DNA of 64,000 bases, from assembly GCA_964563125.1 (NCBI GenBank), contig CAZLVY010000005.1:387-64386 (forward strand), in the 5' to 3' direction. The notes under the pieces were generated by a model. The model ran no database searches. It was not told the DNA's origin and saw only the letters and a program-made list of their open reading frames with translations. Origin of the DNA: an uncultured Syntrophomonas sp. (GTDB lineage Bacteria; Bacillota; Syntrophomonadia; Syntrophomonadales; Syntrophomonadaceae). Made by a program: the position numbers and the translations under genes. Below are positions 1-64,000 of the stretch, one piece after another; position 1 is the stretch's first letter; every line of letters starts with the position of its first letter.

Positions 1-1
1 T

Positions 2-208
2 TATACAGATGTCCGCCGCTTCATGAATGCGGTTGATGCTGCCGCAGTTTATGCCAATGCTTCTACTCGTTTTACCGATGGCAGCGAATTCGGCTTTGGC
101 GCCGAAATGGGTATCAGCACCCAAAAACTGCATGCCCGCGGTCCCATGGGGTTACGGGAACTTACCACCACCAAATATATAATCTATGGTGACGGACAAA
201 TACGCTAA
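2..208 (+). CDS. proA: gamma-glutamyl phosphate reductase, C-terminal fragment (gene begins upstream of window)
   Basis: The frame is open from the window edge. The sequence [40 protein letters not shown] is the conserved ProA C-terminus. Confidence 0.85.
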
Positions 209-267
209 GAAATGTTGCCTTCAGGGTCAGGCTTGATTTGTTGCTTTCATGTGCAAATATTGTGAAC

Positions 268-304
268 AAGAAACACGGGGACTCTCGGGCTCCCCGTGTT
301 TCTT
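268..304. terminator. bidirectional hairpin between convergent proA and the cysteine-synthase-like gene
   Basis: A 14-bp perfect stem AAGAAACACGGGGA / TCCCCGTGTTTCTT encloses a 9-nt loop. The U-run is weak on both strands. Confidence 0.5.
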
Positions 305-380
305 CGTGACAGTAAAAATCGCTGCCTGCTTGTCTTGGCTCCAGAGGGGTATGCCCTGTAGGACATTATCCTGTCACATT

Positions 381-1415
381 TTATTCTATTATTTCAAAAT
401 TATAGCCGGCCAATTTTTCCTGATTCTCACTGCTTAGTATATAATCCCTTTCCAAAGGAATTCTATTTACCGGATCACTGCACAATTCTGTCGTAAGGTA
501 ACGAAGGCCGTTATCATTAACAATAGTAACAATCCGTTTTAGATGGGGATATTTTGCCGCCAGTTTTAAGGCTGCGGCAACATTACATCCGGATGATATA
601 CCGCAGAATATACCTTCCTGTTTCGATAATTCCTGAGCCATTTTAATCGAATCGTTTGATGTTACCAAAATCATTCCATCAATATAATTTAAATCTAAAA
701 TAGCTGGAATTAAACCATCGGCAATTCCCTGAATTTTATGCTGCCCGATTTTCCCGTAAGCCAGAATAGGTGATTCAGACGGTTCTGAAATAAATACCTT
801 GATAGCAGGATTTTTTTCTTTGAGATATTTGGCGTTACCTGTCACAGTTCCACCGGTTCCCTGGCACATAATGAAAGCGTCAATTTCACCTGCAGTTTGT
901 TCCCAGATTTCCGGGGCAGTATTTTCTATGTGGGCATCCAAATTTTCCTGGCGATAGAACTGTCCTATCTCAAAGATCTTCTCCCCGTACTCAGCTTTTA
1001 ACTTTTCCACTTCTTCCAGAACTAAATCTACATCAGTTTCAGCACCAGGAGTAAGCACCAGCTTGGCACCATAAGCTAAAATGGTCTTTTTACGTTCTTC
1101 ACTCATTCCTTCCGGCATAACAATAATGACGGGATAGCCTTTGGCAGCACCTACCATGGCAGTAGCTATACCAGTATTGCCGGTAGTGCCTTCCAATAAG
1201 GTCATACCTGGCAGCAGGTCGCCTCTTTTTTCCGCCTTTTCAACAATAGAGTATACTACCCGATCTTTTAAACTCCCGCTCGGGTTAGTATATTCCAGTT
1301 TGACACAGATTTCTGCCTGACTCCCGGCACCGATTTTGTTTAATCTGATCATTGGAGTTAATCCGATTGATTCCAGAACATTATTATAAATATGCTGGTT
1401 TCTATTCCAATTCAT
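381..1415 (-). CDS. PLP-dependent cysteine synthase / cystathionine beta-synthase family enzyme with a C-terminal extension
   Basis: A 344-aa ORF with the PLP-lysine context NPSGSLKDR and the loop GTTGNTGIA typical of the CysK/CysM/CBS fold. Confidence 0.8.
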   Translation of the reverse strand: MNWNRNQHIYNNVLESIGLTPMIRLNKIGAGSQAEICVKLEYTNPSGSLKDRVVYSIVEKAEKRGDLLPGMTLLEGTTGNTGIATAMVGAAKGYPVIIVMPEGMSEERKKTILAYGAKLVLTPGAETDVDLVLEEVEKLKAEYGEKIFEIGQFYRQENLDAHIENTAPEIWEQTAGEIDAFIMCQGTGGTVTGNAKYLKEKNPAIKVFISEPSESPILAYGKIGQHKIQGIADGLIPAILDLNYIDGMILVTSNDSIKMAQELSKQEGIFCGISSGCNVAAALKLAAKYPHLKRIVTIVNDNGLRYLTTELCSDPVNRIPLERDYILSSENQEKLAGYNFEIIE

Positions 1416-1443
1416 TTAACTAATCCCCCTCAAGTAATATAAA

Positions 1444-2064
1444 TTATAAAGGCCAATCTGCCTTAAATTTCAATGATCTTTTAATTTCAAATACTTCCGA
1501 TTCTGGTACTTCCGTAAAAAAAGCAGGCTTGGTTGCTGTTGCTTCTTCAAATAGAATCAGTAACTGTTGTAAAAACATTTTATGCTTATCTTTGTTTCTA
1601 AGTGTTAATCCTTTCTGCTCTAACTTTTGCGCGATTATGTTGTTTAAGTTATTTTCATAATCAGTTAGTTGGGCAAAAAAATCTTTCCAGAGCTTTAATT
1701 TTGCTTCATTTTCCCAGTTTATACCGGGACAAACGAAATGACGGCAGATTGATTCACGTAATGACTGCTCCAGTATGCAGCCACTTTCCTTATTATGAAA
1801 TTGACAGCGATAGGAATTTTCTTCAGGACAATTGTTAACTGTAACTGAATTATCCAAAACAGTTAATGAAGGCAGATTTAAAATATAATCCAGCAATTCG
1901 GGCTTATTCTTTAATAAATAAGCAAAATCACAAGCATAAAAGACAGGTGAATAATAACCGCAGCAGCCTTTATCATCCTGACGCGGACACTCACTGCATA
2001 AATCAACCTCTATATAACTTCTGAGACCATGATTATGAAATATCATTTTGATGGTTTTATCCAT
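1444..2064 (-). CDS. cysteine-rich hypothetical protein (possible metal or Fe-S binding, YkgJ-like CxxC...CC motif)
   Basis: A 206-aa ORF with CSECPRQDDKGCCG plus six or more further Cys. It lies directly upstream of the cysteine-synthase-like gene on the same strand. Confidence 0.55.
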   Translation of the reverse strand: MDKTIKMIFHNHGLRSYIEVDLCSECPRQDDKGCCGYYSPVFYACDFAYLLKNKPELLDYILNLPSLTVLDNSVTVNNCPEENSYRCQFHNKESGCILEQSLRESICRHFVCPGINWENEAKLKLWKDFFAQLTDYENNLNNIIAQKLEQKGLTLRNKDKHKMFLQQLLILFEEATATKPAFFTEVPESEVFEIKRSLKFKADWPL

Positions 2065-2254
2065 TTTCCAATAAACTCTCTCTTCCTGAAACTGTCTTAT
2101 TTATTATAGAGGTTTTGCCCTTAGGTTAAAAGGTTAAAAAGTTGCTGTCTGCAGATTAAATGTCAGGTTCATTTGGCATTTATTTACCTTTGTAGTACAA
2201 TTTACTTGAGTTTTAAGCATTCACGCTAGCCAGGAAATAAAGGTGGTTTAATTT

Positions 2255-2878
2255 TTGAAACAAGCAATAGGAATCATGGGAGGAACATTTGACCCGATTC
2301 ACTATGGCCATTTGACGGCGGCCGAATTTGCCCGGGCTGAATTTAAATTAGCTAAAGTGCTCTTGATGTTAGCCGCCAGACCACCGCATAAACAAGAGGA
2401 ATTAATATTGGACGAAGAACACCGCCTCGAGATGCTTAAGCTGGCAATTAGTGATAATAAACTTTTAGAAGTATCTACCCTGGAGCTAAACCGTCCCGGA
2501 TACTCCTACACGATCGATACTATCAGGTATTTTCTGGATCATTGTCCGCAAAAGAAAATATATTTTATCATGGGCTCTGATGCACTATTTACTTTACATA
2601 CCTGGAAAGAAGTAAATCAGTTAAGCCGGTTATGTAATTTTATTGTTGTGACCCGTCCCGGTTATCAACTCAAGAAGGACGATCCCCAGTATGCCAGATT
2701 GCCGTCAGATTTTTGGGATAACGTTTCTAATCTGGAAATACCGGGTTTTGACTTTTCTTCTACTGATATCAGAACCAGAGTAAAGCAGGGTAAAACTATA
2801 AAATATATGGTGCCACCTCAAGTTGAACAGTATATCAGGCGGCATGGCATATACAAACTGGGGGAAGAAGATGTTTAA
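2255..2878 (+). CDS. nadD: nicotinate-nucleotide adenylyltransferase
   Basis: GGTFDPIHYGHL motif. TTG start with AAAGGTGG 8 nt upstream. Followed by yqeK and rsfS as in Bacillus. Confidence 0.9.
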   Translation: MKQAIGIMGGTFDPIHYGHLTAAEFARAEFKLAKVLLMLAARPPHKQEELILDEEHRLEMLKLAISDNKLLEVSTLELNRPGYSYTIDTIRYFLDHCPQKKIYFIMGSDALFTLHTWKEVNQLSRLCNFIVVTRPGYQLKKDDPQYARLPSDFWDNVSNLEIPGFDFSSTDIRTRVKQGKTIKYMVPPQVEQYIRRHGIYKLGEEDV

Positions 2879-3446
2879 CGGCAAAGAGGCTTACAAAGCA
2901 GTTGAGAAACAATTATCACCTTTATTATTAAGGCATGTTTGGCAGGTTGCTGAAGTAGCGCAAAAGATGGCCGGGAAATATGAAGAAGACCAGGAAAAGG
3001 CTTATCTGGCAGGTCTTTTACACGATTATGCTAAAGAAAAATCAGAGGCACAGCTCTTAATAATTGCCGCTGAAAATGCTTTACTCGATGATGTATACAG
3101 ACAGGTACCGTATTTGCTGCATGCTCCGGTGGGGGCTTTGCTGATTAAAAGAGAACTGGGAATTGATGATGAAGATATAATAGAAGCTATCAGCAATCAT
3201 ACTCTGGGGAAAGCTGCTATGAACAATCTGGAGAAGATTATCTTTTTGGCTGACATGATAGAACCAGATCGAGATTTTCCTGGAGTAGATAAGATAAGAA
3301 GTCTGGCGGCCAAGAATTTGGATAGGGCAATGCTTTTAGGATTAGATTCCACCCTCAAACATTGTTTGAATAAAAACAGTATAATTCATCCGCGGACAAT
3401 TTTAGCCAGAAATTATTTTTTGCTCCAGGTAAAACCACAATTTTAA
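2871..3446 (+). CDS. yqeK: HD-domain bis(5'-nucleosyl)-tetraphosphatase, YqeK family
   Basis: HD motif LLHDYAK. I prefer the internal ATG at 2871 (SD GGGGGAAG, 8-nt overlap with nadD) over the ORF-track start at 2823. Confidence 0.85.
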   Translation: MFNGKEAYKAVEKQLSPLLLRHVWQVAEVAQKMAGKYEEDQEKAYLAGLLHDYAKEKSEAQLLIIAAENALLDDVYRQVPYLLHAPVGALLIKRELGIDDEDIIEAISNHTLGKAAMNNLEKIIFLADMIEPDRDFPGVDKIRSLAAKNLDRAMLLGLDSTLKHCLNKNSIIHPRTILARNYFLLQVKPQF

Positions 3447-3560
3447 AAGTATTTATAAATGAACAGAAGGAGGATATGAAGCCATTAGATTAGAAATACT
3501 TATTATAATGTAAGTGTTTTAAAAAAATATTTCGTATTTATTACACAAGGAGGGTATTTT

Positions 3561-3911
3561 TTGCTCAAAGAAGATAAATTGGCACAAATTATAGCTGAAG
3601 CTTGCCAGGATGAAAAAGCACAGGATGTAGTTATATTAGATGTTAGTGAGCTAACAATAATAGCAGATTATTTTATCATTGCATCTGGCAAAAGTACGAT
3701 TCAAGTAAAAAGCATAGTAGATTATACGGAAGCAACCCTGGAAGAATATGATATCAGTCCAATTCGACGGGAAGGACACCAACAGGGAGTTTGGGCCGTT
3801 TTGGACTATGGGTCCATTATTTTGCACGTTTTTAGAAATGAAGAGAGAGAATATTATGCATTGGAAAATCTCTGGGGTGATGCGCGACGGGTAGCGTTCG
3901 AGACGGTATAA
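3561..3911 (+). CDS. rsfS: ribosome silencing factor RsfS (iojap family)
   Basis: A 116-aa ORF with the DYFIIASG...WAVLDYGSIILHVF signature, SD AAGGAGGG and a TTG start. Confidence 0.9.
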   Translation: MLKEDKLAQIIAEACQDEKAQDVVILDVSELTIIADYFIIASGKSTIQVKSIVDYTEATLEEYDISPIRREGHQQGVWAVLDYGSIILHVFRNEEREYYALENLWGDARRVAFETV

Positions 3912-3948
3912 TAAGGTCTCTTATGAGAAAAACATAATATTAAAAACA

Positions 3949-3978
3949 AAAACCGATTAGTTTGCACTAATCGGTTTT
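3949..3978. terminator. bidirectional intrinsic terminator (rsfS on + strand, leuS on - strand)
   Basis: Stem AAAACCGATTAG / CTAATCGGTTTT with a 6-nt loop, and T-runs following on both strands. Confidence 0.75.
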
Positions 3979-4094
3979 ATTTATATATTTTACAATGTGT
4001 TGGGGGGGTGGGGAGGGCCAAATTGATCGACTGTTAGGTCGGCAAAGTTGCCCAACCCCGGGGGGTGTATACCAACACATAATTGGTATCTAAA

Positions 4095-6572
4095 CTACTT
4101 AACGACAATATTTATTAATTTATTAGGAACAACAACAATTTTCGCAATATTTTTGCCATTTGTCAATTGTTTAATTTTGGGGTTATCAAGCGCTAATTGT
4201 TGCATTTCTTCTTCAGAAGTGTTAAGAGGAACTTTTAAACGGTCTTTTACCTTGCCGCTTATTTGGATAACAATTTCCACTTCATCAAGTATTAAAGCTT
4301 CCGGCTTATAATGCGGCCAGGGCTCAAGATAAATACTGGTCTGGCTGCCGATTTCCTGCCATAATTCTTCACAAATATGTGGTGAAAACGGACTTAACAG
4401 GATGAGTAAACTTTCAACCGCCAATTTGACCAGAGCTTTATTCTTGTCTTTAACCTCACGGTAGCTGTTTAACTGGTTGGTAAGCTCCATAATAGCACTA
4501 ATCGCTGTGTTAAAATTAAAACGCTCTTTTATGTCTTCGCTAACTTTTTTTATGGTGGCATGAGTTTTATAGTATAAGCTTTTATCAATCTGGTTAAGGG
4601 AAGGTGCGTCCAGACTTTCTACCTCCCCGCGAAGCTCAGGCGCATAATCATTAACCAATCTCCAAATCCGGTTAAGAAAACGGAAACAACCTTCTACACC
4701 CTGGTCACTCCATTCCAAATCTCTTTCCGGAGGTGAAGCAAACAGAATAAAGAGCCTGGCTGTATCAGCACCATAGTTTTTGATTATTTCCTCCGGGCTT
4801 ACTACATTGCCTTTGGATTTTGACATTTTGGAGCCATCTTTTAAGACCATACCCTGAGTCAATAGATTAGAAAAAGGCTCCTGATGATCAATCATTTTTA
4901 TATCATGTAAAAATTTTGTGAAGAAACGGGCGTACATAAGATGCAAAATTGCATGCTCAACTCCGCCGATATATTGGTCAACCGGCATCCAGTAATTAGC
5001 CTTATCACTGTCAAAAGGTATTTCTTTCGAATCAGGACTGCAAAAGCGGTCAAAATACCAGGAAGAACATACAAAAGTATCCATTGTGTCAGTTTCTCGG
5101 CGAGCTTCACCGCCACAAACAGGACAGGCAGCTTTATAAAAGCTTTCCACATAATTGAGTGGAGACTCACCGGTTATCTTAAAATTTACATCTTCGGGCA
5201 GCAGTACGGGTAAATCTTTATATGGTACAGGAGTTGGACCGCACTGAGGACAGTATATGATTGGAATTGGTGCACCCCAGTATCTCTGCCGCGAAATCAA
5301 CCAGTCGCGTAAGCGATAATTAACGGTACCGCTGCCAATTGAGTTGGCTTCCATAAAATCGATTATTTTCTGTTTGCCTTCAGTTACTGACAGACCGTCA
5401 AAAGCGCCGCTGTTAACCATTTGACCATCACCGGAATAAGACTCGTGCAGAGTTTGGTTTTCGTCAGCACAATCAGGTTCTTTAATAACTATACGGATAG
5501 GAAGATTGTATTTTTTTGCAAAGTCAAAGTCACGCTGATCATGGGCCGGGACTGCCATAATAGCACCAGTTCCATAATCCATTAGTACATAATTGGCTAT
5601 CCAGATTGGTATTTGCTCATTATTCATAGGATTTACAGCATAGGCACCGGTAAAGACTCCGACTTTTTCTAATTCTGCACTGGAACGATCAACATCACTG
5701 ACAAATTTGACCTGGTTAACAAAAGCAGTTACTGCTCTTTCCTGGGGCAGACCTTTGGAGATAACTGATACCAGAGGATGTTCAGGTGCCAAAACCATGT
5801 ATGTAACGCCAAACACAGTATCGGGACGAGTAGTGAAAACGGTTAGTTTTTCGTCACTGCCGGCAATAGGCATGGAAAATTCACAACCTTCACTGCGGCC
5901 AATCCAATTTCTCTGCATGGTTTTTACTTTTTCCGGCCAACCAGGGAGCTCTTCCAGGTCATCAAGGAGTCTCTGGGCATAATCAGTTATTTTAAAGAAC
6001 CACTGCTCCAGTTGTTTCTTATCAACTTTGGTTTCACAACGTTCACAGGCACCTTCGACCACTTGTTCATTGGCCAGAACTGTCTGGCATGATGGGCACC
6101 AATTTACTGCTGCTGACTTTTTATAAGCTAAACCATTTTCATAAAGCTTGAGAAACATCCATTGGGTGAATTGATAATAGTCAGGATGACAGGTAGCTAT
6201 TTCGCGATCCCAATCATAACTTATTCCAAGAGTCTTGAGCTGCTGTTTCATAGCTTCTATATTTGAGAAAGTCCACTTTGCAGGGTGAATACCGTGCTTT
6301 ATGGCAGCATTTTCTGCCGGTAATCCAAAGGAGTCCCAACCCATAGGATGCAAAACATTAAAACCATCCATAGCTTTGAAACGGGCAATAACATCTCCAA
6401 TAGCGTAATTACGGACATGCCCCATGTGCAAATTCCCTGATGGGTAGGGAAACATCTCTAAAGCATAATATTTAGGCTTACCGGGATCTTCCGAAGCTTT
6501 ATAAAACTTGTTTTGTGCCCAGTATTCCTGCCATTTCTTTTCAATTCGATTAGGTTCGTATTTTATTTCCAT
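4095..6572 (-). CDS. leuS: leucine--tRNA ligase
   Basis: An 825-aa ORF with the HMGH and KMSKS class I motifs, preceded by a Leu-specific T-box leader. Confidence 0.97.
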
Positions 6573-6589
6573 GACAGCCTCCTAAAATA

Positions 6590-6905
6590 AAAATAAAAAA
6601 ACACCCTGATCCCTAAATAGGGACGAGAGTGAAAATTCCCGCGGTACCACCCTGATTGACAAATAAATGGTGGAGCTAGTGGGATTCGAACCCACGACCT
6701 CTTGAATGCCATTCAAGCGCGCTCCCAACTGCGCCATAGCCCCATAATTAATGTCCGCTTCCATGTTTAACGGAATTACCGTCCCAAACTACTTATCACT
6801 CGGGAAGCTTCTCGGCGAGTTCAACCGGCTTTTGTTACTTTTCACCAAACGTAACTCTCTTTAAATGCCTGTTTACTACTCCGATGCCATGCTTTTAAAT
6901 ATGCA
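6590..6905 (-). promoter_or_regulatory. T-box riboswitch leader, Leu (CUC) specifier, controlling leuS
   Basis: On the minus strand: AG box AGAGAG (6861..6856), distal loop GUUUGGUGAAAA (6850..6839), specifier GAA-CUC-G (CUC at 6819..6817) and F-box CCGUUA (6773..6768). These are followed by T-box AGGGUGGUACCGCG (6653..6640) and a terminator hairpin plus U7 (6631..6595). Confidence 0.85.
6668..6743 (-). tRNA. tRNA-Ala (anticodon GGC), located inside the T-box leader
   Basis: A 76-nt perfect cloverleaf: GGGGCUA-UG-GCGC-AGUUGGGA-GCGC-G-CUUGA-AUGGCAU-UCAAG-AGGUC-GUGGG-UUCGAAU-CCCAC-UAGCUCC-ACCA. It has the G3:U70 Ala identity pair and an encoded CCA. Confidence 0.9.
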
Positions 6906-6918
6906 ATTAACAATAGAA

Positions 6919-6947
6919 ATTATATGCCAAGGAAAGTTTAAAGTCAA
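6919..6947 (-). promoter_or_regulatory. sigma-A type promoter of the leuS leader
   Basis: TTGACT (6947..6942), a 17-nt spacer, then TATAAT (6924..6919). Confidence 0.7.
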
Positions 6948-7082
6948 TAGGTTGTTCCTTTGGGATCAGGCCCCTTTTGCCTGTGCCCCGGCGGGGTATT
7001 GCTATTATGTTTGAGATCAACCTTAATTTGTTTCTATTGTATCAACCTATGTGTGATTCCCCGTTTGCTGCTATAATTAAAC

Positions 7083-7109
7083 AAAAAAATAGGAGGCCTT
7101 GCGGCCTCC
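7083..7109 (-). terminator. intrinsic terminator after the acyl-CoA dehydrogenase gene
   Basis: GGAGGCC-gcaa-GGCCTCC followed by UAUUUUUUU on the minus strand. Confidence 0.8.
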
Positions 7110-7124
7110 ATTTCTATTTATGGT

Positions 7125-8264
7125 TTAGCTGGTAAGTAAATCTTTGGCGATGACTAATCTTTGTACCTGGGCGGTTCCCTCAAATATCTGCATTATTTTA
7201 GCATCACGGAAATATTTTTCTACCGGATAGTCTTTAATATAACCGTAACCACCAAAAATCTGAACAGCATCGGTGGCAACTTTCATTACCATGTCACCGG
7301 CAAAGCATTTGGACAATGAAGCTATTGCTGTAAAGGGAAGCCCGCTGTCCTGATTACTGGAGGCTTCAAGGTATAAAAGCCTTGCAGCTCTTATATATTG
7401 CGCCATATCCGCTAACATGAACTGAATTGCCTGCAGTGTACTGATAGGCTTGCCGAATTGCACTCTTTCCTTGGCATACTGGATAGAAGCTTCCATGGCT
7501 GCTTGAGCAATGCCCACTGACATGGCAGCAACACAGGCCCGGGATAAATCGAGTGTTTTCATAGCGATTCTGAACCCGTCTCCTTCAGCACCTAATAGAT
7601 TGGCAGCAGGGACTCGTACTTCATCAAAAGATACCGAGGTAGTATTACAGCTTCGTATGCCTAGTTTATCTTCTTTGGGTCCTATAGTAATGCCCGGGCT
7701 GTTACGGTCAACCATAAAGGCACACATGCCTTTATGGCCCAGCTTACGATCTATAGTGGCAAAAACGGAGTAAAGTCCGGCGATGCCACCATTGGTAACG
7801 AACTGTTTGGAGCCGGTTAGAATATAGTTGTCTCCATCTCTTACACATTTAGTGGCAAGACTGGCAGCATCAGAGCCTGCTCCCGGTTCTGTAAGGCAGA
7901 AGCCGCTCATTACTCCTTCATTTTGCAGACCGTACCACCATTTTTTTTGTTCATGAGTAGCCGCAATGATTACCGGATCCGGGCCAAGCAAAGTAGAACC
8001 AGTTAATGATGTAGCCAAACCTGCATCCCCATGAGCTATTTCTTCTACTACTAAATTTTGGGCAACATGGTCAAGTCCTGCACCACCATATTCGACAGGA
8101 ATACCAATAGTTAGTAAGCCTAAATCAAACATCTTTTTTATTGTATCTTCAGGTGATTTATTGTCTTTATCCCATTGCCCGGCAAAAGGTGCAATTTCAT
8201 TATCAGAAAAATCGCGTGCCATGGAGCGAATCATTTCTTGCTCTTCTGTATATCTAAAATCCAA
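7125..8264 (-). CDS. acyl-CoA dehydrogenase (short-chain/butyryl-CoA dehydrogenase-like)
   Basis: A 379-aa ORF with ACAD signatures (GFCLTEPGAGSDA, QIFGGYGY..DYPVEKYFRDAKI.QIFEGT). Confidence 0.9.
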   Translation of the reverse strand: MDFRYTEEQEMIRSMARDFSDNEIAPFAGQWDKDNKSPEDTIKKMFDLGLLTIGIPVEYGGAGLDHVAQNLVVEEIAHGDAGLATSLTGSTLLGPDPVIIAATHEQKKWWYGLQNEGVMSGFCLTEPGAGSDAASLATKCVRDGDNYILTGSKQFVTNGGIAGLYSVFATIDRKLGHKGMCAFMVDRNSPGITIGPKEDKLGIRSCNTTSVSFDEVRVPAANLLGAEGDGFRIAMKTLDLSRACVAAMSVGIAQAAMEASIQYAKERVQFGKPISTLQAIQFMLADMAQYIRAARLLYLEASSNQDSGLPFTAIASLSKCFAGDMVMKVATDAVQIFGGYGYIKDYPVEKYFRDAKIMQIFEGTAQVQRLVIAKDLLTS

Positions 8265-8342
8265 TTGGTATACGCCTCCCCCTAAAAAACAATCAGTCTA
8301 TAGCTAATTGATATTCTCTCTATTATCTAACAATATTTGGTC

Positions 8343-9542
8343 TTATATATCTCTGGTCCATAAAGATGCCATAGCCGGACCACCGCCGACGCATAAAGAA
8401 GCTCCGCCGATAGTAAGACCCAGGCGTTCCATTTCATAGTAGAGTGAAACTATAATGCGTAAGGCAGTGCACCCTACCGGATGACCCAGGGCTATGCCGG
8501 AGCCATTATGGTTACACTTATCCATATCCAGATTTATGCCGAAATCTTCCTTGAGCATTCTGCCTACTGCCAAGAATTGGGCGGCAAAGGCTTCATTTAT
8601 TTCCCAGTATTCAATATCATCAAAACTTAGATTAGCTTGCTTTAAGCATTTAGGAATGGCAACAGCCGGACCAAGGCCCATTAACTTTGGGTCAACGCCT
8701 TCAGTACAGATGTTGATTAGTTTCATAAGGGGCTTGATACCTAATTCAAGTGCTTTTTCTTTAGACATGATTATAACAGCAGCGGCTCCGTCATTAATAC
8801 CGGATGCATTTGCTGCCGTAACTACACCACCTTTTATAAAGGCGGAAGGAAGTTGACTGACAGATTCAAGACTGGCGTCAGGAATAGGATGCTCATCGGT
8901 GTCAAATATTTTAATACCTTTTTTACTCTTTATTTCAACTGGGACTATTTCACGTTTAAATTTATCTTCTTTAATGGCATTAGTAGCTCTGTTATGACTC
9001 ATCACCGCTAATTCATCACATTCCTGACGGCTGATGCCATACTTTTGCGCACAGTTTTCAGCAGTGATGCCCATGTGACCAGGAACCAACCTGTCAACCA
9101 AACCATCATGGATTAAAGCATCCTCAATGGTGCCCTGATTCATCCTGTAACCCATTCGGGCTTTTGGAAGCATATAGGGAGCATTAGTCATACTGTCTAC
9201 ACCTACGACCAATGCAATTTCCGTTTTACCGAGCATAATATTGTGACTGGCAATTTCCAGTGCTCTCATACCTGAGGCACAATTCTGGTTTACATTCATT
9301 GCACCGCTTTTATAGGATAGACCCAATTCCATTGATACTTGCCGGGAAGGTAAAGAACCTTGCATATGAGGATAAACAGATCCCATACATATTTCATCAA
9401 TAGTATTTGCTGTAATACCTGCTCGCAGTATTGCTTCTTTTCCTGCAGTTACAGCCAGTTCGAAAGCAGATACATCTTTTAGACCGCCTAAAAATTTACC
9501 GATAGCAGTCCGGCAGGCACTAACAATTACAACATCTTTCAA
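8343..9542 (-). CDS. acetyl-CoA C-acetyltransferase (thiolase)
   Basis: Thiolase motifs (VNQNCASGMRA, NHNGSGIALGHPVGCTA, CVGGG). I prefer the TTG at 9542 (LKDVVIVSA...), which has SD GAGAGGAG, over the SD-less GTG at 9608. Confidence 0.88.
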   Translation of the reverse strand: MKDVVIVSACRTAIGKFLGGLKDVSAFELAVTAGKEAILRAGITANTIDEICMGSVYPHMQGSLPSRQVSMELGLSYKSGAMNVNQNCASGMRALEIASHNIMLGKTEIALVVGVDSMTNAPYMLPKARMGYRMNQGTIEDALIHDGLVDRLVPGHMGITAENCAQKYGISRQECDELAVMSHNRATNAIKEDKFKREIVPVEIKSKKGIKIFDTDEHPIPDASLESVSQLPSAFIKGGVVTAANASGINDGAAAVIIMSKEKALELGIKPLMKLINICTEGVDPKLMGLGPAVAIPKCLKQANLSFDDIEYWEINEAFAAQFLAVGRMLKEDFGINLDMDKCNHNGSGIALGHPVGCTALRIIVSLYYEMERLGLTIGGASLCVGGGPAMASLWTRDI

Positions 9543-9800
9543 GTTTAGACACTCCTCTCTCAATATAAAATCTCTATTAGCTTTATATAATTTAGGGGAG
9601 GGAGACACTAATCTAAATGACTGGGTTATAGTTGCAGCTTTTATTTAGATTATCACCACCTTTTGAGATTTGCCTTAAATCATAACATATTTTGGCAAAT
9701 ATTAGAATATTTATATAAGATAAAATCTTTTAACAATTTAATATTTTAAATTAATGATATTTACTTCTCAGTTTTTAACCAATATATAAAAATGGATGCA

Positions 9801-9828
9801 AAAGAACCGCCTTGCTCGGCGGTTCTTT
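9801..9828 (-). terminator. intrinsic terminator downstream of rnpB
   Basis: AAAGAACCGCC / GGCGGTTCTTT stem with a 6-nt loop, followed by a U-run on the minus strand. Confidence 0.65.
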
Positions 9829-9843
9829 GCATAATAAAAATAT

Positions 9844-10181
9844 AAGTAAGCAAATCTATAAGCGGAGTTCTGTATTAGATAGCCATCTATCTTGAATGCC
9901 AGTTACCTGACATTTCCAGCGACCTAACCCGGGAACGAAGCGGGCAGCTTCAAAGTTCCTCTATTCGGTCTTGCTCCGGATGGGGTTTACCGAGCCATTT
10001 AGTCACCTAAATGCTGGTGAGCTCTTACCTCACCTTTCCACCCTTACCCCATAAAGAGGCGGTTTATTTCTGTGGCACTAGCCTTAGGGTCGCCCCCACT
10101 GGACGTTATCCAGCATCCTGCCCTGCGGAGCTCCGACTTTCCTCAGGTAAATATACCTGCGACTATCTGATTTACTTACTT
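9844..10181 (-). ncRNA. rnpB: RNase P RNA, bacterial type A
   Basis: The minus strand reads GAGGAAAGUCGGAGCUCC...CACAGAAA...GGUAAGGGUGGAAAGGUGAGGUAAGAGCUCACC...GGUAAACCCCAUCCGGAGCAAGACCGAAUAG...ACAGAACUCCGCUUAUAG. P1 pairs 10181..10169 with 9856..9844, and a TATAAT lies at 10191..10186. Confidence 0.9.
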
Positions 10182-10409
10182 GCTAATTATAACTTATTTA
10201 TTACTACTTATAAAGCGGTAGATATTCGGAGATAGTCATAAAAGAGAGTTTGCAAAAATAATGTTTATTAAGCAGGAAATATGGTATTTATAGAGAATAG
10301 CTACTTAAAAGTAAAAAAAGGAAATAACGGGTGAAGGGTTAGTTCCTTGTTTTCGCAGTACTAAAGGACTAAAATATCTAGTAAGAAGATTTTTGAGGGG
10401 GGTGAAAAG

Positions 10410-10733
10410 GTGTTAGCAGTTTTCGGTTCTGCAGCAGAAGCGCCGCAGAGTTTAACTACGAATTTAATTTATATTGGAGCAATCCTGCTTGCAATATATG
10501 TATTTATTAAATTTTGTGGTTGGGCAAAAAGTTTTCAATTATCAGGAAAGGTGAAGAAGGCTATTTTCATCTTAACTGGTGTAGCTCTGGTGGTATGTAA
10601 TCTTTTATATGCTCAGGGTAATGCAGGAATACTGACGGGGGATTGGTCAGGGGCATTTATAGCTTTAGCAGTAGCAATGGCCTGTGTATTGGTTTTTGCT
10701 TTTGCATTAATGGCAGAGAATAAAACGGAATAA
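10410..10733 (+). CDS. hypothetical small membrane protein (3 predicted TM segments)
   Basis: A 107-aa hydrophobic ORF with a GTG start, SD GAGGGGGGTG and its own terminator. Confidence 0.55.
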   Translation: MLAVFGSAAEAPQSLTTNLIYIGAILLAIYVFIKFCGWAKSFQLSGKVKKAIFILTGVALVVCNLLYAQGNAGILTGDWSGAFIALAVAMACVLVFAFALMAENKTE

Positions 10734-10744
10734 GAAAATTGTTA

Positions 10745-10775
10745 AAAGGCGGCATTGGCCGCCTTTATTTTTTTA
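10745..10775 (+). terminator. intrinsic terminator
   Basis: AAAGGCGGC-attg-GCCGCCTTT followed by ATTTTTTT. Confidence 0.8.
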
Positions 10776-10858
10776 TATTTTCATGTTTATAATAAAATAA
10801 TTGTTTCATATTTAATCGCTTGCTAAAGATTATTAGTTGAAAATAAAAGGAGCATAAA

Positions 10859-12670
10859 ATGCAGGAGATCCAGGTTAATATTATAAGTCCTGATGGAGAA
10901 AAGACAATATGCTGGTCATTAAGCGGAAAAAATCTGCGCGAAGTTATTGCCCTTAGTAACAGAGATCCGGGTGGTTCATGTGGTGGTCGGGGTACCTGCG
11001 GCAAATGCAAGGTCAGGATTAACGGAACTGTAAGTCCTTTAACTGCTCATGAAAGCGAGTTTCTGTTACCAGAGGAATTAAAACTTGGTATCAGACTTGC
11101 CTGTTATTGCAATATTATGGGACCGCTGGATGTTTACCTTGATTATGCTCCGGAAAATGATAAAAAGCCGATTAGAAAACCGAGAAATTATCCCTTTAAG
11201 CCGAAAGTAAAGACCGAAAGCTTTTTTATAAATGGGCTTGAAAAAACCACCCCGGTACCTTTATTAAAACGTATTGCAAATGCACTTCCAGGATATGCAG
11301 TTAAACTTTCTCCCGAAAACATCAATGAATTAGCTAAACTGGACCGAGTGGGACGGCCTACTCTGGAACTAAAAGCATTAATATTTGGCAATCAACTGGT
11401 TAAATATGTGGGACGCCAGAGTTGCGGAGCATATGGCATAGCTCTGGATATTGGCACTACGAGTATCTTCGCTCTATTAGTTGATTTAATCAAGGGGGAA
11501 GTAGTGCGGGTAGCATCTGCTACTAATATGCAGAGGGTATATGGAAGTGATGTAATATCCCGTATCAGTTTTTGTCTGGAAAAAGAGGGTGGACTGGAAG
11601 AACTGCATAAGATAGTGGTGAACAATATTAATAACATGATTGCGGATCTTTTGCAGAGTAACTTACTCACCACGAATGATTTATACAAATTTACAATAGT
11701 GGGTAATCCCGTAATGCTGCATTTATTCCTAAATCTTAGTGTCAGCGGATTTGCCTCAGTACCGTATTCAGGGTTGTTTACTGATGTAATGCATTTTGAG
11801 GCCTCAGCCATAGGAATTGATGCACATAAAGATGCAGAAATTGTAGTCTTACCCCAAATCGGTGGATTTGTCGGAGCTGATACCGTAGCTTGTTTATTAA
11901 ATATTTCGCCGCAGGTTAGAAAGTTTTTATTAATAGATATTGGTACTAATGGTGAGATAGTTTTGGCCAACGGTAAAAAGCTATGGGCAGCTTCTGCTGC
12001 TGCAGGGCCTGCTTTTGAAGGCGGCAAAATAAGCAGTGGTATGCGCGCCGGGCCTGGTGCAGTTGACCAGGTTGTTTTGCAGGATGATGGCCGGATAGGT
12101 TTAAATACCATCGGCGGCGAAATGATAAAAGGCATTTGCGGTTCAGGGTTAATAGACCTGATAGCCGTTTTACTTACCGGACAATATATTGATGAATATG
12201 GAATTATAAATGAAACGGCTAACTATAACGACAGTATTAAGATGAAAAGAGTTAATGGCAGTTTACAATTAACTATAAGTGATGATAAGACCGGGAGCGG
12301 CATAACAATAACTCAGGAAGATATTCGCGAGGTGCAATTAGCAAAATCCGCCCTCAGAACAGGTATAGATATTTTGCTTAAAGAGGCTGATTTAACTGCT
12401 CAAGACCTGGAAGTGGTTTATTTAGCAGGAGCCTTTGGTAATGTTCTAAAAGCGGATAGCTGTATTAATATCGGCCTTATTCCGCCGGTTAGCAGGGATA
12501 AAGTCATCAACATAGGTAATGCTGCCGGCGAAGGTGCACTAAAGGCTTTATTATCAGATACAGCCTTAACCGAAGCCCATGCCTGGCAAATTAAAACCAG
12601 CTATGTTGAATTAGCCAATCATGAGGATTTTCAAGACCTTTTTATTAATAACATAAACTTTAAAAAATAG
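10859..12670 (+). CDS. 2Fe-2S ferredoxin domain fused to an ASKHA-fold ATPase (DUF4445), a RACo/corrinoid reductive-activase-like protein
   Basis: The N-terminus has CGGRGTCGKCKV...LAC, a plant-type [2Fe-2S] motif. ASKHA phosphate motifs LDIGTTS and IDIGTNGEIV follow. Confidence 0.8.
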   Translation: MQEIQVNIISPDGEKTICWSLSGKNLREVIALSNRDPGGSCGGRGTCGKCKVRINGTVSPLTAHESEFLLPEELKLGIRLACYCNIMGPLDVYLDYAPENDKKPIRKPRNYPFKPKVKTESFFINGLEKTTPVPLLKRIANALPGYAVKLSPENINELAKLDRVGRPTLELKALIFGNQLVKYVGRQSCGAYGIALDIGTTSIFALLVDLIKGEVVRVASATNMQRVYGSDVISRISFCLEKEGGLEELHKIVVNNINNMIADLLQSNLLTTNDLYKFTIVGNPVMLHLFLNLSVSGFASVPYSGLFTDVMHFEASAIGIDAHKDAEIVVLPQIGGFVGADTVACLLNISPQVRKFLLIDIGTNGEIVLANGKKLWAASAAAGPAFEGGKISSGMRAGPGAVDQVVLQDDGRIGLNTIGGEMIKGICGSGLIDLIAVLLTGQYIDEYGIINETANYNDSIKMKRVNGSLQLTISDDKTGSGITITQEDIREVQLAKSALRTGIDILLKEADLTAQDLEVVYLAGAFGNVLKADSCINIGLIPPVSRDKVINIGNAAGEGALKALLSDTALTEAHAWQIKTSYVELANHEDFQDLFINNINFKK

Positions 12671-12770
12671 TTTCTGGGAAAAAATATATCTTTAATTAAA
12701 ATCTGCATGCATTTTCTTGCTATAAATTTGTATTAAAGATAAAAGGAAAGAATATAAAGGGGGATTAAGA

Positions 12771-13529
12771 ATGAGAGTTGAAGGGAAAGTCGCTATAATA
12801 ACCGGCGGTGGAACCGGGATAGGAAAAGCTGCAGCTATTTCATTAGCTGCCGAAGGAGCAAAGGTTTTAGTAACTGGACGTCGTGCAGAGCCTTTGGAAG
12901 AAACAGTTGCTGAGATTCAAGCCGCAGGCGGGACAGCTATAGCTTGCCCTGGTGATGTAACCAAAACCGAGGATCTACAAAGAATTCGAGATATGGTCAA
13001 TGAAAAATGGGGGCGGCTGGATATACTTATTAACAATGCCGGCTCCGCCATGCGCAAGCCATTTATGCAAACTACTTTGGAAGAATTCGATTATATGTAT
13101 CAGATTGATCTCCGTGGCGTATTCAATACCACTCAGGTTATGCTGCCCCTGATGCAAGAAAGCGGTGGGGGAAGCATTATAAATATAGCCTCAATTTTAG
13201 GCGTGCTGGGCAGTAAAGATTCCAGTGCCTATTGTGCCATGAAAGGAGGAGTAGTTCAATTGACCAGAGCTTTGGCAGCGGAGTTAGGGCCTTCTGTACG
13301 GGTCAATTGTATTTGCCCTTCCCATATAGTAACCCCGATGATGGCTCCGATAATTGACCATCTAGAGTCAACAGGAAAAATTGATAAGCTCAACAGATTA
13401 TTTCCTATGAAGAGGGTTGGCTATCCGGATGATATGACCGGCAGTATTTTGTTTTTTGCCTCGGATGAATCAGGTTGGCTGACGGGAAATATATTTATGG
13501 TTGACGGAGGACTGTCCTGCTATTGCTAA
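12771..13529 (+). CDS. SDR-family oxidoreductase (3-oxoacyl-ACP reductase-like)
   Basis: TGGGTGIG Rossmann motif, NNAG, and the S...YxxxK catalytic pattern (YCAMK). Confidence 0.88.
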   Translation: MRVEGKVAIITGGGTGIGKAAAISLAAEGAKVLVTGRRAEPLEETVAEIQAAGGTAIACPGDVTKTEDLQRIRDMVNEKWGRLDILINNAGSAMRKPFMQTTLEEFDYMYQIDLRGVFNTTQVMLPLMQESGGGSIINIASILGVLGSKDSSAYCAMKGGVVQLTRALAAELGPSVRVNCICPSHIVTPMMAPIIDHLESTGKIDKLNRLFPMKRVGYPDDMTGSILFFASDESGWLTGNIFMVDGGLSCYC

Positions 13530-13582
13530 ATAATTGTAAAGTAGTTTTAGTAGCTGCTGGAACATCGCTAAATATTAAACAA

Positions 13583-13608
13583 AAACCTTGCCCGCTTGGG
13601 CAAGGTTT
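13583..13608. terminator. hairpin terminator, better U-run on the minus strand
   Basis: AAACCTTGCCC-gctt-GGGCAAGGTTT. The A-run upstream gives UUUUUGUUU on the minus strand. Confidence 0.6.
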
Positions 13609-13645
13609 CAGGGTGCTGGGAAAGTCGACAGCCTGACAGAGCGAG

Positions 13646-13667
13646 CAAAAAAGGCACCCAAGGGCAC
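13646..13667 (-). terminator. intrinsic terminator ending a roughly 150-nt GC-rich 3' region of the DUF1015 gene
   Basis: The minus strand reads GUGCCCUUGGGUGCC followed by UUUUUUG. The two G.U pairs would be A.C mismatches on the plus strand. Confidence 0.5.
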
Positions 13668-13806
13668 TACAATGTTCGCTCCGCGAATTATTAATGATGT
13701 TAAGAGCAAGGCAATCGGAAGGACCGTGATTGAGGCGTACACGAGGTACTCCGATTGAACGGGACTTCCGAATTAACGCAGCTATTAGCCTTTTTTGACG
13801 TTCTGA

Positions 13807-15111
13807 TTATTTGATCGTTAGGTTGTTTATGATCAGTCCGGTTATCAGCTTGGGATAGAAATAAGTTGACTTCTGTGGCATTTTATCACGAGCTTCAGCA
13901 ACAGCAACAATTTCTTCCACCCGGGTAGCATTGAGTAAAAAACCTAATTGATATTGTTTGTTATCTATTTTAGTCTTTACCCATTCTTCACTGCGGCTAT
14001 AGGCTAAATTCTCCTGGTTGCGCCGTTCTTCTTCACCTATTGCTAATATTTGATCCAGGATAAGATTATCTAAAATAGCTACATCCAGGTTTTTCCATGC
14101 GGCAGAATTTTGCGCCGGTAATAAACTGGCCGCTTGTTTTTCATCTTTCAGAGATAAAAAGAAAAAGTTCTCACCATTATACATAGCAAAAACATGCTGG
14201 TTTTGACCGCGTACCTCTAGATCATTTATTAATTCAGATAAGTCAGTTTCGCCAGAATATTTCTCCACTGTAAAAAGCTCGGATAATTGCTCGGCAAAAC
14301 GAGTAAAATTAAAGTTGTCAATATGGCCAACTACCCGGTAAGTAGGTAAAACTACCAAGCCTTCATCATATAAATTGACCAGTGTTGTCATAACATAATC
14401 GTAGTCATTGTTATTTTGTTCTTTCATTTCACTTGCATATTCCAAAGCTGTTTCATAACGATGGTGACCATCAGCAATATAAATCGTCTTAGAGTCCATT
14501 ATTTCTACTACTTTGTCAATAACAGCAGTATTGTCAATAACCCAGATGCGGTGAATCTCATCTAATTCATCGACTATCTCAATATCAGGATTGCGTTTGG
14601 ATGTTTCAGACAAAAGCAGATTATCTATTAATTTTTGTTCATCAGAATACAGGGCAAAAATAGAACTAAAATTTGATTTGGTGGCATGCATTAATTGTAA
14701 ACGGTCAGCTTTAGGTTTGGATAATGTTTCTTCATGGGGTAATACGTTGCCCTGGTCATAAGGTTCTACTTTGACGCCTGTGACAAAGCCGTTACGTAAT
14801 GTTTTTTGTCCCCGATACATAAATTCCTGCTGGTATAAATATAATGAAGGTTTAATATCATTCAGAAGAGTGTTGTCATCCATCCATTTTTCCAGATACT
14901 GTGATGCTCTGGTATATCTATTATTAGTGGTAGTATCCTGGGGGAAGGTAAGTCCGAGCTCCAGACGGATAATATTGGCGGGATGATTGGCATAATATCT
15001 GGCTTGCGCGGCATCATCGATAATATCATAGGGCGGAGTAATCACATTAGCCAGATCCTTTATTTTATCAGCATTATAACGTAGACCTTTAAATGGTATT
15101 ATTCTAGTCAT
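13807..15111 (-). CDS. DUF1015 family protein
   Basis: A 434-aa ORF with the N-terminus MTRIIPFKGLRYN and IADGHHRYETAL, both typical of DUF1015. Confidence 0.8.
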   Translation of the reverse strand: MTRIIPFKGLRYNADKIKDLANVITPPYDIIDDAAQARYYANHPANIIRLELGLTFPQDTTTNNRYTRASQYLEKWMDDNTLLNDIKPSLYLYQQEFMYRGQKTLRNGFVTGVKVEPYDQGNVLPHEETLSKPKADRLQLMHATKSNFSSIFALYSDEQKLIDNLLLSETSKRNPDIEIVDELDEIHRIWVIDNTAVIDKVVEIMDSKTIYIADGHHRYETALEYASEMKEQNNNDYDYVMTTLVNLYDEGLVVLPTYRVVGHIDNFNFTRFAEQLSELFTVEKYSGETDLSELINDLEVRGQNQHVFAMYNGENFFFLSLKDEKQAASLLPAQNSAAWKNLDVAILDNLILDQILAIGEEERRNQENLAYSRSEEWVKTKIDNKQYQLGFLLNATRVEEIVAVAEARDKMPQKSTYFYPKLITGLIINNLTIK

Positions 15112-15266
15112 TTAGCGAAAAACCCCCTTGCAGTACGTGTTAATGCTTAAAATTGTAGTATACTCTAAGTTTTAATGCAATTCTTTTTTAAAGCATTACC
15201 TTATTGCTTTAAAAGTAGTAAAGTGATTAAATTATTTACTAGAAGAATTGTAGAGGTGTTAGTCTT

Positions 15267-16031
15267 TTGCTAAATGATTATCATGTTCATGCACTTTCCC
15301 ATGGCGAATATAGTTATACTTTTGATTGGCTTTGCCAATTTATAGAAAAGGCCCAGCAGGAAAAACTATCAGAAATAGGCTTTGCCGAGCATGATGAATT
15401 TAGGCATTTAATCAATTTTGATATTGTCGGACAGCTGGTGGAAAAATTTCCTAATATAAGGATCAAATTGGGCCTGGAAGTAGATTATATACCTGGCAGG
15501 GAAAAAGAAATCAGGGAAATACAAGCTGGTTATGATTGGGATTATCTGATAGGTTCGGTACATTTTATTGATGGATGGGCTTTTGATCATCCTGATTATA
15601 AAGAGAAATTTAAGACAGATGATATTGATGAAATTTATCATAATTATTTTAATTTGGTCAGGCAGTCGGTAGAAGCAAACTGCTTTGATATCGTCGGTCA
15701 TTTAGATCTGGTTAAAATTTGGGGACATAAACCAAATAAGAACTCTCTTCTGCATTATGTCGAACCAGTCCTAAAATGTATTAAAGATGCAGGTATGGCA
15801 GTAGAAATTAACACCAGTGGCCTGAGAAAACCGGTCGGTGAAATATATCCGGCACCTGAAATCATCGGCAAAATGAAGTCCCTGGATATCCCTGTTTTGT
15901 TTGGCTCTGATGCTCATCATCCTGATCAGGTGGGCATGGATTATAAAAAGGCGGCAATAGTTGCTAAAAAGGCAGGATATAATGAAGCAGTGAATTTTAG
16001 TCACAGAAAAGCACAAATAGTTCAAATTTAG
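15267..16031 (+). CDS. histidinol-phosphatase HisJ family (PHP domain)
   Basis: YHVH...EHDE...GSVH...GHLD...GSDAH PHP metal-ligand pattern. TTG start. Confidence 0.8.
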   Translation: MLNDYHVHALSHGEYSYTFDWLCQFIEKAQQEKLSEIGFAEHDEFRHLINFDIVGQLVEKFPNIRIKLGLEVDYIPGREKEIREIQAGYDWDYLIGSVHFIDGWAFDHPDYKEKFKTDDIDEIYHNYFNLVRQSVEANCFDIVGHLDLVKIWGHKPNKNSLLHYVEPVLKCIKDAGMAVEINTSGLRKPVGEIYPAPEIIGKMKSLDIPVLFGSDAHHPDQVGMDYKKAAIVAKKAGYNEAVNFSHRKAQIVQI

Positions 16032-16052
16032 TTTACGGAAGGCGAGATTACA

Positions 16053-17057
16053 ATGGGCAGCATAGCAATGTTGATTATTGCTCTTGGCATTATACTTGCC
16101 GGAGCAGAGATTTTTGTAAATGGAATAGAATGGTTAGGGAAGCGGCTTAACTTATCAGAAGGAGCAGTTGGCAGCGTCCTGGCAGCAGTTGGTACCGCAT
16201 TGCCGGAAACCATTATCCCGGTTATTGCAATTGTATTCAGTCAGGGTCAGGAGGGCCATGATATCGGCATCGGGGCTATACTTGGTGCACCCTTAATGTT
16301 GGCAACTCTGGCTATGTTCGTATCTGGTTTTGCTGTAATATTATTTAAGAACCGGCGTAACCATGGAACTAAAGTAATGGCTGACTATTCAACTATGTCC
16401 AGGGATTTAAGCTTTTTTGTCGTGGTATATGCAACAGCAGTACTTACTGGACTAATACCTTCTGAATATAGATGGGTACAATTATTAATAGCAGCTTTAA
16501 TGGCCATATCTTATTTTTGGTATGTTTTTGAGATGATAAGTGAAGAAAGAGACGCAGATGCTGACCACGAAATTCCACCCTGTTATTTTGATCGTAAGCA
16601 TGCCAGTATGCAGCGGATTTGCCTGCAGGTAGTATTTGCTCTGATACTTATTATATTAGGAGCCAATTTGTTTGTTGACTCCGTAAAAGAAGTAGCCATG
16701 ATTTATGCAGTACCGGTATTTGTTTTAGCAATTATCATTACACCGATAGCAACAGAATTACCGGAAAAATTCAACAGTGTAATCTGGATATCGCGTGAAA
16801 AAGATACTCTGGCATTGGGTAATATTACTGGTGCCATGGTATTCCAAAGTTCTCTGATTCCCGCAATAGGGATACTGCTAACTGACTGGCAGCTTAATTC
16901 CAGTGCTCTTATATCAGCATTGTTAGCTTTGATGTCAGCAGGGCTAATTCTTTATGAACTAAAAACTAAAAAACATATCAGTGCTTTATACCTAATGACC
17001 GGAGGGGTATTTTATATTATCTTCCTGGCGGCAGTATTTTACGGGTTTATTAGATGA
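16053..17057 (+). CDS. sodium/calcium exchanger family (CaCA, YrbG-like) membrane protein
   Basis: A 334-aa polytopic ORF with two alpha-repeat motifs (GTALPE, ATELPEKF). Confidence 0.8.
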   Translation: MGSIAMLIIALGIILAGAEIFVNGIEWLGKRLNLSEGAVGSVLAAVGTALPETIIPVIAIVFSQGQEGHDIGIGAILGAPLMLATLAMFVSGFAVILFKNRRNHGTKVMADYSTMSRDLSFFVVVYATAVLTGLIPSEYRWVQLLIAALMAISYFWYVFEMISEERDADADHEIPPCYFDRKHASMQRICLQVVFALILIILGANLFVDSVKEVAMIYAVPVFVLAIIITPIATELPEKFNSVIWISREKDTLALGNITGAMVFQSSLIPAIGILLTDWQLNSSALISALLALMSAGLILYELKTKKHISALYLMTGGVFYIIFLAAVFYGFIR

Positions 17058-17127
17058 TTGTTTTAATATGTTACTAATTGATTTCAAACTTAAATTATGA
17101 TTGGTGTCAAATAAAAATAGGCAAAAC

Positions 17128-17151
17128 AAAAGACCGGCATTCCGGTCTTTG
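17128..17151. terminator. bidirectional terminator between convergent genes
   Basis: AGACCGG-catt-CCGGTCT flanked by an A-run and a T-run. Confidence 0.7.
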
Positions 17152-17161
17152 CTTATTATAA

Positions 17162-17407
17162 TTAACTAGCTTGGATAAAACTCGATGGGCGCATAGCTTT
17201 TTTATTTTGATATTGTTTATAAGCATATTCCCAATTAACTTCCTCATTGCTGCGTTTCTTCACTAAGAATAAGTGTAATTGTTTATGCCTTTCCCGTGAA
17301 TGCTTTTCAACAATTACCAGGGCAACATATAAACAGGCAAACAGTCCACATTTAGCAATCAGATAAACCGCGCTATATAATAAAAAGGTTTGTTGCATTT
17401 CTGTCAT
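17162..17407 (-). CDS. hypothetical single-TM protein with a basic C-terminal tail
   Basis: An 81-aa ORF with SD GAGAGGGGG 8 nt upstream of the ATG and one hydrophobic helix. Confidence 0.55.
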   Translation of the reverse strand: MTEMQQTFLLYSAVYLIAKCGLFACLYVALVIVEKHSRERHKQLHLFLVKKRSNEEVNWEYAYKQYQNKKAMRPSSFIQAS

Positions 17408-17453
17408 TTCGTTAACCCCCTCTCACGTTAATAATTCAGGTCAGCACAATTAT

Positions 17454-17555
17454 TTAAAATTCTTCTAAATAGACCTTTTGGAAAACATAAATTATGCTAA
17501 TTGTGCCAGTTGCCAGTGTCAAAAGCAGTGCTGCGGCAGCTAATAACCAAATCAT
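17454..17555 (-). CDS. 33-aa hydrophobic micro-protein (below the ORF-track cutoff)
   Basis: Hand translation gives MIWLLAAAALLLTLATGTISIIYVFQKVYLEEF. A strong SD GAGGGGGG precedes the ATG, and the ORF lies 46 nt upstream of the 81-aa ORF. Confidence 0.45.
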   Translation of the reverse strand: MIWLLAAAALLLTLATGTISIIYVFQKVYLEEF

Positions 17556-17606
17556 ATATGTCCCCCCTCATACTAATCACAATATGTGAAAAAGCAATAT
17601 TATTAA

Positions 17607-17652
17607 TATGTGATGTTATTAAGATAATAACATCACATAAGAGTTCGAACAA
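17607..17652 (-). promoter_or_regulatory. putative promoter overlapped by a 15-bp perfect inverted repeat (candidate operator)
   Basis: TTGTTC (17652..17647), a 17-nt spacer, then TATTAT (17629..17624). The inverted repeat TATGTGATGTTATTA-aga-TAATAACATCACATA spans 17607..17639. Confidence 0.45.
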
Positions 17653-17725
17653 ATCTGAATATTCACGCAATCAGAAGAAGGGAAGAGAAATGTTGAAATA
17701 TTTAGACATAAACTTAAAAAACCGC

Positions 17726-17761
17726 AAAAAAAAATAACCTGGATTTTTTTTCATCCAGATT
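17726..17761 (-). terminator. intrinsic terminator after the RHH gene
   Basis: A 9-bp stem whose only non-Watson-Crick pair is a G.U on the minus strand, followed by U9. Confidence 0.75.
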
Positions 17762-17784
17762 ATTTAAGTTTATCTTCTGATATG

Positions 17785-17970
17785 TTATGATTCTTCTTCG
17801 TCTTCAGCTACTAACTGTCCGCCCTTGCCTTCGAAATGAACACGCCATTCATCAAGATATTCCTCAATTAATTTCCTTACTAATCTTGATTTTGTTGTAG
17901 CCTGATCAGCACAGGCAAATCGAAGAGCTCGATCTACATCTTCAGGAACTACAACCGAGATATATTTCAT
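17785..17970 (-). CDS. ribbon-helix-helix (CopG/Arc-like) DNA-binding protein with an acidic tail
   Basis: A 61-aa ORF. The N-terminal beta-strand KYISVVVPEDV followed by two helices matches the RHH pattern. SD GAAGGGGGG. Confidence 0.6.
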   Translation of the reverse strand: MKYISVVVPEDVDRALRFACADQATTKSRLVRKLIEEYLDEWRVHFEGKGGQLVAEDEEES

Positions 17971-18421
17971 TCCTGATACCCCCCTTCAAGTATACTTTCC
18001 GTACAATAACTTACTTATATTGTAGTATTTATTGCGTAACTATACAATTCGCTTGTTACATTTTGCACTAAACCATGTATGCTTAGTCCTATCATAGGTC
18101 TATTAAGACTTACTTTGTTATAGTTATCACAATAACTAACCGACATATGCAAAACAAATAAGGTGTTAAAGTAATAAAGTAGGGGTTTAGTAAGATGTAA
18201 GGATATTAAGTATATATAATTTGCAAGCCTTATATAATAAGAAGAATAATATTATACCAAAAAAAGCACATATTAATCATTAAATAGTTTGTAACAAGAA
18301 GGTAGTAGCAGGTTAGTTAAATAACAAGATGCACAAAACACAGCGCAAATACGCATTATTGACTAGTTGGATAAATACTGCTAGTTTAAATATATTGAAT
18401 ATAAGCAAGGGAGAAGATTTT

Positions 18422-18769
18422 ATGTCAGAGCAAAATTCATATGATATTGCTCATCAACTAGCCAGGTCTATTACTAATAGTCAGGCTTATAATGAGTATT
18501 TACAAGCGCAACAAGCAATCGAGGAAAATCAGGAACTGAAGAAAAATATACTTGATTTTCGTAATAAACAGATGGAAATGAATCGTTTGCAGTTTGTTGG
18601 CGATGAGATACCGACAGACCTTGTAAATGAAGTTTCCAGGGAATTTGCCAAGCTGAATACTAAACATTTAGCAGCTGAATTTTTCGAGGCAGAGGCCAAA
18701 TTTGTACAGATGTTCAATGATATTCAGGAAATAATTCAAAAAGCTGTTCAAGCCGGATTTATTAAATAA
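18422..18769 (+). CDS. YlbF/YmcA-family regulatory protein
   Basis: A 115-aa helical protein (internal ATG with SD AAGGGAGAAG) whose composition resembles the YlbF family. Confidence 0.6.
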   Translation: MSEQNSYDIAHQLARSITNSQAYNEYLQAQQAIEENQELKKNILDFRNKQMEMNRLQFVGDEIPTDLVNEVSREFAKLNTKHLAAEFFEAEAKFVQMFNDIQEIIQKAVQAGFIK

Positions 18770-18861
18770 ATAATAATCATGGGCAAAAAGTAGTATTAAT
18801 AAGCAGTTTGGAACTAAGAAAAAATATGGTATAATGCCCTTTATGTGGAAGGAGTGAAGAA

Positions 18862-19833
18862 ATGAAAAAAACATGGATATTGTTACTAAGCATGCTATTA
18901 TTACTTGCATTTGCTATAGCAGGCTGTGATAAAGAGGAATCTGCAATTGGAGAAGTGAATGGACAACCTATTACTGCCACAGAATATGACTCGCATCTTA
19001 GTTTTCTGAAATACTATTACGAAGTTCAACAGGGAGCTAAATTAGATGAGGGAAAAGACCAAACTATTATAGAAACGCTCGAAAATCAAACTTTTGATGA
19101 TTTGGTCCTTAAAAAGCTATTATGGCAGCAAGCTGAAAAAGATAAAATAGTTATTGAAGAAAATGTAATTGACGAAGAAATTAAGAAAGCTAAAGAAAAT
19201 CAGGGAGAAGAAAGCTTTAAAAAAGTTTTGACTGAAATGGGCATGAGTGAAAAACAATTGCGCGAACAAATAAAAACTGAGAAAATCTATGCTGAACTTC
19301 AAGAAAAAGTTACAGCAGACATAAAGGTTGCCGATGAAGAAATACAGAAATATTATGAGGAAAATCCAGATTTGTTTGTTGAAGAAGGCGGAATGGAAAT
19401 AGCCCATATTTTAGTTGACACTGAAGAGAAGGCAAAAGAAGTAATAGCCAAATTAAGTCAGGGAAATGATTTTGCCGAGTTAGCTAAAGAATATTCCACT
19501 TGTCCAAGCAGCGCCCAAGGTGGAGAACTGGGATTAATAAATGAAAATAGCGGTTATGTACCTGAATTTAAAGAGCCTGCCTTGAAGCTCAAAGAGGATG
19601 AAATTACTTCTGAACCAGTAAAGAGTGAATTCGGTTTTCATGTGATAAAAGCAGGGACTCTAAAGGAAGCTCGGACTATACCTTTTGCAGAAATTAAAAC
19701 GCAATTAACAGCTCAGCTGTTAGGGGACAAAAAAAGTGAAGCTTATTATAATTACTTGCAGGAACTTCACAAAAATGCGGATATTGTTGACTTGAGAACT
19801 GATAAAGCCGAAACTGAAACGGAAAATAAATAA
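18862..19833 (+). CDS. peptidyl-prolyl isomerase lipoprotein (PrsA/SurA-like parvulin)
   Basis: Lipobox LAFAIAGC and parvulin domain HILV...FAELAKEYSTCPS...GGELG...EFGFHVIK. Confidence 0.85.
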   Translation: MKKTWILLLSMLLLLAFAIAGCDKEESAIGEVNGQPITATEYDSHLSFLKYYYEVQQGAKLDEGKDQTIIETLENQTFDDLVLKKLLWQQAEKDKIVIEENVIDEEIKKAKENQGEESFKKVLTEMGMSEKQLREQIKTEKIYAELQEKVTADIKVADEEIQKYYEENPDLFVEEGGMEIAHILVDTEEKAKEVIAKLSQGNDFAELAKEYSTCPSSAQGGELGLINENSGYVPEFKEPALKLKEDEITSEPVKSEFGFHVIKAGTLKEARTIPFAEIKTQLTAQLLGDKKSEAYYNYLQELHKNADIVDLRTDKAETETENK

Positions 19834-20034
19834 GAAAATACTTTGAGACTGTCCGCCGTGATGGTCTCTTTTTTTGGGCAATGTGCATGAAATTCATGAT
19901 GGAAAATAGGATTTTTACCAGACTTTAAGGGAAAAATATTATTGATAAAAAAATAAAGGATTATAGAATTATTGTGTCGAAAATAAAAAAGTTAGTTGAT
20001 AGTCAAAAAATAAGGGAGAATGGGGAGGTCAATT

Positions 20035-21144
20035 TTGAGAAATTTAAAAAAAATGGGGATTCTTTTGCTGGCACTTATGTTACTTGCCAGTATGGTAGTT
20101 GGATGTGGCAGTCCTGCAGCAACAGAGGACGATAAAAAAGCTGATGAAGCATTTAAAGTAGGATTCATTTACATCGGTACTCCTGGAGATGCAGGCTGGA
20201 CTTTTGCACATGACCAGGGCAGGTTATATCTGGAAGAGCAAATACCTGAAATAGAGACAGTTTTTCTGGAATTAGTTCCTGAAGGCGCAGATGCGGAAAG
20301 AAGTATTGAACAATTAGCTCAAGAAGGATGTAATATAATTGTTGCCAATAGTTTTGGTTACGGAGATGCTATGCTGGAAGTAGCAAAAAGATATCCGGAT
20401 ATAGTTTTTTTACATTGCTCAGGCTTGGAATCAGCTGAAAATGTAGGAACTTACTTTGGGCGTATTTATCAAGCACGTTATTTAAGTGGTATGGTAGCAG
20501 GCGCTATGACAGAGAATAATACTATAGGATATGCTGCTGCATTTCCGATTCCGGAAGTAATCCGCGGTATTAATGCTTTCACTTTAGGAGCACAATCAGT
20601 AAACCCGGATGTGAAAGTTAAAGTTGTCTGGTCACTGACCTGGGTTGACGCAGTACAAGAAAAAGCTGCTGCAGACCGTTTAATAGAAGCTGGTTGTGAT
20701 TTACTGGCTCAGCATGCTGATACACCTGCGGTTCAACAAGCAGCAGAAGCGGCTGGGATCTATGCAATAGGTTACAATAGCGACATGCGCAGTTTTGCAC
20801 CTAATGCTAATCTGACCGGACCAGTTTGGAACTGGGGACCTTACTATGTAAATTCAGTTAAAGCGGTTATGGACGGTACATGGAAATCTGAGGAAATTTG
20901 GACCGGCTTGGAAGATGGAATAGTTGATTTGGCACCTATCTCAGATAAAGTTCCGGCTGACGTATTAGCTCAAGTTGAAGCTAAAAAACAAGAGATGATT
21001 GATAAGAGTTGGGATGTATTTACCGGCCCTATTACTGATCAGGATGGCACTGTCCGAGTTCAGGAAGGTCAAAAATTGACTGACGAAGAAATGCTGGCTT
21101 TAGATTGGTTTGTTGCTGGTGTTGAAGGAAGTCCTAAATCTTAA
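20035..21144 (+). CDS. BMP-family ABC transporter substrate-binding lipoprotein (nucleoside/purine type)
   Basis: Lipobox MVVGCGS and BMP-family body. I prefer the TTG at 20035 (SD GGGGAGG, 6 nt upstream) over the ATG at 20020. Confidence 0.85.
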   Translation: MRNLKKMGILLLALMLLASMVVGCGSPAATEDDKKADEAFKVGFIYIGTPGDAGWTFAHDQGRLYLEEQIPEIETVFLELVPEGADAERSIEQLAQEGCNIIVANSFGYGDAMLEVAKRYPDIVFLHCSGLESAENVGTYFGRIYQARYLSGMVAGAMTENNTIGYAAAFPIPEVIRGINAFTLGAQSVNPDVKVKVVWSLTWVDAVQEKAAADRLIEAGCDLLAQHADTPAVQQAAEAAGIYAIGYNSDMRSFAPNANLTGPVWNWGPYYVNSVKAVMDGTWKSEEIWTGLEDGIVDLAPISDKVPADVLAQVEAKKQEMIDKSWDVFTGPITDQDGTVRVQEGQKLTDEEMLALDWFVAGVEGSPKS

Positions 21145-21161
21145 TATATTTGTTTGCATAA

Positions 21162-21192
21162 AAAGGCGGCTTAATACGCCGCCTTTATTTTT
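21162..21192 (+). terminator. hairpin with U-run between the binding protein and the ATPase genes (possible attenuating terminator)
   Basis: AAAGGCGGC-ttaatac-GCCGCCTTT followed by ATTTTT. Confidence 0.7.
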
Positions 21193-21204
21193 GGAGGAGC
21201 AATT

Positions 21205-22728
21205 ATGAAACGGTTTCCTGTTATTGAAATGGATGGAATAACTAAAACATTTCCCGGGGTATTAGCGAATAATAATATCAGTTTTCGAGTTTACCCGGGT
21301 GAAATACATGCATTACTAGGCGAAAACGGAGCTGGGAAATCAACTTTGATGAGTATATTAGCTGGTCTATACAGACCTGATGAAGGTCATATAAAAGTTA
21401 AAGGGGTAAGTAATAATTTTAAATCACCTCGCAAAGCTTTAGCGGCCGGGATCGGTATGATTTATCAGCATTTCCGTCTGGTTAACAATTTCACCGTAGC
21501 AGAAAATATAGTATTAGGAGCCGGCAAATCAGTAAAAATAAACAGCAAACAGATAGAACAGGAAGCTTTTGAATTTGCTAATAGTTTTGGCTTCGATATT
21601 AATCCGGATGCCCGGATTTATCAATTATCACTTGGTGAACAGCAAAAAGTTGAAATTATAAAAATGTTGTATCGTGGCTGTGATATTTTAATAATGGACG
21701 AGCCTACAACGGTACTTACTCCGCAGGAAGTAAAAGATTTGTTTAAAACTCTTAGATTTATGGCCAGCCAAGGTAAAGCAGTAGTTTTAATAACGCATAA
21801 ATTACATGAAGTAATGGAAGTAGCGGATTATGTAACTGTGTTAAGACGCGGGGAAGTAGTGGGCAGCAACAGGATCGAAGATGTTGACGAGGCTATTTTA
21901 ACTAAGATGATGGTCGCCCGGGAAGTTATTTTTAACGAAGTAGGCCATTCAATTAAGGCCGGAGATAAGATTTTAGAATTAAATAATATCAATGTATATG
22001 GTGATCAGGGTTATTTAGCTGTAAAAGATATAGATTTAGATATCCGCAGTGGCGAAATAGTTGCCATTGCAGGAGTAGCAGGTAATGGACAAAGAGAATT
22101 AGTGGAGGTTATTGCCGGCTTAAGAAAAATGCAGGATGGCTCAATAAAGCTGGATGGCAAGGAGATTAATAATCTTAATATCAGACAAAGGTTAGCTATT
22201 GGTATAACTGTTGTGCCTGAAGATAGAATGGGCATGGGACTTGTCCCCAATTTAAATGTTTTAGAAAATGTTATCTTAAGAACTTATTACAATAAAAAAT
22301 ACTCGGATGGGATGTTTATAGATTATAAAGCTATACGCACTTACGCCAAAAAATTAGTAGAGGATTATAATATATTTCTCTCTGATTTAAGACATCCGAT
22401 TAATTATATGTCAGGTGGCAACCTGCAAAAACTGTTATTAGCCAGAGAAATAAGTCAGAGTCCTCGTGTATTGGTGGCTTCTTATCCGTCCCGGGGCCTT
22501 GATATTGCGGCAGCAGAATCCATATATAATATTTTGCTGCAGGAAAGAGATAAGGGAACCGGAATCCTTTTGGTTCTGGAAGATTTAGATGATATTTTCC
22601 GTTATGCTGACAGAGTAGCAGTTATGTATGCGGGTGGGATCAAACAAATATTAAATGTAGCTGAAACGAATGTAGATGAAATAGGGGCATTGATGTTGGG
22701 AGCACAATACGCGAGGAAATCATCATGA
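21205..22728 (+). CDS. ABC transporter ATP-binding protein with duplicated ATPase domains
   Basis: Walker A GENGAGKST, signature LSLGEQQ/MSGGNLQ, two NBDs, 507 aa. Confidence 0.92.
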   Translation: MKRFPVIEMDGITKTFPGVLANNNISFRVYPGEIHALLGENGAGKSTLMSILAGLYRPDEGHIKVKGVSNNFKSPRKALAAGIGMIYQHFRLVNNFTVAENIVLGAGKSVKINSKQIEQEAFEFANSFGFDINPDARIYQLSLGEQQKVEIIKMLYRGCDILIMDEPTTVLTPQEVKDLFKTLRFMASQGKAVVLITHKLHEVMEVADYVTVLRRGEVVGSNRIEDVDEAILTKMMVAREVIFNEVGHSIKAGDKILELNNINVYGDQGYLAVKDIDLDIRSGEIVAIAGVAGNGQRELVEVIAGLRKMQDGSIKLDGKEINNLNIRQRLAIGITVVPEDRMGMGLVPNLNVLENVILRTYYNKKYSDGMFIDYKAIRTYAKKLVEDYNIFLSDLRHPINYMSGGNLQKLLLAREISQSPRVLVASYPSRGLDIAAAESIYNILLQERDKGTGILLVLEDLDDIFRYADRVAVMYAGGIKQILNVAETNVDEIGALMLGAQYARKSS

Positions 22729-23792
22729 ATAAACTGAGGATGGTAAAACGCGAATATGATTCTTTAGCAATTAAAATAGCGGTTCCTGTATTATCTATAT
22801 TGTTAGCTTTTTTACTGGGAGGTCTGTTTTTATATTTTTCCGGATATAACCCGGGAGAAACTTTTTTGCGGATGTACAAAGGTGCATTCGGAACCAGTTA
22901 CGCTATATCTGAAACTATAGTAAAAGCTATTCCTTTAATGATAGCAGGTTTGGCTGTTTCTCTGGCATTTCGCATGAAGTTATGGAATATAGGTGCTGAA
23001 GGGCAAATATATATGGGAGCTTTTGCCGCCTCAGGAGTGGCACTATCTTTTGGTGATCTCAGTCCTTACATGCTGCTGCCTTTAATGTTCTTGGCCGGGT
23101 TTGCGGGCGGAGCAGTATGGGGTTATATACCAGGTGCTTTACGCGGATACTGGCAAGTTAATGAAACTATCACCAGTTTGATGTTAAACTATGTGGCAAT
23201 ATTCTGGGTGAATTTTTTAGTATTCGGACCCTGGAAAGACCCTGCCAGTAAAGGCTTTCCTCTTACTCCACGCTTTTCACTAAGTGGTTATCTGCCCACA
23301 TTGGGTGACAGCCGGGTACATTTGGGTTTAATTATTGCGGTGGTAATTGCTTTTATATTTTATCTGGTGCTTAAATACAGCCGTTGGGGTTATGAAATCA
23401 AAGTGATTGGGGAAAGCCAAAATGCTGCGCGCTACGCAGGTATGAATGTTGCCCGCAATATTGTACTGGTTATGCTTATCAGCGGCGGAATAGCCGGGAT
23501 AACCGGTATGATTGAAGTCTCAGGCATTACCCACCGCCTGCAGCAGGATATATCGCCAGGTTATGGCTATACCGCCATAATAGTTGCTTGGCTGGCCCGT
23601 TTGAATCCTTTTACAATAATATTGGTGGCTTTTCTGTTTGGAGCCTTGTTAGTAGGAGGTTTTGGGGTGCAAACTTTTGGTATTCCTTATTCGATTGTAC
23701 TTATGCTGCAGGGAAGTGTGCTCTTTTTCCTCTTAGCAGGTGAATTTTTAATCAAGTATAAAATTGTTGTAGTCAGGAAGGAGGCTAAATAG
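22725..23792 (+). CDS. ABC transporter permease
   Basis: A 355-aa polytopic ORF with a 4-nt overlap with the ATPase gene. Confidence 0.88.
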   Translation: MNKLRMVKREYDSLAIKIAVPVLSILLAFLLGGLFLYFSGYNPGETFLRMYKGAFGTSYAISETIVKAIPLMIAGLAVSLAFRMKLWNIGAEGQIYMGAFAASGVALSFGDLSPYMLLPLMFLAGFAGGAVWGYIPGALRGYWQVNETITSLMLNYVAIFWVNFLVFGPWKDPASKGFPLTPRFSLSGYLPTLGDSRVHLGLIIAVVIAFIFYLVLKYSRWGYEIKVIGESQNAARYAGMNVARNIVLVMLISGGIAGITGMIEVSGITHRLQQDISPGYGYTAIIVAWLARLNPFTIILVAFLFGALLVGGFGVQTFGIPYSIVLMLQGSVLFFLLAGEFLIKYKIVVVRKEAK

Positions 23793-24721
23793 TGGATAGT
23801 CATGTGATAATAGCGCTTCTTGCTGCTGCTATTATAGCCGGAACCCCAATATTACTGGCAGCATTGGGGGAACTATTGGCTGAAAGATCAGGTATACTCA
23901 ATCTTGGCGTAGAAGGTATGATGCTGGTTGGCGCAGTAGTCGGGTTTATTTTTACTATCAAAACCGGCAATCACTGGTATGGCTTTTTAGCGGCCATGAT
24001 TGGCGGAAGTCTGATAGCCAGTATCCATGCTTTTATTTCAATTACTCTCAAGGGAAATCAGGTAGTCAGCGGGCTGGCTTTAACTATATTCGGAACTGGA
24101 ATCAGCGGATTTCTCGGCAAGGCCTATCAAGGTATTCCTACCTCAGACCCGGTTAATTCGATTGCTGTACCTTATTTAAGTGAAATTCCTGTAATGGGAA
24201 CTATTTTTTTTAATCATGATCCATTAGTGTATATTAGCTTTTTCTTGGCCATTATTTTCTGGCTGATTCTGTATAGAACTAACTGGGGATTAAGTATAAG
24301 GGCAGTTGGAGAGAATCCGGCTTCAGCTGACGCAGTGGGTATAAGTGTTTCTAAAGTACGCTATTTTTGTACAATTATGGGCGGTATGATGGCCGGTTTG
24401 GGTGGAGCTTATTTATCTTTGGCATATGCTCCTTCATGGCAGGAAAATATGACAGCAGGCAGAGGTTGGATAGCAGTAGCACTGGTTATATTTGCTCTCT
24501 GGAATCCGTTATGGGCAGTAGTTGGCTCATACTTATTCGGCGGCGTTGAAGCAATGACCTTCGGATTGCAGATTGCCGGCATTAAAATATCGTCCTTTTT
24601 CCTGCAAATGATGCCTTATCTTCTAACTATATTTGTTTTAGTGGTAGTTACCATTAAAATGCGTCAGGATGCAGGTGCTCCTAATGCACTTGGTGTTGCT
24701 TATGACCGAGAAGAACGATGA
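23792..24721 (+). CDS. ABC transporter permease
   Basis: A 309-aa polytopic ORF with a GTG start overlapping the preceding stop. Confidence 0.88.
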   Translation: MDSHVIIALLAAAIIAGTPILLAALGELLAERSGILNLGVEGMMLVGAVVGFIFTIKTGNHWYGFLAAMIGGSLIASIHAFISITLKGNQVVSGLALTIFGTGISGFLGKAYQGIPTSDPVNSIAVPYLSEIPVMGTIFFNHDPLVYISFFLAIIFWLILYRTNWGLSIRAVGENPASADAVGISVSKVRYFCTIMGGMMAGLGGAYLSLAYAPSWQENMTAGRGWIAVALVIFALWNPLWAVVGSYLFGGVEAMTFGLQIAGIKISSFFLQMMPYLLTIFVLVVVTIKMRQDAGAPNALGVAYDREER

Positions 24722-24803
24722 AATTTCCAAGCTAAAATAAAAAAGCGCATGAAATCTAATACTATATTTATCAGGCTAAAACGTTTTAAAGCAGGAGGAT
24801 AGT

Positions 24804-26231
24804 ATGCTGGAAAAAAAAGTCTTAAGTCAGGTTTTGGAAGAAGCTTTGAGAAGAGGCGGCGACTATGCAGAAATATATGTAGAAGAAAAAACCGCCAGCA
24901 ATGTTTTTTACGAGGATAGCAAAATTGAAAAAATAAACAGCGGTCGCGAAAAAGGCGCTGGCATACGGGTAATTAAAGACGGCAGCACTGCCTATGTTTA
25001 TACTAATGATTTATCAACTGAAAGTTTATGCCAGGCAGCATCTGTAGCAAGTCATGCTGCCGGTTCCAGGGAAGGTATAAATAGGCCTGAGATAGCATTG
25101 AACCTCAAAAGCCTGGACCATGAAATATATGATATTCGCCAGCCCGACGAAGTGTCTTTTAAAGATAAAATTGAGCGGGTTTTATCTGCTAATAAAGCAG
25201 CCCGCAATTATAGTGAAGAAATACGCCAGGTAACGATTGCTCTGGGTGATGTCCGTAAATCGATTCAGATAGCCAATAGTGATGGTGAAATGGTAGAGGA
25301 TGAAAAAGCTCGGGTGAGAATGATAGTCAGTACCGTTTCCGCAAAGGATAATATTGTACAAACTGGCTATGAATCGGCTGGTGAAATTGGCGGTTGGGAG
25401 CTTTTTGATCGGGTTTCTCTTGATGATTTGGCTATTAAAGCGTCCAGCTTAGCTGTAAAAATGCTTTCCGCCCGACCGGCTCCAGCGGGAACAATGCCGG
25501 TTGTAATGTCTTCAGAAGCAGGCGGGACATTAGTTCACGAAGCCTGCGGTCATGGTCTGGAGGCTGATCTAGTTCAAAAAGGACTATCAGTTTATAAAGG
25601 CAAAATCGGTAAAATAGTAGCGGCTCCAGGAGTCGATATTATTGATGATGCAACCATTGACCGCAAGTTTGGTTCTTTTAACTTTGATGATGAAGGTACT
25701 TATGGACAAAAAACAGTTTTAATCAAAGATGGGGAACTGCTTGGGTATATGTATGACCGGTTGACGGCACAAAAGGACCAGACTACTTCAACCGGTAACG
25801 GGCGACGGGAGTCATATCAGCATAAACCGATACCGCGCATGACAAATACTATGATAGCTGCCGGATTGGAAGAGCCTGAAGATATTATAAAATCGACTCA
25901 GGGTGGTCTGCTGGTTAAAAAAATGGGAGGCGGTCAGGTTAATACTACTAACGGTGATTTTGTTTTCGATGTGCAGGAAGCTTATGTAATTGAAGCTGGT
26001 GAAATAAAATATCCGGTACGTGGAGCTACTTTGACCGGGAACGGACCTGAAGTTTTAATGAATATAGATAGAATTGGCAAAGATTTAGGATTTGGCATTG
26101 GTACTTGCGGCAAAGACGGGCAGGGGGTGCCGGTATCTGATGCTCAGCCTACTATACGTATAAAACAGCTTACTGTAGGAGGTACCATGATGGCAGATGG
26201 ACCCCAGATTAAGAGAATAAGACGAAAATAG
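24804..26231 (+). CDS. tldD: TldD-family metalloprotease
   Basis: HEACGHGLE zinc motif, 475 aa, paired with pmbA. Confidence 0.9.
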   Translation: MLEKKVLSQVLEEALRRGGDYAEIYVEEKTASNVFYEDSKIEKINSGREKGAGIRVIKDGSTAYVYTNDLSTESLCQAASVASHAAGSREGINRPEIALNLKSLDHEIYDIRQPDEVSFKDKIERVLSANKAARNYSEEIRQVTIALGDVRKSIQIANSDGEMVEDEKARVRMIVSTVSAKDNIVQTGYESAGEIGGWELFDRVSLDDLAIKASSLAVKMLSARPAPAGTMPVVMSSEAGGTLVHEACGHGLEADLVQKGLSVYKGKIGKIVAAPGVDIIDDATIDRKFGSFNFDDEGTYGQKTVLIKDGELLGYMYDRLTAQKDQTTSTGNGRRESYQHKPIPRMTNTMIAAGLEEPEDIIKSTQGGLLVKKMGGGQVNTTNGDFVFDVQEAYVIEAGEIKYPVRGATLTGNGPEVLMNIDRIGKDLGFGIGTCGKDGQGVPVSDAQPTIRIKQLTVGGTMMADGPQIKRIRRK

Positions 26232-26241
26232 GAGGGCCGCC

Positions 26242-27585
26242 ATGAATGAAGAATTATTGAAAAAAGCCGGTATTATAGCTTTAGAGGCAGGCATCCGCAG
26301 GGGTGTTCATACCGAAGTCTATCTTCAGGCCAGTCGTCAGTTGAGCATAGAAGTGGCAGATTCAGTGGTCGAGACATTGAAAGAAGCAGAAGAGACTGGT
26401 CTGGGAATAAGATTAATTAATGAAGGTAAACTCGGCTTTGCTTACACCAGTGATCTTTCTGCTGAAGCTATTTTAGAAGCAGTAAATGATGCTTACAATA
26501 TAACCGATTTTACTTCTACTGATAAATACAATCAGATACCTGTGGGACCATATGAATACCAGCCTATGGAGCTATATGATGAGCAGATTAAAAAGGCTTC
26601 TGTAGAAGCAAAAATTGAACTGGCCCGACAGGTGGAAAAAGCCGCGCGGGAAGCCGACAGCCGCATTTCAATTATCGAAACGGCCGGGTATGAAGATACA
26701 GAATATATATCATTAATAATGAATACCAATGGTTTGTATGCCAGCGGACAGGGTAATTTTAGCGGTATGTATATTTCTCTGGTTGCGGAAGAGAAAGGTG
26801 ATGCCCAGAATGGTTTTGCCATGCGCCTGCAGAAATGGTTTAAAGATTTAGATCCGCAGGAAGTTGGCCGGGAAGCTGCCCTAAAAGCAGTCCGCAGCCT
26901 TAATGCCCGTACGATAAAATCAGCTCATTTGGCTTGCATTATGGAACCCTATGTAGTTACACAATTTTTAGGGATTCTCGCCCAGATGGTTGATGCCGAG
27001 ACTGTACAAAAAGGAAAATCTCTGTTTGCCGGTAAAATAGGGCAAAAGATAGCATCACCGCTGTTTACTCTGGTTGATGATTCAACCTGGTTGGACGGAG
27101 TGGGTAGTTTTCCTTTTGATGGAGAAGGAGTTCCTGCCCAGCGCAATCTGGTAGTAAAAGAGGGAATTCTGCAAACTTATTTGTACGATACTTATACTGC
27201 TGCCAAAGATGGTGTCTCCTCAACCGGTAATGCTCAAAGAGGCTCATTTCGATCTCTGCCGACTGTCGGTACTTCTAACTTCATGATTTCAGCGGGTGAC
27301 AACAGCCTCGAAAGTTTAGTAGCTGAAATTGATAAAGGATTTTATATAACTGATGTAATGGGGATGCATACCGCCAATCCTATTTCAGGAGATTTTTCCG
27401 TGGGAGCTGCGGGAATTATGATTGAAAATGGATATCTGACTTATGCGGTGCGTGGAGTGACTATTGCCGGCAACATAATTGGTTTTCTGCAGGATATTGA
27501 TGCAGTTGGCAATGATTTGCGTTTTTATGGCAGCAAAGCTGCACCGACCATTAGACTGAAAAGTTTAAGCATTGGTGGTAAATAA
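26242..27585 (+). CDS. pmbA: PmbA/TldE-family protein
   Basis: A 447-aa ORF in the TldD/PmbA family that lacks the HExxH motif. Confidence 0.88.
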   Translation: MNEELLKKAGIIALEAGIRRGVHTEVYLQASRQLSIEVADSVVETLKEAEETGLGIRLINEGKLGFAYTSDLSAEAILEAVNDAYNITDFTSTDKYNQIPVGPYEYQPMELYDEQIKKASVEAKIELARQVEKAAREADSRISIIETAGYEDTEYISLIMNTNGLYASGQGNFSGMYISLVAEEKGDAQNGFAMRLQKWFKDLDPQEVGREAALKAVRSLNARTIKSAHLACIMEPYVVTQFLGILAQMVDAETVQKGKSLFAGKIGQKIASPLFTLVDDSTWLDGVGSFPFDGEGVPAQRNLVVKEGILQTYLYDTYTAAKDGVSSTGNAQRGSFRSLPTVGTSNFMISAGDNSLESLVAEIDKGFYITDVMGMHTANPISGDFSVGAAGIMIENGYLTYAVRGVTIAGNIIGFLQDIDAVGNDLRFYGSKAAPTIRLKSLSIGGK

Positions 27586-27598
27586 GGGGGGGCAGGAA

Positions 27599-28042
27599 AT
27601 GGGAGACAAGATACTAATTATAAATGGACCAAATCTTAATTTGTTGGGCATAAGAGAACCAGACTTATACGGCAGTCAGACTCTGGAACAGATTAATACA
27701 GATTTAAAGAGTATTGCTGCTGAAAACGGAGTTAAGCTGGAACTATTCCAATCCAATTCAGAAGGCACCATCATCGATAAAATTCAATCTGCTTATGGTG
27801 AATTCAGATTTATAATTATTAATGCCGGAGCCCTTACTCACTACAGCATTGCTATTCACGACGCACTAAAGGCTGTAAATATTCCTGTTATTGAAGTACA
27901 TTTAACCAACATATATGCCCGGGAAGATTTTCGCCGGCATTCTTTTATTTCACCGGTTGCAACCGGAGGGATATTTGGAATGGGACCTGCGGGATATGAA
28001 ATGGCTTTGCGGGCAGCTATAAATATTTTAAATAATAATTAG
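27599..28042 (+). CDS. aroQ: type II 3-dehydroquinate dehydratase
   Basis: ILIINGPNLNLLGIREPDLYG and AGALTHYS...EVHLTNIYARE. ATG at 27599 with SD GGGGGG. Confidence 0.92.
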   Translation: MGDKILIINGPNLNLLGIREPDLYGSQTLEQINTDLKSIAAENGVKLELFQSNSEGTIIDKIQSAYGEFRFIIINAGALTHYSIAIHDALKAVNIPVIEVHLTNIYAREDFRRHSFISPVATGGIFGMGPAGYEMALRAAINILNNN

Positions 28043-28056
28043 CAAAAATTAATCTT

Positions 28057-29142
28057 ATGAGAATTTCTGAGGTGATAATTATTAACAACAGACTTTCGAA
28101 TTTGCGAAGCCGCATGACAGAGCAAAAAATGGATGCTTTTTTAGTAACTAAGCCAGAGAATATAAGGTATTTATCCGGTTTTACCGGGGGTAATGATGCC
28201 AGACTATTTATAACCGGTCAAAACAAATATATTATTAGTGATTCCCGCTATAGACAACAGATTGCGCGGGAAAGTTCAGACTGGGAGCTACTTGAAGAAA
28301 AAGGTTTTGATGGGACCAAATTTAATATACTTGCTGATAACTTTAATACAATAGGGTTTGAAAGTCAGGTAGTAAGCTATGATACATATCAATCCTGGGC
28401 GGCTAAGCTTAAAGCAAAATTAATACCATCAACTGGTATGATAGAATTAAACAGAATTATTAAAGATGAAGAAGAATTAAACCTGATCAGAAAAGCTGCT
28501 AAAATCGGGGATGAAGTATTTACAGAAATCATTACCAAAATCAAACCCGGTATAAGTGAAAAAGATATTGCCAGTCAAATTGCTTATTTACTGCGCCAAA
28601 AAGGATGCGAGAAAGAGGCTTTTGACACAATAGTAGTAGCAGGCGAAAATGCTGCCCTTCCCCATGGAACCCCTGGTCAAAAGATAATAACTGATGGTAA
28701 TATGGTAACAATGGATTTTGGCGGTTTTTATCAAGGTTATCTGGCAGATATGACCAGAACAGTAGTAGCAGGAAAAATTACAACTGATTTCTATGATAAG
28801 TATATGGCCGTATTGGAGGCCCAGGAATTAGGGATATCACTTGTGAAAGCAGGTATTAGCTGTAAAGACTTGGATAATGCGGTTCGGGACCGATTACAGC
28901 TATTTGGTTTGGATCAGTACTTTCTGCACAGCACCGGACATGGAGTAGGTCTGGAGGTTCATGAACAGCCGACTGTTTCGCAAAGAAGTGATACTATCTT
29001 AATGCCGGATATGGTAATAACCATTGAACCGGGCATTTACATAAAGGGATGGGGAGGAATAAGAATAGAAGATACCGTAATAGTAAAGAACGATGGCTGT
29101 GAAGTTGTAACCAGTTCAGATAAGGCTATTTTACAGATATAA
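28057..29142 (+). CDS. Xaa-Pro aminopeptidase (M24B family)
   Basis: M24 metal ligands (DFGG...D, HGVGLEVHE, EPGIY...IRIED). The exact start codon is uncertain. Confidence 0.85.
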   Translation: MRISEVIIINNRLSNLRSRMTEQKMDAFLVTKPENIRYLSGFTGGNDARLFITGQNKYIISDSRYRQQIARESSDWELLEEKGFDGTKFNILADNFNTIGFESQVVSYDTYQSWAAKLKAKLIPSTGMIELNRIIKDEEELNLIRKAAKIGDEVFTEIITKIKPGISEKDIASQIAYLLRQKGCEKEAFDTIVVAGENAALPHGTPGQKIITDGNMVTMDFGGFYQGYLADMTRTVVAGKITTDFYDKYMAVLEAQELGISLVKAGISCKDLDNAVRDRLQLFGLDQYFLHSTGHGVGLEVHEQPTVSQRSDTILMPDMVITIEPGIYIKGWGGIRIEDTVIVKNDGCEVVTSSDKAILQI

Positions 29143-29154
29143 TGGAGGGATGAA

Positions 29155-29712
29155 ATGATTTCCGTAAATGATTTTAAAAATGGTGTAACTATTGAAATGG
29201 ATGGTCAGGCATTTCAGGTAGTGGATTTCCAACATGTAAAACCAGGCAAGGGAGCAGCATTTGTAAGAGCTAAACTGAAAAATGTTAAATCTGGTTCTGT
29301 AGTGGAAAAGACTTTCCGTGGTGGTGAAAGAATGCCACGCGCACGTCTTGATAAGCGGGAAATGCAATTTTTGTATAAAGATAGCGATGGATATAATTTT
29401 ATGGATAACGAAAATTATGATCAAATCAGTATCAGTGCAGAAGCGTTGGGGGACAGTTCTAAATGGCTGTTGGAAAATATGAATATTGAGGTATTGTTAT
29501 TTCAGGAAAATATTATTGGTATCGAACTGCCTAATTTTGTGGAGATGGAAGTTATTGAAACCGAACCAAGTGTAAAAGGTGATACGGCTACAGGCGCTAC
29601 TAAACTTGCTAAACTAGTAACGGGAGTTTCTGTACAGGTGCCGCTTTTTATCAACGAGGGTGACCGCTTAAGAATTGATACCCGTACCGGACAGTACATG
29701 GAAAGAGCATAA
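29155..29712 (+). CDS. efp: elongation factor P
   Basis: [10 protein letters not shown]...[16 protein letters not shown], 185 aa. Confidence 0.96.
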
Positions 29713-29755
29713 AAAACAGTTTATAGTAAAATAAAAGTTAATAAATACAGTGTTT

Positions 29756-29820
29756 AAAATCCTCCTTTTATAGAAATAATAATCTTAATTTGATTTATTA
29801 CAAAATAAAAGGAGGATTTT
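29756..29820 (+). promoter_or_regulatory. 16-bp perfect inverted repeat whose 3' arm contains the Shine-Dalgarno of the next gene
   Basis: AAAATCCTCCTTTTAT (29756..29771) pairs with ATAAAAGGAGGATTTT (29805..29820). The ATG is at 29822, and a T-run follows the stem. Confidence 0.6.
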
Positions 29821-29821
29821 T

Positions 29822-30247
29822 ATGCTGGCAGATATTTCAGAAAAAGTAAGTTACCTGCAGGGATTAAGTGAAGGACTGAATATTAGCGAAAGTAGTCCTC
29901 AGGGTAAAATAATCACGGGAATTTTAGGAGTGCTGGATGAAATAGCTGATGATATGATAAATATGCATTGTGAATTTGAAGATTTCAAGGAATATGTAGA
30001 AAGTATTGATGATGATTTGTTTGACCTGGAAGAGAACTTTCTAAATGATGATGATGAATTTATAGAAATGCAATGTAGTCATTGCGGGGAAGAAATATAT
30101 TTCGAGTCAGAGTTATTGGACGAGGAAAATGAAGATACAATAGAAATTATCTGCCCGCATTGCAATGAAGTAGTTTTTGTAAATGATGGGTCTTTTGACC
30201 ATGATTTTGGATATATTCCTGACGATTTGGAAAACAATCAAATGTAA
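29822..30247 (+). CDS. acidic hypothetical protein with a C-terminal CxxC...CxxC zinc ribbon
   Basis: A 141-aa ORF with CSHCGEEIYF...CPHCNEVVF and many D/E residues. Confidence 0.6.
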   Translation: MLADISEKVSYLQGLSEGLNISESSPQGKIITGILGVLDEIADDMINMHCEFEDFKEYVESIDDDLFDLEENFLNDDDEFIEMQCSHCGEEIYFESELLDEENEDTIEIICPHCNEVVFVNDGSFDHDFGYIPDDLENNQM

Positions 30248-30257
30248 CAATTTCAAC

Positions 30258-30306
30258 AGGGGAATTAGCGTTATATGAAATACGCTAATTCTCCTGCTCT
30301 TTTGTG
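30258..30306 (+). terminator. intrinsic terminator
   Basis: A 14-bp stem AGGGGAATTAGCGT / ACGCTAATTCTCCT (one G.U on the plus strand) followed by GCTCTTTTG. Confidence 0.7.
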
Positions 30307-30621
30307 TAAAATAGATGTCTGCTGCTTTAGAAGCAAAAGCAACTTCTATTCCCAACTTCTTCTGCACGCTGCTTTTGACAGCAGCCATTCAGGCAGGGCC
30401 GAATACCCCAACTTCATCATTTCTCAATAAGCATTATCACCCATCCATAATTAAGCATTAGGTGTCTTTATGAAATTTCATGTAAAAAGCTCTAAATGTA
30501 ATTTTGCTAGCTTAAGTCAATAACATTTCGGCAACATTGGTGCCTGACCCCGATGGCAACATTTTGTTAGATGGAATATTTTCCACTTAACTCCAATATC
30601 TATTTGCAAGGGGGTGTAGAT

Positions 30622-31563
30622 ATGGCAGCAGCAGATAAAGAATTGGTTGTAAGGCAAATTCTCCCTTATTTATCTCCATCAGTTAAAAATATTATCTTGA
30701 AATTAAATGAGCGGCATTATGCTCAAATGGAGGAAATTCGCCTAAGGTCAGGACAACCGCTGATTCTGAAAATCGGTGATAAGGATTATACCGTCAATTT
30801 GTCCGGACGGGTAGAGAATGGATTGGATAATGTTTATATGGTGAGCGCTGAAGACATTTATCGAACTATTGCTTCGATAAGTGATAATTCTTTATATGCT
30901 TTTGAGGAAGAAATCAGGCGCGGCTTTATAACAGTATCTGGGGGACATCGGGCGGGACTTGCTGGACAGGTCATAGTTGAAGGAAGTCAGGTTAGAACTA
31001 TAAAAGATTTTTCCAGCATCTGTTTTCGTATTGCCAGGCAGGTGGAAAATTGCGCCAATCAGGTAATTAGTGCTGTGAATCCGGTCGGTAATAGTATCCT
31101 GAATACGCTGATTATTTCTCCTCCCCGTTGCGGTAAAACCACTTTTCTTCGTGATATTACCAGGATTATTTCTTATTCCGGTCAGCGAAATGTGGTGGTA
31201 GTAGATGAGCGCTCAGAAATTGCCGGTTGTTACCGGGGCATTCCGCAATTAGATGTAGGACCCCGGACTGATGTATTAGATGCCTGTCCGAAAGCCCTGG
31301 GAATGGTAATGGCGGTTCGCTCACTGTCACCTCAGGTAATAATTACTGATGAAATCGGCCGCTCAGAAGATGTTGAGGCCATTCAGGAATGTATTAATGC
31401 TGGTGTAACAGTTATTAGCTCTGTTCATGCCAGCAATATTAGAGAGCTGGGCAGAAGGCCAATAATGAAAAATATGCTGCAGCAAAATGTGTTTGAGTTA
31501 GGAATTGTATTATCCAGGCGCAAAGGGCCCGGGACCGTTGAAGAGTTAATAAGGTGGGATTAG
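30622..31563 (+). CDS. spoIIIAA: stage III sporulation protein AA (AAA+ ATPase)
   Basis: Walker A PPRCGKTT and Walker B VIITDE. ATG at 30622 with SD AAGGGGGTG. First gene of an eight-gene spoIIIA operon. Confidence 0.9.
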   Translation: MAAADKELVVRQILPYLSPSVKNIILKLNERHYAQMEEIRLRSGQPLILKIGDKDYTVNLSGRVENGLDNVYMVSAEDIYRTIASISDNSLYAFEEEIRRGFITVSGGHRAGLAGQVIVEGSQVRTIKDFSSICFRIARQVENCANQVISAVNPVGNSILNTLIISPPRCGKTTFLRDITRIISYSGQRNVVVVDERSEIAGCYRGIPQLDVGPRTDVLDACPKALGMVMAVRSLSPQVIITDEIGRSEDVEAIQECINAGVTVISSVHASNIRELGRRPIMKNMLQQNVFELGIVLSRRKGPGTVEELIRWD

Positions 31564-31564
31564 C

Positions 31565-32086
31565 ATGTGGATAAAAACTTTGGGAATTTGTCTGGTAATA
31601 GCTGGATTTGGCATGTGGGGTTTGTTAGGTGCACGCCGCATAGATAAACGGGTTCAGCAGCTAAAAGATCTGAGGATTGCCATAGGGTTTTTAGAGAAGG
31701 AAATAACTTACATGCAAACCCCCTTATCCCGAGCGATGAGTCGAACAGGGCATTTTTGTAATTATGCAGTGGCAGGTTTATTTAAAGAATGTGCCCTAAA
31801 TTTAGATAAAAAATCAGGTATTACCGCCAGTGAAGCATGGCAAAAAGGCTTAAAAAAGCTAAAGGAAGCTTCAGAACTGAAAAAAGTCGATCTGGAACTA
31901 TTAAAAGCAATTGGCCCTCAACTCGGTGTTTCAGACCGTTTAGAACAGCAGAAGTTTTTTGCCTTAATTCAGGAAGAAATAAAGATATTGGAAGAAATGG
32001 CATTAAGCGAAGCCGAATCGGGAAGAAAACTTTGGTCTTACGGCGGCTTTATTATGGGAGCTGTAGTAGTAATTCTGCTTTTATAA
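31565..32086 (+). CDS. spoIIIAB: stage III sporulation protein AB
   Basis: A 173-aa ORF at the right position and size in the spoIIIA operon, with N- and C-terminal TM segments. Confidence 0.85.
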   Translation: MWIKTLGICLVIAGFGMWGLLGARRIDKRVQQLKDLRIAIGFLEKEITYMQTPLSRAMSRTGHFCNYAVAGLFKECALNLDKKSGITASEAWQKGLKKLKEASELKKVDLELLKAIGPQLGVSDRLEQQKFFALIQEEIKILEEMALSEAESGRKLWSYGGFIMGAVVVILLL

Positions 32087-32120
32087 AGGAAATAAGGTGA
32101 TAGAGAAGGAGGCTGACACT

Positions 32121-32318
32121 ATGATGAATATCGACATAATCTTTCGCATAGCCGGAATTGGCATACTTATTTCAATTCTATCCATTGTATTGAAACAGGC
32201 TAAAAAAGAAGAACAGGCCGAAATGCTTACATTAGCAGGCGTCATAGTAGTTCTCATAATTGTAGTTCAACTGATGAGTCAATTGTTTACGGTAGTCAGG
32301 TCCGTGTTTAATCTTTAG
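32121..32318 (+). CDS. spoIIIAC: stage III sporulation protein AC
   Basis: A 65-aa two-TM protein with SD GAAGGAGG upstream of the ATG at 32121. Confidence 0.85.
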   Translation: MMNIDIIFRIAGIGILISILSIVLKQAKKEEQAEMLTLAGVIVVLIIVVQLMSQLFTVVRSVFNL

Positions 32319-32360
32319 TCAATTAAGAATACTGCGGGGTTAATCAGGAGGAAAATTAAT

Positions 32361-32750
32361 TTGGAAATAGCACAAATTGTGGGATTAGCCCTTTTAACAA
32401 CTGTATTTTTGCTGATATTGCGCCAGGAAAAGCCAGTGATGGCGGTACTGCTCAGCATTGTTTTCAGCATTGTCATTTTCATATTTCTTATGGAAAAAAT
32501 GGCTTCGATAGTTGATGTTTTAAAAGAGTTAACCCGCCGCGCCGAGATTAATTACTTTTTCCTGGCTACCATTCTGAAAATTTTGGGGGTTGCATACCTG
32601 GCAGAATTTGCTGCTTCAATCTGCATTGATGCCGGTGAGCAGGCAGTTGCTAAAAAAGTTGAATTCGCAGCCAAAATAATTATTGCGGTTCTGGCCTTAC
32701 CTATTATAGTGGCCATTTTGGAATCACTCATAGAATTAATGCCTGGTTAG
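32361..32750 (+). CDS. spoIIIAD: stage III sporulation protein AD
   Basis: A 129-aa polytopic ORF with a TTG start and SD AGGAGG. Confidence 0.85.
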   Translation: MEIAQIVGLALLTTVFLLILRQEKPVMAVLLSIVFSIVIFIFLMEKMASIVDVLKELTRRAEINYFFLATILKILGVAYLAEFAASICIDAGEQAVAKKVEFAAKIIIAVLALPIIVAILESLIELMPG

Positions 32751-32821
32751 AAGTCCGCAACTATGAAGCACTTTAATATTTGGTCTAAGAGATAACATGA
32801 GAGAGAAATGGGTGTCAAGTA

Positions 32822-33997
32822 ATGAAAGCAATTATCAAAATCATTTTGATTATTATTTTTCTATTTATTATTCCGGCACCTCTGCCGGCTGTTGAAAATA
32901 GCAGTTCTGATAACCAGGCATTAGTTGAAGACACTTTGTCACAGCTTGATTTTTACCTAATGGAAGAATATAAACATAATCTAGATTCTGAGCTTAGCTC
33001 GTATCTGGACAAAAAATCAGTTAAAGAATGGTTGACTGACTTTATGCAGGGTGAATGGGAGTTTGACATAAAGGAAATAAGTGAAAACTTCATTGGTTTT
33101 CTGTTTAAAGAAATAGTGGCTAACTCAGGCCTGCTTAGTAAATTATTAATACTATCTGTAATAGCAGCCTTGATTTCCAATCTGCAAACTTCATTTTCTG
33201 CCGGTGTAGCACGCATATCCTATTTGGCCTGTTTCCTGGCCTTGGGTGCTATTGCAGTAACTTCATTTAAAATAGTTCTGCAGATTGGGCAGCAGACCAT
33301 TGATAATATGGTTTCCTTTATGCTGGGAATGCTGCCCCAGATGTTAATGCTGGTAGCAGCGCTGGGTAATATTAATGCTTCGGCAATGCTTTTTCCCTTG
33401 TTAATGACTACTGCTACCGGCTTTGCCAATGCAATTAAGACAATTGTATTTCCCTTAATAATCATGTCGGCAATTTTGAGCATAGCCAATCATATGTCAG
33501 ATACTTTGAAGGTAGAAAGAATGGCTAAATTCTTTGGCCAGATGGCGCAGATTTCCTTAGGGTTATTTTTGACTGTCTTTGTAGGTATTGTTACTTTAAG
33601 ATCCTTATACGCCTCGGTCTTAGACAAAGTTGCCTTAAGAACTACTAAATTTATTACCGATAACACCATTCCCGTAGTTGGCAAGATGTTTTCAGATACC
33701 ATAGAGGTGGCAGCAGGGTACGTAATTATGATTAAGCAGGCACTAGGAATATTCGGTGTAATTATCATATTGGGCATGCTAATTTTCCCTCTGTTAAAAA
33801 TTGCTGCCATTGCCTTGATTTATAAAATAACTGCAGCTGTGGTTGAACCGATGGGTGATGCTAAAACGGCCGCCATTTTAGAAGTAATGAGTACTCATCT
33901 GCTGCTGCTTTTAGCAGCAGTTGCTTCAGTAGGTTTAATGTTTTTTGTAATGATATCTATTGTGGTAGCGATGACCAGTCATTTGGGGTTACCGTAA
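32822..33997 (+). CDS. spoIIIAE: stage III sporulation protein AE
   Basis: A 391-aa ORF with a signal peptide plus a polytopic membrane domain, in the operon position. Confidence 0.88.
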   Translation: MKAIIKIILIIIFLFIIPAPLPAVENSSSDNQALVEDTLSQLDFYLMEEYKHNLDSELSSYLDKKSVKEWLTDFMQGEWEFDIKEISENFIGFLFKEIVANSGLLSKLLILSVIAALISNLQTSFSAGVARISYLACFLALGAIAVTSFKIVLQIGQQTIDNMVSFMLGMLPQMLMLVAALGNINASAMLFPLLMTTATGFANAIKTIVFPLIIMSAILSIANHMSDTLKVERMAKFFGQMAQISLGLFLTVFVGIVTLRSLYASVLDKVALRTTKFITDNTIPVVGKMFSDTIEVAAGYVIMIKQALGIFGVIIILGMLIFPLLKIAAIALIYKITAAVVEPMGDAKTAAILEVMSTHLLLLLAAVASVGLMFFVMISIVVAMTSHLGLP

Positions 33998-34023
33998 AGC
34001 TTCTATAAATGAGAGGGATTATT

Positions 34024-34611
34024 ATGGAAACTTTAGCAGACATTGTGCGGACTGTATTAGTAATAATTATTGTAGCCAGTTTACTGGAACTGCTTTTACC
34101 GGAAAGCGGGCTAAAACCATTTGTAAGCTTTGCGATGGGGTTGTTTGTTCTTATCGCAATATTAAATCCCATACTGAATGTTGCTTTTAAAGATCGGGAT
34201 TTTAAAGTGGAACTATGGGACTACAAATATAACGAAAAATTAGAGCAACAAATGCTGGAAAAGGGCTTAGATATTAACCAGCAAATATTGCAGACAAATG
34301 ATGACATGATTCAAGAAAAGCTGCAGGGTCAAATTAGTGCTATAGCAGCTTTGGTTCCGGGAGTACAGGAAGTTGATACGCAAATAAAAGCAGTAGATGC
34401 AGGAGCATTGGATAAAGTCTATTTAGTTGTCAGGTTGGAAAAGACTGAAGTAAGTGAGCAAACAAATGATGTAGGAGTATTTTCCGGTAGTGAGAAAAAA
34501 TTGAGTGAGGAAGAACAAGACCGCATTAAAGAGAAGATATTACTGGTAGTTGATAATCTGTATGGAATCGAGGCGGGGCAAATAGAAATCGATTTTGAGG
34601 GGGGGAGTTAG
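34024..34611 (+). CDS. spoIIIAF: stage III sporulation protein AF
   Basis: About 195 aa with two N-terminal TM segments. ATG at 34024 with SD GAGAGGGA. Confidence 0.82.
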   Translation: METLADIVRTVLVIIIVASLLELLLPESGLKPFVSFAMGLFVLIAILNPILNVAFKDRDFKVELWDYKYNEKLEQQMLEKGLDINQQILQTNDDMIQEKLQGQISAIAALVPGVQEVDTQIKAVDAGALDKVYLVVRLEKTEVSEQTNDVGVFSGSEKKLSEEEQDRIKEKILLVVDNLYGIEAGQIEIDFEGGS

Positions 34612-34616
34612 AACTT

Positions 34617-35201
34617 ATGTTGGATGAATGGGTAAGAAGTTTAACAGGCGACAATGAGGAGGGAGCATCTTTTTTCAAGAGTAAAAAAGGCCGCTATTTA
34701 ATCATTATAGCTATTAGCTTGGGTTTATTAGCCCTGGTTTGGAAGCCTGCCCCTAATGTTGACAATCAATCGCCAAAAGAAATGCTGCAACAGTTACCTG
34801 CAAATAGCAGTGTGAAGGCCCAGTTAACGCAGGAACTGAAAGTTATTCTCAGTCAAATTGAAGGGGCAGGAGAGGTAGAAGTAAGTATTACTCTTGCTTC
34901 TGACGGAGAAAAAAGTTATGCCAGTAATAGTGTGGATGAAAAACGTGAAATTGAAGAATCAAATCCACAGGGGACTGTTCAAGAGACGGTAGAAACTAAA
35001 AGGTCAAGAGATCTTGCTGTTACATCGGGAGATGCCCTTTTAATTGAAAACAAATTTCCTCAGGTAATTGGAGTATTGGTAGTTGCAGAGGGAGCAAAAT
35101 ACCCGGTTGTAAAGGAAAGGCTTACTGCTGCCACAGCAACTCTGTTAGATATTCCATCCCATAAAGTAAGTGTCATGCCAGGTCAAGGAGGTGGAATATA
35201 A
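34617..35201 (+). CDS. spoIIIAG: stage III sporulation protein AG
   Basis: A 194-aa ORF with a single TM and a YscJ/FliF-like ring domain (IEGAGEVEVSITL...VIGVLVVAEGA). Confidence 0.88.
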   Translation: MLDEWVRSLTGDNEEGASFFKSKKGRYLIIIAISLGLLALVWKPAPNVDNQSPKEMLQQLPANSSVKAQLTQELKVILSQIEGAGEVEVSITLASDGEKSYASNSVDEKREIEESNPQGTVQETVETKRSRDLAVTSGDALLIENKFPQVIGVLVVAEGAKYPVVKERLTAATATLLDIPSHKVSVMPGQGGGI

Positions 35202-35731
35202 TGGTATTTAACTTTAAGAAAACCGGATTAATTATCTTAACTATTGGGGTAATCATTATAGCTGCATTCATAATTTGGCCTGATGCCCAGCTAGAAAACC
35301 AGCAAAAAGCAGAAAACGCGGAATATGATAATTCGGCAATTAAGAATAGTTTACCAACAGCACCTGTTACGCCGGTAATAAATGATTTTTTTGCTGAATA
35401 TCGACTGGAAAGAGAACGAATTCGCGGCAGACAAATCGAATTATTGCGTGAAGTCTTAAACAGCTCGGCAGAACAAGATGCACGTAAGGAAGCTTCTTTG
35501 CGACTGGTACAAATATCAGAAGATATGGAGAAAGAATTGCAGGCAGAAGCTATGATTAAATCTAAGGGTTATGCGGATTGTGTAGTAATAATTCAGCAGG
35601 AAACTATCTTAGTAGTGGTGGAATCGGATAATATGCGCCTTGACCGGGAAGAAGAAATAAAGGAGATAGTAGAAAAAATAACCGGGTATGGTGAGGAAAA
35701 TTTATGTATTATTTATCGTGAAACTCAGTAA
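35201..35731 (+). CDS. spoIIIAH: stage III sporulation protein AH
   Basis: A 176-aa ORF with an N-terminal TM, FFAEYRLERERIR and a C-terminal YscJ-like domain. TAATG overlap with spoIIIAG. Confidence 0.88.
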   Translation: MVFNFKKTGLIILTIGVIIIAAFIIWPDAQLENQQKAENAEYDNSAIKNSLPTAPVTPVINDFFAEYRLERERIRGRQIELLREVLNSSAEQDARKEASLRLVQISEDMEKELQAEAMIKSKGYADCVVIIQQETILVVVESDNMRLDREEEIKEIVEKITGYGEENLCIIYRETQ

Positions 35732-35907
35732 AAACATTTTTGTATACTATAATACAAAATTAAAAACATTGTAATAATGGGATTTTGTTTTTATAATTAT
35801 AAAAAGTTGGAGTAATTATACTCAGGTCATGGGCCTGAGTATAATTATATACACAGGAAATTTTTGATCATATCCGGGTTCATAGTTATTAATAAGGAAG
35901 TGCAGCA

Positions 35908-37803
35908 ATGAGCAGAATTAAAGTTACCGATACTAGCCTAAGGGATGCCCATCAAAGTCTGTGGGCTACCAGAATGACTACTGAAGATATTTTACCGATT
36001 TTAGAAAAACTTGATAATGCTGGTTACCATTCCCTGGAAGTGTGGGGCGGAGCTACTTTCGATGTATGCTTGCGATATCTGCAAGAAGATCCCTGGGAAA
36101 GATTAAGGGCTATCCGCCGGGAAGTTAAAAAAACCAAACTGCAAATGCTTTTAAGAGGACAGTCATTATTAGGCTATACCCATTACCCGGATGACATTGT
36201 AGAAAAATTCGTGGAAAAATCAGCCCAAAACGGAATAGATATTTTTCGGGTTTTTGATGCCTTAAACGATTTGCGCAATTTAGAGGTCCCCATTAAGGCG
36301 GTGAAAAATACCGGTAAACATGTGCAGGCATGTGTTGTCTATACCATCAGCCCGGTTCATACCTTGCAGCATTTTGTCGATACTGCCAAACAACTGAGGG
36401 ATATGGGTGCTGACTCTATATGCATAAAGGATATGGCGGGACTTTTATCTCCCTATATTTCCTATGAACTGGTCAGAGCTTTGAAACAAGAAATAGATTT
36501 GCCGATTCAATTACACACCCATTATATTGGGGGAATGGCTATTGCTTCACTTTTGAAAGCTGCTGAAGCGGGTATTGATATAATAGACACTGCAACTGTA
36601 CCGCTGGCCTTTGGCTCTTCCCAACCGCCGGTAGAGACTATTGTCAGAGCCTTGCAGGATTCACAGTGGAATACCGAGCTGGAACTGAGCAGCCTGTTCG
36701 AGATTGCTGACTATTTTGAAAATCTGAGAAAACATAAAGGCTTCGAACGCGGTGTTACTCGTATTACAGATATGAAAGTTTTTGAGCACCAGGTTCCGGG
36801 TGGAATGATATCCAATCTTTATTCACAACTGGAAGAGCAAAAAGCGTTACATCGTATAGACGAAGTTCTGCAAGAACTGCCCAATGTCAGGAAGGACATG
36901 GGTTATCCGCCGCTGGTAACGCCTACCAGTCAAATAATTGGTATTCAAGCAGTTATGAATGTACTAACCGGGGAAAGATATAAAATGTGTCCCGGTGAGG
37001 TAAAAGATTATGTCAAAGGTCTTTATGGTAAACCACCTGTAGAGATTAGCGATGAAATAAGACAAAAAATTATCGGTGACCAAGAGGTAATAACAGTTCG
37101 CCCCGCGGATTTACTGGCCCCGGGCTGGGAAAGATGTAAAAAAGAAGCAGCACAATATGCAAAAAGTGAAGAAGATGTTTTATCCTACGCTCTGTTTCCC
37201 CAGGTAGCTTTAAAATACTTCGAGAGTCGTCAAAATAAAGTGAATGAGGCTGGACCTCAAATGACTTCATCAAAGGTAACTGCAGTTGATAAAAAGATTC
37301 CCCCCACAAAAAGAGCAGTTAAAATGGGCGGGGTTAACCATAAGGGAGATGATGAAATGAACTTTGAAGAGATTAAAGAATTGATTTTATTACTTGATAG
37401 TACATCAGTTGCTGAACTGGATCTGCAAAATAACGATTACCGTTTAACTCTGAGGAAATCAGTCGGATTGATTGAGGAGTCGGTGGCTGACAAATCAGTA
37501 ATACTTCAGGATTTGACTATTGATGACGAAGAAGAACCAAAGGCAATACCACATAATGAAAATTGTTTTAAAGTAACTGCCCCGATTGTAGGTACTTTTT
37601 ATGAAGCGCCATCACCTGATGCGCCTGCTTTTGTGCAGCTTGGTGATCAGGTTAAGAGAGGACAAATACTATGTATTGTTGAAGCCATGAAGCTGATGAA
37701 TGAGATTAAGGCTGAAGTTGACGGTAAAATCGTGGAGATTGCTGTTGATAATGGCGGTACAATCGAATATGGTCAAACATTATTCCTAATCGAAAAGATG
37801 TGA
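35908..37803 (+). CDS. carboxyltransferase (oxaloacetate decarboxylase alpha / pyruvate carboxylase B type, 5S) fused to a full-length AccB-type biotin carboxyl carrier protein
   Basis: The N-terminus has VTDTSLRDAHQSL and an HMGL-like TIM barrel. The C-terminal 148 aa are AccB-like (MNFEEIKELILLLD..., TAPIVGTFY, CIVEAMKLMNEI). Confidence 0.85.
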   Translation: MSRIKVTDTSLRDAHQSLWATRMTTEDILPILEKLDNAGYHSLEVWGGATFDVCLRYLQEDPWERLRAIRREVKKTKLQMLLRGQSLLGYTHYPDDIVEKFVEKSAQNGIDIFRVFDALNDLRNLEVPIKAVKNTGKHVQACVVYTISPVHTLQHFVDTAKQLRDMGADSICIKDMAGLLSPYISYELVRALKQEIDLPIQLHTHYIGGMAIASLLKAAEAGIDIIDTATVPLAFGSSQPPVETIVRALQDSQWNTELELSSLFEIADYFENLRKHKGFERGVTRITDMKVFEHQVPGGMISNLYSQLEEQKALHRIDEVLQELPNVRKDMGYPPLVTPTSQIIGIQAVMNVLTGERYKMCPGEVKDYVKGLYGKPPVEISDEIRQKIIGDQEVITVRPADLLAPGWERCKKEAAQYAKSEEDVLSYALFPQVALKYFESRQNKVNEAGPQMTSSKVTAVDKKIPPTKRAVKMGGVNHKGDDEMNFEEIKELILLLDSTSVAELDLQNNDYRLTLRKSVGLIEESVADKSVILQDLTIDDEEEPKAIPHNENCFKVTAPIVGTFYEAPSPDAPAFVQLGDQVKRGQILCIVEAMKLMNEIKAEVDGKIVEIAVDNGGTIEYGQTLFLIEKM

Positions 37804-37812
37804 GGTGATTAC

Positions 37813-39162
37813 TTGTTCAGCAAAATTTTAATTGCCAATCGTGGAGAAATTGCGGTGCGGGTGATCCGGGCATGTAGAGAATTGGGAATAAAGACAGTAG
37901 CCGTTTACTCCAAGCCGGATATAGACAGTTTGCATGTGAAAATGGCAGATGAAGCAGTATGCATAGGGGAAGCTTCTGCCAGGCTCAGCTATTTAAATAT
38001 ACCCAACATTATTTCCGCTGCCAAAAATAGCGGTGCTGATGCTATACATCCTGGATACGGATTTTTAGCGGAAAACGCTTACTTTGCTGATTTATGCCAT
38101 ACTTATGGTATAAAATTTATCGGACCCAAAGCAGAAGTAATACAGCTGATGGGTGATAAAATCAAAGCTCGCGAATTAGTTAAAAAAGCAGGTGTTCCTC
38201 TGGTACCAGGCAGTGACGGTAACATTAGTGATTATCAGGAAGCAATAACTGTTGCGAGCGATATGGGTTACCCGGTAATGATTAAAGCAGCTGCAGGCGG
38301 CGGCGGTAAGGGAATGAGACTGGCTCACAGTCAAACGACCTTAAAAGAAGCCCTGGACATGGCCAAAATGGAGGCCAAAGCAGCTTTTGGCAATGATGAA
38401 GTATATATAGAAAAATATATTGAAGAACCAAGACATATTGAAATTCAAATCTTAGGTGATGAATACGGAAACATAATTCATTTAGGAGAGAGGGATTGTT
38501 CTTTACAAAGACGCAATCAAAAGTTATTGGAAGAAGCCCCCTCCTCATTTTTAGATGAAGAACTACGTCAGAAAATGGGTTCGGTTGCCATAAATGCAGC
38601 TAAAGCAGCCAATTATTACAGTGCGGGGACTATTGAGTTCTTGGTAGATCAAAATAAAAACTTCTTTTTTATTGAAATGAATACCCGCATTCAGGTAGAA
38701 CATGCCGTCACCGAAATGGTAACCGGGGTTGATATTGTCAAAGAACAGATAAGGATTGCCGCCGGGGAAAAACTAACTTTAAAACAAGAAGAGGTTATAA
38801 TTAATGGTTGTGCGATTGAATGCCGAATAAATGCGGAAAATCCGGATAATGACTTTTTACCGGCTCCCGGGCAGATAGGCCGGTACATTGTACCTGGAGG
38901 TCCCGGTGTTCGTGTTGATTCAGCGGTATATGAAAATTATATAATACTTCCTTATTATGATTCAATGATAGGCAAACTGATAGTGTGGGGAAGAGACCGT
39001 GGCGAAGCGATGCAAAGAATGAAAAGAGCTTTGAGGGAATTTACCATAGAAAATATTGCTACTACCATACCATTTCATTTGAAAGTCATAGACAATGCCT
39101 TTTTTCAAAAAGGTGAAATTTATACAAATTTTATCCAACGCCGCATGAGCGATAATGCTTGA
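37813..39162 (+). CDS. accC: biotin carboxylase (acetyl-CoA carboxylase / pyruvate carboxylase subunit A)
   Basis: [21 protein letters not shown], the ATP-grasp loop GGGGKGMR and [13 protein letters not shown] start. Confidence 0.93.
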
Positions 39163-39184
39163 GAATTAATGAATATTTTATGAT

Positions 39185-39213
39185 TTGATAGTTAAACTCT
39201 CTTTTGGTACAAT
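39185..39213 (+). promoter_or_regulatory. sigma-A promoter with extended -10 for the asp23 operon
   Basis: TTGATA, a 17-nt spacer, then TGgTACAAT. Confidence 0.6.
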
Positions 39214-39245
39214 GATTAATATAATTCACAGGGAGGTGTAATTTA

Positions 39246-39644
39246 ATGGAAGTGAAAAAACCTGAAATTAATACCGAATTAGGAGCAATAAGAATTGCTG
39301 ATGAAGTAGTAGCAACTGTTGCCGGTCTAGCCGCTTCTGAAGTTGAAGGAGTAGCTACAATGAGCGGAGGATGGGGAACTGACCTGGTTGAAAAGTTAGG
39401 CAAAAGGAATTTCGGCAAAGGAATCAGAGTCGAAGTAGTTGGCGAAGAAACCAAGATAGATATATATTTAGTAATAGATTATGGTTATCAGATTCCCCAG
39501 GTTGCTGAGGAAGTACAAAATGAAGTAAAGCAAGCGGTCGAAAATATGACAGGGCTAAAAGTAACGACAGTTAATGTGCATATTGTTTCAGTAATACTTA
39601 AAAAGAATGTAACCGAAGAAATTGCAGGAGAAGACCAAATATAA
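39246..39644 (+). CDS. Asp23/Gls24-family alkaline shock protein
   Basis: GAIRIADEVVATVAGLAASEVEGVA, 132 aa. Confidence 0.9.
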   Translation: MEVKKPEINTELGAIRIADEVVATVAGLAASEVEGVATMSGGWGTDLVEKLGKRNFGKGIRVEVVGEETKIDIYLVIDYGYQIPQVAEEVQNEVKQAVENMTGLKVTTVNVHIVSVILKKNVTEEIAGEDQI

Positions 39645-39719
39645 TACCTTGGAGTTCAGTAAAACCCCCTGCTTAACCCAGGGGGTTATCTGTATGAATA
39701 ACTGAAAAGAGGTGGGCAA

Positions 39720-40259
39720 ATGACCGGCATATGGCGAGTAATATTATTTTTATACAGTCTATTACTAGCGGTGGTTGGCGCGGTAGTTTTATTTGCAGCA
39801 ATGGGTGGTAGAGAACCGTTTGAATGGTTTAATATGTTAACATCATCCCCAGAGAGATTTATTGCAGCGGGGATAGCTGCTGTTCTGCTGGTTATAGCTA
39901 TTGTAACCTTGATTTATTCTTTGAGTTTCAGGAATACCACAACTAAAACTGTTTTAGTTAGTGACGGTATTGCCGGACAAATTTCCATGACTATTCCAGC
40001 TGCTAAAGTTATCATAATGAAAGCAGTTAAAAAGGTGGAAGGTATAAAGGATATTAGGACTACTATTAACAACAAACCCGAGGGTCTGGATGTTCTTTTG
40101 CACACTATGATTAATCCTGAATACAATGTTCCGGAAATGAGTGAGAGAATACAAACGGCTGTCAGACAGCATTTAGAAGAAATTGGCGGGCTTAAGGTAG
40201 CTAGTATTAGAGTATTAGTTGACGACTTTGGTTCTGCCACCAAGGCGCCTGGGAATTAA
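39720..40259 (+). CDS. amaP: alkaline shock response membrane anchor protein AmaP
   Basis: A 179-aa ORF with two N-terminal TM segments, immediately after asp23. Confidence 0.75.
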   Translation: MTGIWRVILFLYSLLLAVVGAVVLFAAMGGREPFEWFNMLTSSPERFIAAGIAAVLLVIAIVTLIYSLSFRNTTTKTVLVSDGIAGQISMTIPAAKVIIMKAVKKVEGIKDIRTTINNKPEGLDVLLHTMINPEYNVPEMSERIQTAVRQHLEEIGGLKVASIRVLVDDFGSATKAPGN

Positions 40260-40271
40260 GGAGGCATCGGA

Positions 40272-40490
40272 ATGTTGGAAAGATTTTTGACAATTATTTG
40301 TGAAGAACACCGTGGCAAGGCTATTGGTGTAGCAATTGGTCTTGTGGCTGCAATTTTATTTTTATCCTTTGGTTTTTGGCGCGCTTTATTCATTATTTTT
40401 TGTATAGCTATAGGTTATTTTATCGGCAAGAGAATTGATGAGGACAAAAACTTTGATCAATGGATAAAGAAAATATTTAAGGACAGTTAA
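40272..40490 (+). CDS. DUF2273 small integral membrane protein
   Basis: A 72-aa two-TM protein, the usual third member of the asp23-amaP cluster. Confidence 0.7.
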   Translation: MLERFLTIICEEHRGKAIGVAIGLVAAILFLSFGFWRALFIIFCIAIGYFIGKRIDEDKNFDQWIKKIFKDS

Positions 40491-40512
40491 CCTTACTGGA
40501 AGGAAGAGATTT

Positions 40513-40926
40513 TTGAGTAGAAGAAAAGCACGGGAATTTGCTTTCAAAGTTGTTTTTCAAGTGGATCAAGTTGATACTGACCCCCGACAAGCTTTTAATT
40601 ATTTAATCGAGGAAAAAAAATTGTCTGAGCAGGATAATGAATTCTCCTGGCAGTTAATTCAGGGATGTCTGGGAAACTTAGGAGCAATAGATGAAAAGCT
40701 GGCTTTATATTCGTGGGATTGGGCTATTAACAGGATGTCAGCAGTGGATAGAAATATTTTGCGCATAGCCAGTTACGAAATTTTATATTTGCATGACAAA
40801 CAGTCGGTAGTAGCTATTGATGAAGCTATTGAAATGGCAAAGAAGTTCGGAGATGCTAATTCTGCCAGCTTTGTAAATGCGATTTTAGACAGAGTATTAG
40901 GAGAAAAAAATAAGACCCGCAGCTAA
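40513..40926 (+). CDS. nusB: transcription antitermination factor NusB
   Basis: MSRRKAREFAFKVVFQ...R...VDRNILRIASYEI, 137 aa, TTG start. Confidence 0.93.
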   Translation: MSRRKAREFAFKVVFQVDQVDTDPRQAFNYLIEEKKLSEQDNEFSWQLIQGCLGNLGAIDEKLALYSWDWAINRMSAVDRNILRIASYEILYLHDKQSVVAIDEAIEMAKKFGDANSASFVNAILDRVLGEKNKTRS

Positions 40927-40950
40927 ATGGCAATGGTGTTAATAGTTAGA

Positions 40951-40982
40951 GGAAAGGTATTCTTATTTACCTTTCCTTTTTA
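40951..40982 (+). terminator. intrinsic terminator after nusB
   Basis: GGAAAGGTA-8 nt-TACCTTTCC followed by TTTTT. Confidence 0.8.
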
Positions 40983-41012
40983 TAACCGGCTTTAACTGAA
41001 TTGAGGTTAAGA

Positions 41013-42227
41013 ATGAAAGAATATTTTTCAGTAAGTGAGATAAATGATTATATCAGCTCATTATTAGCTGCTGATGTGGTGCTCTATGATTGTTGGCTCA
41101 AAGGAGAACTCTCCGGTTTTAAAATTTACCAGCAGTCAGGCCATATGTATTTTAACCTGAAAGATCGTGATTCTGTAATCAGCAGTGTAATGTTTAAAAG
41201 TCGTGCTCAAAAGCTGAAATTCATTCCCCAAGATGGGGTAGAAGTTCTGGTGCGTGGCAGTGTATCAGTTTTTTCCAAACAGGGCAAATATCAATTTTAT
41301 GCGCAGGAAATGCATGTATTCGGAATGGGGGATTTGCACTGGCAGCTAGAGCAGTTAAAAGAAAAGCTGCAAGCTAAAGGCTATTTTAATTTAGACATAA
41401 AAAAACCTATCCCTAAAATAGTAAAAAGGGTAGGTATTGTTTCATCTCAAGATGGTGCGGCTTTAAAGGATATTTTAAAAATACTCCATCACCGTGCAAA
41501 AAATCTGGAGATAATAATAGCCCATAGTTCAGTTCAGGGTACGGAAGCCCCGGAAGAAATAGCCGCGGGGATTAGAAGATTAAATGCACTGGGCGGTATT
41601 GAGGTAATTATAGTAGCCCGGGGCGGTGGCTCTTATGAAGATCTTATGGCATTTAACAGTGAGATAGTAATAGAAGCAGTTTATAACTCACAAGTTCCCA
41701 TAATATCCGGGGTGGGTCATGAAGTAGATACTACTCTGATCGATCTGGCTGCTGATTTACGGGCAGCAACACCTACTCAGGCTGCGCAGCTAGCTGTGCC
41801 CGACAATCTATTGCTGCTTGACGATGTCCTGAAATGTCAGCAGCGGTTAATTCGTGCTATGCAGCGGAGACTGCTTAATCGCAGTGAGCAATTGGACAGG
41901 ATAATGATGAAAAAGGTTTGGCAGCAGCCTGAGAGTATATTAAAAAGTAAGCAGGTGCTTTTAAATAATCTAGAGAACAAATTAGAAAGTAGTATAAAGA
42001 ATAAATACAAGGATAAAGTTACGCATTTTACGGTTGCGATGACCAGACTCGATAGTCTTAGTCCGCTTAAGGTAATGCAAAGAGGTTATGCACTTATTCA
42101 GAAGCAAGATAAAATATTACGCGAAATTGATAGTTTGAAAATTGGGGACCTGATCACCATCCGTTTATGGCAAGACCGCTTACAAGCTCAGATAGTCAAA
42201 AAGGAGAAAATTTATAATGGGAATTAA
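41013..42227 (+). CDS. xseA: exodeoxyribonuclease VII large subunit
   Basis: SVSEINDYI...GELS......SGH.YF.LKD, VGIVSS..GAA..DIL and RGGGS.EDL. ATG at 41013. Confidence 0.92.
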   Translation: MKEYFSVSEINDYISSLLAADVVLYDCWLKGELSGFKIYQQSGHMYFNLKDRDSVISSVMFKSRAQKLKFIPQDGVEVLVRGSVSVFSKQGKYQFYAQEMHVFGMGDLHWQLEQLKEKLQAKGYFNLDIKKPIPKIVKRVGIVSSQDGAALKDILKILHHRAKNLEIIIAHSSVQGTEAPEEIAAGIRRLNALGGIEVIIVARGGGSYEDLMAFNSEIVIEAVYNSQVPIISGVGHEVDTTLIDLAADLRAATPTQAAQLAVPDNLLLLDDVLKCQQRLIRAMQRRLLNRSEQLDRIMMKKVWQQPESILKSKQVLLNNLENKLESSIKNKYKDKVTHFTVAMTRLDSLSPLKVMQRGYALIQKQDKILREIDSLKIGDLITIRLWQDRLQAQIVKKEKIYNGN

Positions 42228-42441
42228 ATTTGAAACCGCTCTATTAAAACTGGAAAAAATTGTGCAGTCTTTGGAAAACGAAGAACTTGAATTAGACGAA
42301 TCAATCAAACTTTTTGAAGAAGGCATAAAACTATCCTTATTTTGTCAGCAGGAACTGGAACGTGCAGATGGTAAGATACAGCAACTTATGCAAAACTTGC
42401 AAGGAGATTTAGAGTTAGTAGAGGTTGAGATAAATGAATAA
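42217..42441 (+). CDS. xseB: exodeoxyribonuclease VII small subunit
   Basis: FETALLKLEKIVQSLENEELELDESIKLFEEG, 74 aa, overlapping xseA. Confidence 0.92.
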   Translation: MGIKFETALLKLEKIVQSLENEELELDESIKLFEEGIKLSLFCQQELERADGKIQQLMQNLQGDLELVEVEINE

Positions 42442-43363
42442 ACTTAAAAATGGTTTGACAGCAGGGGAAAAGGAAACTTTTAATAAGTGGCTGAGTATGA
42501 GGAAAGAATATACAGAAGATAGCTTAAGAAACTGTACAAATAAACTTTTTGCAGAAAAGCAGATCATTCATGAAGCGATGTCTTATGCAATTTACAATGG
42601 GGGCAAAAGACTGAGGCCTATCATGGTATTTGAGGGAGCATTTATAGCTGGGGCAGACCGGCAAAAAGCGGCACCGTTAGCTTGCGCGCTGGAAATGATT
42701 CACTGCTATTCTCTGGTTCATGATGATTTACCAGCTATGGATAATGATGATTTTCGCCGAGGTCAGCCTACCTGCCATAAAGTATTTGGTGAAGATATAG
42801 CCATCCTGGCAGGAGATGCTTTGCTTACAGGCGCTTTCGAACTTTTAGCCGCACTTGACTGTGAAAATGATGCAGAGCGCCAAAGGTTGCTGCAGATAAT
42901 CGGCGAAATAGCTGTTGCGGCAGGAAGTTCAGGCATGATTGGCGGTCAAGTAATTGATCTTAAGTCGGAGAGTCAGGTAATTGATTATTTAACTTTGCAA
43001 AACCTGCATGCCTTAAAAACCGGAAAATTATTTATAGCTGCCCTGAGAGCAGGTGCCATTCTTGGCGGTATAGATGAGGCAGGGTTACAAAGTCTTACCG
43101 AGTATGCCAAGCATTTTGGTCTGGCTTTTCAGATAACGGATGATATTTTGGATATTATCGGTGACGAGCAGCAAGTTGGCAAGCCGATTGGCAGTGATGA
43201 GAAAAACTTGAAGAATACTTATCCAAGTTTGTTCGGTCTGGAAAAGTCACAGCAATTAGCAGAAGAAAACGTACAGAGCTGTATTCTAAGTCTTAAGGAT
43301 TTTGGAAATGAGGCCGATTTTCTGCGCTATCTGGCCTATTATCTTTTAAGCCGCAGCAGTTAA
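42434..43363 (+). CDS. ispA: polyprenyl (farnesyl/geranylgeranyl) diphosphate synthase
   Basis: The two Asp-rich motifs LVHDDLPAMDNDDFRRG and FQITDDILD. Confidence 0.92.
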   Translation: MNKLKNGLTAGEKETFNKWLSMRKEYTEDSLRNCTNKLFAEKQIIHEAMSYAIYNGGKRLRPIMVFEGAFIAGADRQKAAPLACALEMIHCYSLVHDDLPAMDNDDFRRGQPTCHKVFGEDIAILAGDALLTGAFELLAALDCENDAERQRLLQIIGEIAVAAGSSGMIGGQVIDLKSESQVIDYLTLQNLHALKTGKLFIAALRAGAILGGIDEAGLQSLTEYAKHFGLAFQITDDILDIIGDEQQVGKPIGSDEKNLKNTYPSLFGLEKSQQLAEENVQSCILSLKDFGNEADFLRYLAYYLLSRSS

Positions 43364-43419
43364 TCCTTAACCAAAATGTGTCACTGGAAAATCAATTATG
43401 TTATGATATAATATATAGC

Positions 43420-44012
43420 TGGAAAGCAATCTGGCAAAAGGTTGCAGTATTCTAGTCAGCCCTATCAGTTATGAAGACGGGCCTAAAAATCCGTTGAGGG
43501 CACATCGATGAAGATTCTGGCATTGGCTTCTGACGCCCAGTTGGGGGTCATTGCTGGGAGTTAAGGATATGGGGGCAATCCGCAATGGCATGCGGGCATG
43601 ACCCTCATGTTCGTGGAGGCTTAGCGGGGTAAAAGCCCTGCTTTGAAAACCTGCATTTGGTAAAAGCTGGGTGCAGTGTAGCCTGCCTTGAGTGGTGGCG
43701 GCGGATAGGCTTCGTGAGCCATAAAAACCCCGGCCAGGGTTTTTGTGGTTCGCCTTGAAACCGTTTACTGCAAAAGAGGCTAGAAATTGATGTGGGTTGT
43801 AGAGGAAAACTCCTAGACTGTGTATTCTTTTATACGGTTTAATGAGGATTAAAGTGCGTCCTTAGTGGCAATCCAGTATGGTGTTCGGTGACGAATGCTG
43901 AGCAGACATAAAGGGAAACCGCCCCTTTGGCAACAATCGGGAGTTCTGCTGGGAAAACCTTCTGGACCTATGGCGCAGCGTTTACTCATTAGACAACCTT
44001 TTGCCAGACTAT
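43420..44012 (+). ncRNA. ole: OLE (ornate, large, extremophilic) RNA
   Basis: A 677-nt ORF-free, GC-enriched gap between ispA and a four-TM OapA-like gene just upstream of dxs. An extended -10 TGATATAAT lies at 43404..43412. A 15-bp closing helix pairs 43430..43444 with 43994..44008, and many local hairpins are present. The ends are approximate. Confidence 0.8.
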
Positions 44013-44040
44013 CGTTTTCTACAGGGAGGTACTAATTTAG

Positions 44041-44604
44041 TTGAGCAAATACTTTAATAAAGCTAACCTGATAGCGGGATTATTAGTTGGTTTTATTACT
44101 TTTATAATAGCTTTATTAATGAGCTTAGGTTCAGAAGCGTTGGTTAGAGCAGTAGATAATGTTTTAATAGCAATTATTTTACTGCTATTTGTTATTTCAT
44201 TAGGTATTTTTTTTGATATATTAGGAACAGCAGCCACAGCAGCTCAATTAGCACCCTTCAATGCGCGGGCAGCCAAAAAAGTATTTGGCGCCAATCAGGC
44301 CGTCAAAATAAAAAGTAATGCTCATAAAGTAGCTAACTATTTTAATGACGTAATCGGGGATATATCAGGCACATTAAGTGGTGCAATTGGCGCTGGTATT
44401 GTGGTAAGCTTAGTTAATCAGTTCAGCATTTTGGATATAGTTTTATTAGGCGGAGTTATGACCAGCTTAATTGCCGCTCTTACCGTAGGGGGAAAGGCAA
44501 TAGGAAAAAGTTTCGCTATTAATAATGCTAACAATATTATTTTCAGACTTGGTGTTGTATTAGCATATTGGGAAAGATATACCCATATTGAGTTTTTTAA
44601 ATAA
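44041..44604 (+). CDS. oapA: OLE-associated membrane protein OapA
   Basis: A 187-aa ORF with four predicted TM helices, a TTG start and SD ACAGGGAGG. It lies immediately 3' of the OLE-like RNA. Confidence 0.75.
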   Translation: MSKYFNKANLIAGLLVGFITFIIALLMSLGSEALVRAVDNVLIAIILLLFVISLGIFFDILGTAATAAQLAPFNARAAKKVFGANQAVKIKSNAHKVANYFNDVIGDISGTLSGAIGAGIVVSLVNQFSILDIVLLGGVMTSLIAALTVGGKAIGKSFAINNANNIIFRLGVVLAYWERYTHIEFFK

Positions 44605-44622
44605 TAAAGGACGAGCGCATAA

Positions 44623-46539
44623 ATGACGGATATTTTAGATTTAGTAAACAATCCTCAGGATATAAAAAAATTAAGTATTAATGAAATGAATAGTCTGGCG
44701 GCTGAAATCAGGCAACTGCTGATAAATAGTGTGGCTGAATGCGGTGGTCATTTAGCTGCTAATCTAGGTGTAGTTGAGCTGACTATATCTTTACATCATG
44801 TATTCGATTCCCCCCGGGATAAAATTATATGGGATGTTGGGCATCAAAGCTATGTGCATAAAATACTTACCGGTCGCCGGGAAGAAATGAAATCACTGCG
44901 GCAATTTGGTGGACTAAGCGGTTTCCCCAAAATAGAGGAATCAGAGCATGATGCTTTTAATACCGGCCATGCCAGTACTTCCATATCAGCAGCTTTAGGC
45001 ATGGCTATAGCAAGGGATATTAAGGGAGAAAAAAACTCTATAGTAGCTTTTATTGGTGATGGAGCACTTACGGGCGGGTTAGCCTTTGAAGCTTTAAATC
45101 ATGCCGGCCAGGAAGGACGAGATATCGTTGTTTTATTAAATGATAATGAGATGTCAATATCCAAAAATGTTGGTGCCATGTCCGGTTATCTAAACCGCTT
45201 AAGAACTGACCCATCTTATTCGCGTACTAAAGAGGAAATCGAAACAGTATTACATAAAATCCCGGCTATAGGCCCTAACATAGCTAAAGCAGCCATTAGG
45301 TTTAAAGATATGGTCAAGTACATGATGGTGCCAGGGAAAATATTTGAAGAGCTTGGTTTCACCTATATAGGACCAGTTAATGGACATAACTTTACTGAGC
45401 TGAACAAAGTTTTAGGTAATGCCCGCAAAATGAAAGGTCCGGTTCTGATTCACGCTATAACGCAAAAAGGTAAAGGTTATGAACCTGCATTAAAGAACCC
45501 TAACCTTTTTCACGGTATCGGGCCGTTTGATGTTGAGACCGGTAACCCTTTTAAAAAATCTATCAAAACTTATACCGAAGTTTTCGGTGATTTTATGTTA
45601 AATAGAGCCAGTGAGGATAAAAGATTAGTAGCAATTACAGCAGCTATGGCGGATGGGACTGGTCTGGCCAGATTTGCCCGCAGCTACCCTGAACGGTTTT
45701 TCGACGCAGGTATATGTGAACAACATGCAGTAACTATGGCGGCGGGAATGGCAAGAGCTGGCTTAAGGCCGGTTGTAGCCATTTACTCTTCCTTCTTCCA
45801 ACGTGCCTATGACCAGATTATTCATGATGTAGCCCTGCAAAACTTGCCGATAATTTTGGCTGTTGACCGCGCGGGACTGGTTGGTGAAGATGGGCCAACC
45901 CATCATGGGGTATTTGATATTGCCTTTTTAAGGAGTATACCTAATTTTACCTTAATGGCTCCTGCTAATGAGAATGAGTTAGCTAATATGTTATATACTG
46001 CCTGTCACATTGATAGTCCGGTAGCTATAAGATATCCCCGGGGGATCGGTGATGGCGTGCCAATCAGTCAAGAACCGCAACTGCTGCCTATCGGCAAAGC
46101 CGAAATAGTTTTGAATGGTGATGATCTGACTATAATTGCTATCGGCAAGGGAGTATCATTAGGAAAAGCTATCCGGGAAAGATTGCTTAAACAGGGCATC
46201 ACAAGCTTGCTGGTTAATGCCAGGTTCATAAAACCGCTCGATAAAGAATTATTTAAAGAATTAGCTATAAAAAATTCGCGGATTGTAACTATAGAAGACG
46301 GCTGTCTGGCGGGCGGATTTGGCAGTGCCGTTACTGAACTTCTAAACGACGAGGATATCGAGGCTGATATATTACGTATTGGAGTACCGGATGAATTTGT
46401 GGAACATGGCAAAGCTGAATTGCTTTATGATTATTTAAATATGGATAGTGAATCAGTGGCAGAAAGAATAATTTCCCATTGGCCATTATTGCTCAAACAA
46501 AAAAAAGTAGTGGGGTTATTAAAGATTGGGGAAAATTAG
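44623..46539 (+). CDS. dxs: 1-deoxy-D-xylulose-5-phosphate synthase
   Basis: GGHLAANLGVVELT, the GDGALTGG ThDP motif, and 638 aa. Confidence 0.96.
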   Translation: MTDILDLVNNPQDIKKLSINEMNSLAAEIRQLLINSVAECGGHLAANLGVVELTISLHHVFDSPRDKIIWDVGHQSYVHKILTGRREEMKSLRQFGGLSGFPKIEESEHDAFNTGHASTSISAALGMAIARDIKGEKNSIVAFIGDGALTGGLAFEALNHAGQEGRDIVVLLNDNEMSISKNVGAMSGYLNRLRTDPSYSRTKEEIETVLHKIPAIGPNIAKAAIRFKDMVKYMMVPGKIFEELGFTYIGPVNGHNFTELNKVLGNARKMKGPVLIHAITQKGKGYEPALKNPNLFHGIGPFDVETGNPFKKSIKTYTEVFGDFMLNRASEDKRLVAITAAMADGTGLARFARSYPERFFDAGICEQHAVTMAAGMARAGLRPVVAIYSSFFQRAYDQIIHDVALQNLPIILAVDRAGLVGEDGPTHHGVFDIAFLRSIPNFTLMAPANENELANMLYTACHIDSPVAIRYPRGIGDGVPISQEPQLLPIGKAEIVLNGDDLTIIAIGKGVSLGKAIRERLLKQGITSLLVNARFIKPLDKELFKELAIKNSRIVTIEDGCLAGGFGSAVTELLNDEDIEADILRIGVPDEFVEHGKAELLYDYLNMDSESVAERIISHWPLLLKQKKVVGLLKIGEN

Positions 46540-47335
46540 ATTAGACATCTTGCTGCACCAAAAGGGATTGGCACCCAGTAGGGAAAAAGCGCGGGCTATG
46601 ATTTTAGCCGGGGAAGTAACCATTAATGGTGTAAGATATGACAAGCCTGGTACAGCTGTTGATGAAACTAAAATTATCGAAATTAAATCATGTATTCCTC
46701 CTTATGTAAGCAGGGGGGGGCTAAAACTGGAGAAAGCTATCCAGGTATTTAAGGTTGATTTCAGAGATATGATAGTATGGGACGTTGGAGCATCTACGGG
46801 AGGTTATACTGATTGTGCCCTTAAACATGGAGCACTTAAAGTTTATGCCCTGGATGTCGGCTATGGTCAGTTGGATTGGTCTTTGCGCAATAACATTCAG
46901 GTAGTGAATATAGAAAAGACTAATATACGCTATTTTGACCCGCAGCAACTGGGTGAATTAGTTGATATCGTAACTATTGATGTAGCTTTTATTTCTACCT
47001 CTAAGGTATTCCCGGTAATAAAAGACGGTTTGAAAGATGACGGGCTGGTAATATCACTTATAAAGCCACAATTTGAAGCAGGAAGGGATAATGTAGGCAA
47101 AAAAGGAGTAGTAAAAGATAAGGCAATACATCAGCAGGTACTTTCTAATTGTGTGCAAAGTGCTAACCGGTCAGGATTATATTGTAAGAATTTAACCTAT
47201 TCTCCGATTAAAGGACCTCAGGGAAATATCGAGTATTTTTTGCACTTAAATAAACATGAAGCAAATTTGGATGATTTGGATTCGGCAATAGGACAAATTG
47301 TTGAAGAAGCCCATATTCAACTGGGGGTTAATTAA
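46526..47335 (+). CDS. tlyA: TlyA-family 16S/23S rRNA (cytidine-2'-O)-methyltransferase
   Basis: An S4 domain (RLDILL...G...SREKA...I..G.V.ING) plus the FtsJ motif DVGASTGGYTD. TTG start. Confidence 0.9.
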   Translation: MGKIRLDILLHQKGLAPSREKARAMILAGEVTINGVRYDKPGTAVDETKIIEIKSCIPPYVSRGGLKLEKAIQVFKVDFRDMIVWDVGASTGGYTDCALKHGALKVYALDVGYGQLDWSLRNNIQVVNIEKTNIRYFDPQQLGELVDIVTIDVAFISTSKVFPVIKDGLKDDGLVISLIKPQFEAGRDNVGKKGVVKDKAIHQQVLSNCVQSANRSGLYCKNLTYSPIKGPQGNIEYFLHLNKHEANLDDLDSAIGQIVEEAHIQLGVN

Positions 47336-48147
47336 TGCAAGTATTGTTGATAAATAATCGTTATAACGCAGCAACTGAGCATATAGCCGCAGAAATTACT
47401 GCCAAACTTAAGGCCTTTGATGTGACAGTTTTAATTGACAATGGTTTAAAAGACCTGACCGGGCAAATACCAGATAAGTTGGATTTAATTATAGTACTGG
47501 GCGGAGATGGCACTGTTTTGCGTGCTTCCAGACAGTATGGCCTAAAACAAACCCCGGTTTTAGGTATTAATATGGGCACCATCGGCTTTTTAAGTCATAT
47601 CGAAGTAGGGGAATTTGACTCCTATCTTAAGCGTCTGATTAGCGGCGAATATTTTCTGGATAAACGAATGATTTTAGAGGTTAATATTATCAGAGAAAAC
47701 CATTTGGTTGCTTCTGTGAACTGTCTTAACGAAGTAGTGATCAGAGCTAAAACGCTGCACATGATTAGCTTTGCTATAAATATTGATGAACAAAAATTAG
47801 AAACCTTTAAAGGCGATGGTTTGATTATTGCGACACCGACAGGTTCCACAGCTTACTCATTATCAGCCGGAGGACCTGTAGTAGACCCTGACCTGGAGGC
47901 TTTTATTGTTACCCCGATTGCATCGCATAAATTGAATAAACCGAGTATGTTGGTCAGCCCGAATAAAATTATAACTTTGACCCCTGTTAGCTGTAAAGGA
48001 GCAATCATCGGTATGGATGGCCAGGTATCTTATGATTTTGATCCTTCTTACAAACTTAGTATCAGGCGTGCTGATATTACTTTAAATCTGATAAATTTCA
48101 AAAAGCATCTCTTTTTCCAAAATGTTAATAATAAATTAGGAAGATAA
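47335..48147 (+). CDS. nadK: NAD kinase
   Basis: LGGDGTVLRA and GDGLIIATPTGSTAYSLSAGGP. TAATG overlap with tlyA. Confidence 0.93.
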   Translation: MQVLLINNRYNAATEHIAAEITAKLKAFDVTVLIDNGLKDLTGQIPDKLDLIIVLGGDGTVLRASRQYGLKQTPVLGINMGTIGFLSHIEVGEFDSYLKRLISGEYFLDKRMILEVNIIRENHLVASVNCLNEVVIRAKTLHMISFAINIDEQKLETFKGDGLIIATPTGSTAYSLSAGGPVVDPDLEAFIVTPIASHKLNKPSMLVSPNKIITLTPVSCKGAIIGMDGQVSYDFDPSYKLSIRRADITLNLINFKKHLFFQNVNNKLGR

Positions 48148-48206
48148 AGAGACCTTTAAAATGTAACAGCGAAGAAAATCGTTGTTCAAAAGGTGTAGGA
48201 GACAGC

Positions 48207-48659
48207 ATGAAAATTCAGAGACAGGCTACAATAATGGATATTTTAAATAAGGAACGCATTAAAACCCAGACAGAGCTATGTAATGCGTTGCAAAACCGCG
48301 GCTTTAACGTTACCCAGGCTACGGTTTCCCGAGATATTAAAGAAATGCAGCTGCACAGAGTGCCGGATGAGGCGGGGCATCATTATGTATTGCCTGGTAA
48401 CCAGTCATCCAAAGGTTTTAATGACCGAAGAAAAAGAATGTTTCAAGATTTAGTAGTAACTCTTGATTACAGCGAAAACATAATTGTGTTAAAAACTTTG
48501 ACTGGTGCCGCTCAATCAGTAGCATCATTAATTGATGCCATAGGAAACGAACAAATAATAGGGACGGTAGCAGGTGACGATACTATTCTGATAGTTATTA
48601 AACAGAAGCGAATGGTTCAGAAAGTATTAAAAGAGTTTCGAAGCATTATCAATAAATAG
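48207..48659 (+). CDS. argR: arginine repressor
   Basis: QTELCNALQNRGFNVTQATVSRDIKEM and the C-terminal GTVAGDDTILIV. Confidence 0.93.
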   Translation: MKIQRQATIMDILNKERIKTQTELCNALQNRGFNVTQATVSRDIKEMQLHRVPDEAGHHYVLPGNQSSKGFNDRRKRMFQDLVVTLDYSENIIVLKTLTGAAQSVASLIDAIGNEQIIGTVAGDDTILIVIKQKRMVQKVLKEFRSIINK

Positions 48660-48827
48660 TCTCATTTCAGCATACTACAACTATCGTATTTTCCTGACCT
48701 GTCTATAAAAAAATCAGCGAAAAGGTTAATATTATATAAGATGAAGTTTTCTATACATAACCTTTATAAATAAGCTAGCCAAGGGAGGGGGGAACCAGGT
48801 GGTTTTAAGAAACTATCCTGGATAAGC

Positions 48828-50513
48828 ATGTTACAAGAGATATACATAAAAAACTTTGTGCTTATTGATGAATTACGTATGGAATTTTTTGATGGATTAA
48901 ATGCCTTAACTGGTGAAACAGGAGCAGGAAAATCCATAATCATCGATGCCCTGGGATTAATTATCGGGGGACGGATTAATAACGATTTTATCAGAAATCA
49001 AAGTCAAAAGGCGATTGTAGAAGCCGTTTTTACTTCGGAGAATAATCCGGAGATGCAGGAATTTTTACAAAAAAACAGACTGCTTGATGAAGAAGACGGT
49101 GATAACAGGTTAATTATCTGCCGGGAAATCAGTCCCGGTGGCCGCAATACAGCACGGATTAATGGACGTAATATACCGCTCACCCTGTTACGGGAACTGG
49201 CACCATTTCTGGTTGATATGCACCTCCAGCATGACCATCTCAATATTTTAAGGCCTGGTATGTTTATTAATTATGTTGACCAATTCATAGTTGGTGATAA
49301 TGATATATCTGCGAGTATTGCCGCTGTTTTTAATGAGGTGAGGTGCATCCAGCAGCAACTGGATTTTCTTAATGCCAATGAACAAGCCAGATTGCAGCAA
49401 GTAGATTTGCTGACTTTTCAAATTGAAGAAATCGAAAAAGTCCAGCTGGAGCCTAATGAAGAGGAAGAATTACAAGCATTAAGAAACCGAATAAAAAATG
49501 CTAAAAAACTCAACGAAGATGCTGGGCATTTGGTGCAATTAATGTATTCTGATGACCAGTCTGGTAATTTATTTGATTTATTAGGGCAAATTGTAGATAT
49601 TATTAAAAAAAATCAGGAGGAAGCTTTTTTTACTGCGCTGCTTCCCTCCTGTGAAGAGATGTATTTTTCTGTGCAAAATATGGCTCGAGAAATAATTAAT
49701 TATCAGGAATCACTGGACTTTGAACCTGGGCAACTGGACGAAATCGAAGATAGAATACATATAATAAATAGATTGAAAGCAAAATATGGGAAAAGCATTA
49801 GCGAAGTCCATCTCTTTTTAAACAATGCTCGTATCGAGCTGCAAAGAATCAGTAGTGTGGGTCAGAACCGTGATAATTATGATGAAAAAATTAATTTACT
49901 CCAAAAGGAGTACGATAAATTAGCCGCCCAATTAACTGAACAGAGGAAAAAAGCCGCTGCCAGCTTGCAAGCAAAAGTTCATCAGGAACTGATAGAGTTA
50001 AATATGCCCGATATAAAATTTTATGTTGCTATAACAGCCAAAGAACAACCTGCTGCAAACGGCAGGGATGAGGTACAATTCCTCTTTTCTCCTAATGCAG
50101 GTGAAGCAATGCGTCCCATAGAAAAGATTGCTTCCGGAGGGGAAATGTCAAGATTTATTCTAGCTTTGAAAAAAGCTCTGGCGCAAATTTATAAAGTGCC
50201 TACTCTTATTTTTGACGAAATTGATGTAGGAGTTGGAGGAACAGCATTAACCGCTATGGCATTAAAACTGGGGCAATTATCCAGGGAGCATCAAGTTATC
50301 TTAGTCACACATGCACCTCAGGTGGCAAGTTATGCCGATAATCATTTTTTAATTCTTAAGCAGACCAGCAGTAATCGGACCACAACATCTGTAAAAAAAC
50401 TGGATAAATCCGAAAGAATAGCAGAACTAGCCAGGATGCTGGCAGGACAGGATTATTCTGCCATTACTTTAGAACATGCTAAAGAAATGGTGAAATTAGC
50501 CCAAATAGGCTAA
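48828..50513 (+). CDS. recN: DNA repair protein RecN
   Basis: MLQEIYIKNFVLIDEL...LTGETGAGKSII and the C-terminal SGGEMSR...FDEIDVGVGG. Confidence 0.95.
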   Translation: MLQEIYIKNFVLIDELRMEFFDGLNALTGETGAGKSIIIDALGLIIGGRINNDFIRNQSQKAIVEAVFTSENNPEMQEFLQKNRLLDEEDGDNRLIICREISPGGRNTARINGRNIPLTLLRELAPFLVDMHLQHDHLNILRPGMFINYVDQFIVGDNDISASIAAVFNEVRCIQQQLDFLNANEQARLQQVDLLTFQIEEIEKVQLEPNEEEELQALRNRIKNAKKLNEDAGHLVQLMYSDDQSGNLFDLLGQIVDIIKKNQEEAFFTALLPSCEEMYFSVQNMAREIINYQESLDFEPGQLDEIEDRIHIINRLKAKYGKSISEVHLFLNNARIELQRISSVGQNRDNYDEKINLLQKEYDKLAAQLTEQRKKAAASLQAKVHQELIELNMPDIKFYVAITAKEQPAANGRDEVQFLFSPNAGEAMRPIEKIASGGEMSRFILALKKALAQIYKVPTLIFDEIDVGVGGTALTAMALKLGQLSREHQVILVTHAPQVASYADNHFLILKQTSSNRTTTSVKKLDKSERIAELARMLAGQDYSAITLEHAKEMVKLAQIG

Positions 50514-50524
50514 TAATAGGGGCA

Positions 50525-50553
50525 GTATAGTTTTCCACTTCCAGGAGACAATA
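50525..50553 (+). promoter_or_regulatory. forespore (sigma-F/sigma-G type) promoter candidate for spoIVB
   Basis: GTATA, a 14-nt spacer, then GGAGACAATA. This fits GTATA...GGnnAnAnTA, and spoIVB is sigma-F/G dependent in Bacillus. Confidence 0.4.
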
Positions 50554-50575
50554 TTAATTATCAAGTCGCCGGGAA

Positions 50576-51916
50576 GTGATTTTTATTTTTACCAAATATC
50601 GGCCTTTTATAGGAATAGTACTGGCAATATTATTTTTGACTTTATGTATGACACCACAAGCCAAAATGGTTTTAGGTTTACCTGAATATCAAAGGTTGGT
50701 AGTCGGTGAATCCAGCAGCATCAGCTTAAGCCTGCCTAATATTATGGCGGGAAAAATCAATTTGGAAATCAAAGATCCTGCCAGCAGTGTATTAGCACTC
50801 CCTTATGATCCTCCTATAACAGTAAACAAAGAAGAATCCGGTTTTAAAATTGTTGCCCTTAAACCAGGCAAAGTAGATATGCAGCTTAAACTATGGGGAT
50901 ATATTCCTCTTAGATCTATTGCCATTGAATCAATTGCCAATCAGCGTGTTGTTGTAGGCGGTCATTCAATTGGTGTCATACTGCAGTCAAAAGGAATTAT
51001 GGTAGTAGGTTTTGCTCCAATTTTAAGCGCTGCCGGTCACAAAGATTTTCCTGCCCGTGATGAAGGTTTGGAGATAGGTGATTTGATTATGAAAGCTAAC
51101 AATAAACAAGTTAGTTCTGAAAATGATTTGGCGCGTATTATTGATGAAACAGGCGATAAAGATGTAACTTTACTCATTAAACGCAGCGGTAAAAATATTT
51201 CAATAGCTGTACCAACTGCTTATTGTCCCGAAACAAACCGTCACCGTATCGGTCTTTATGTCCGTGATGGAATTGCAGGAGTAGGCACTCTTACGTTTTG
51301 GGATCCAAAGACAAAAAATTACGCAGCTTTAGGACATATTATTATCGATGCCGATACTAAAAAAGGTATCGATGTATTGCGGGGAAAAATAGTGAGTGCT
51401 TCAATTCAAACCGTCAAAGCAGGCCAACCAGGTAAACCAGGCGAAAAGATTGGTATTTTCAATGAAGAAAGCTCATTATCGGGTACTATTTCAAAAAATA
51501 CTTACTTTGGAATCTATGGCAAAACTGCTGAAGAAATCGTCAATCCCAAAGTTGATTATTCTATGGAAATAGGCTATGCGCATCAAGTCGTTACTGGTAA
51601 AGCTCAGATATACACAGTAATAAATGGCGAAGAAATAGAGAAGTTTGACATTGAAATAGAAAAGATTCATCCAGAGCGGGAAAATGGCAAAGGTATGGTT
51701 GTCAGAGTTACGGATTCCAGATTATTAAGCTTAACCGGCGGTATTATTCAAGGCATGAGCGGCAGTCCCATAGTTCAGAATGATAGGGTTATCGGAGCTG
51801 TGACCCATGTCTTTTTGAACGATCCGACCAGGGGTTATGGGATTTTTATGGATAATATGTTGTCGGAAATGCCGGGATATAATAAAGAGACAAAAAAAGT
51901 TTCGACAAATTTTTAG
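50576..51916 (+). CDS. spoIVB: SpoIVB peptidase (S55 serine protease with PDZ domain)
   Basis: N-terminal TM, a PDZ domain (GLEIGDLIMKANNKQV) and the catalytic region GIIQGMSGSPIVQNDRVIGAVTHV. The GTG start is uncertain. Confidence 0.9.
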   Translation: MIFIFTKYRPFIGIVLAILFLTLCMTPQAKMVLGLPEYQRLVVGESSSISLSLPNIMAGKINLEIKDPASSVLALPYDPPITVNKEESGFKIVALKPGKVDMQLKLWGYIPLRSIAIESIANQRVVVGGHSIGVILQSKGIMVVGFAPILSAAGHKDFPARDEGLEIGDLIMKANNKQVSSENDLARIIDETGDKDVTLLIKRSGKNISIAVPTAYCPETNRHRIGLYVRDGIAGVGTLTFWDPKTKNYAALGHIIIDADTKKGIDVLRGKIVSASIQTVKAGQPGKPGEKIGIFNEESSLSGTISKNTYFGIYGKTAEEIVNPKVDYSMEIGYAHQVVTGKAQIYTVINGEEIEKFDIEIEKIHPERENGKGMVVRVTDSRLLSLTGGIIQGMSGSPIVQNDRVIGAVTHVFLNDPTRGYGIFMDNMLSEMPGYNKETKKVSTNF

Positions 51917-51992
51917 CCTGACATTCTTAGCTTTTTCTTTAATTTCTGGTGCTATTAAAGCTTCCGTTTTTTTAGGCAGCTTTTTTCCTTTT

Positions 51993-52016
51993 AGGAATTA
52001 TGTTAATTATTAGAAT
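51993..52016 (+). promoter_or_regulatory. sigma-H-like promoter candidate upstream of spo0A
   Basis: AGGAATT (51993..51999) and GAAT (52013..52016). The spacing is about 1 nt shorter than the consensus as I recall it. Confidence 0.3.
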
Positions 52017-52133
52017 TGTCTGTAAATTGTTAGGTTAATTTGGGTTAAAACAAAAGCAGGAAATAAATGGAGTACCGTCGAAAAACGATAAAAGATATAA
52101 AATGCTTTTATATCAAAAGTGGGAGGGATTAAT

Positions 52134-52937
52134 TTGTATAGTGATTCAGACCAAATCGGCGTCTTAATTGCCGACGATAACAAAGAATTTTGTGGCATTT
52201 TAAATGACTATTTCACTAATGATCCCGATTTTACAATTATTGCTGAATGTGCAAACGGCATGGAAGTATTAGAAGTTTTAGAAAAGAAAAACGCGGAAGT
52301 CATTATTCTGGATCTGATTATGCCCTATATGGATGGTATAGGGGTAATGGAGAAAATTAACGAAATGGAACTGGAGAAAAGGCCAAAAATAATAATTCTT
52401 ACTGCCTTTGGACAGGAAACCATTACACAGAGGGCGATGCAATTGGGAGCAGACTACTACATATTAAAACCTTTTAATCTCGAAGTTTTAGGAGACAGAG
52501 TTAAACAGATCGCAAGAGAAAGCAAGAATCGTGTGGAAACGCGTCTTTCGTCCAATCAAATTAAAACGCAGACACATTCTCCCAGAAATTTGGAAGTTGA
52601 AGTTACTAAAGTAATACATGAAATCGGTGTTCCCGCCCATGTAAAAGGATATCAATACTTGCGTGATGCAATTATGCTAGTTACCGAGGAAATAAATTAT
52701 CTGGGTGCAGTAACCAAAGAATTATATCCTACCATTGCGCAGAAGTATGATACAACTGCCAGCCGGGTCGAAAGAGCTATAAGACACGCAATTGAATTAG
52801 CCTGGGATAGAGGCGATATTGACAAAATAAACAAGGTTTTTGGCTATACAATAAGCGGGGAAAAAGGTAAACCGACTAATTCTGAATTTATAGCTATTAT
52901 TGCCGATCGCTTAAGACTGGAAGGCAAGGCTAGTTAA
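52134..52937 (+). CDS. spo0A: sporulation master regulator Spo0A
   Basis: Receiver domain VLIADDN...DLIMPYMDG and the Spo0A-specific C-terminus [18 protein letters not shown]...[16 protein letters not shown] prefer the TTG at 52134 with SD GGGAGGG. Confidence 0.95.
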
Positions 52938-53015
52938 AATCATTATTTAGGGAATCACCTAAATCTGCTATACCTATAAACTTTAAGAAAAGGATTTTTT
53001 GTACCGACTAATGAC

Positions 53016-53052
53016 ATACCTCTTATTTATTGAAAAATAGGAGGTATTTTTT
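53016..53052 (+). terminator. intrinsic terminator after spo0A
   Basis: A 13-bp stem ATACCTCTTATTT / AAATAGGAGGTAT followed by TTTTT. Confidence 0.8.
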
Positions 53053-53251
53053 ACGCATTACTTAAAGTTTTAATAGAGAACTTCATTCTGTCTTGGTATG
53101 GATAAAATCCAAAATATGATAGTAAACGCACTTACAAAAGGGCTTTTGCTTTTGTTAAGCTTTAATTACAAAAGCAAAAAGCAGGGAAATAATAATAATT
53201 AGCAGAATAATAAAAAACAATGATAAAAATAGATAAGGTTTGTATAAAAAT

Positions 53252-54034
53252 ATGAAAATTGATAGGACTACACACCCAATCATTTATTATGCATATGAAT
53301 TTGATGAAATATTTAAAAGAAAAATATTTTCTAAATTTATTGATACAGCTCAAAAGATTCTACAAATTACTAATGCATCAGAGAAATTAAAATACATATT
53401 TAAATTAAAAAAAGAAGTAAATGAATCTGATGACAAAATAATTTATGAAGATTTAATAAAATTGTTACAATCCAATTCTGAAAATAGAGAATTAGTACTT
53501 AAAAATTTAATTATTATAGTTGGTAATCGTTTAGTTCAATTATTAACCGAGTATGATCTTAATGGTGAGCATACAAAGGGAATACTGCGAAATGTTATAC
53601 AAGAAATGGAGTCTTTAAGTACTTTAATCAATATTATTTTTCTTAAAGATTGCAATATAGAACTACATGAAAGCTATGGTTATCACAACCAACCCGACAT
53701 ATCTAAACTGAAGTCTATTCAATTTAATAAAAACTATGAATTAGATAGAGAAAACCATGGTATGGCATATTATTTTCATTACCTTAAATTAATAGGGAAA
53801 AAGCCAGAGAGAACTAATTTATTGTTATATTTTGATAATACTTCAAATGCTAAAAAACCCATATTGCTTTCTGAAAAGCAGGGCAAGTATAAGCAGAAGG
53901 TATATTATCGGATTTGGAATGAAAGAAAAAAAGGCAATATATATTTCGCGTGTAAGAGTACGCTTTCTGATATTTACATACAGGAGTTTAAAAAAAGAAA
54001 TAATGAAGCAGAAGTGTTTTACCAAATCATATAA
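53252..54034 (+). CDS. hypothetical protein, AT-rich orphan with no recognisable domain
   Basis: An ORF of about 260 aa, rich in K/N/I/Y, in a visibly AT-rich block with its own terminator. The start (ATG 53252 or TTG 53240) has only a weak SD. Confidence 0.55.
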   Translation: MKIDRTTHPIIYYAYEFDEIFKRKIFSKFIDTAQKILQITNASEKLKYIFKLKKEVNESDDKIIYEDLIKLLQSNSENRELVLKNLIIIVGNRLVQLLTEYDLNGEHTKGILRNVIQEMESLSTLINIIFLKDCNIELHESYGYHNQPDISKLKSIQFNKNYELDRENHGMAYYFHYLKLIGKKPERTNLLLYFDNTSNAKKPILLSEKQGKYKQKVYYRIWNERKKGNIYFACKSTLSDIYIQEFKKRNNEAEVFYQII

Positions 54035-54120
54035 TAGCTGTTTCATAGATTACTTACAGACGAAATTTATTAAGAGATATAAAAGTATATGGATAATAAA
54101 ATAGCCAATAGCAAATTATC

Positions 54121-54153
54121 AAATGCCTCCTTTATTCACAGAAGGCATTTTTT
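54121..54153 (+). terminator. intrinsic terminator after the orphan gene
   Basis: AAATGCCT-14 nt-AGGCATTT followed by TTTG. Confidence 0.6.
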
Positions 54154-54262
54154 GTTATAATTGCTGCCATAGCTATAGAACCAAGCCGGGGGCAAGTTTT
54201 TATTTATCCTAATATGTGGTAAGATATATCTCGAAATAGTGATTTCAAATTGGGGTGAAATA

Positions 54263-55384
54263 TTGACTATCAAAGGAAGAGCCCGTATGGATCGTCGCAC
54301 TAAAAATCTGGTGCAGCGACTTAAAAGGAATGATATCGCTATAATAGACCATGATGATATTGACGAGGTAGCAGCAAACTCCATAATTGATATCAGACCA
54401 CAAGCGATAATAAATGTGCAGCCTTCAATAACGGGACGTTATCATGCCAAAGGTGCCTTTAAGATATTAAAGGCAGGAATACCGATTTTGGATGCAGTTG
54501 GTGATGAAATTTTTGGCATGATTAAGGAAGGCATATTACTTGAAATCAGGGATAACGAGGTATTCTGGGGAAACCGTAAGGTTGCTGCCGGAAATCTGTT
54601 AACTTTTGAAGATGTTCAATCTAAATTAAGACAGGCTAATGAAAATAGCCAACTGGAACTGGAACACTTTGTGGAAAATACCCTAGAGTATGCAAAAAGG
54701 GAAAAAGATATTTTGCTGGGCAACCTAGAAGTACCGGTATTAAATACTAATATATTAGCCAGGCATGTCCTGATAGTAGTTCGGGGCAGCAGTTATAAAG
54801 AAGACTTGCGTACTATAAGCTCTTATATTCAGGAAGAAAAACCAGTTTTAATAGGTGTTGACGGTGGCGCTGATGCTTTGCTGGAGTTTGGTTTAAAGCC
54901 TGATATAATTGTTGGCGATATGGACAGCGTTTCTGATGCGGCATTGAAAAGTGGCGCAGAGATTGTTGTTCATGCTTATGCTGATAAAAGAGCACCTGGT
55001 ATGGAAAGAATGGAAGCCATGGGGATAAAAGCGGAAACATTCCCTATGCCTGGTACCAGTGAAGATGTTGCTATGATTATAGCCTGGGAATATGGTGCCA
55101 GTTTAATTGTTGCAGTTGGCACTCATTCTAATATGATAGATTTCATGGAAAAAGGACGCAAGGGGATGGGGAGTACCTTTTTGGTAAGATTAAAAGTTGG
55201 CTCAATACTAGTCGATGCCCGTGGGGTTAGCCAGTTATATAAACAAAGTCTGCAGACAAAGTATTTAGCTCAGCTTTTCTTGGCGGCAATAGTTCCTATA
55301 GCTATGGTTTTATTTATTTCGCCTGCAACCAAACCGTTTTTCCGGCTGCTCATTTTGCAGTTTAAACTACTATTGAATTTTTAA
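54263..55384 (+). CDS. steA: SteA-like putative cytokinetic ring protein (thiamine pyrophosphokinase-like domain)
   Basis: GRARMDRRTKNLVQRLKRNDIAIIDHDDID and VDGGADALLEFGLKPDIIVGDMDSVSD, with a C-terminal TM. The start is uncertain (TTG 54263 or GTG 54239). Confidence 0.8.
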   Translation: MTIKGRARMDRRTKNLVQRLKRNDIAIIDHDDIDEVAANSIIDIRPQAIINVQPSITGRYHAKGAFKILKAGIPILDAVGDEIFGMIKEGILLEIRDNEVFWGNRKVAAGNLLTFEDVQSKLRQANENSQLELEHFVENTLEYAKREKDILLGNLEVPVLNTNILARHVLIVVRGSSYKEDLRTISSYIQEEKPVLIGVDGGADALLEFGLKPDIIVGDMDSVSDAALKSGAEIVVHAYADKRAPGMERMEAMGIKAETFPMPGTSEDVAMIIAWEYGASLIVAVGTHSNMIDFMEKGRKGMGSTFLVRLKVGSILVDARGVSQLYKQSLQTKYLAQLFLAAIVPIAMVLFISPATKPFFRLLILQFKLLLNF

Positions 55385-55403
55385 GTTTTGAGGTGTTTTA
55401 ATA

Positions 55404-56306
55404 ATGATTGATTTACGCTATCATATTGCTTCCATAGTGGCAGTATTCCTGGCTCTGGCTCTGGGGATATTAATTGGCAGCACTATTGTAGGGGATAATC
55501 TGATTGTTGAGCAGCAAAAGAAGATGATTGATCGCTTGGAAGAACAGTTTTATGCATTGCGGGAAAGTGAAACAATACTTTCAACGGAAAACCAGAGACA
55601 AAGTAAGATAATTGGCAATTATGAAAATTACAGTCAAACGCTTTTACCGCCGCTGCTTAAAGGACGGTTGCAGGATAGTCAGATAGGGGTTGTGGTTAGT
55701 GGTGACAATGACTTGCCAGCGGGGATGATTAATGCCCTTTCAAGTGCTGGTGCTACTATTGTATCCAAAACAGTAGTATTATCTGGACTAGGCTTGGATG
55801 ACCAGAATGTTCGTAAGCGAGTAACTGAATTTTATGGTCTTAATGAAAATAGCGCCCCGGATGTTTTGCGGCAATATATTGCCCGCAGTGTAGCGGCAGT
55901 TATTCAAAACCAGGGAGATCCCGAAGTTATTGAATTCCTGCAAAGTAATGATCTGATCAAATTTAGCGGCGCCAACCAAATACCTTTGGCAGGAGTTGTA
56001 ATTTTAGGAGGCGCTAATGATTATTCTTTCTATTTCGTAGATTCTTTTGATACCGCTCTAATCGATGAACTTAATGCTAATGCAGTCAAAGTATTTGGAG
56101 TGGAACAATACCAGGCAGTTTATTCATATATGGAACAATATGGGCAAAAAAATATCAGCACCATTGATAATATAGAACTAAGTCTGGGGCAAATATCATT
56201 AGTATTTGCTATGACCGGGGAACCTGGTAATTACGGAATGAAAGCAACGGCTAAAAAATTAATGCCGACATTACCGGTTGAAGGGATTTGGGGGCAACAG
56301 CAGTAA
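55404..56306 (+). CDS. copper-transporter-like (MctB/DUF3186 family) membrane-anchored protein
   Basis: The N-terminus MIDLRYHIASIVAVFLALALGILIGS is typical of this family, and the gene follows steA. Confidence 0.75.
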   Translation: MIDLRYHIASIVAVFLALALGILIGSTIVGDNLIVEQQKKMIDRLEEQFYALRESETILSTENQRQSKIIGNYENYSQTLLPPLLKGRLQDSQIGVVVSGDNDLPAGMINALSSAGATIVSKTVVLSGLGLDDQNVRKRVTEFYGLNENSAPDVLRQYIARSVAAVIQNQGDPEVIEFLQSNDLIKFSGANQIPLAGVVILGGANDYSFYFVDSFDTALIDELNANAVKVFGVEQYQAVYSYMEQYGQKNISTIDNIELSLGQISLVFAMTGEPGNYGMKATAKKLMPTLPVEGIWGQQQ

Positions 56307-56983
56307 TGAAATCTATAACAGTAGTAATACCGGCTTTTAATGAAGAAAATATTATAAAGGAAACGCTGCAGGCCGTACAAAAGCTCCCTTACATTGAAAA
56401 AATTCTGGTGGTCGACGACGGTTCAACTGATCAAACGGCCGTACTGGCACAACATATGGGAGCAGAAGTAATCAGTCTGCGTTCCAATTGCGGTAAAGGT
56501 GGAGCTATGAATGCTGCACTGACACATATAGAAACTGATATTATTGCCTTTATTGATGCTGATCTGGGTGCATGCGCCGAGCAAGTCAGTTTGATTTTAC
56601 AGCCAATTATTAATGAAGAAGCAGATTTAGCTATTGCTGCCTTTCCTCCTGCGCGCAAAAAAGGCGGCTTTGGTCTGGTAAAAGGTGCGGCCAGACGGGC
56701 GATTAAAAAAGCAGGTCAGATAGAGGTTGTGTCACCTTTAAGTGGTCAAAGAGCAATGACCAAAGAAGTTTTACAGGCGGTTATTCCTTTCCATGAAGCT
56801 TATGGAGTCGAATTAGGTATGACAATAAGGGCTCTGCAAAAAGGCTTTAAACTGGTTGAGGTTCCGACCACTATGAGTCATAAAGAAACCGGGCGTGACC
56901 TAAAAGGATTTATACATAGAGGTCGTCAGTTTATAGATGTACTAAGAGTCATAAAAGAGGAGACAGGAGGTAAAAAGCGTTGA
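56306..56983 (+). CDS. family 2 glycosyltransferase
   Basis: VVIPAFNEE...VVDDGSTD...IDADL. ATG at 56306 with a TAATG overlap. Confidence 0.85.
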   Translation: MKSITVVIPAFNEENIIKETLQAVQKLPYIEKILVVDDGSTDQTAVLAQHMGAEVISLRSNCGKGGAMNAALTHIETDIIAFIDADLGACAEQVSLILQPIINEEADLAIAAFPPARKKGGFGLVKGAARRAIKKAGQIEVVSPLSGQRAMTKEVLQAVIPFHEAYGVELGMTIRALQKGFKLVEVPTTMSHKETGRDLKGFIHRGRQFIDVLRVIKEETGGKKR

Positions 56984-57813
56984 ATATTCCGCTCGTAGCT
57001 GGTGCAGCTATAATAACCGGAGTAATCATAGAAGCTATTGTCTTATTCTTTTTATTCAGAATGCTAAGTGAAGCTAAAGCGGTGCGTAAAAACTATTTGG
57101 GACTTGATATCCCTGTCAGTGCGGGAATAAGTTTTCCTTTTACCCTTTTAATTGTTTACATTTTATTAGCTTTACCGCAATGGTACGATAATTCGCACCA
57201 TTTATTTATGTTAGCTGTTCTGGCGATTTCGTTTCTGGGCTTTATTGATGACATGCTGGGACAAAGAGATGCTTTAGGTTTTAAAGGACATTTTAGTGCC
57301 TTATTTAAAGGACGTCTGACTACCGGAGGGCTTAAAGCTTTGGGCGGCGGTATAATAGCCTTTTTAATAGCTTTTTCCTTATCAGGCAATTGGGTAGATA
57401 TTATTTTAAATACCTTTATAGTCGCTTTGGCGACTAACCTTATGAATCTGTTTGACCTTAGGCCAGGTCGTGCGGTAAAAGCCTATTTAATTTTCCTGCT
57501 GGCAATTGTTATTTTAGCTCTGGGACAGGTAGATTGGTTATTAATTGCCCCTTTGACCGGGGCAGTATTATATTATGCCAAAGATGATTTGCGGGCTAAA
57601 ATAATGATGGGGGACGCGGGGTCAAATGTGCTGGGACTGGCATTGGGCTATCTCAGTATTATCAGTTTGTCACTGCCAGTGCGGTTAGGTGTGTTAATAT
57701 TTTTGCTGGCAATTCATGTCTATACCGAAAAATATTCTTTAACTGCCACTATTGAAAACAACCAACTTTTAAAGCGGTTGGATAATCTGGGAAGGAGCAG
57801 CCAAAATGGTTAA
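56980..57813 (+). CDS. polytopic membrane glycosyl/phosphosugar transferase (MraY/WecA-like, GT4 family)
   Basis: A 277-aa polytopic ORF with FIDDMLG and NLMNLFD...GDAGSN motifs. Confidence 0.7.
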   Translation: MNIPLVAGAAIITGVIIEAIVLFFLFRMLSEAKAVRKNYLGLDIPVSAGISFPFTLLIVYILLALPQWYDNSHHLFMLAVLAISFLGFIDDMLGQRDALGFKGHFSALFKGRLTTGGLKALGGGIIAFLIAFSLSGNWVDIILNTFIVALATNLMNLFDLRPGRAVKAYLIFLLAIVILALGQVDWLLIAPLTGAVLYYAKDDLRAKIMMGDAGSNVLGLALGYLSIISLSLPVRLGVLIFLLAIHVYTEKYSLTATIENNQLLKRLDNLGRSSQNG

Positions 57814-58936
57814 CAGGCAACGATTGTTGAATTTGTTTATGGAAATGGTTGAAATCAGTTCAGTCTCTGGACATGAACATATATTTCGTGATTTCATTAC
57901 CAGCCAATTTGAAAAACGAGGTTTTATGGTGGAAGAAGATCAAGCAGGAAAAACATTCGCAGGTACCTGTGGCAATCTTTTAATTAAAAAAACTGGCAAT
58001 GATATGCCGCCGCTGCTTTTTGCTGCTCATATGGATACCGTCGAACCGGGCGACAATATCAAAGCTGTAATTGAAAACAATGAAGTTATTAAGAGCGCCG
58101 GGGCTACTATTTTAGGAGCGGATGATAAAGCAGCAATTGCTGCTCTGGTAGAAAGCATCGATGTTATAATGGAAAATAAATTAGCCTGCCCGCCTTTGGA
58201 AATTTTACTTACGGTAGGTGAAGAACAGGGTTTGCAGGGTGCCAAACAATTCGACTATAACAGATTAAAGGCGCAGATAGGCTATACTCTGGATGGAGGC
58301 GGTAAGCCTGGCACTATAATTACCCGGTCGCCCTGTCAGAACGAAATAGAATATATAGCTTATGGAAAAGCTGCTCATGCCGGTATTAATCCGGAAAATG
58401 GACTTAATGCTATTCAGCTGGCATCTGCTGCTATTGCCCAAATGCCTTGTGGACGTATAGATGAAGAGACCACTTGTAACTTTGGTATAATAAGCGGCGG
58501 CAAGGCTCGTAATATTGTGCCTGATTATTGTTCAGTAAGGGGAGAGGCCAGGAGCCTGAGTCGCTCAAAATTGGATAACCTCACCCAATCTTTACATGAG
58601 ATTTTTATAGACAGTGTAAACGCCGGCGGAGGTCAGGCAGATGTCAAAGTAACTTATTTATATCCTGAGGTAAGTCTTGACCACAATGATAAAGTGATAA
58701 AATTAGCAGTTAAGGCAGTAGAAAATATCAATCTGCCACTGCATTTAACCGGAACTGGCGGAGGCAGTGATGCCAGTATTATTAACGCGCATATTCCCTG
58801 TGCTAATTTAGCTATCGGTATGCAGGATGTGCATACCGTGGAGGAAAATATATCAATTGTTGATTTGGTTGACGATGTTAGATTAATCCTTGCCATAATC
58901 GATGAATATAATCGCTTGCCAAGCCAGGAGGTTTAA
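57806..58936 (+). CDS. M20/M25/M40 family metallopeptidase (peptidase T-like)
   Basis: AAHMDTV, GADDKAAIAA and GEEQGLQGA metal-ligand pattern. Confidence 0.85.
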   Translation: MVNRQRLLNLFMEMVEISSVSGHEHIFRDFITSQFEKRGFMVEEDQAGKTFAGTCGNLLIKKTGNDMPPLLFAAHMDTVEPGDNIKAVIENNEVIKSAGATILGADDKAAIAALVESIDVIMENKLACPPLEILLTVGEEQGLQGAKQFDYNRLKAQIGYTLDGGGKPGTIITRSPCQNEIEYIAYGKAAHAGINPENGLNAIQLASAAIAQMPCGRIDEETTCNFGIISGGKARNIVPDYCSVRGEARSLSRSKLDNLTQSLHEIFIDSVNAGGGQADVKVTYLYPEVSLDHNDKVIKLAVKAVENINLPLHLTGTGGGSDASIINAHIPCANLAIGMQDVHTVEENISIVDLVDDVRLILAIIDEYNRLPSQEV

Positions 58937-58937
58937 A

Positions 58938-60035
58938 GTGCTGGAGTTAAAAAAGGGAACTATAATTGAAGAAATATTTTCTCGGCCAGGTATTGCTGGT
59001 TACTGGGTAGTTGTCGACGGCTTTAAAGAAAAATGCATTTCTTACCTTGATCTGATAGCACCTCTGCAGCCCGGTGATCAAGTCGTTTTAAATACGACTG
59101 CTGTATCTTTAAAGTTGGGTACAGGCGGTTATCATTTTGTGCTTGCCAATTTGAGTCAGGTTAATCATGCGGTTAAAACGGGTGGACATATAATGAAAAT
59201 GCGCTATACGCCTATGCAAGTAAAAGTATTAAGTGTGGAAGAACCGGAAAGCCCGTTTCATGAACAGCTTAAGTCAGTTGAAAGTCTGGAAAAAATACCG
59301 GTATTAGCAGCTACTCTGCATTCTATGTTAGGCCCATTATGCATTAAGTTTAAAGAGGAAAATTTAAAAGTTGCCTATGTTATGACTGATGGAGCAGCAC
59401 TGCCAATAGCCTTTAGTGAAACAGTTGATTGGCTGAAGAATGAGCATTTGCTGACAGGAACGGTGACAGTTGGTCATGCTTTTGGCGGCGATATAGAAGC
59501 AGTTAATATTTATTCAGGTTTGCTGGCCGCTAAGGTTGTATTTAATCCTGATGTAATCATTGTCAGTATGGGACCGGGAATTGTTGGTACCGGGACTAAA
59601 TGGGGTTTTACCGGCATTGAACAGGGAGAAATTTTAAATGCGGTTGAAGCATTGGCAGGCATTCCGGTTGCCGTGCCGCGCATTAGTTTTGCTGATAAAA
59701 GGCAGCGCCATCAGGGCATCAGTCACCATACCATAACAGTCCTGTCCAAAGTTTGCCGGGTGGAAGCAATTGTACCGCTGCCGACATTGGAAGAAGAAAA
59801 AAACACTTTGATAATGGGACAGTTACAAAAGGAAAATTTGCTGGATAAGTATTTTTGCTGCTTAGAAGCAGATGATAATATTATTGAATATATGGCAAAG
59901 AGTCAACATAGGATAACTACTATGGGACGGGGAGCAGAGGAAGACCCGCATTTCTTTCTCAGTTTAGGCGCTGCTGCCCAGGCTGCCGTCAAAATTATTA
60001 AAGGAAAAACACTTAACAGGATTAAGTGGGCATAA
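58938..60035 (+). CDS. DUF3866 family protein
   Basis: An ORF of about 365 aa. I prefer the GTG at 58938 with SD AGGAGG. The family assignment is from memory of similar Clostridial proteins. Confidence 0.6.
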   Translation: MLELKKGTIIEEIFSRPGIAGYWVVVDGFKEKCISYLDLIAPLQPGDQVVLNTTAVSLKLGTGGYHFVLANLSQVNHAVKTGGHIMKMRYTPMQVKVLSVEEPESPFHEQLKSVESLEKIPVLAATLHSMLGPLCIKFKEENLKVAYVMTDGAALPIAFSETVDWLKNEHLLTGTVTVGHAFGGDIEAVNIYSGLLAAKVVFNPDVIIVSMGPGIVGTGTKWGFTGIEQGEILNAVEALAGIPVAVPRISFADKRQRHQGISHHTITVLSKVCRVEAIVPLPTLEEEKNTLIMGQLQKENLLDKYFCCLEADDNIIEYMAKSQHRITTMGRGAEEDPHFFLSLGAAAQAAVKIIKGKTLNRIKWA

Positions 60036-60237
60036 ATAGGTAAAGAATTAATGGGTGCTGAGGCGGATAAAATCCAGCAGGGTCATTTCACCCGGCCATC
60101 CGCTGAAAAGTTTTTCTAAATCCTTTACTTTTCCAACCAGAGTAAATCCTTTATGATTAATTAGCAAATCCATCTTATCACCTCGGCTAAGTTTATGTTC
60201 AAAATGGAAAATTTATTCAGCTAAAGGAGTGTAATAA

Positions 60238-60777
60238 ATGGAATTATTTGAGAAGACCATTGACTCTAAAGATATTTATCAGGGAAAAATATTAAAACTC
60301 AGGGTTGACCGTGTCGCTCTGCCAGACGGCAGCGAAAGCACGCGGGAAATAATAGAGCATACCGGAGCAGTTGCTATAGTGGCTATTGATGCGGAAGAAA
60401 ACCTCTGGATGGTCAAACAATATCGTAAAGCGGTGGAAGAAATATTAATGGAAATACCTGCCGGTACGCTGGAAAAAGGCGAGGAACCGCTGGCATGTGC
60501 CAAACGCGAGCTGGCTGAAGAAACGGGTCTTATTGCGGAAGATTGGCAGGAGATTCTATCCTACTATAGTGCTCCCGGGTTTGTGACTGAGAAATTACAT
60601 TTGTTTTTGGCAAAAAACTTTACGCAAGGCGATATAAATCTTGATCATGATGAGTTTTTATATACAGTTAAGATCCCTTTAGCTGATGCTTATAAAGCAA
60701 TTTTTGCAGGTCAGATCAAAGACGGTAAAAGTATTATAGGCATCCAATATGCCTGTAATTTGTTAGTGGGGCGATAA
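60238..60777 (+). CDS. NUDIX hydrolase (ADP-ribose pyrophosphatase type)
   Basis: Nudix box GTLEKGEEPLACAKRELAEETG. Confidence 0.9.
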   Translation: MELFEKTIDSKDIYQGKILKLRVDRVALPDGSESTREIIEHTGAVAIVAIDAEENLWMVKQYRKAVEEILMEIPAGTLEKGEEPLACAKRELAEETGLIAEDWQEILSYYSAPGFVTEKLHLFLAKNFTQGDINLDHDEFLYTVKIPLADAYKAIFAGQIKDGKSIIGIQYACNLLVGR

Positions 60778-60779
60778 AA

Positions 60780-61958
60780 TTGCAGCAGATATATGCAGAT
60801 TTACACATTCATATCGGCAGTGCCTCAGGTAAACCGGTCAAGATAACCGCTTCCCGGCAGCTTGATTTAAAAACCGTCTTATACCGGGACGCTAGAATAA
60901 AAGGGCTTGATGCAGTAGGGATTATTGATGCTGCCTGTACTAATGTCCTGGCAGAAATAAAAGCTATGCTTGAAAAAGAAGAACTTAAAGAACTGCCGGG
61001 GGGAGGATTTCTAGCTCGTAATGGCGTTTTGCTGATAGCGGGGGCAGAAATCGAAAGCCTTGAAGGGGTGCACAGCATATTATATCTACCCGGGTTAGAG
61101 CAATTAAATTCTTTACATAAATATCTTAAGACCCGGGTAAAAAATATGACTTTGTCTACTCAGAAAGCCCGAGTCAGTATTGAGGAACTAATTAACTTAG
61201 CTGAGCTTTTGGACGGTATTTTTTGCCCGGCTCACGTTTTTACTCCTTTCAAAGGTATATATGGCTACTGGACTGATAAACTGCGCCCCCGGTTAGGATT
61301 AAATACTGACCAGATCTATGCTCTGGAGTTAGGTTTAAGTGCCGATACTTTTATGGCAGATATGCTTCAGGAGACCAGAAATTTTACCTTTTTATCCAAC
61401 TCTGATGCTCATTCTTCAGCTAATATTGGCCGTGAATACAATTTATTGCGGCTGAGAGACAAAAATTTTACAGAACTTAAATGGGCTCTGCAGAACAAAG
61501 AAGGCCGCAAAGTGTTGGCTAACTACGGCATGGACCCTTTATTGGGAAAATACCACCGCTCTTTTTGTAATGACTGTAATCTCATTACCCCCATGATGCC
61601 TCCGGTTACTATCTGTTCAGAATGCGGACATAAAAATGTGGTAAAAGGAGTTATGGATCGGGTAGTTGAAATAAGGGATTATGAAGAGCCCCATCATCCG
61701 ATAGGAAGACCTCCTTATTATTACCGGGTTCCTTTAAAGTCATTACCGGGGGTAGGTCCAAAAACTATGGAAAAACTGCTGACTGGCTTTGAAAGTGAGA
61801 TTGAAATCCTGGAAAGAACTGATACGCAAAAAATTGCCAAACTGGTGGGGACAGCTATTGCAGAACAGATAGAACAGATGCGAAACGGGCGAATGACAAT
61901 TAACCCGGGCGGGGGTGGATATTATGGGAAAGTTACCAAGGGTAATATTAACTGCTGA
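60780..61958 (+). CDS. PHP-domain / zinc-ribbon protein, endonuclease Q (TIGR00375)-like
   Basis: YADLHIHIG at the N-terminus, SNSDAHS, a zinc ribbon CNDCN...CSECGHKN, and a helix-hairpin-helix-like LPGVGPKTMEKL. Confidence 0.7.
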   Translation: MQQIYADLHIHIGSASGKPVKITASRQLDLKTVLYRDARIKGLDAVGIIDAACTNVLAEIKAMLEKEELKELPGGGFLARNGVLLIAGAEIESLEGVHSILYLPGLEQLNSLHKYLKTRVKNMTLSTQKARVSIEELINLAELLDGIFCPAHVFTPFKGIYGYWTDKLRPRLGLNTDQIYALELGLSADTFMADMLQETRNFTFLSNSDAHSSANIGREYNLLRLRDKNFTELKWALQNKEGRKVLANYGMDPLLGKYHRSFCNDCNLITPMMPPVTICSECGHKNVVKGVMDRVVEIRDYEEPHHPIGRPPYYYRVPLKSLPGVGPKTMEKLLTGFESEIEILERTDTQKIAKLVGTAIAEQIEQMRNGRMTINPGGGGYYGKVTKGNINC

Positions 61959-62619
61959 TGCCAGTGGCGCTCAAAAAGCTGCCCAGGAAGGCATGCTGGT
62001 CATGATAGTTGATATAATTGATATGTCGACAACCCTGGAAAGCGCAATTGATGCCGGGGCCTTTGCCGTTTTTGGGGCCAGCCCTGATTATACCCATGCC
62101 CCTGTAGAGGTGGCACCGGAAAAGGTGGGGCAGGAAGCGGGGCGTTTAGCCAAGACTAATGGGTTAAATATAATAATTATTGCTGAACCAAGGGTTGGAA
62201 GCGATGAGGAACGGATAGCCCGCTGTCAGAAAGTGATAAAAGGCATTGAAAGTGAAAAGGCAGTCATTGAACGAGTGCTTCCCAATATAGGCGCAGAAGT
62301 CTACAAAATGTGCGACTTTAAAGACCGGGTAGTGGTAGCAGTTTCAGATACCGGTGGGGTTGCATATGATGCGGCATTTTTATTTACCCGGCAGGTATTA
62401 ACCGGAACTGTAGCCAGAAGCATGAGCAAAAAAGGAATTGAACCAGCCTTAAGTGCTGCCAGGCGGGTATGGCAGAATTATAAGAAAACTGATACCGGCA
62501 TCGCAGTAGTTGCCGCTAGCAGTAATTCGCAGGAAGATGTGCTGGCAGCACAATTCATTTATGATTTATTAATAACCCAAATTAAAGAAAATAAATGCAT
62601 AGAGGGAGGAATAATATGA
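61924..62619 (+). CDS. hypothetical protein (weak resemblance to the 2-phosphosulfolactate phosphatase ComB fold)
   Basis: An ORF of about 231 aa containing VMIVDIIDMSTTLESAIDAGA. The ATG at 61924 has SD GGGGGTGGA and the ORF overlaps the previous gene by 35 nt. Confidence 0.5.
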   Translation: MGKLPRVILTADASGAQKAAQEGMLVMIVDIIDMSTTLESAIDAGAFAVFGASPDYTHAPVEVAPEKVGQEAGRLAKTNGLNIIIIAEPRVGSDEERIARCQKVIKGIESEKAVIERVLPNIGAEVYKMCDFKDRVVVAVSDTGGVAYDAAFLFTRQVLTGTVARSMSKKGIEPALSAARRVWQNYKKTDTGIAVVAASSNSQEDVLAAQFIYDLLITQIKENKCIEGGII

Positions 62620-63968
62620 AACCAATCTATGTTATTGGACATAAGAACCCGGACCTGGATTCAATTGCTGCCGCTATCGGTTATAAAACCTTCAAACAAA
62701 GTACTGATCAAGGTATTTATATTGCCGCAGCGGCGGGAGAGCTAAGTGACGCCATTATAAGTATTCTTGATTATTTCGGCATTGCACCGCCAATTATAAT
62801 CAAAAGTGTTGCTACAACGGTGGAAGATTTACTGGAAGACAGCGACATAATCAGCGCCTCTGCAGATATGAATTTAGTTGAATTAAGCAACTTGATGCGC
62901 AACTACAAACTAAAAACTATACCAATATTAGATGTGGAAAATAAATTTTTAGGCTTAATAACTATCGGCGATTTAGCCATGATATTAATGGATACTTTGG
63001 GTGACGGCAAAGAAATTGACAAAACCCCGGAAAAGCTGCGCAAAATTATGGACCAAAAAGCGGATGATATAATGAAAACTCATGATCTGATGCTGTTTGA
63101 AAAAGATGAACCAGTGGAGGAAGCACGCAGACATATGCTTTCCACCCGTTTCAGAAATTACCCGGTAGTAGATTATGATAACCGCTATCTGGGACTGGTG
63201 TCACGTTATAACCTCTTGCAGATGAAACGCAAAAAACTTATTCTGGTAGATCATAATGAAATGAAACAAGCAGTTGACGGAGTTGAGGAAGCTGAAATAC
63301 TAGAAATAGTTGACCACCATAGGGTAGGTGATTTAGAAACTATTTTGCCGATTTATTTTCATAATGAACCAGTGGGGTCGACAAGCACTTTGGTGGCAGA
63401 TAAATTTTTCATTAACAAAGTCTATATTGCTAAAAATATAGCCGGATTGCTTCTGTCTGGAATTCTGTCGGATACCATGCTGTTTAAATCGCCGACAACT
63501 ACCCCCAAGGATGAGCGGGTAGCTCAGAAATTAGCCCAAATTGCTGAATTGGATATAAATGAATGGGGCCGGAAAATATTTGAAAAGGCCACCAACAACG
63601 ATAAAATGTCAGATTTAGATATTATATCTAAGGATTTAAAGGAATATACCAGTGAAAATATTGTCTTTGCGATTGCCCAGTTTGAAACCATTGATCTACA
63701 AGGTTTTAAAGAGAGAAAGAACCGGCTCAGCGAAGCTATGGAAGGACTATGTCATAATAACAATTATGCCTTCATGTGCCTGATGGTGACCGACATCATG
63801 AAACAGCAAAGCGAATTAATCATCGCCGGTGACAAAAAGGCGGTGTTAGAAAACGCTTTTGGTCCTCATACTGATGGGGACAGCATAACTTTAAAGGGAG
63901 TTATGTCGCGTAAAAAACAAGTAGTGCCCGTCATTTTCGAAGCCCTGCGCAAGGAAAATATGATGTAG
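62616..63968 (+). CDS. CBS-domain-containing family II (DHH/DHHA2) inorganic pyrophosphatase
   Basis: GHKNPDLDSIAAA, LVDHNE and VDHHRVGD DHH motifs with a CBS pair inserted, plus a DHHA2 C-terminus. ATGA overlap with the previous gene. Confidence 0.85.
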   Translation: MKPIYVIGHKNPDLDSIAAAIGYKTFKQSTDQGIYIAAAAGELSDAIISILDYFGIAPPIIIKSVATTVEDLLEDSDIISASADMNLVELSNLMRNYKLKTIPILDVENKFLGLITIGDLAMILMDTLGDGKEIDKTPEKLRKIMDQKADDIMKTHDLMLFEKDEPVEEARRHMLSTRFRNYPVVDYDNRYLGLVSRYNLLQMKRKKLILVDHNEMKQAVDGVEEAEILEIVDHHRVGDLETILPIYFHNEPVGSTSTLVADKFFINKVYIAKNIAGLLLSGILSDTMLFKSPTTTPKDERVAQKLAQIAELDINEWGRKIFEKATNNDKMSDLDIISKDLKEYTSENIVFAIAQFETIDLQGFKERKNRLSEAMEGLCHNNNYAFMCLMVTDIMKQQSELIIAGDKKAVLENAFGPHTDGDSITLKGVMSRKKQVVPVIFEALRKENMM

Positions 63969-64000
63969 TTTATAAACAACAATACGCCGCTCTGGTTTCA

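Follow-up and report, generated by a model that had tools for sequence, protein, structure and literature searches.

A complete tRNA-Ala(GGC) gene within the Stem III apical loop of a predicted leuS T-box leader

The window analysed here is a 64,000-nucleotide stretch of DNA from an uncultured Syntrophomonas sp. In it, the leucyl-tRNA synthetase gene leuS is preceded by a T-box leader that contains a tRNA-Ala(GGC) gene. The features of the locus, in descending coordinates, are as follows:

7109..7092, terminator of the upstream gene
6947..6919, minus strand, sigma70-type promoter TTGACT-17-TATAAT ahead of the leader, with 11 of 12 consensus positions
6898..6616, minus strand, T-box leader (RF00230), an Rfam match whose Stem III loop carries a single insertion of 86 nt
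6892..6807, minus strand, Stem I with GA/K-turn region, AG bulge, distal loop and specifier loop, from the Rfam alignment and the sequence
6860..6855, minus strand, AG bulge AGAGAG, read from the sequence
6850..6839, minus strand, Stem I distal loop GUUUGGUGAAAA, read from the sequence
6819..6817, minus strand, specifier codon CUC (Leu) in the loop GAA-CUC-G, matching tRNA-Leu(GAG)
6804..6768, minus strand, Stem II and Stem IIA/B region, from the Rfam alignment
6773..6768, minus strand, F-box CCGUUA, read from the sequence
6760..6756, minus strand, purine motif AAGCG (RRRNG), from the sequence and register-anchored covariation
6755..6752, minus strand, Stem III 5' strand GACA, from the sequence and register-anchored pairing
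6743..6668, minus strand, tRNA-Ala(GGC) gene of 76 nt with G3:U70, A73 and encoded CCA, from ARAGORN and Rfam
6661..6658, minus strand, Stem III 3' strand UGUC, from the sequence and register-anchored pairing
6657..6656, minus strand, conserved AA 3' of Stem III, from the sequence
6653..6619, minus strand, antiterminator, from the sequence and Rfam, with 3' strand CUCGUCCCU
6653..6640, minus strand, T-box sequence AGGGUGGUACCGCG, with the UGGU bulge at 6649..6646
6631..6595, minus strand, intrinsic terminator hairpin plus U7, from the sequence, the hairpin being recovered in the minimum-free-energy fold
6583..6578, minus strand, ribosome-binding site AGGAGG
6572..4095, minus strand, leuS coding sequence (825 aa), with its ATG at 6572

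The leader matches the Rfam T-box model over its full length (model positions 1-219) and scores 102.3 bits (E=1.9e-21), above the gathering score of 93, and the covariance model thereby accepts the region upstream of the tRNA that a preliminary description of this DNA had taken for Stem I. That description had also placed the promoter, distal loop, specifier, F-box, T-box sequence, terminator and leuS start codon correctly; the AGAGAG motif is present as it had reported, but lies one position away from where it was put (6860..6855 rather than 6861..6856). The specifier loop presents the codon CUC followed by a purine (GAA-CUC-G), as a T-box Stem I requires, and CUC occupies the same alignment column in 101 of 103 related leaders among the matches listed. 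Because positions 6627..6619 are common to the antiterminator 3' strand and the terminator, these two structures are mutually exclusive. The product of the downstream reading frame carries the Pfam domains tRNA-synt_1, LeuRS editing domain and Anticodon_1. Judged from its sequence, the leader is a canonical transcription-attenuating T-box, specific for tRNA-Leu(GAG) and predicted to control leuS. Minimum-free-energy folding of the whole leader recovered the cloverleaf and the terminator (z = -1.7) and was uninformative as a guide to T-box architecture.

We scanned species-representative genomes with a pattern that was agnostic to the type of tRNA and left the anticodon, G3:U70 and A73 unspecified, and at least 119 loci matched. 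Among the matches listed, 114 of 119 are tRNA-Ala(GGC) genes lying 8-27 nt ahead of a T-box sequence, with leuS downstream wherever the sequence extends far enough. The other five are a normal T-box from Oribacterium with a Stem III that fits the T-loop pattern by coincidence (L017) and four unrelated pattern matches (L042, L044, L062 and L063). The insertion is therefore conserved in other genomes, a point that the preliminary description had proposed to check, and this recurrence places the nested layout beyond chance. Over 100 species, belonging to at least six phyla, have it, the carriers among the matches listed being Bacillota, Chloroflexota, Armatimonadota, Sysuimicrobiota, Coprothermobacterota and Caldisericota, and the combination in these matches is always tRNA-Ala(GGC), CUC and leuS. 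Carriers in culture include Syntrophomonas wolfei, S. palmitatica, Thermosyntropha lipolytica, Desulfofundulus thermosubterraneus, D. thermobenzoicus and Desulfitispora alkaliphila. Relatives in other phyla have a full-length T-box (60-133 bits, E from 1e-11 to 4e-29). Of 20 diverse nested loci tested, 13 scored under the Rfam gathering threshold, and we attribute the low RF00230 scores of many loci to the tRNA insertion itself. When leuS loci were sampled by protein similarity alone, a T-box with a tRNA was present in 12 of the 13 with at least 66% identity to the window LeuS, and more distant leuS T-boxes with CUC had an ordinary short Stem III. All T-box modules remain conserved, and show covariation, at loci where LeuS identity is as low as about 47%.

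Anaerolineae leaders have an additional feature. There, a promoter directly precedes a second tRNA gene, tRNA-Ala(CGC), which ends ~20 nt before Stem I, and two tRNA-Ala genes enclose the whole leader; given the position of this promoter, the leader in these bacteria evidently belongs to a tRNA transcription unit.

ARAGORN and Rfam agree that a complete tRNA-Ala(GGC) gene lies inside the leuS T-box leader with its Leu(CUC) specifier, at the position of Stem III, as had been claimed from the sequence. It is the only tRNA gene that ARAGORN finds in the window, and its Rfam tRNA score of 68.1 bits compares with a gathering score of 29. The nested copies among the matches listed score 63-69 bits, which is typical of real genes. 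In every one of 70 distinct sequences from these matches the 21 cloverleaf pairs are all standard, and 15 of the 21 show compensatory changes. G3:U70 and A73 are present in 111 of 111 nested copies and the anticodon is GGC in every copy (111 of 111, or 110 of 110 detected copies; all among the matches listed). The invariant identity elements and the compensatory changes rule out an origin by chance or as a pseudogene, the latter a possibility that the preliminary description had raised against itself; as far as sequence conservation can tell, the insert is a functional, selectively maintained tRNA-Ala. CCA is encoded in 85 of 111 copies and lacking in the remaining 26, chiefly from Chloroflexota (among the matches listed), so the nested gene appears to track lineage-specific habits of tRNA genes.

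The insert could also be a tRNA-shaped processing or structural module that acts outside translation, like a mascRNA-type RNase P signal, and only cleaves the transcript and matures or stabilises the leuS mRNA. U occupies position N(-1) in 72 of 107 nested tRNAs among the matches listed, an enrichment that would suit this reading since U is typical there of RNase P substrates, and cleavage of the B. subtilis thrS T-box leader is known to affect mRNA stability. The S. aureus met T-box leader, cleaved by RNase III, is another such case (PMC7913692). However, an RNase P signal needs neither an anticodon nor AlaRS identity elements, and the invariance of GGC, G3:U70 and A73, none of which was in the search pattern, therefore speaks against such a module, as do tRNA scores in the range of real genes. 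We consider it very unlikely.

Stem III has not been replaced by the tRNA, as the preliminary description had it; the basal helix and its AAGCG and AA flanks are retained, and the tRNA occupies the apical loop. The T-box motif definition gives the flanks of Stem III as 5'-RRRNG ... AA-3' (PMC7778990), and the window reads AAGCG-GACA ... UGUC-AA, with G6755-A6752 pairing with U6661-C6658 and the helix interrupted apically by the tRNA. This base is weak in the window, with only 4 bp and -4.3 kcal/mol. Among the matches listed, the AA flank is present at 88 of 92 loci and the RRRNG/AA flanks at most loci. Two tests of flank energy discriminated weakly: flank duplexes compared with mononucleotide shuffles gave a median z of -1.1, and when each locus's own flank was compared with those of other loci, its 5' flank came within the top 5% for 32% of loci. 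The weakness of both arises because helices are common to related loci and a GC-rich flank will pair with any partner, and we therefore used a register-anchored pairing test, in which the register was set without using complementarity. In this test the first 5 bp of Stem III were paired in 83-97% of 75 distinct flanks from the matches listed, compared with means of 32-50% in shifted registers, and the base of the stem showed AU/GC/UA covariation. The linkers around the tRNA range from 8 to 57 nt on the 5' side and from 8 to 27 nt on the 3' side among the matches listed, and this variation disfavours the idea that the tRNA body plays a fixed three-dimensional role.

The preliminary description had noted that a promoter between Stem I and the tRNA would keep Stem I and the T-box from sharing a transcript. 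A scan for sigma70-like consensus found no promoter-like site in that interval in the window and none at any of 100 related loci among the matches listed. At these 100 loci, the scan found a promoter before Stem I in 70, and a terminator T-run stands at the equivalent place in 90. The only promoter-like site is thus upstream of Stem I, and the only predicted terminator is that of the T-box. If the locus consisted of two independent overlapping units, with the tRNA transcribed from its own promoter and the T-box halves left as a non-functional relic, such an internal promoter would be expected; the consensus scans of the window and of the 100 loci show none, and we reject it. Furthermore, the specifier, Stem III base, RRRNG/AA flanks, T-box sequence and terminator are all conserved with covariation; a relic would decay, and relic-like decay seems to occur only in L106 and L110 among the matches listed. 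Nothing positive supports independent units, which we regard as extremely unlikely.

The best explanation, and in our view a probable one, is that the RNA is a dual leader and pre-tRNA, in which tRNA-Ala(GGC) rides as a passenger nested in the leuS T-box. One promoter would give a single RNA with two uses, as the riboswitch leader and as the precursor of the tRNA. The tRNA would be transcribed ahead of the antiterminator and terminator while Stem I captures tRNA-Leu, and termination or read-through would be decided within the next ~100 nt, ahead of any expected processing. The nested tRNA should be unable to trigger the switch itself, because its anticodon mismatches the specifier and its 3'-extended A76 resembles a charged tRNA. 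After the decision, RNase P would cut at G6743 and 3' maturation would free tRNA-Ala(GGC) from terminated and read-through transcripts alike; the tRNA would therefore be made constitutively from the leader's promoter, with the T-box terminator doubling as the terminator of the tRNA gene. Processing would also strip Stem I and Stem II off the read-through leuS mRNA, giving that mRNA a new 5' end close to the terminator-region hairpin. The tRNA would then be a passenger in a structurally permissive site, long kept as a supplier of this isoacceptor. We infer co-transcription, RNase P cleavage and an order in which the decision precedes cleavage.

Some features bear on this passenger model more awkwardly. 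Where a tRNA gene encodes CCA and a stable hairpin follows it, 3' maturation requires endonucleolytic cleavage. In established work on B. subtilis, CCA is an anti-determinant for RNase Z, and since the window copy encodes CCA it is doubtful that RNase Z makes its 3' end. Moreover, the model does not by itself explain the exclusivity of Ala(GGC) (114 of 114 real tRNA matches listed) or the survival of the linkage across phyla.

These last features suit a different reading, in which the nested tRNA takes an active part in the switch and couples leuS output to tRNA-processing capacity or to tRNA-Ala biogenesis. In one variant, RNase P cleavage at the tRNA 5' end would uncouple Stem I from the discriminator, which would time antitermination or limit it; in another, the 3'-extended ACCA would mimic a charged tRNA in cis, compete for the UGGU bulge and raise the induction threshold. 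Only Ala(GGC) is found with leuS and CUC across phyla, the tRNA always lies near the T-box bulge (8-27 nt; both among the matches listed), and the base of Stem III holds it beside the discriminator core. The complementarity of ACCA and UGGU, to which the preliminary description had drawn attention, is real in the window; however, it is expected for any tRNA with A73, and it is not conserved. Among the matches listed, CCA is unencoded in the 26 copies of 111 noted above, and UGGC replaces UGGU at 4 loci where the tRNA keeps A73, so pairing of ACCA with UGGU in cis is ruled out as a general conserved function. In addition, ACCA would sit at the distal end of a formed Stem III, away from the bulge; linker length varies widely on both sides of the tRNA; and leuS T-boxes with the same specifier make do with a plain Stem III. 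On balance a working role in the switch is doubtful, and its specific form, a kinetic or competitive riboswitch component that tunes the tRNA-Leu response through RNase P cleavage or a 3'-blocked ACCA, is unlikely. If that form were true, it would couple synthetase expression to tRNA-processing capacity and amount to riboswitch control through an embedded ribozyme substrate, of which we have met no description.

The claim that no T-box with an embedded tRNA gene had been described held up in the open-access literature, where we found no prior account of the arrangement, including in the TBDB paper, a 2020 WIREs review, Wels 2008 and a 2022 paper on insertions. Canonical leuS T-boxes of the B. 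subtilis type (RF00230; for example L158, L164 and L171) share the same Stem I with CUC, Stem II and Stem IIA/B with the F-box, RRRNG-Stem III-AA, the T-box sequence with its UGGU bulge, the competing terminator and antiterminator, and leuS downstream. They differ in having a short Stem III hairpin, where the apical loop here consists of the 76-nt tRNA gene and its linkers. Insertions into T-boxes are known. The staphylococcal glyS T-box has the lineage-specific stem Sa (PMC9177973, PMC4574755), and translational T-boxes can have insertions in Stem III or in helix A2 (PMC7583486). These likewise show extra structure tolerated in the discriminator region of a canonical T-box, but each is a plain helix that lacks a gene function of its own and is confined to one genus, whereas here a complete tRNA gene is found in several phyla.

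Genes for tRNA-Ile and tRNA-Ala are nested in 16S-23S rRNA spacers. A tRNA is also embedded in the GOLLD RNA (PMC12990946). In both cases, as here, the tRNA is part of a larger structured RNA whose flanks pair around it, and excision is required; in contrast, the host at this locus is a riboswitch that senses a different tRNA, and excision would sever the sensor from the regulated mRNA. The E. coli thrU-tyrU-glyT-thrT-tufB operon yields a tRNA-mRNA co-transcript from which RNase P and 3' processing free the tRNAs. There too, one promoter serves tRNAs and a translation-related protein gene, but those tRNAs merely precede the mRNA without being nested, and read-through into the gene is unconditional. 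In the thrS and met leaders, cleavage after the decision alters the 5' end of the mRNA and possibly its stability, as proposed here; however, the cleavage signal at this locus would be a tRNA recognised by RNase P.

The arrangement suggests that a riboswitch leader can double as a gene, with a constitutive, mostly terminated T-box transcript serving as a tRNA precursor. A predicted RNase P substrate separates the Stem I sensor from the expression platform in a switch that acts co-transcriptionally, and the timing of RNA processing against the riboswitch decision can thereby be tested directly in a natural system. Stem III can accommodate a folded domain of 76 nt at its apical end, which is useful for structural work on T-boxes and for their engineering. 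For annotation, where T-boxes fall below the Rfam threshold, as in the diverse loci above, standard procedures would overlook the riboswitch and list just the tRNA gene. Finally, the spread over Bacillota, Chloroflexota and other phyla suggests that the layout is very old, and its age may bear on the origin of leuS T-boxes.

As judged from its sequence, the leuS leader of the window carries an intact Leu(CUC) T-box with its terminator and an intact tRNA-Ala(GGC) gene in the Stem III loop. The T-box covariance model RF00230 accepted the region over its full length at 102.3 bits, above the gathering score of 93 (E=1.9e-21), and the alignment contains one insertion, of 86 nt, in the Stem III loop. 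Inside it lies a 76-nt tRNA-Ala(GGC), the only tRNA in the 64 kb, and the ARAGORN and Rfam matches bear out the preliminary description, which had reported this gene within the leader. The coordinates proposed there held for all elements, with the AG box one base out. However, the tRNA had been thought to stand in place of Stem III; instead the base of this stem is kept, with AAGCG-GACA and UGUC-AA on either side of the tRNA, which therefore sits at the apex of the stem. Pfam finds the catalytic, editing, and anticodon-binding domains of LeuRS in the 825-aa ORF downstream, and no ORF of at least 80 aa overlapping the leader was found on either strand of the window.

Elements of the leuS leader in the window (source in brackets)
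7109..7092, minus strand: terminator of the upstream gene (sequence)
6947..6919, minus strand: near-consensus promoter TTGACT-17-TATAAT, 11/12 matches (consensus scan)
6898..6616, minus strand: T-box RF00230, model positions 1-219, whole length (Rfam)
6860..6855, minus strand: AG bulge AGAGAG (Rfam alignment and sequence)
6850..6839, minus strand: distal loop GUUUGGUGAAAA (Rfam alignment and sequence)
6819..6817, minus strand: CUC of the specifier loop GAA-CUC-G (Rfam alignment and sequence)
6773..6768, minus strand: F-box CCGUUA of the Stem II and IIA/B region (Rfam alignment and sequence)
6760..6756, minus strand: AAGCG, 5' flank motif before GACA
6755..6752, minus strand: GACA, Stem III 5' strand, then 8 nt to the tRNA
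6743..6668, minus strand: tRNA-Ala(GGC), 76 nt, inside the insertion (ARAGORN; Rfam tRNA, 68.1 bits)
6661..6658, minus strand: UGUC, Stem III 3' strand, 6 nt after the tRNA
6657..6656, minus strand: AA after UGUC, then UCA and GGGUGG
6653..6640, minus strand: T-box sequence AGGGUGGUACCGCG (Rfam alignment and sequence)
6631..6595, minus strand: terminator hairpin and U7, with 6627..6619 common to the hairpin and the antiterminator 3' strand (Rfam alignment and sequence)
6583..6578, minus strand: AGGAGG (sequence)
6572, minus strand: leuS ATG (start of the 825-aa ORF)

Each of 185,579 species was represented by one genome in a scan with the pattern GGTTCRANTCC-N{11,41}-GGGTGGNACCGCG, a tRNA-type T-loop followed 11-41 nt on by the T-box sequence. 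This pattern is blind to tRNA identity and downstream gene, and we estimated that about ten tRNA genes would match it by chance. At least 119 loci matched. The T-loop belongs to a tRNA-Ala(GGC) ending 8-27 nt before GGGUGG in at least 110 of them, and at least 4 further loci hold the same tRNA cut by the locus edge; the insertion is thus conserved in related leuS leaders, with at least 114 nested copies. Five of the 119 listed matches were unrelated to this layout. Among the matches listed, no other tRNA species occupied the nested position, the specifier column was CUC in 101/103 upstream regions (MAFFT alignment), and the gap from T-box to leuS was usually 60-200 nt (tblastn). LeuS lies downstream in at least 110 loci (tblastn, 37-82% identity to the window protein). 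The listed carriers comprise about 50 loci in Bacillota (Syntrophomonadaceae, Peptococcaceae, Thermacetogeniaceae, Desulfofundulus, Desulfitispora, and others), about 41 in Chloroflexota (Thermomicrobiales/Sphaerobacter, Anaerolineae, Ktedonobacter, Limnocylindria, and others), 4 in Candidatus Sysuimicrobiota, 2 each in Armatimonadota and Coprothermobacterota, 1 in Caldisericota, and a few in MAGs with other single or unlikely labels. Some carriers are in culture, among them Syntrophomonas wolfei subsp. methylbutyratica, S. palmitatica, Thermosyntropha lipolytica, two Desulfofundulus species, and Desulfitispora alkaliphila. On these comparisons the layout is a conserved architecture, not a one-off. 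The leaders of the Caldisericota locus L078 (7219-7455) and the Coprothermobacterota locus L038 (2087-2325) span only about 237 nt, tRNA included, and therefore have a far more compact Stem I/II than the Bacillota leaders. The closest listed LeuS proteins come from Syntrophomonas MAGs (82% identity in locus L079). A full-length OLE (ornate large extremophilic) RNA in the window (43423-44016, plus strand, 456.8 bits) fits an anaerobic Bacillota host and, like the class A RNase P RNA there, this closeness to Syntrophomonas MAGs.

In addition, metagenome leuS loci were chosen on similarity to the N-terminal 268 aa of LeuS only. Of the 13 loci whose LeuS is at least 66% identical to that of the window, 12 have the T-box with nested tRNA-Ala(GGC), the top match (L120) being 93% identical; the sole exception, L130, has neither T-box nor tRNA. 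A cspA thermoregulator match upstream of leuS in L130 (1031-1384), which at 45.7 bits falls short of the gathering score (78), is probably spurious. No T-box was found at 65 more distant leuS loci, 4 of which had less than 350 nt of upstream sequence. Three further loci (L158, L164, and L171) have a canonical leuS T-box (119-126 bits) with a CUC specifier and a short Stem III without tRNA, and the nearest relatives of their LeuS proteins are encoded by leuS genes without a T-box.

The insert is, by the pattern of its conservation, a real, selected tRNA. Among the matches listed, G3:U70 and A73 are present in 111/111 copies and the GGC anticodon in all 110 detected by ARAGORN, while every one of 70 distinct sequences (100%) has standard pairs at all 21 cloverleaf positions, 15 of which show compensatory double changes. 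A tRNA-shaped processing signal with no decoding role is unlikely, since the anticodon and the AlaRS identity elements are invariant. RNase P commonly prefers a U before the tRNA 5' end, and among the matches listed 72 of 107 distinct contexts have it. CCA is encoded in 85 of 111 listed copies; those without it are mostly from Chloroflexota (for example ACC-U in Anaerolineae), and in this the nested gene appears to conform to how tRNA genes are built in its host lineage. Sub-threshold Rfam tmRNA matches of about 40-46 bits at the nested tRNA in five loci (L001, L005, L038, L048, and L126), presumably due to the tRNA-Ala-like domain of tmRNA, could confuse automated annotation.

The riboswitch, like the tRNA, is on this comparative evidence under selection. 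We set the pairing register of Stem III without complementarity, anchoring the 5' strand on the conserved G of the purine motif RRRNG (MAFFT column) and the 3' strand on the AA five bases before GGGUGG. In 75 distinct flank pairs from the matches listed, pairs 1-5 were standard in 97, 93, 93, 83, and 91%, compared with a mean of 32-50% when registers were shifted on one strand only. Position 2 was A-U in 37, G-C in 25, and U-A in 4 pairs, position 3 C-G in 35 and U-A in 31, and position 5 G-C in 38, A-U in 21, and G-U in 9, a clear covariation of the Stem III base. RRRNG-type motifs and AA were found in about 82-88 of 92 listed loci. Distant carriers have full-length Rfam T-boxes, often below the gathering score: 7 of 20 diverse loci reached it, and others scored 60-91 bits (E between 1e-11 and 1e-19). 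The tRNA insertion causes this loss, which may be the reason that these elements have escaped routine annotation.

From the upstream terminator to leuS in the window, the only good minus-strand promoter-like site is the one before Stem I. Among 100 distinct leaders from the matches listed, a sigma70-like site closely precedes Stem I in 70, a T-run follows the antiterminator in 90, and none has a sigma70-like site with its -10 ending 4-60 nt before the tRNA. A separate promoter between Stem I and the tRNA, which would have undone the original proposal, was therefore not seen in these scans. The sequences thus show a single upstream promoter-like site and deep conservation of the T-box/tRNA arrangement; both the promoter scans and the selection acting on every T-box module contradict the idea that T-box and tRNA are independent, overlapping units. 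In 16-17 listed Chloroflexota loci, mostly Anaerolineae (including L018, L019, L036, L039, L047, L053, L059, L070, L085, L099, L103, L112, L113, and L116), a same-strand tRNA-Ala(CGC) ends about 20 nt before Stem I (in L019 at 5592-5666, minus strand), and about 10 nt ahead of this gene lies a TTGACA-17-TATACT promoter. From the promoter on, tRNA-Ala(CGC) is followed by Stem I/II, by Stem III carrying tRNA-Ala(GGC), by the T-box with its terminator, and by leuS. The leader is thus evidently embedded in a tRNA operon, enclosed as a whole by two tRNA-Ala genes in what looks like a single transcription unit. In L106 (oriented 3342-3582) and L110 (oriented 4727-4966) the two tRNAs are only about 80 nt apart, with a deletion that starts inside Stem I and takes in the 5' strand of Stem III; the T-box sequence and the terminator are still present, and these two alone among the matches listed look like a decayed or Stem-I-less derivative. 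In about 15 loci (L011, L026, L045, L046, L050-L052, L055, L056, L060, L070, L083, L099, L100, and L114; also L021 and L057) T-box and leuS are separated by a gene for an IlvE-like class IV aminotransferase or for an AMP-binding enzyme, and there the target of the Leu T-box with nested tRNA appears to be a small operon. Pfam identified representative ORFs (PF01063, IlvE-like, in L056; PF00501 in L021 from Desulfofundulus), the others being assigned by spacing or sequence resemblance.

In the open-access full-text literature we found no T-box leader described as containing a tRNA gene, and the preliminary description likewise knew of none; a brief mention may exist in older surveys and reviews such as Vitreschak 2008. 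Targeted reading of the 2020 T-box review, the TBDB paper, the 2022 paper on lineage-specific insertions, and the 2008 in-silico survey turned up no such description either. The closest precedent that we found is GOLLD RNA, which has a tRNA embedded in it (PMC12990946). T-box and tRNA are each textbook elements; to our knowledge, what is new is their nested, phylum-spanning combination and its implications for processing.

We propose that one transcript would serve as leader and pre-tRNA at once. The nested tRNA would be transcribed ahead of the antiterminator and should not itself trigger antitermination, because its GGC anticodon mismatches the CUC codon and its A76 is 3'-extended. The tRNA-Leu-dependent decision would fall as polymerase arrives at the terminator, about 70-150 nt past the nested tRNA. 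The predicted ligand of the CUC specifier is tRNA-Leu(GAG); one such gene lies about 3 kb downstream of leuS in a Ktedonobacter racemifer MAG (L016, 7420-7502), adjoining tRNA-Val(UAC). RNase P and 3' maturation would afterwards free tRNA-Ala from terminated and read-through RNAs and part Stem I/II from the leuS mRNA. The nested tRNA is expected to be processed by RNase P, whose catalytic RNA (bacterial class A) is encoded about 3 kb from it (9843-10178, minus strand, 302 bits). By the established B. subtilis rules an encoded CCA speaks against RNase Z maturation, so the 3' end of the window copy would probably arise by an endonucleolytic cut in the T-box/terminator region, then exonuclease trimming.

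A regulatory role for the nested tRNA, as an RNase P timer or through competition by its cis ACCA, seems improbable to us given the copies without CCA, the variable linkers, and the leuS T-boxes with the same specifier and a plain Stem III. Furthermore, the T-box bulge is UGGC, not UGGU, in four of the loci listed (L064, L076, L091, and L113); this would pair with a G73 discriminator, yet the nested tRNA keeps A73. Linkers among the matches listed range over 8-57 nt on the 5' side and 8-27 nt on the 3' side, which argues against a set placement of the tRNA body with respect to the T-box core; the tRNA would then be a passenger in a permissive apical loop. The simplest account of this long-lasting linkage, confined to Ala(GGC), would be a frozen accident, reinforced by the nested gene acting as the source, possibly the sole one, of its isoacceptor.
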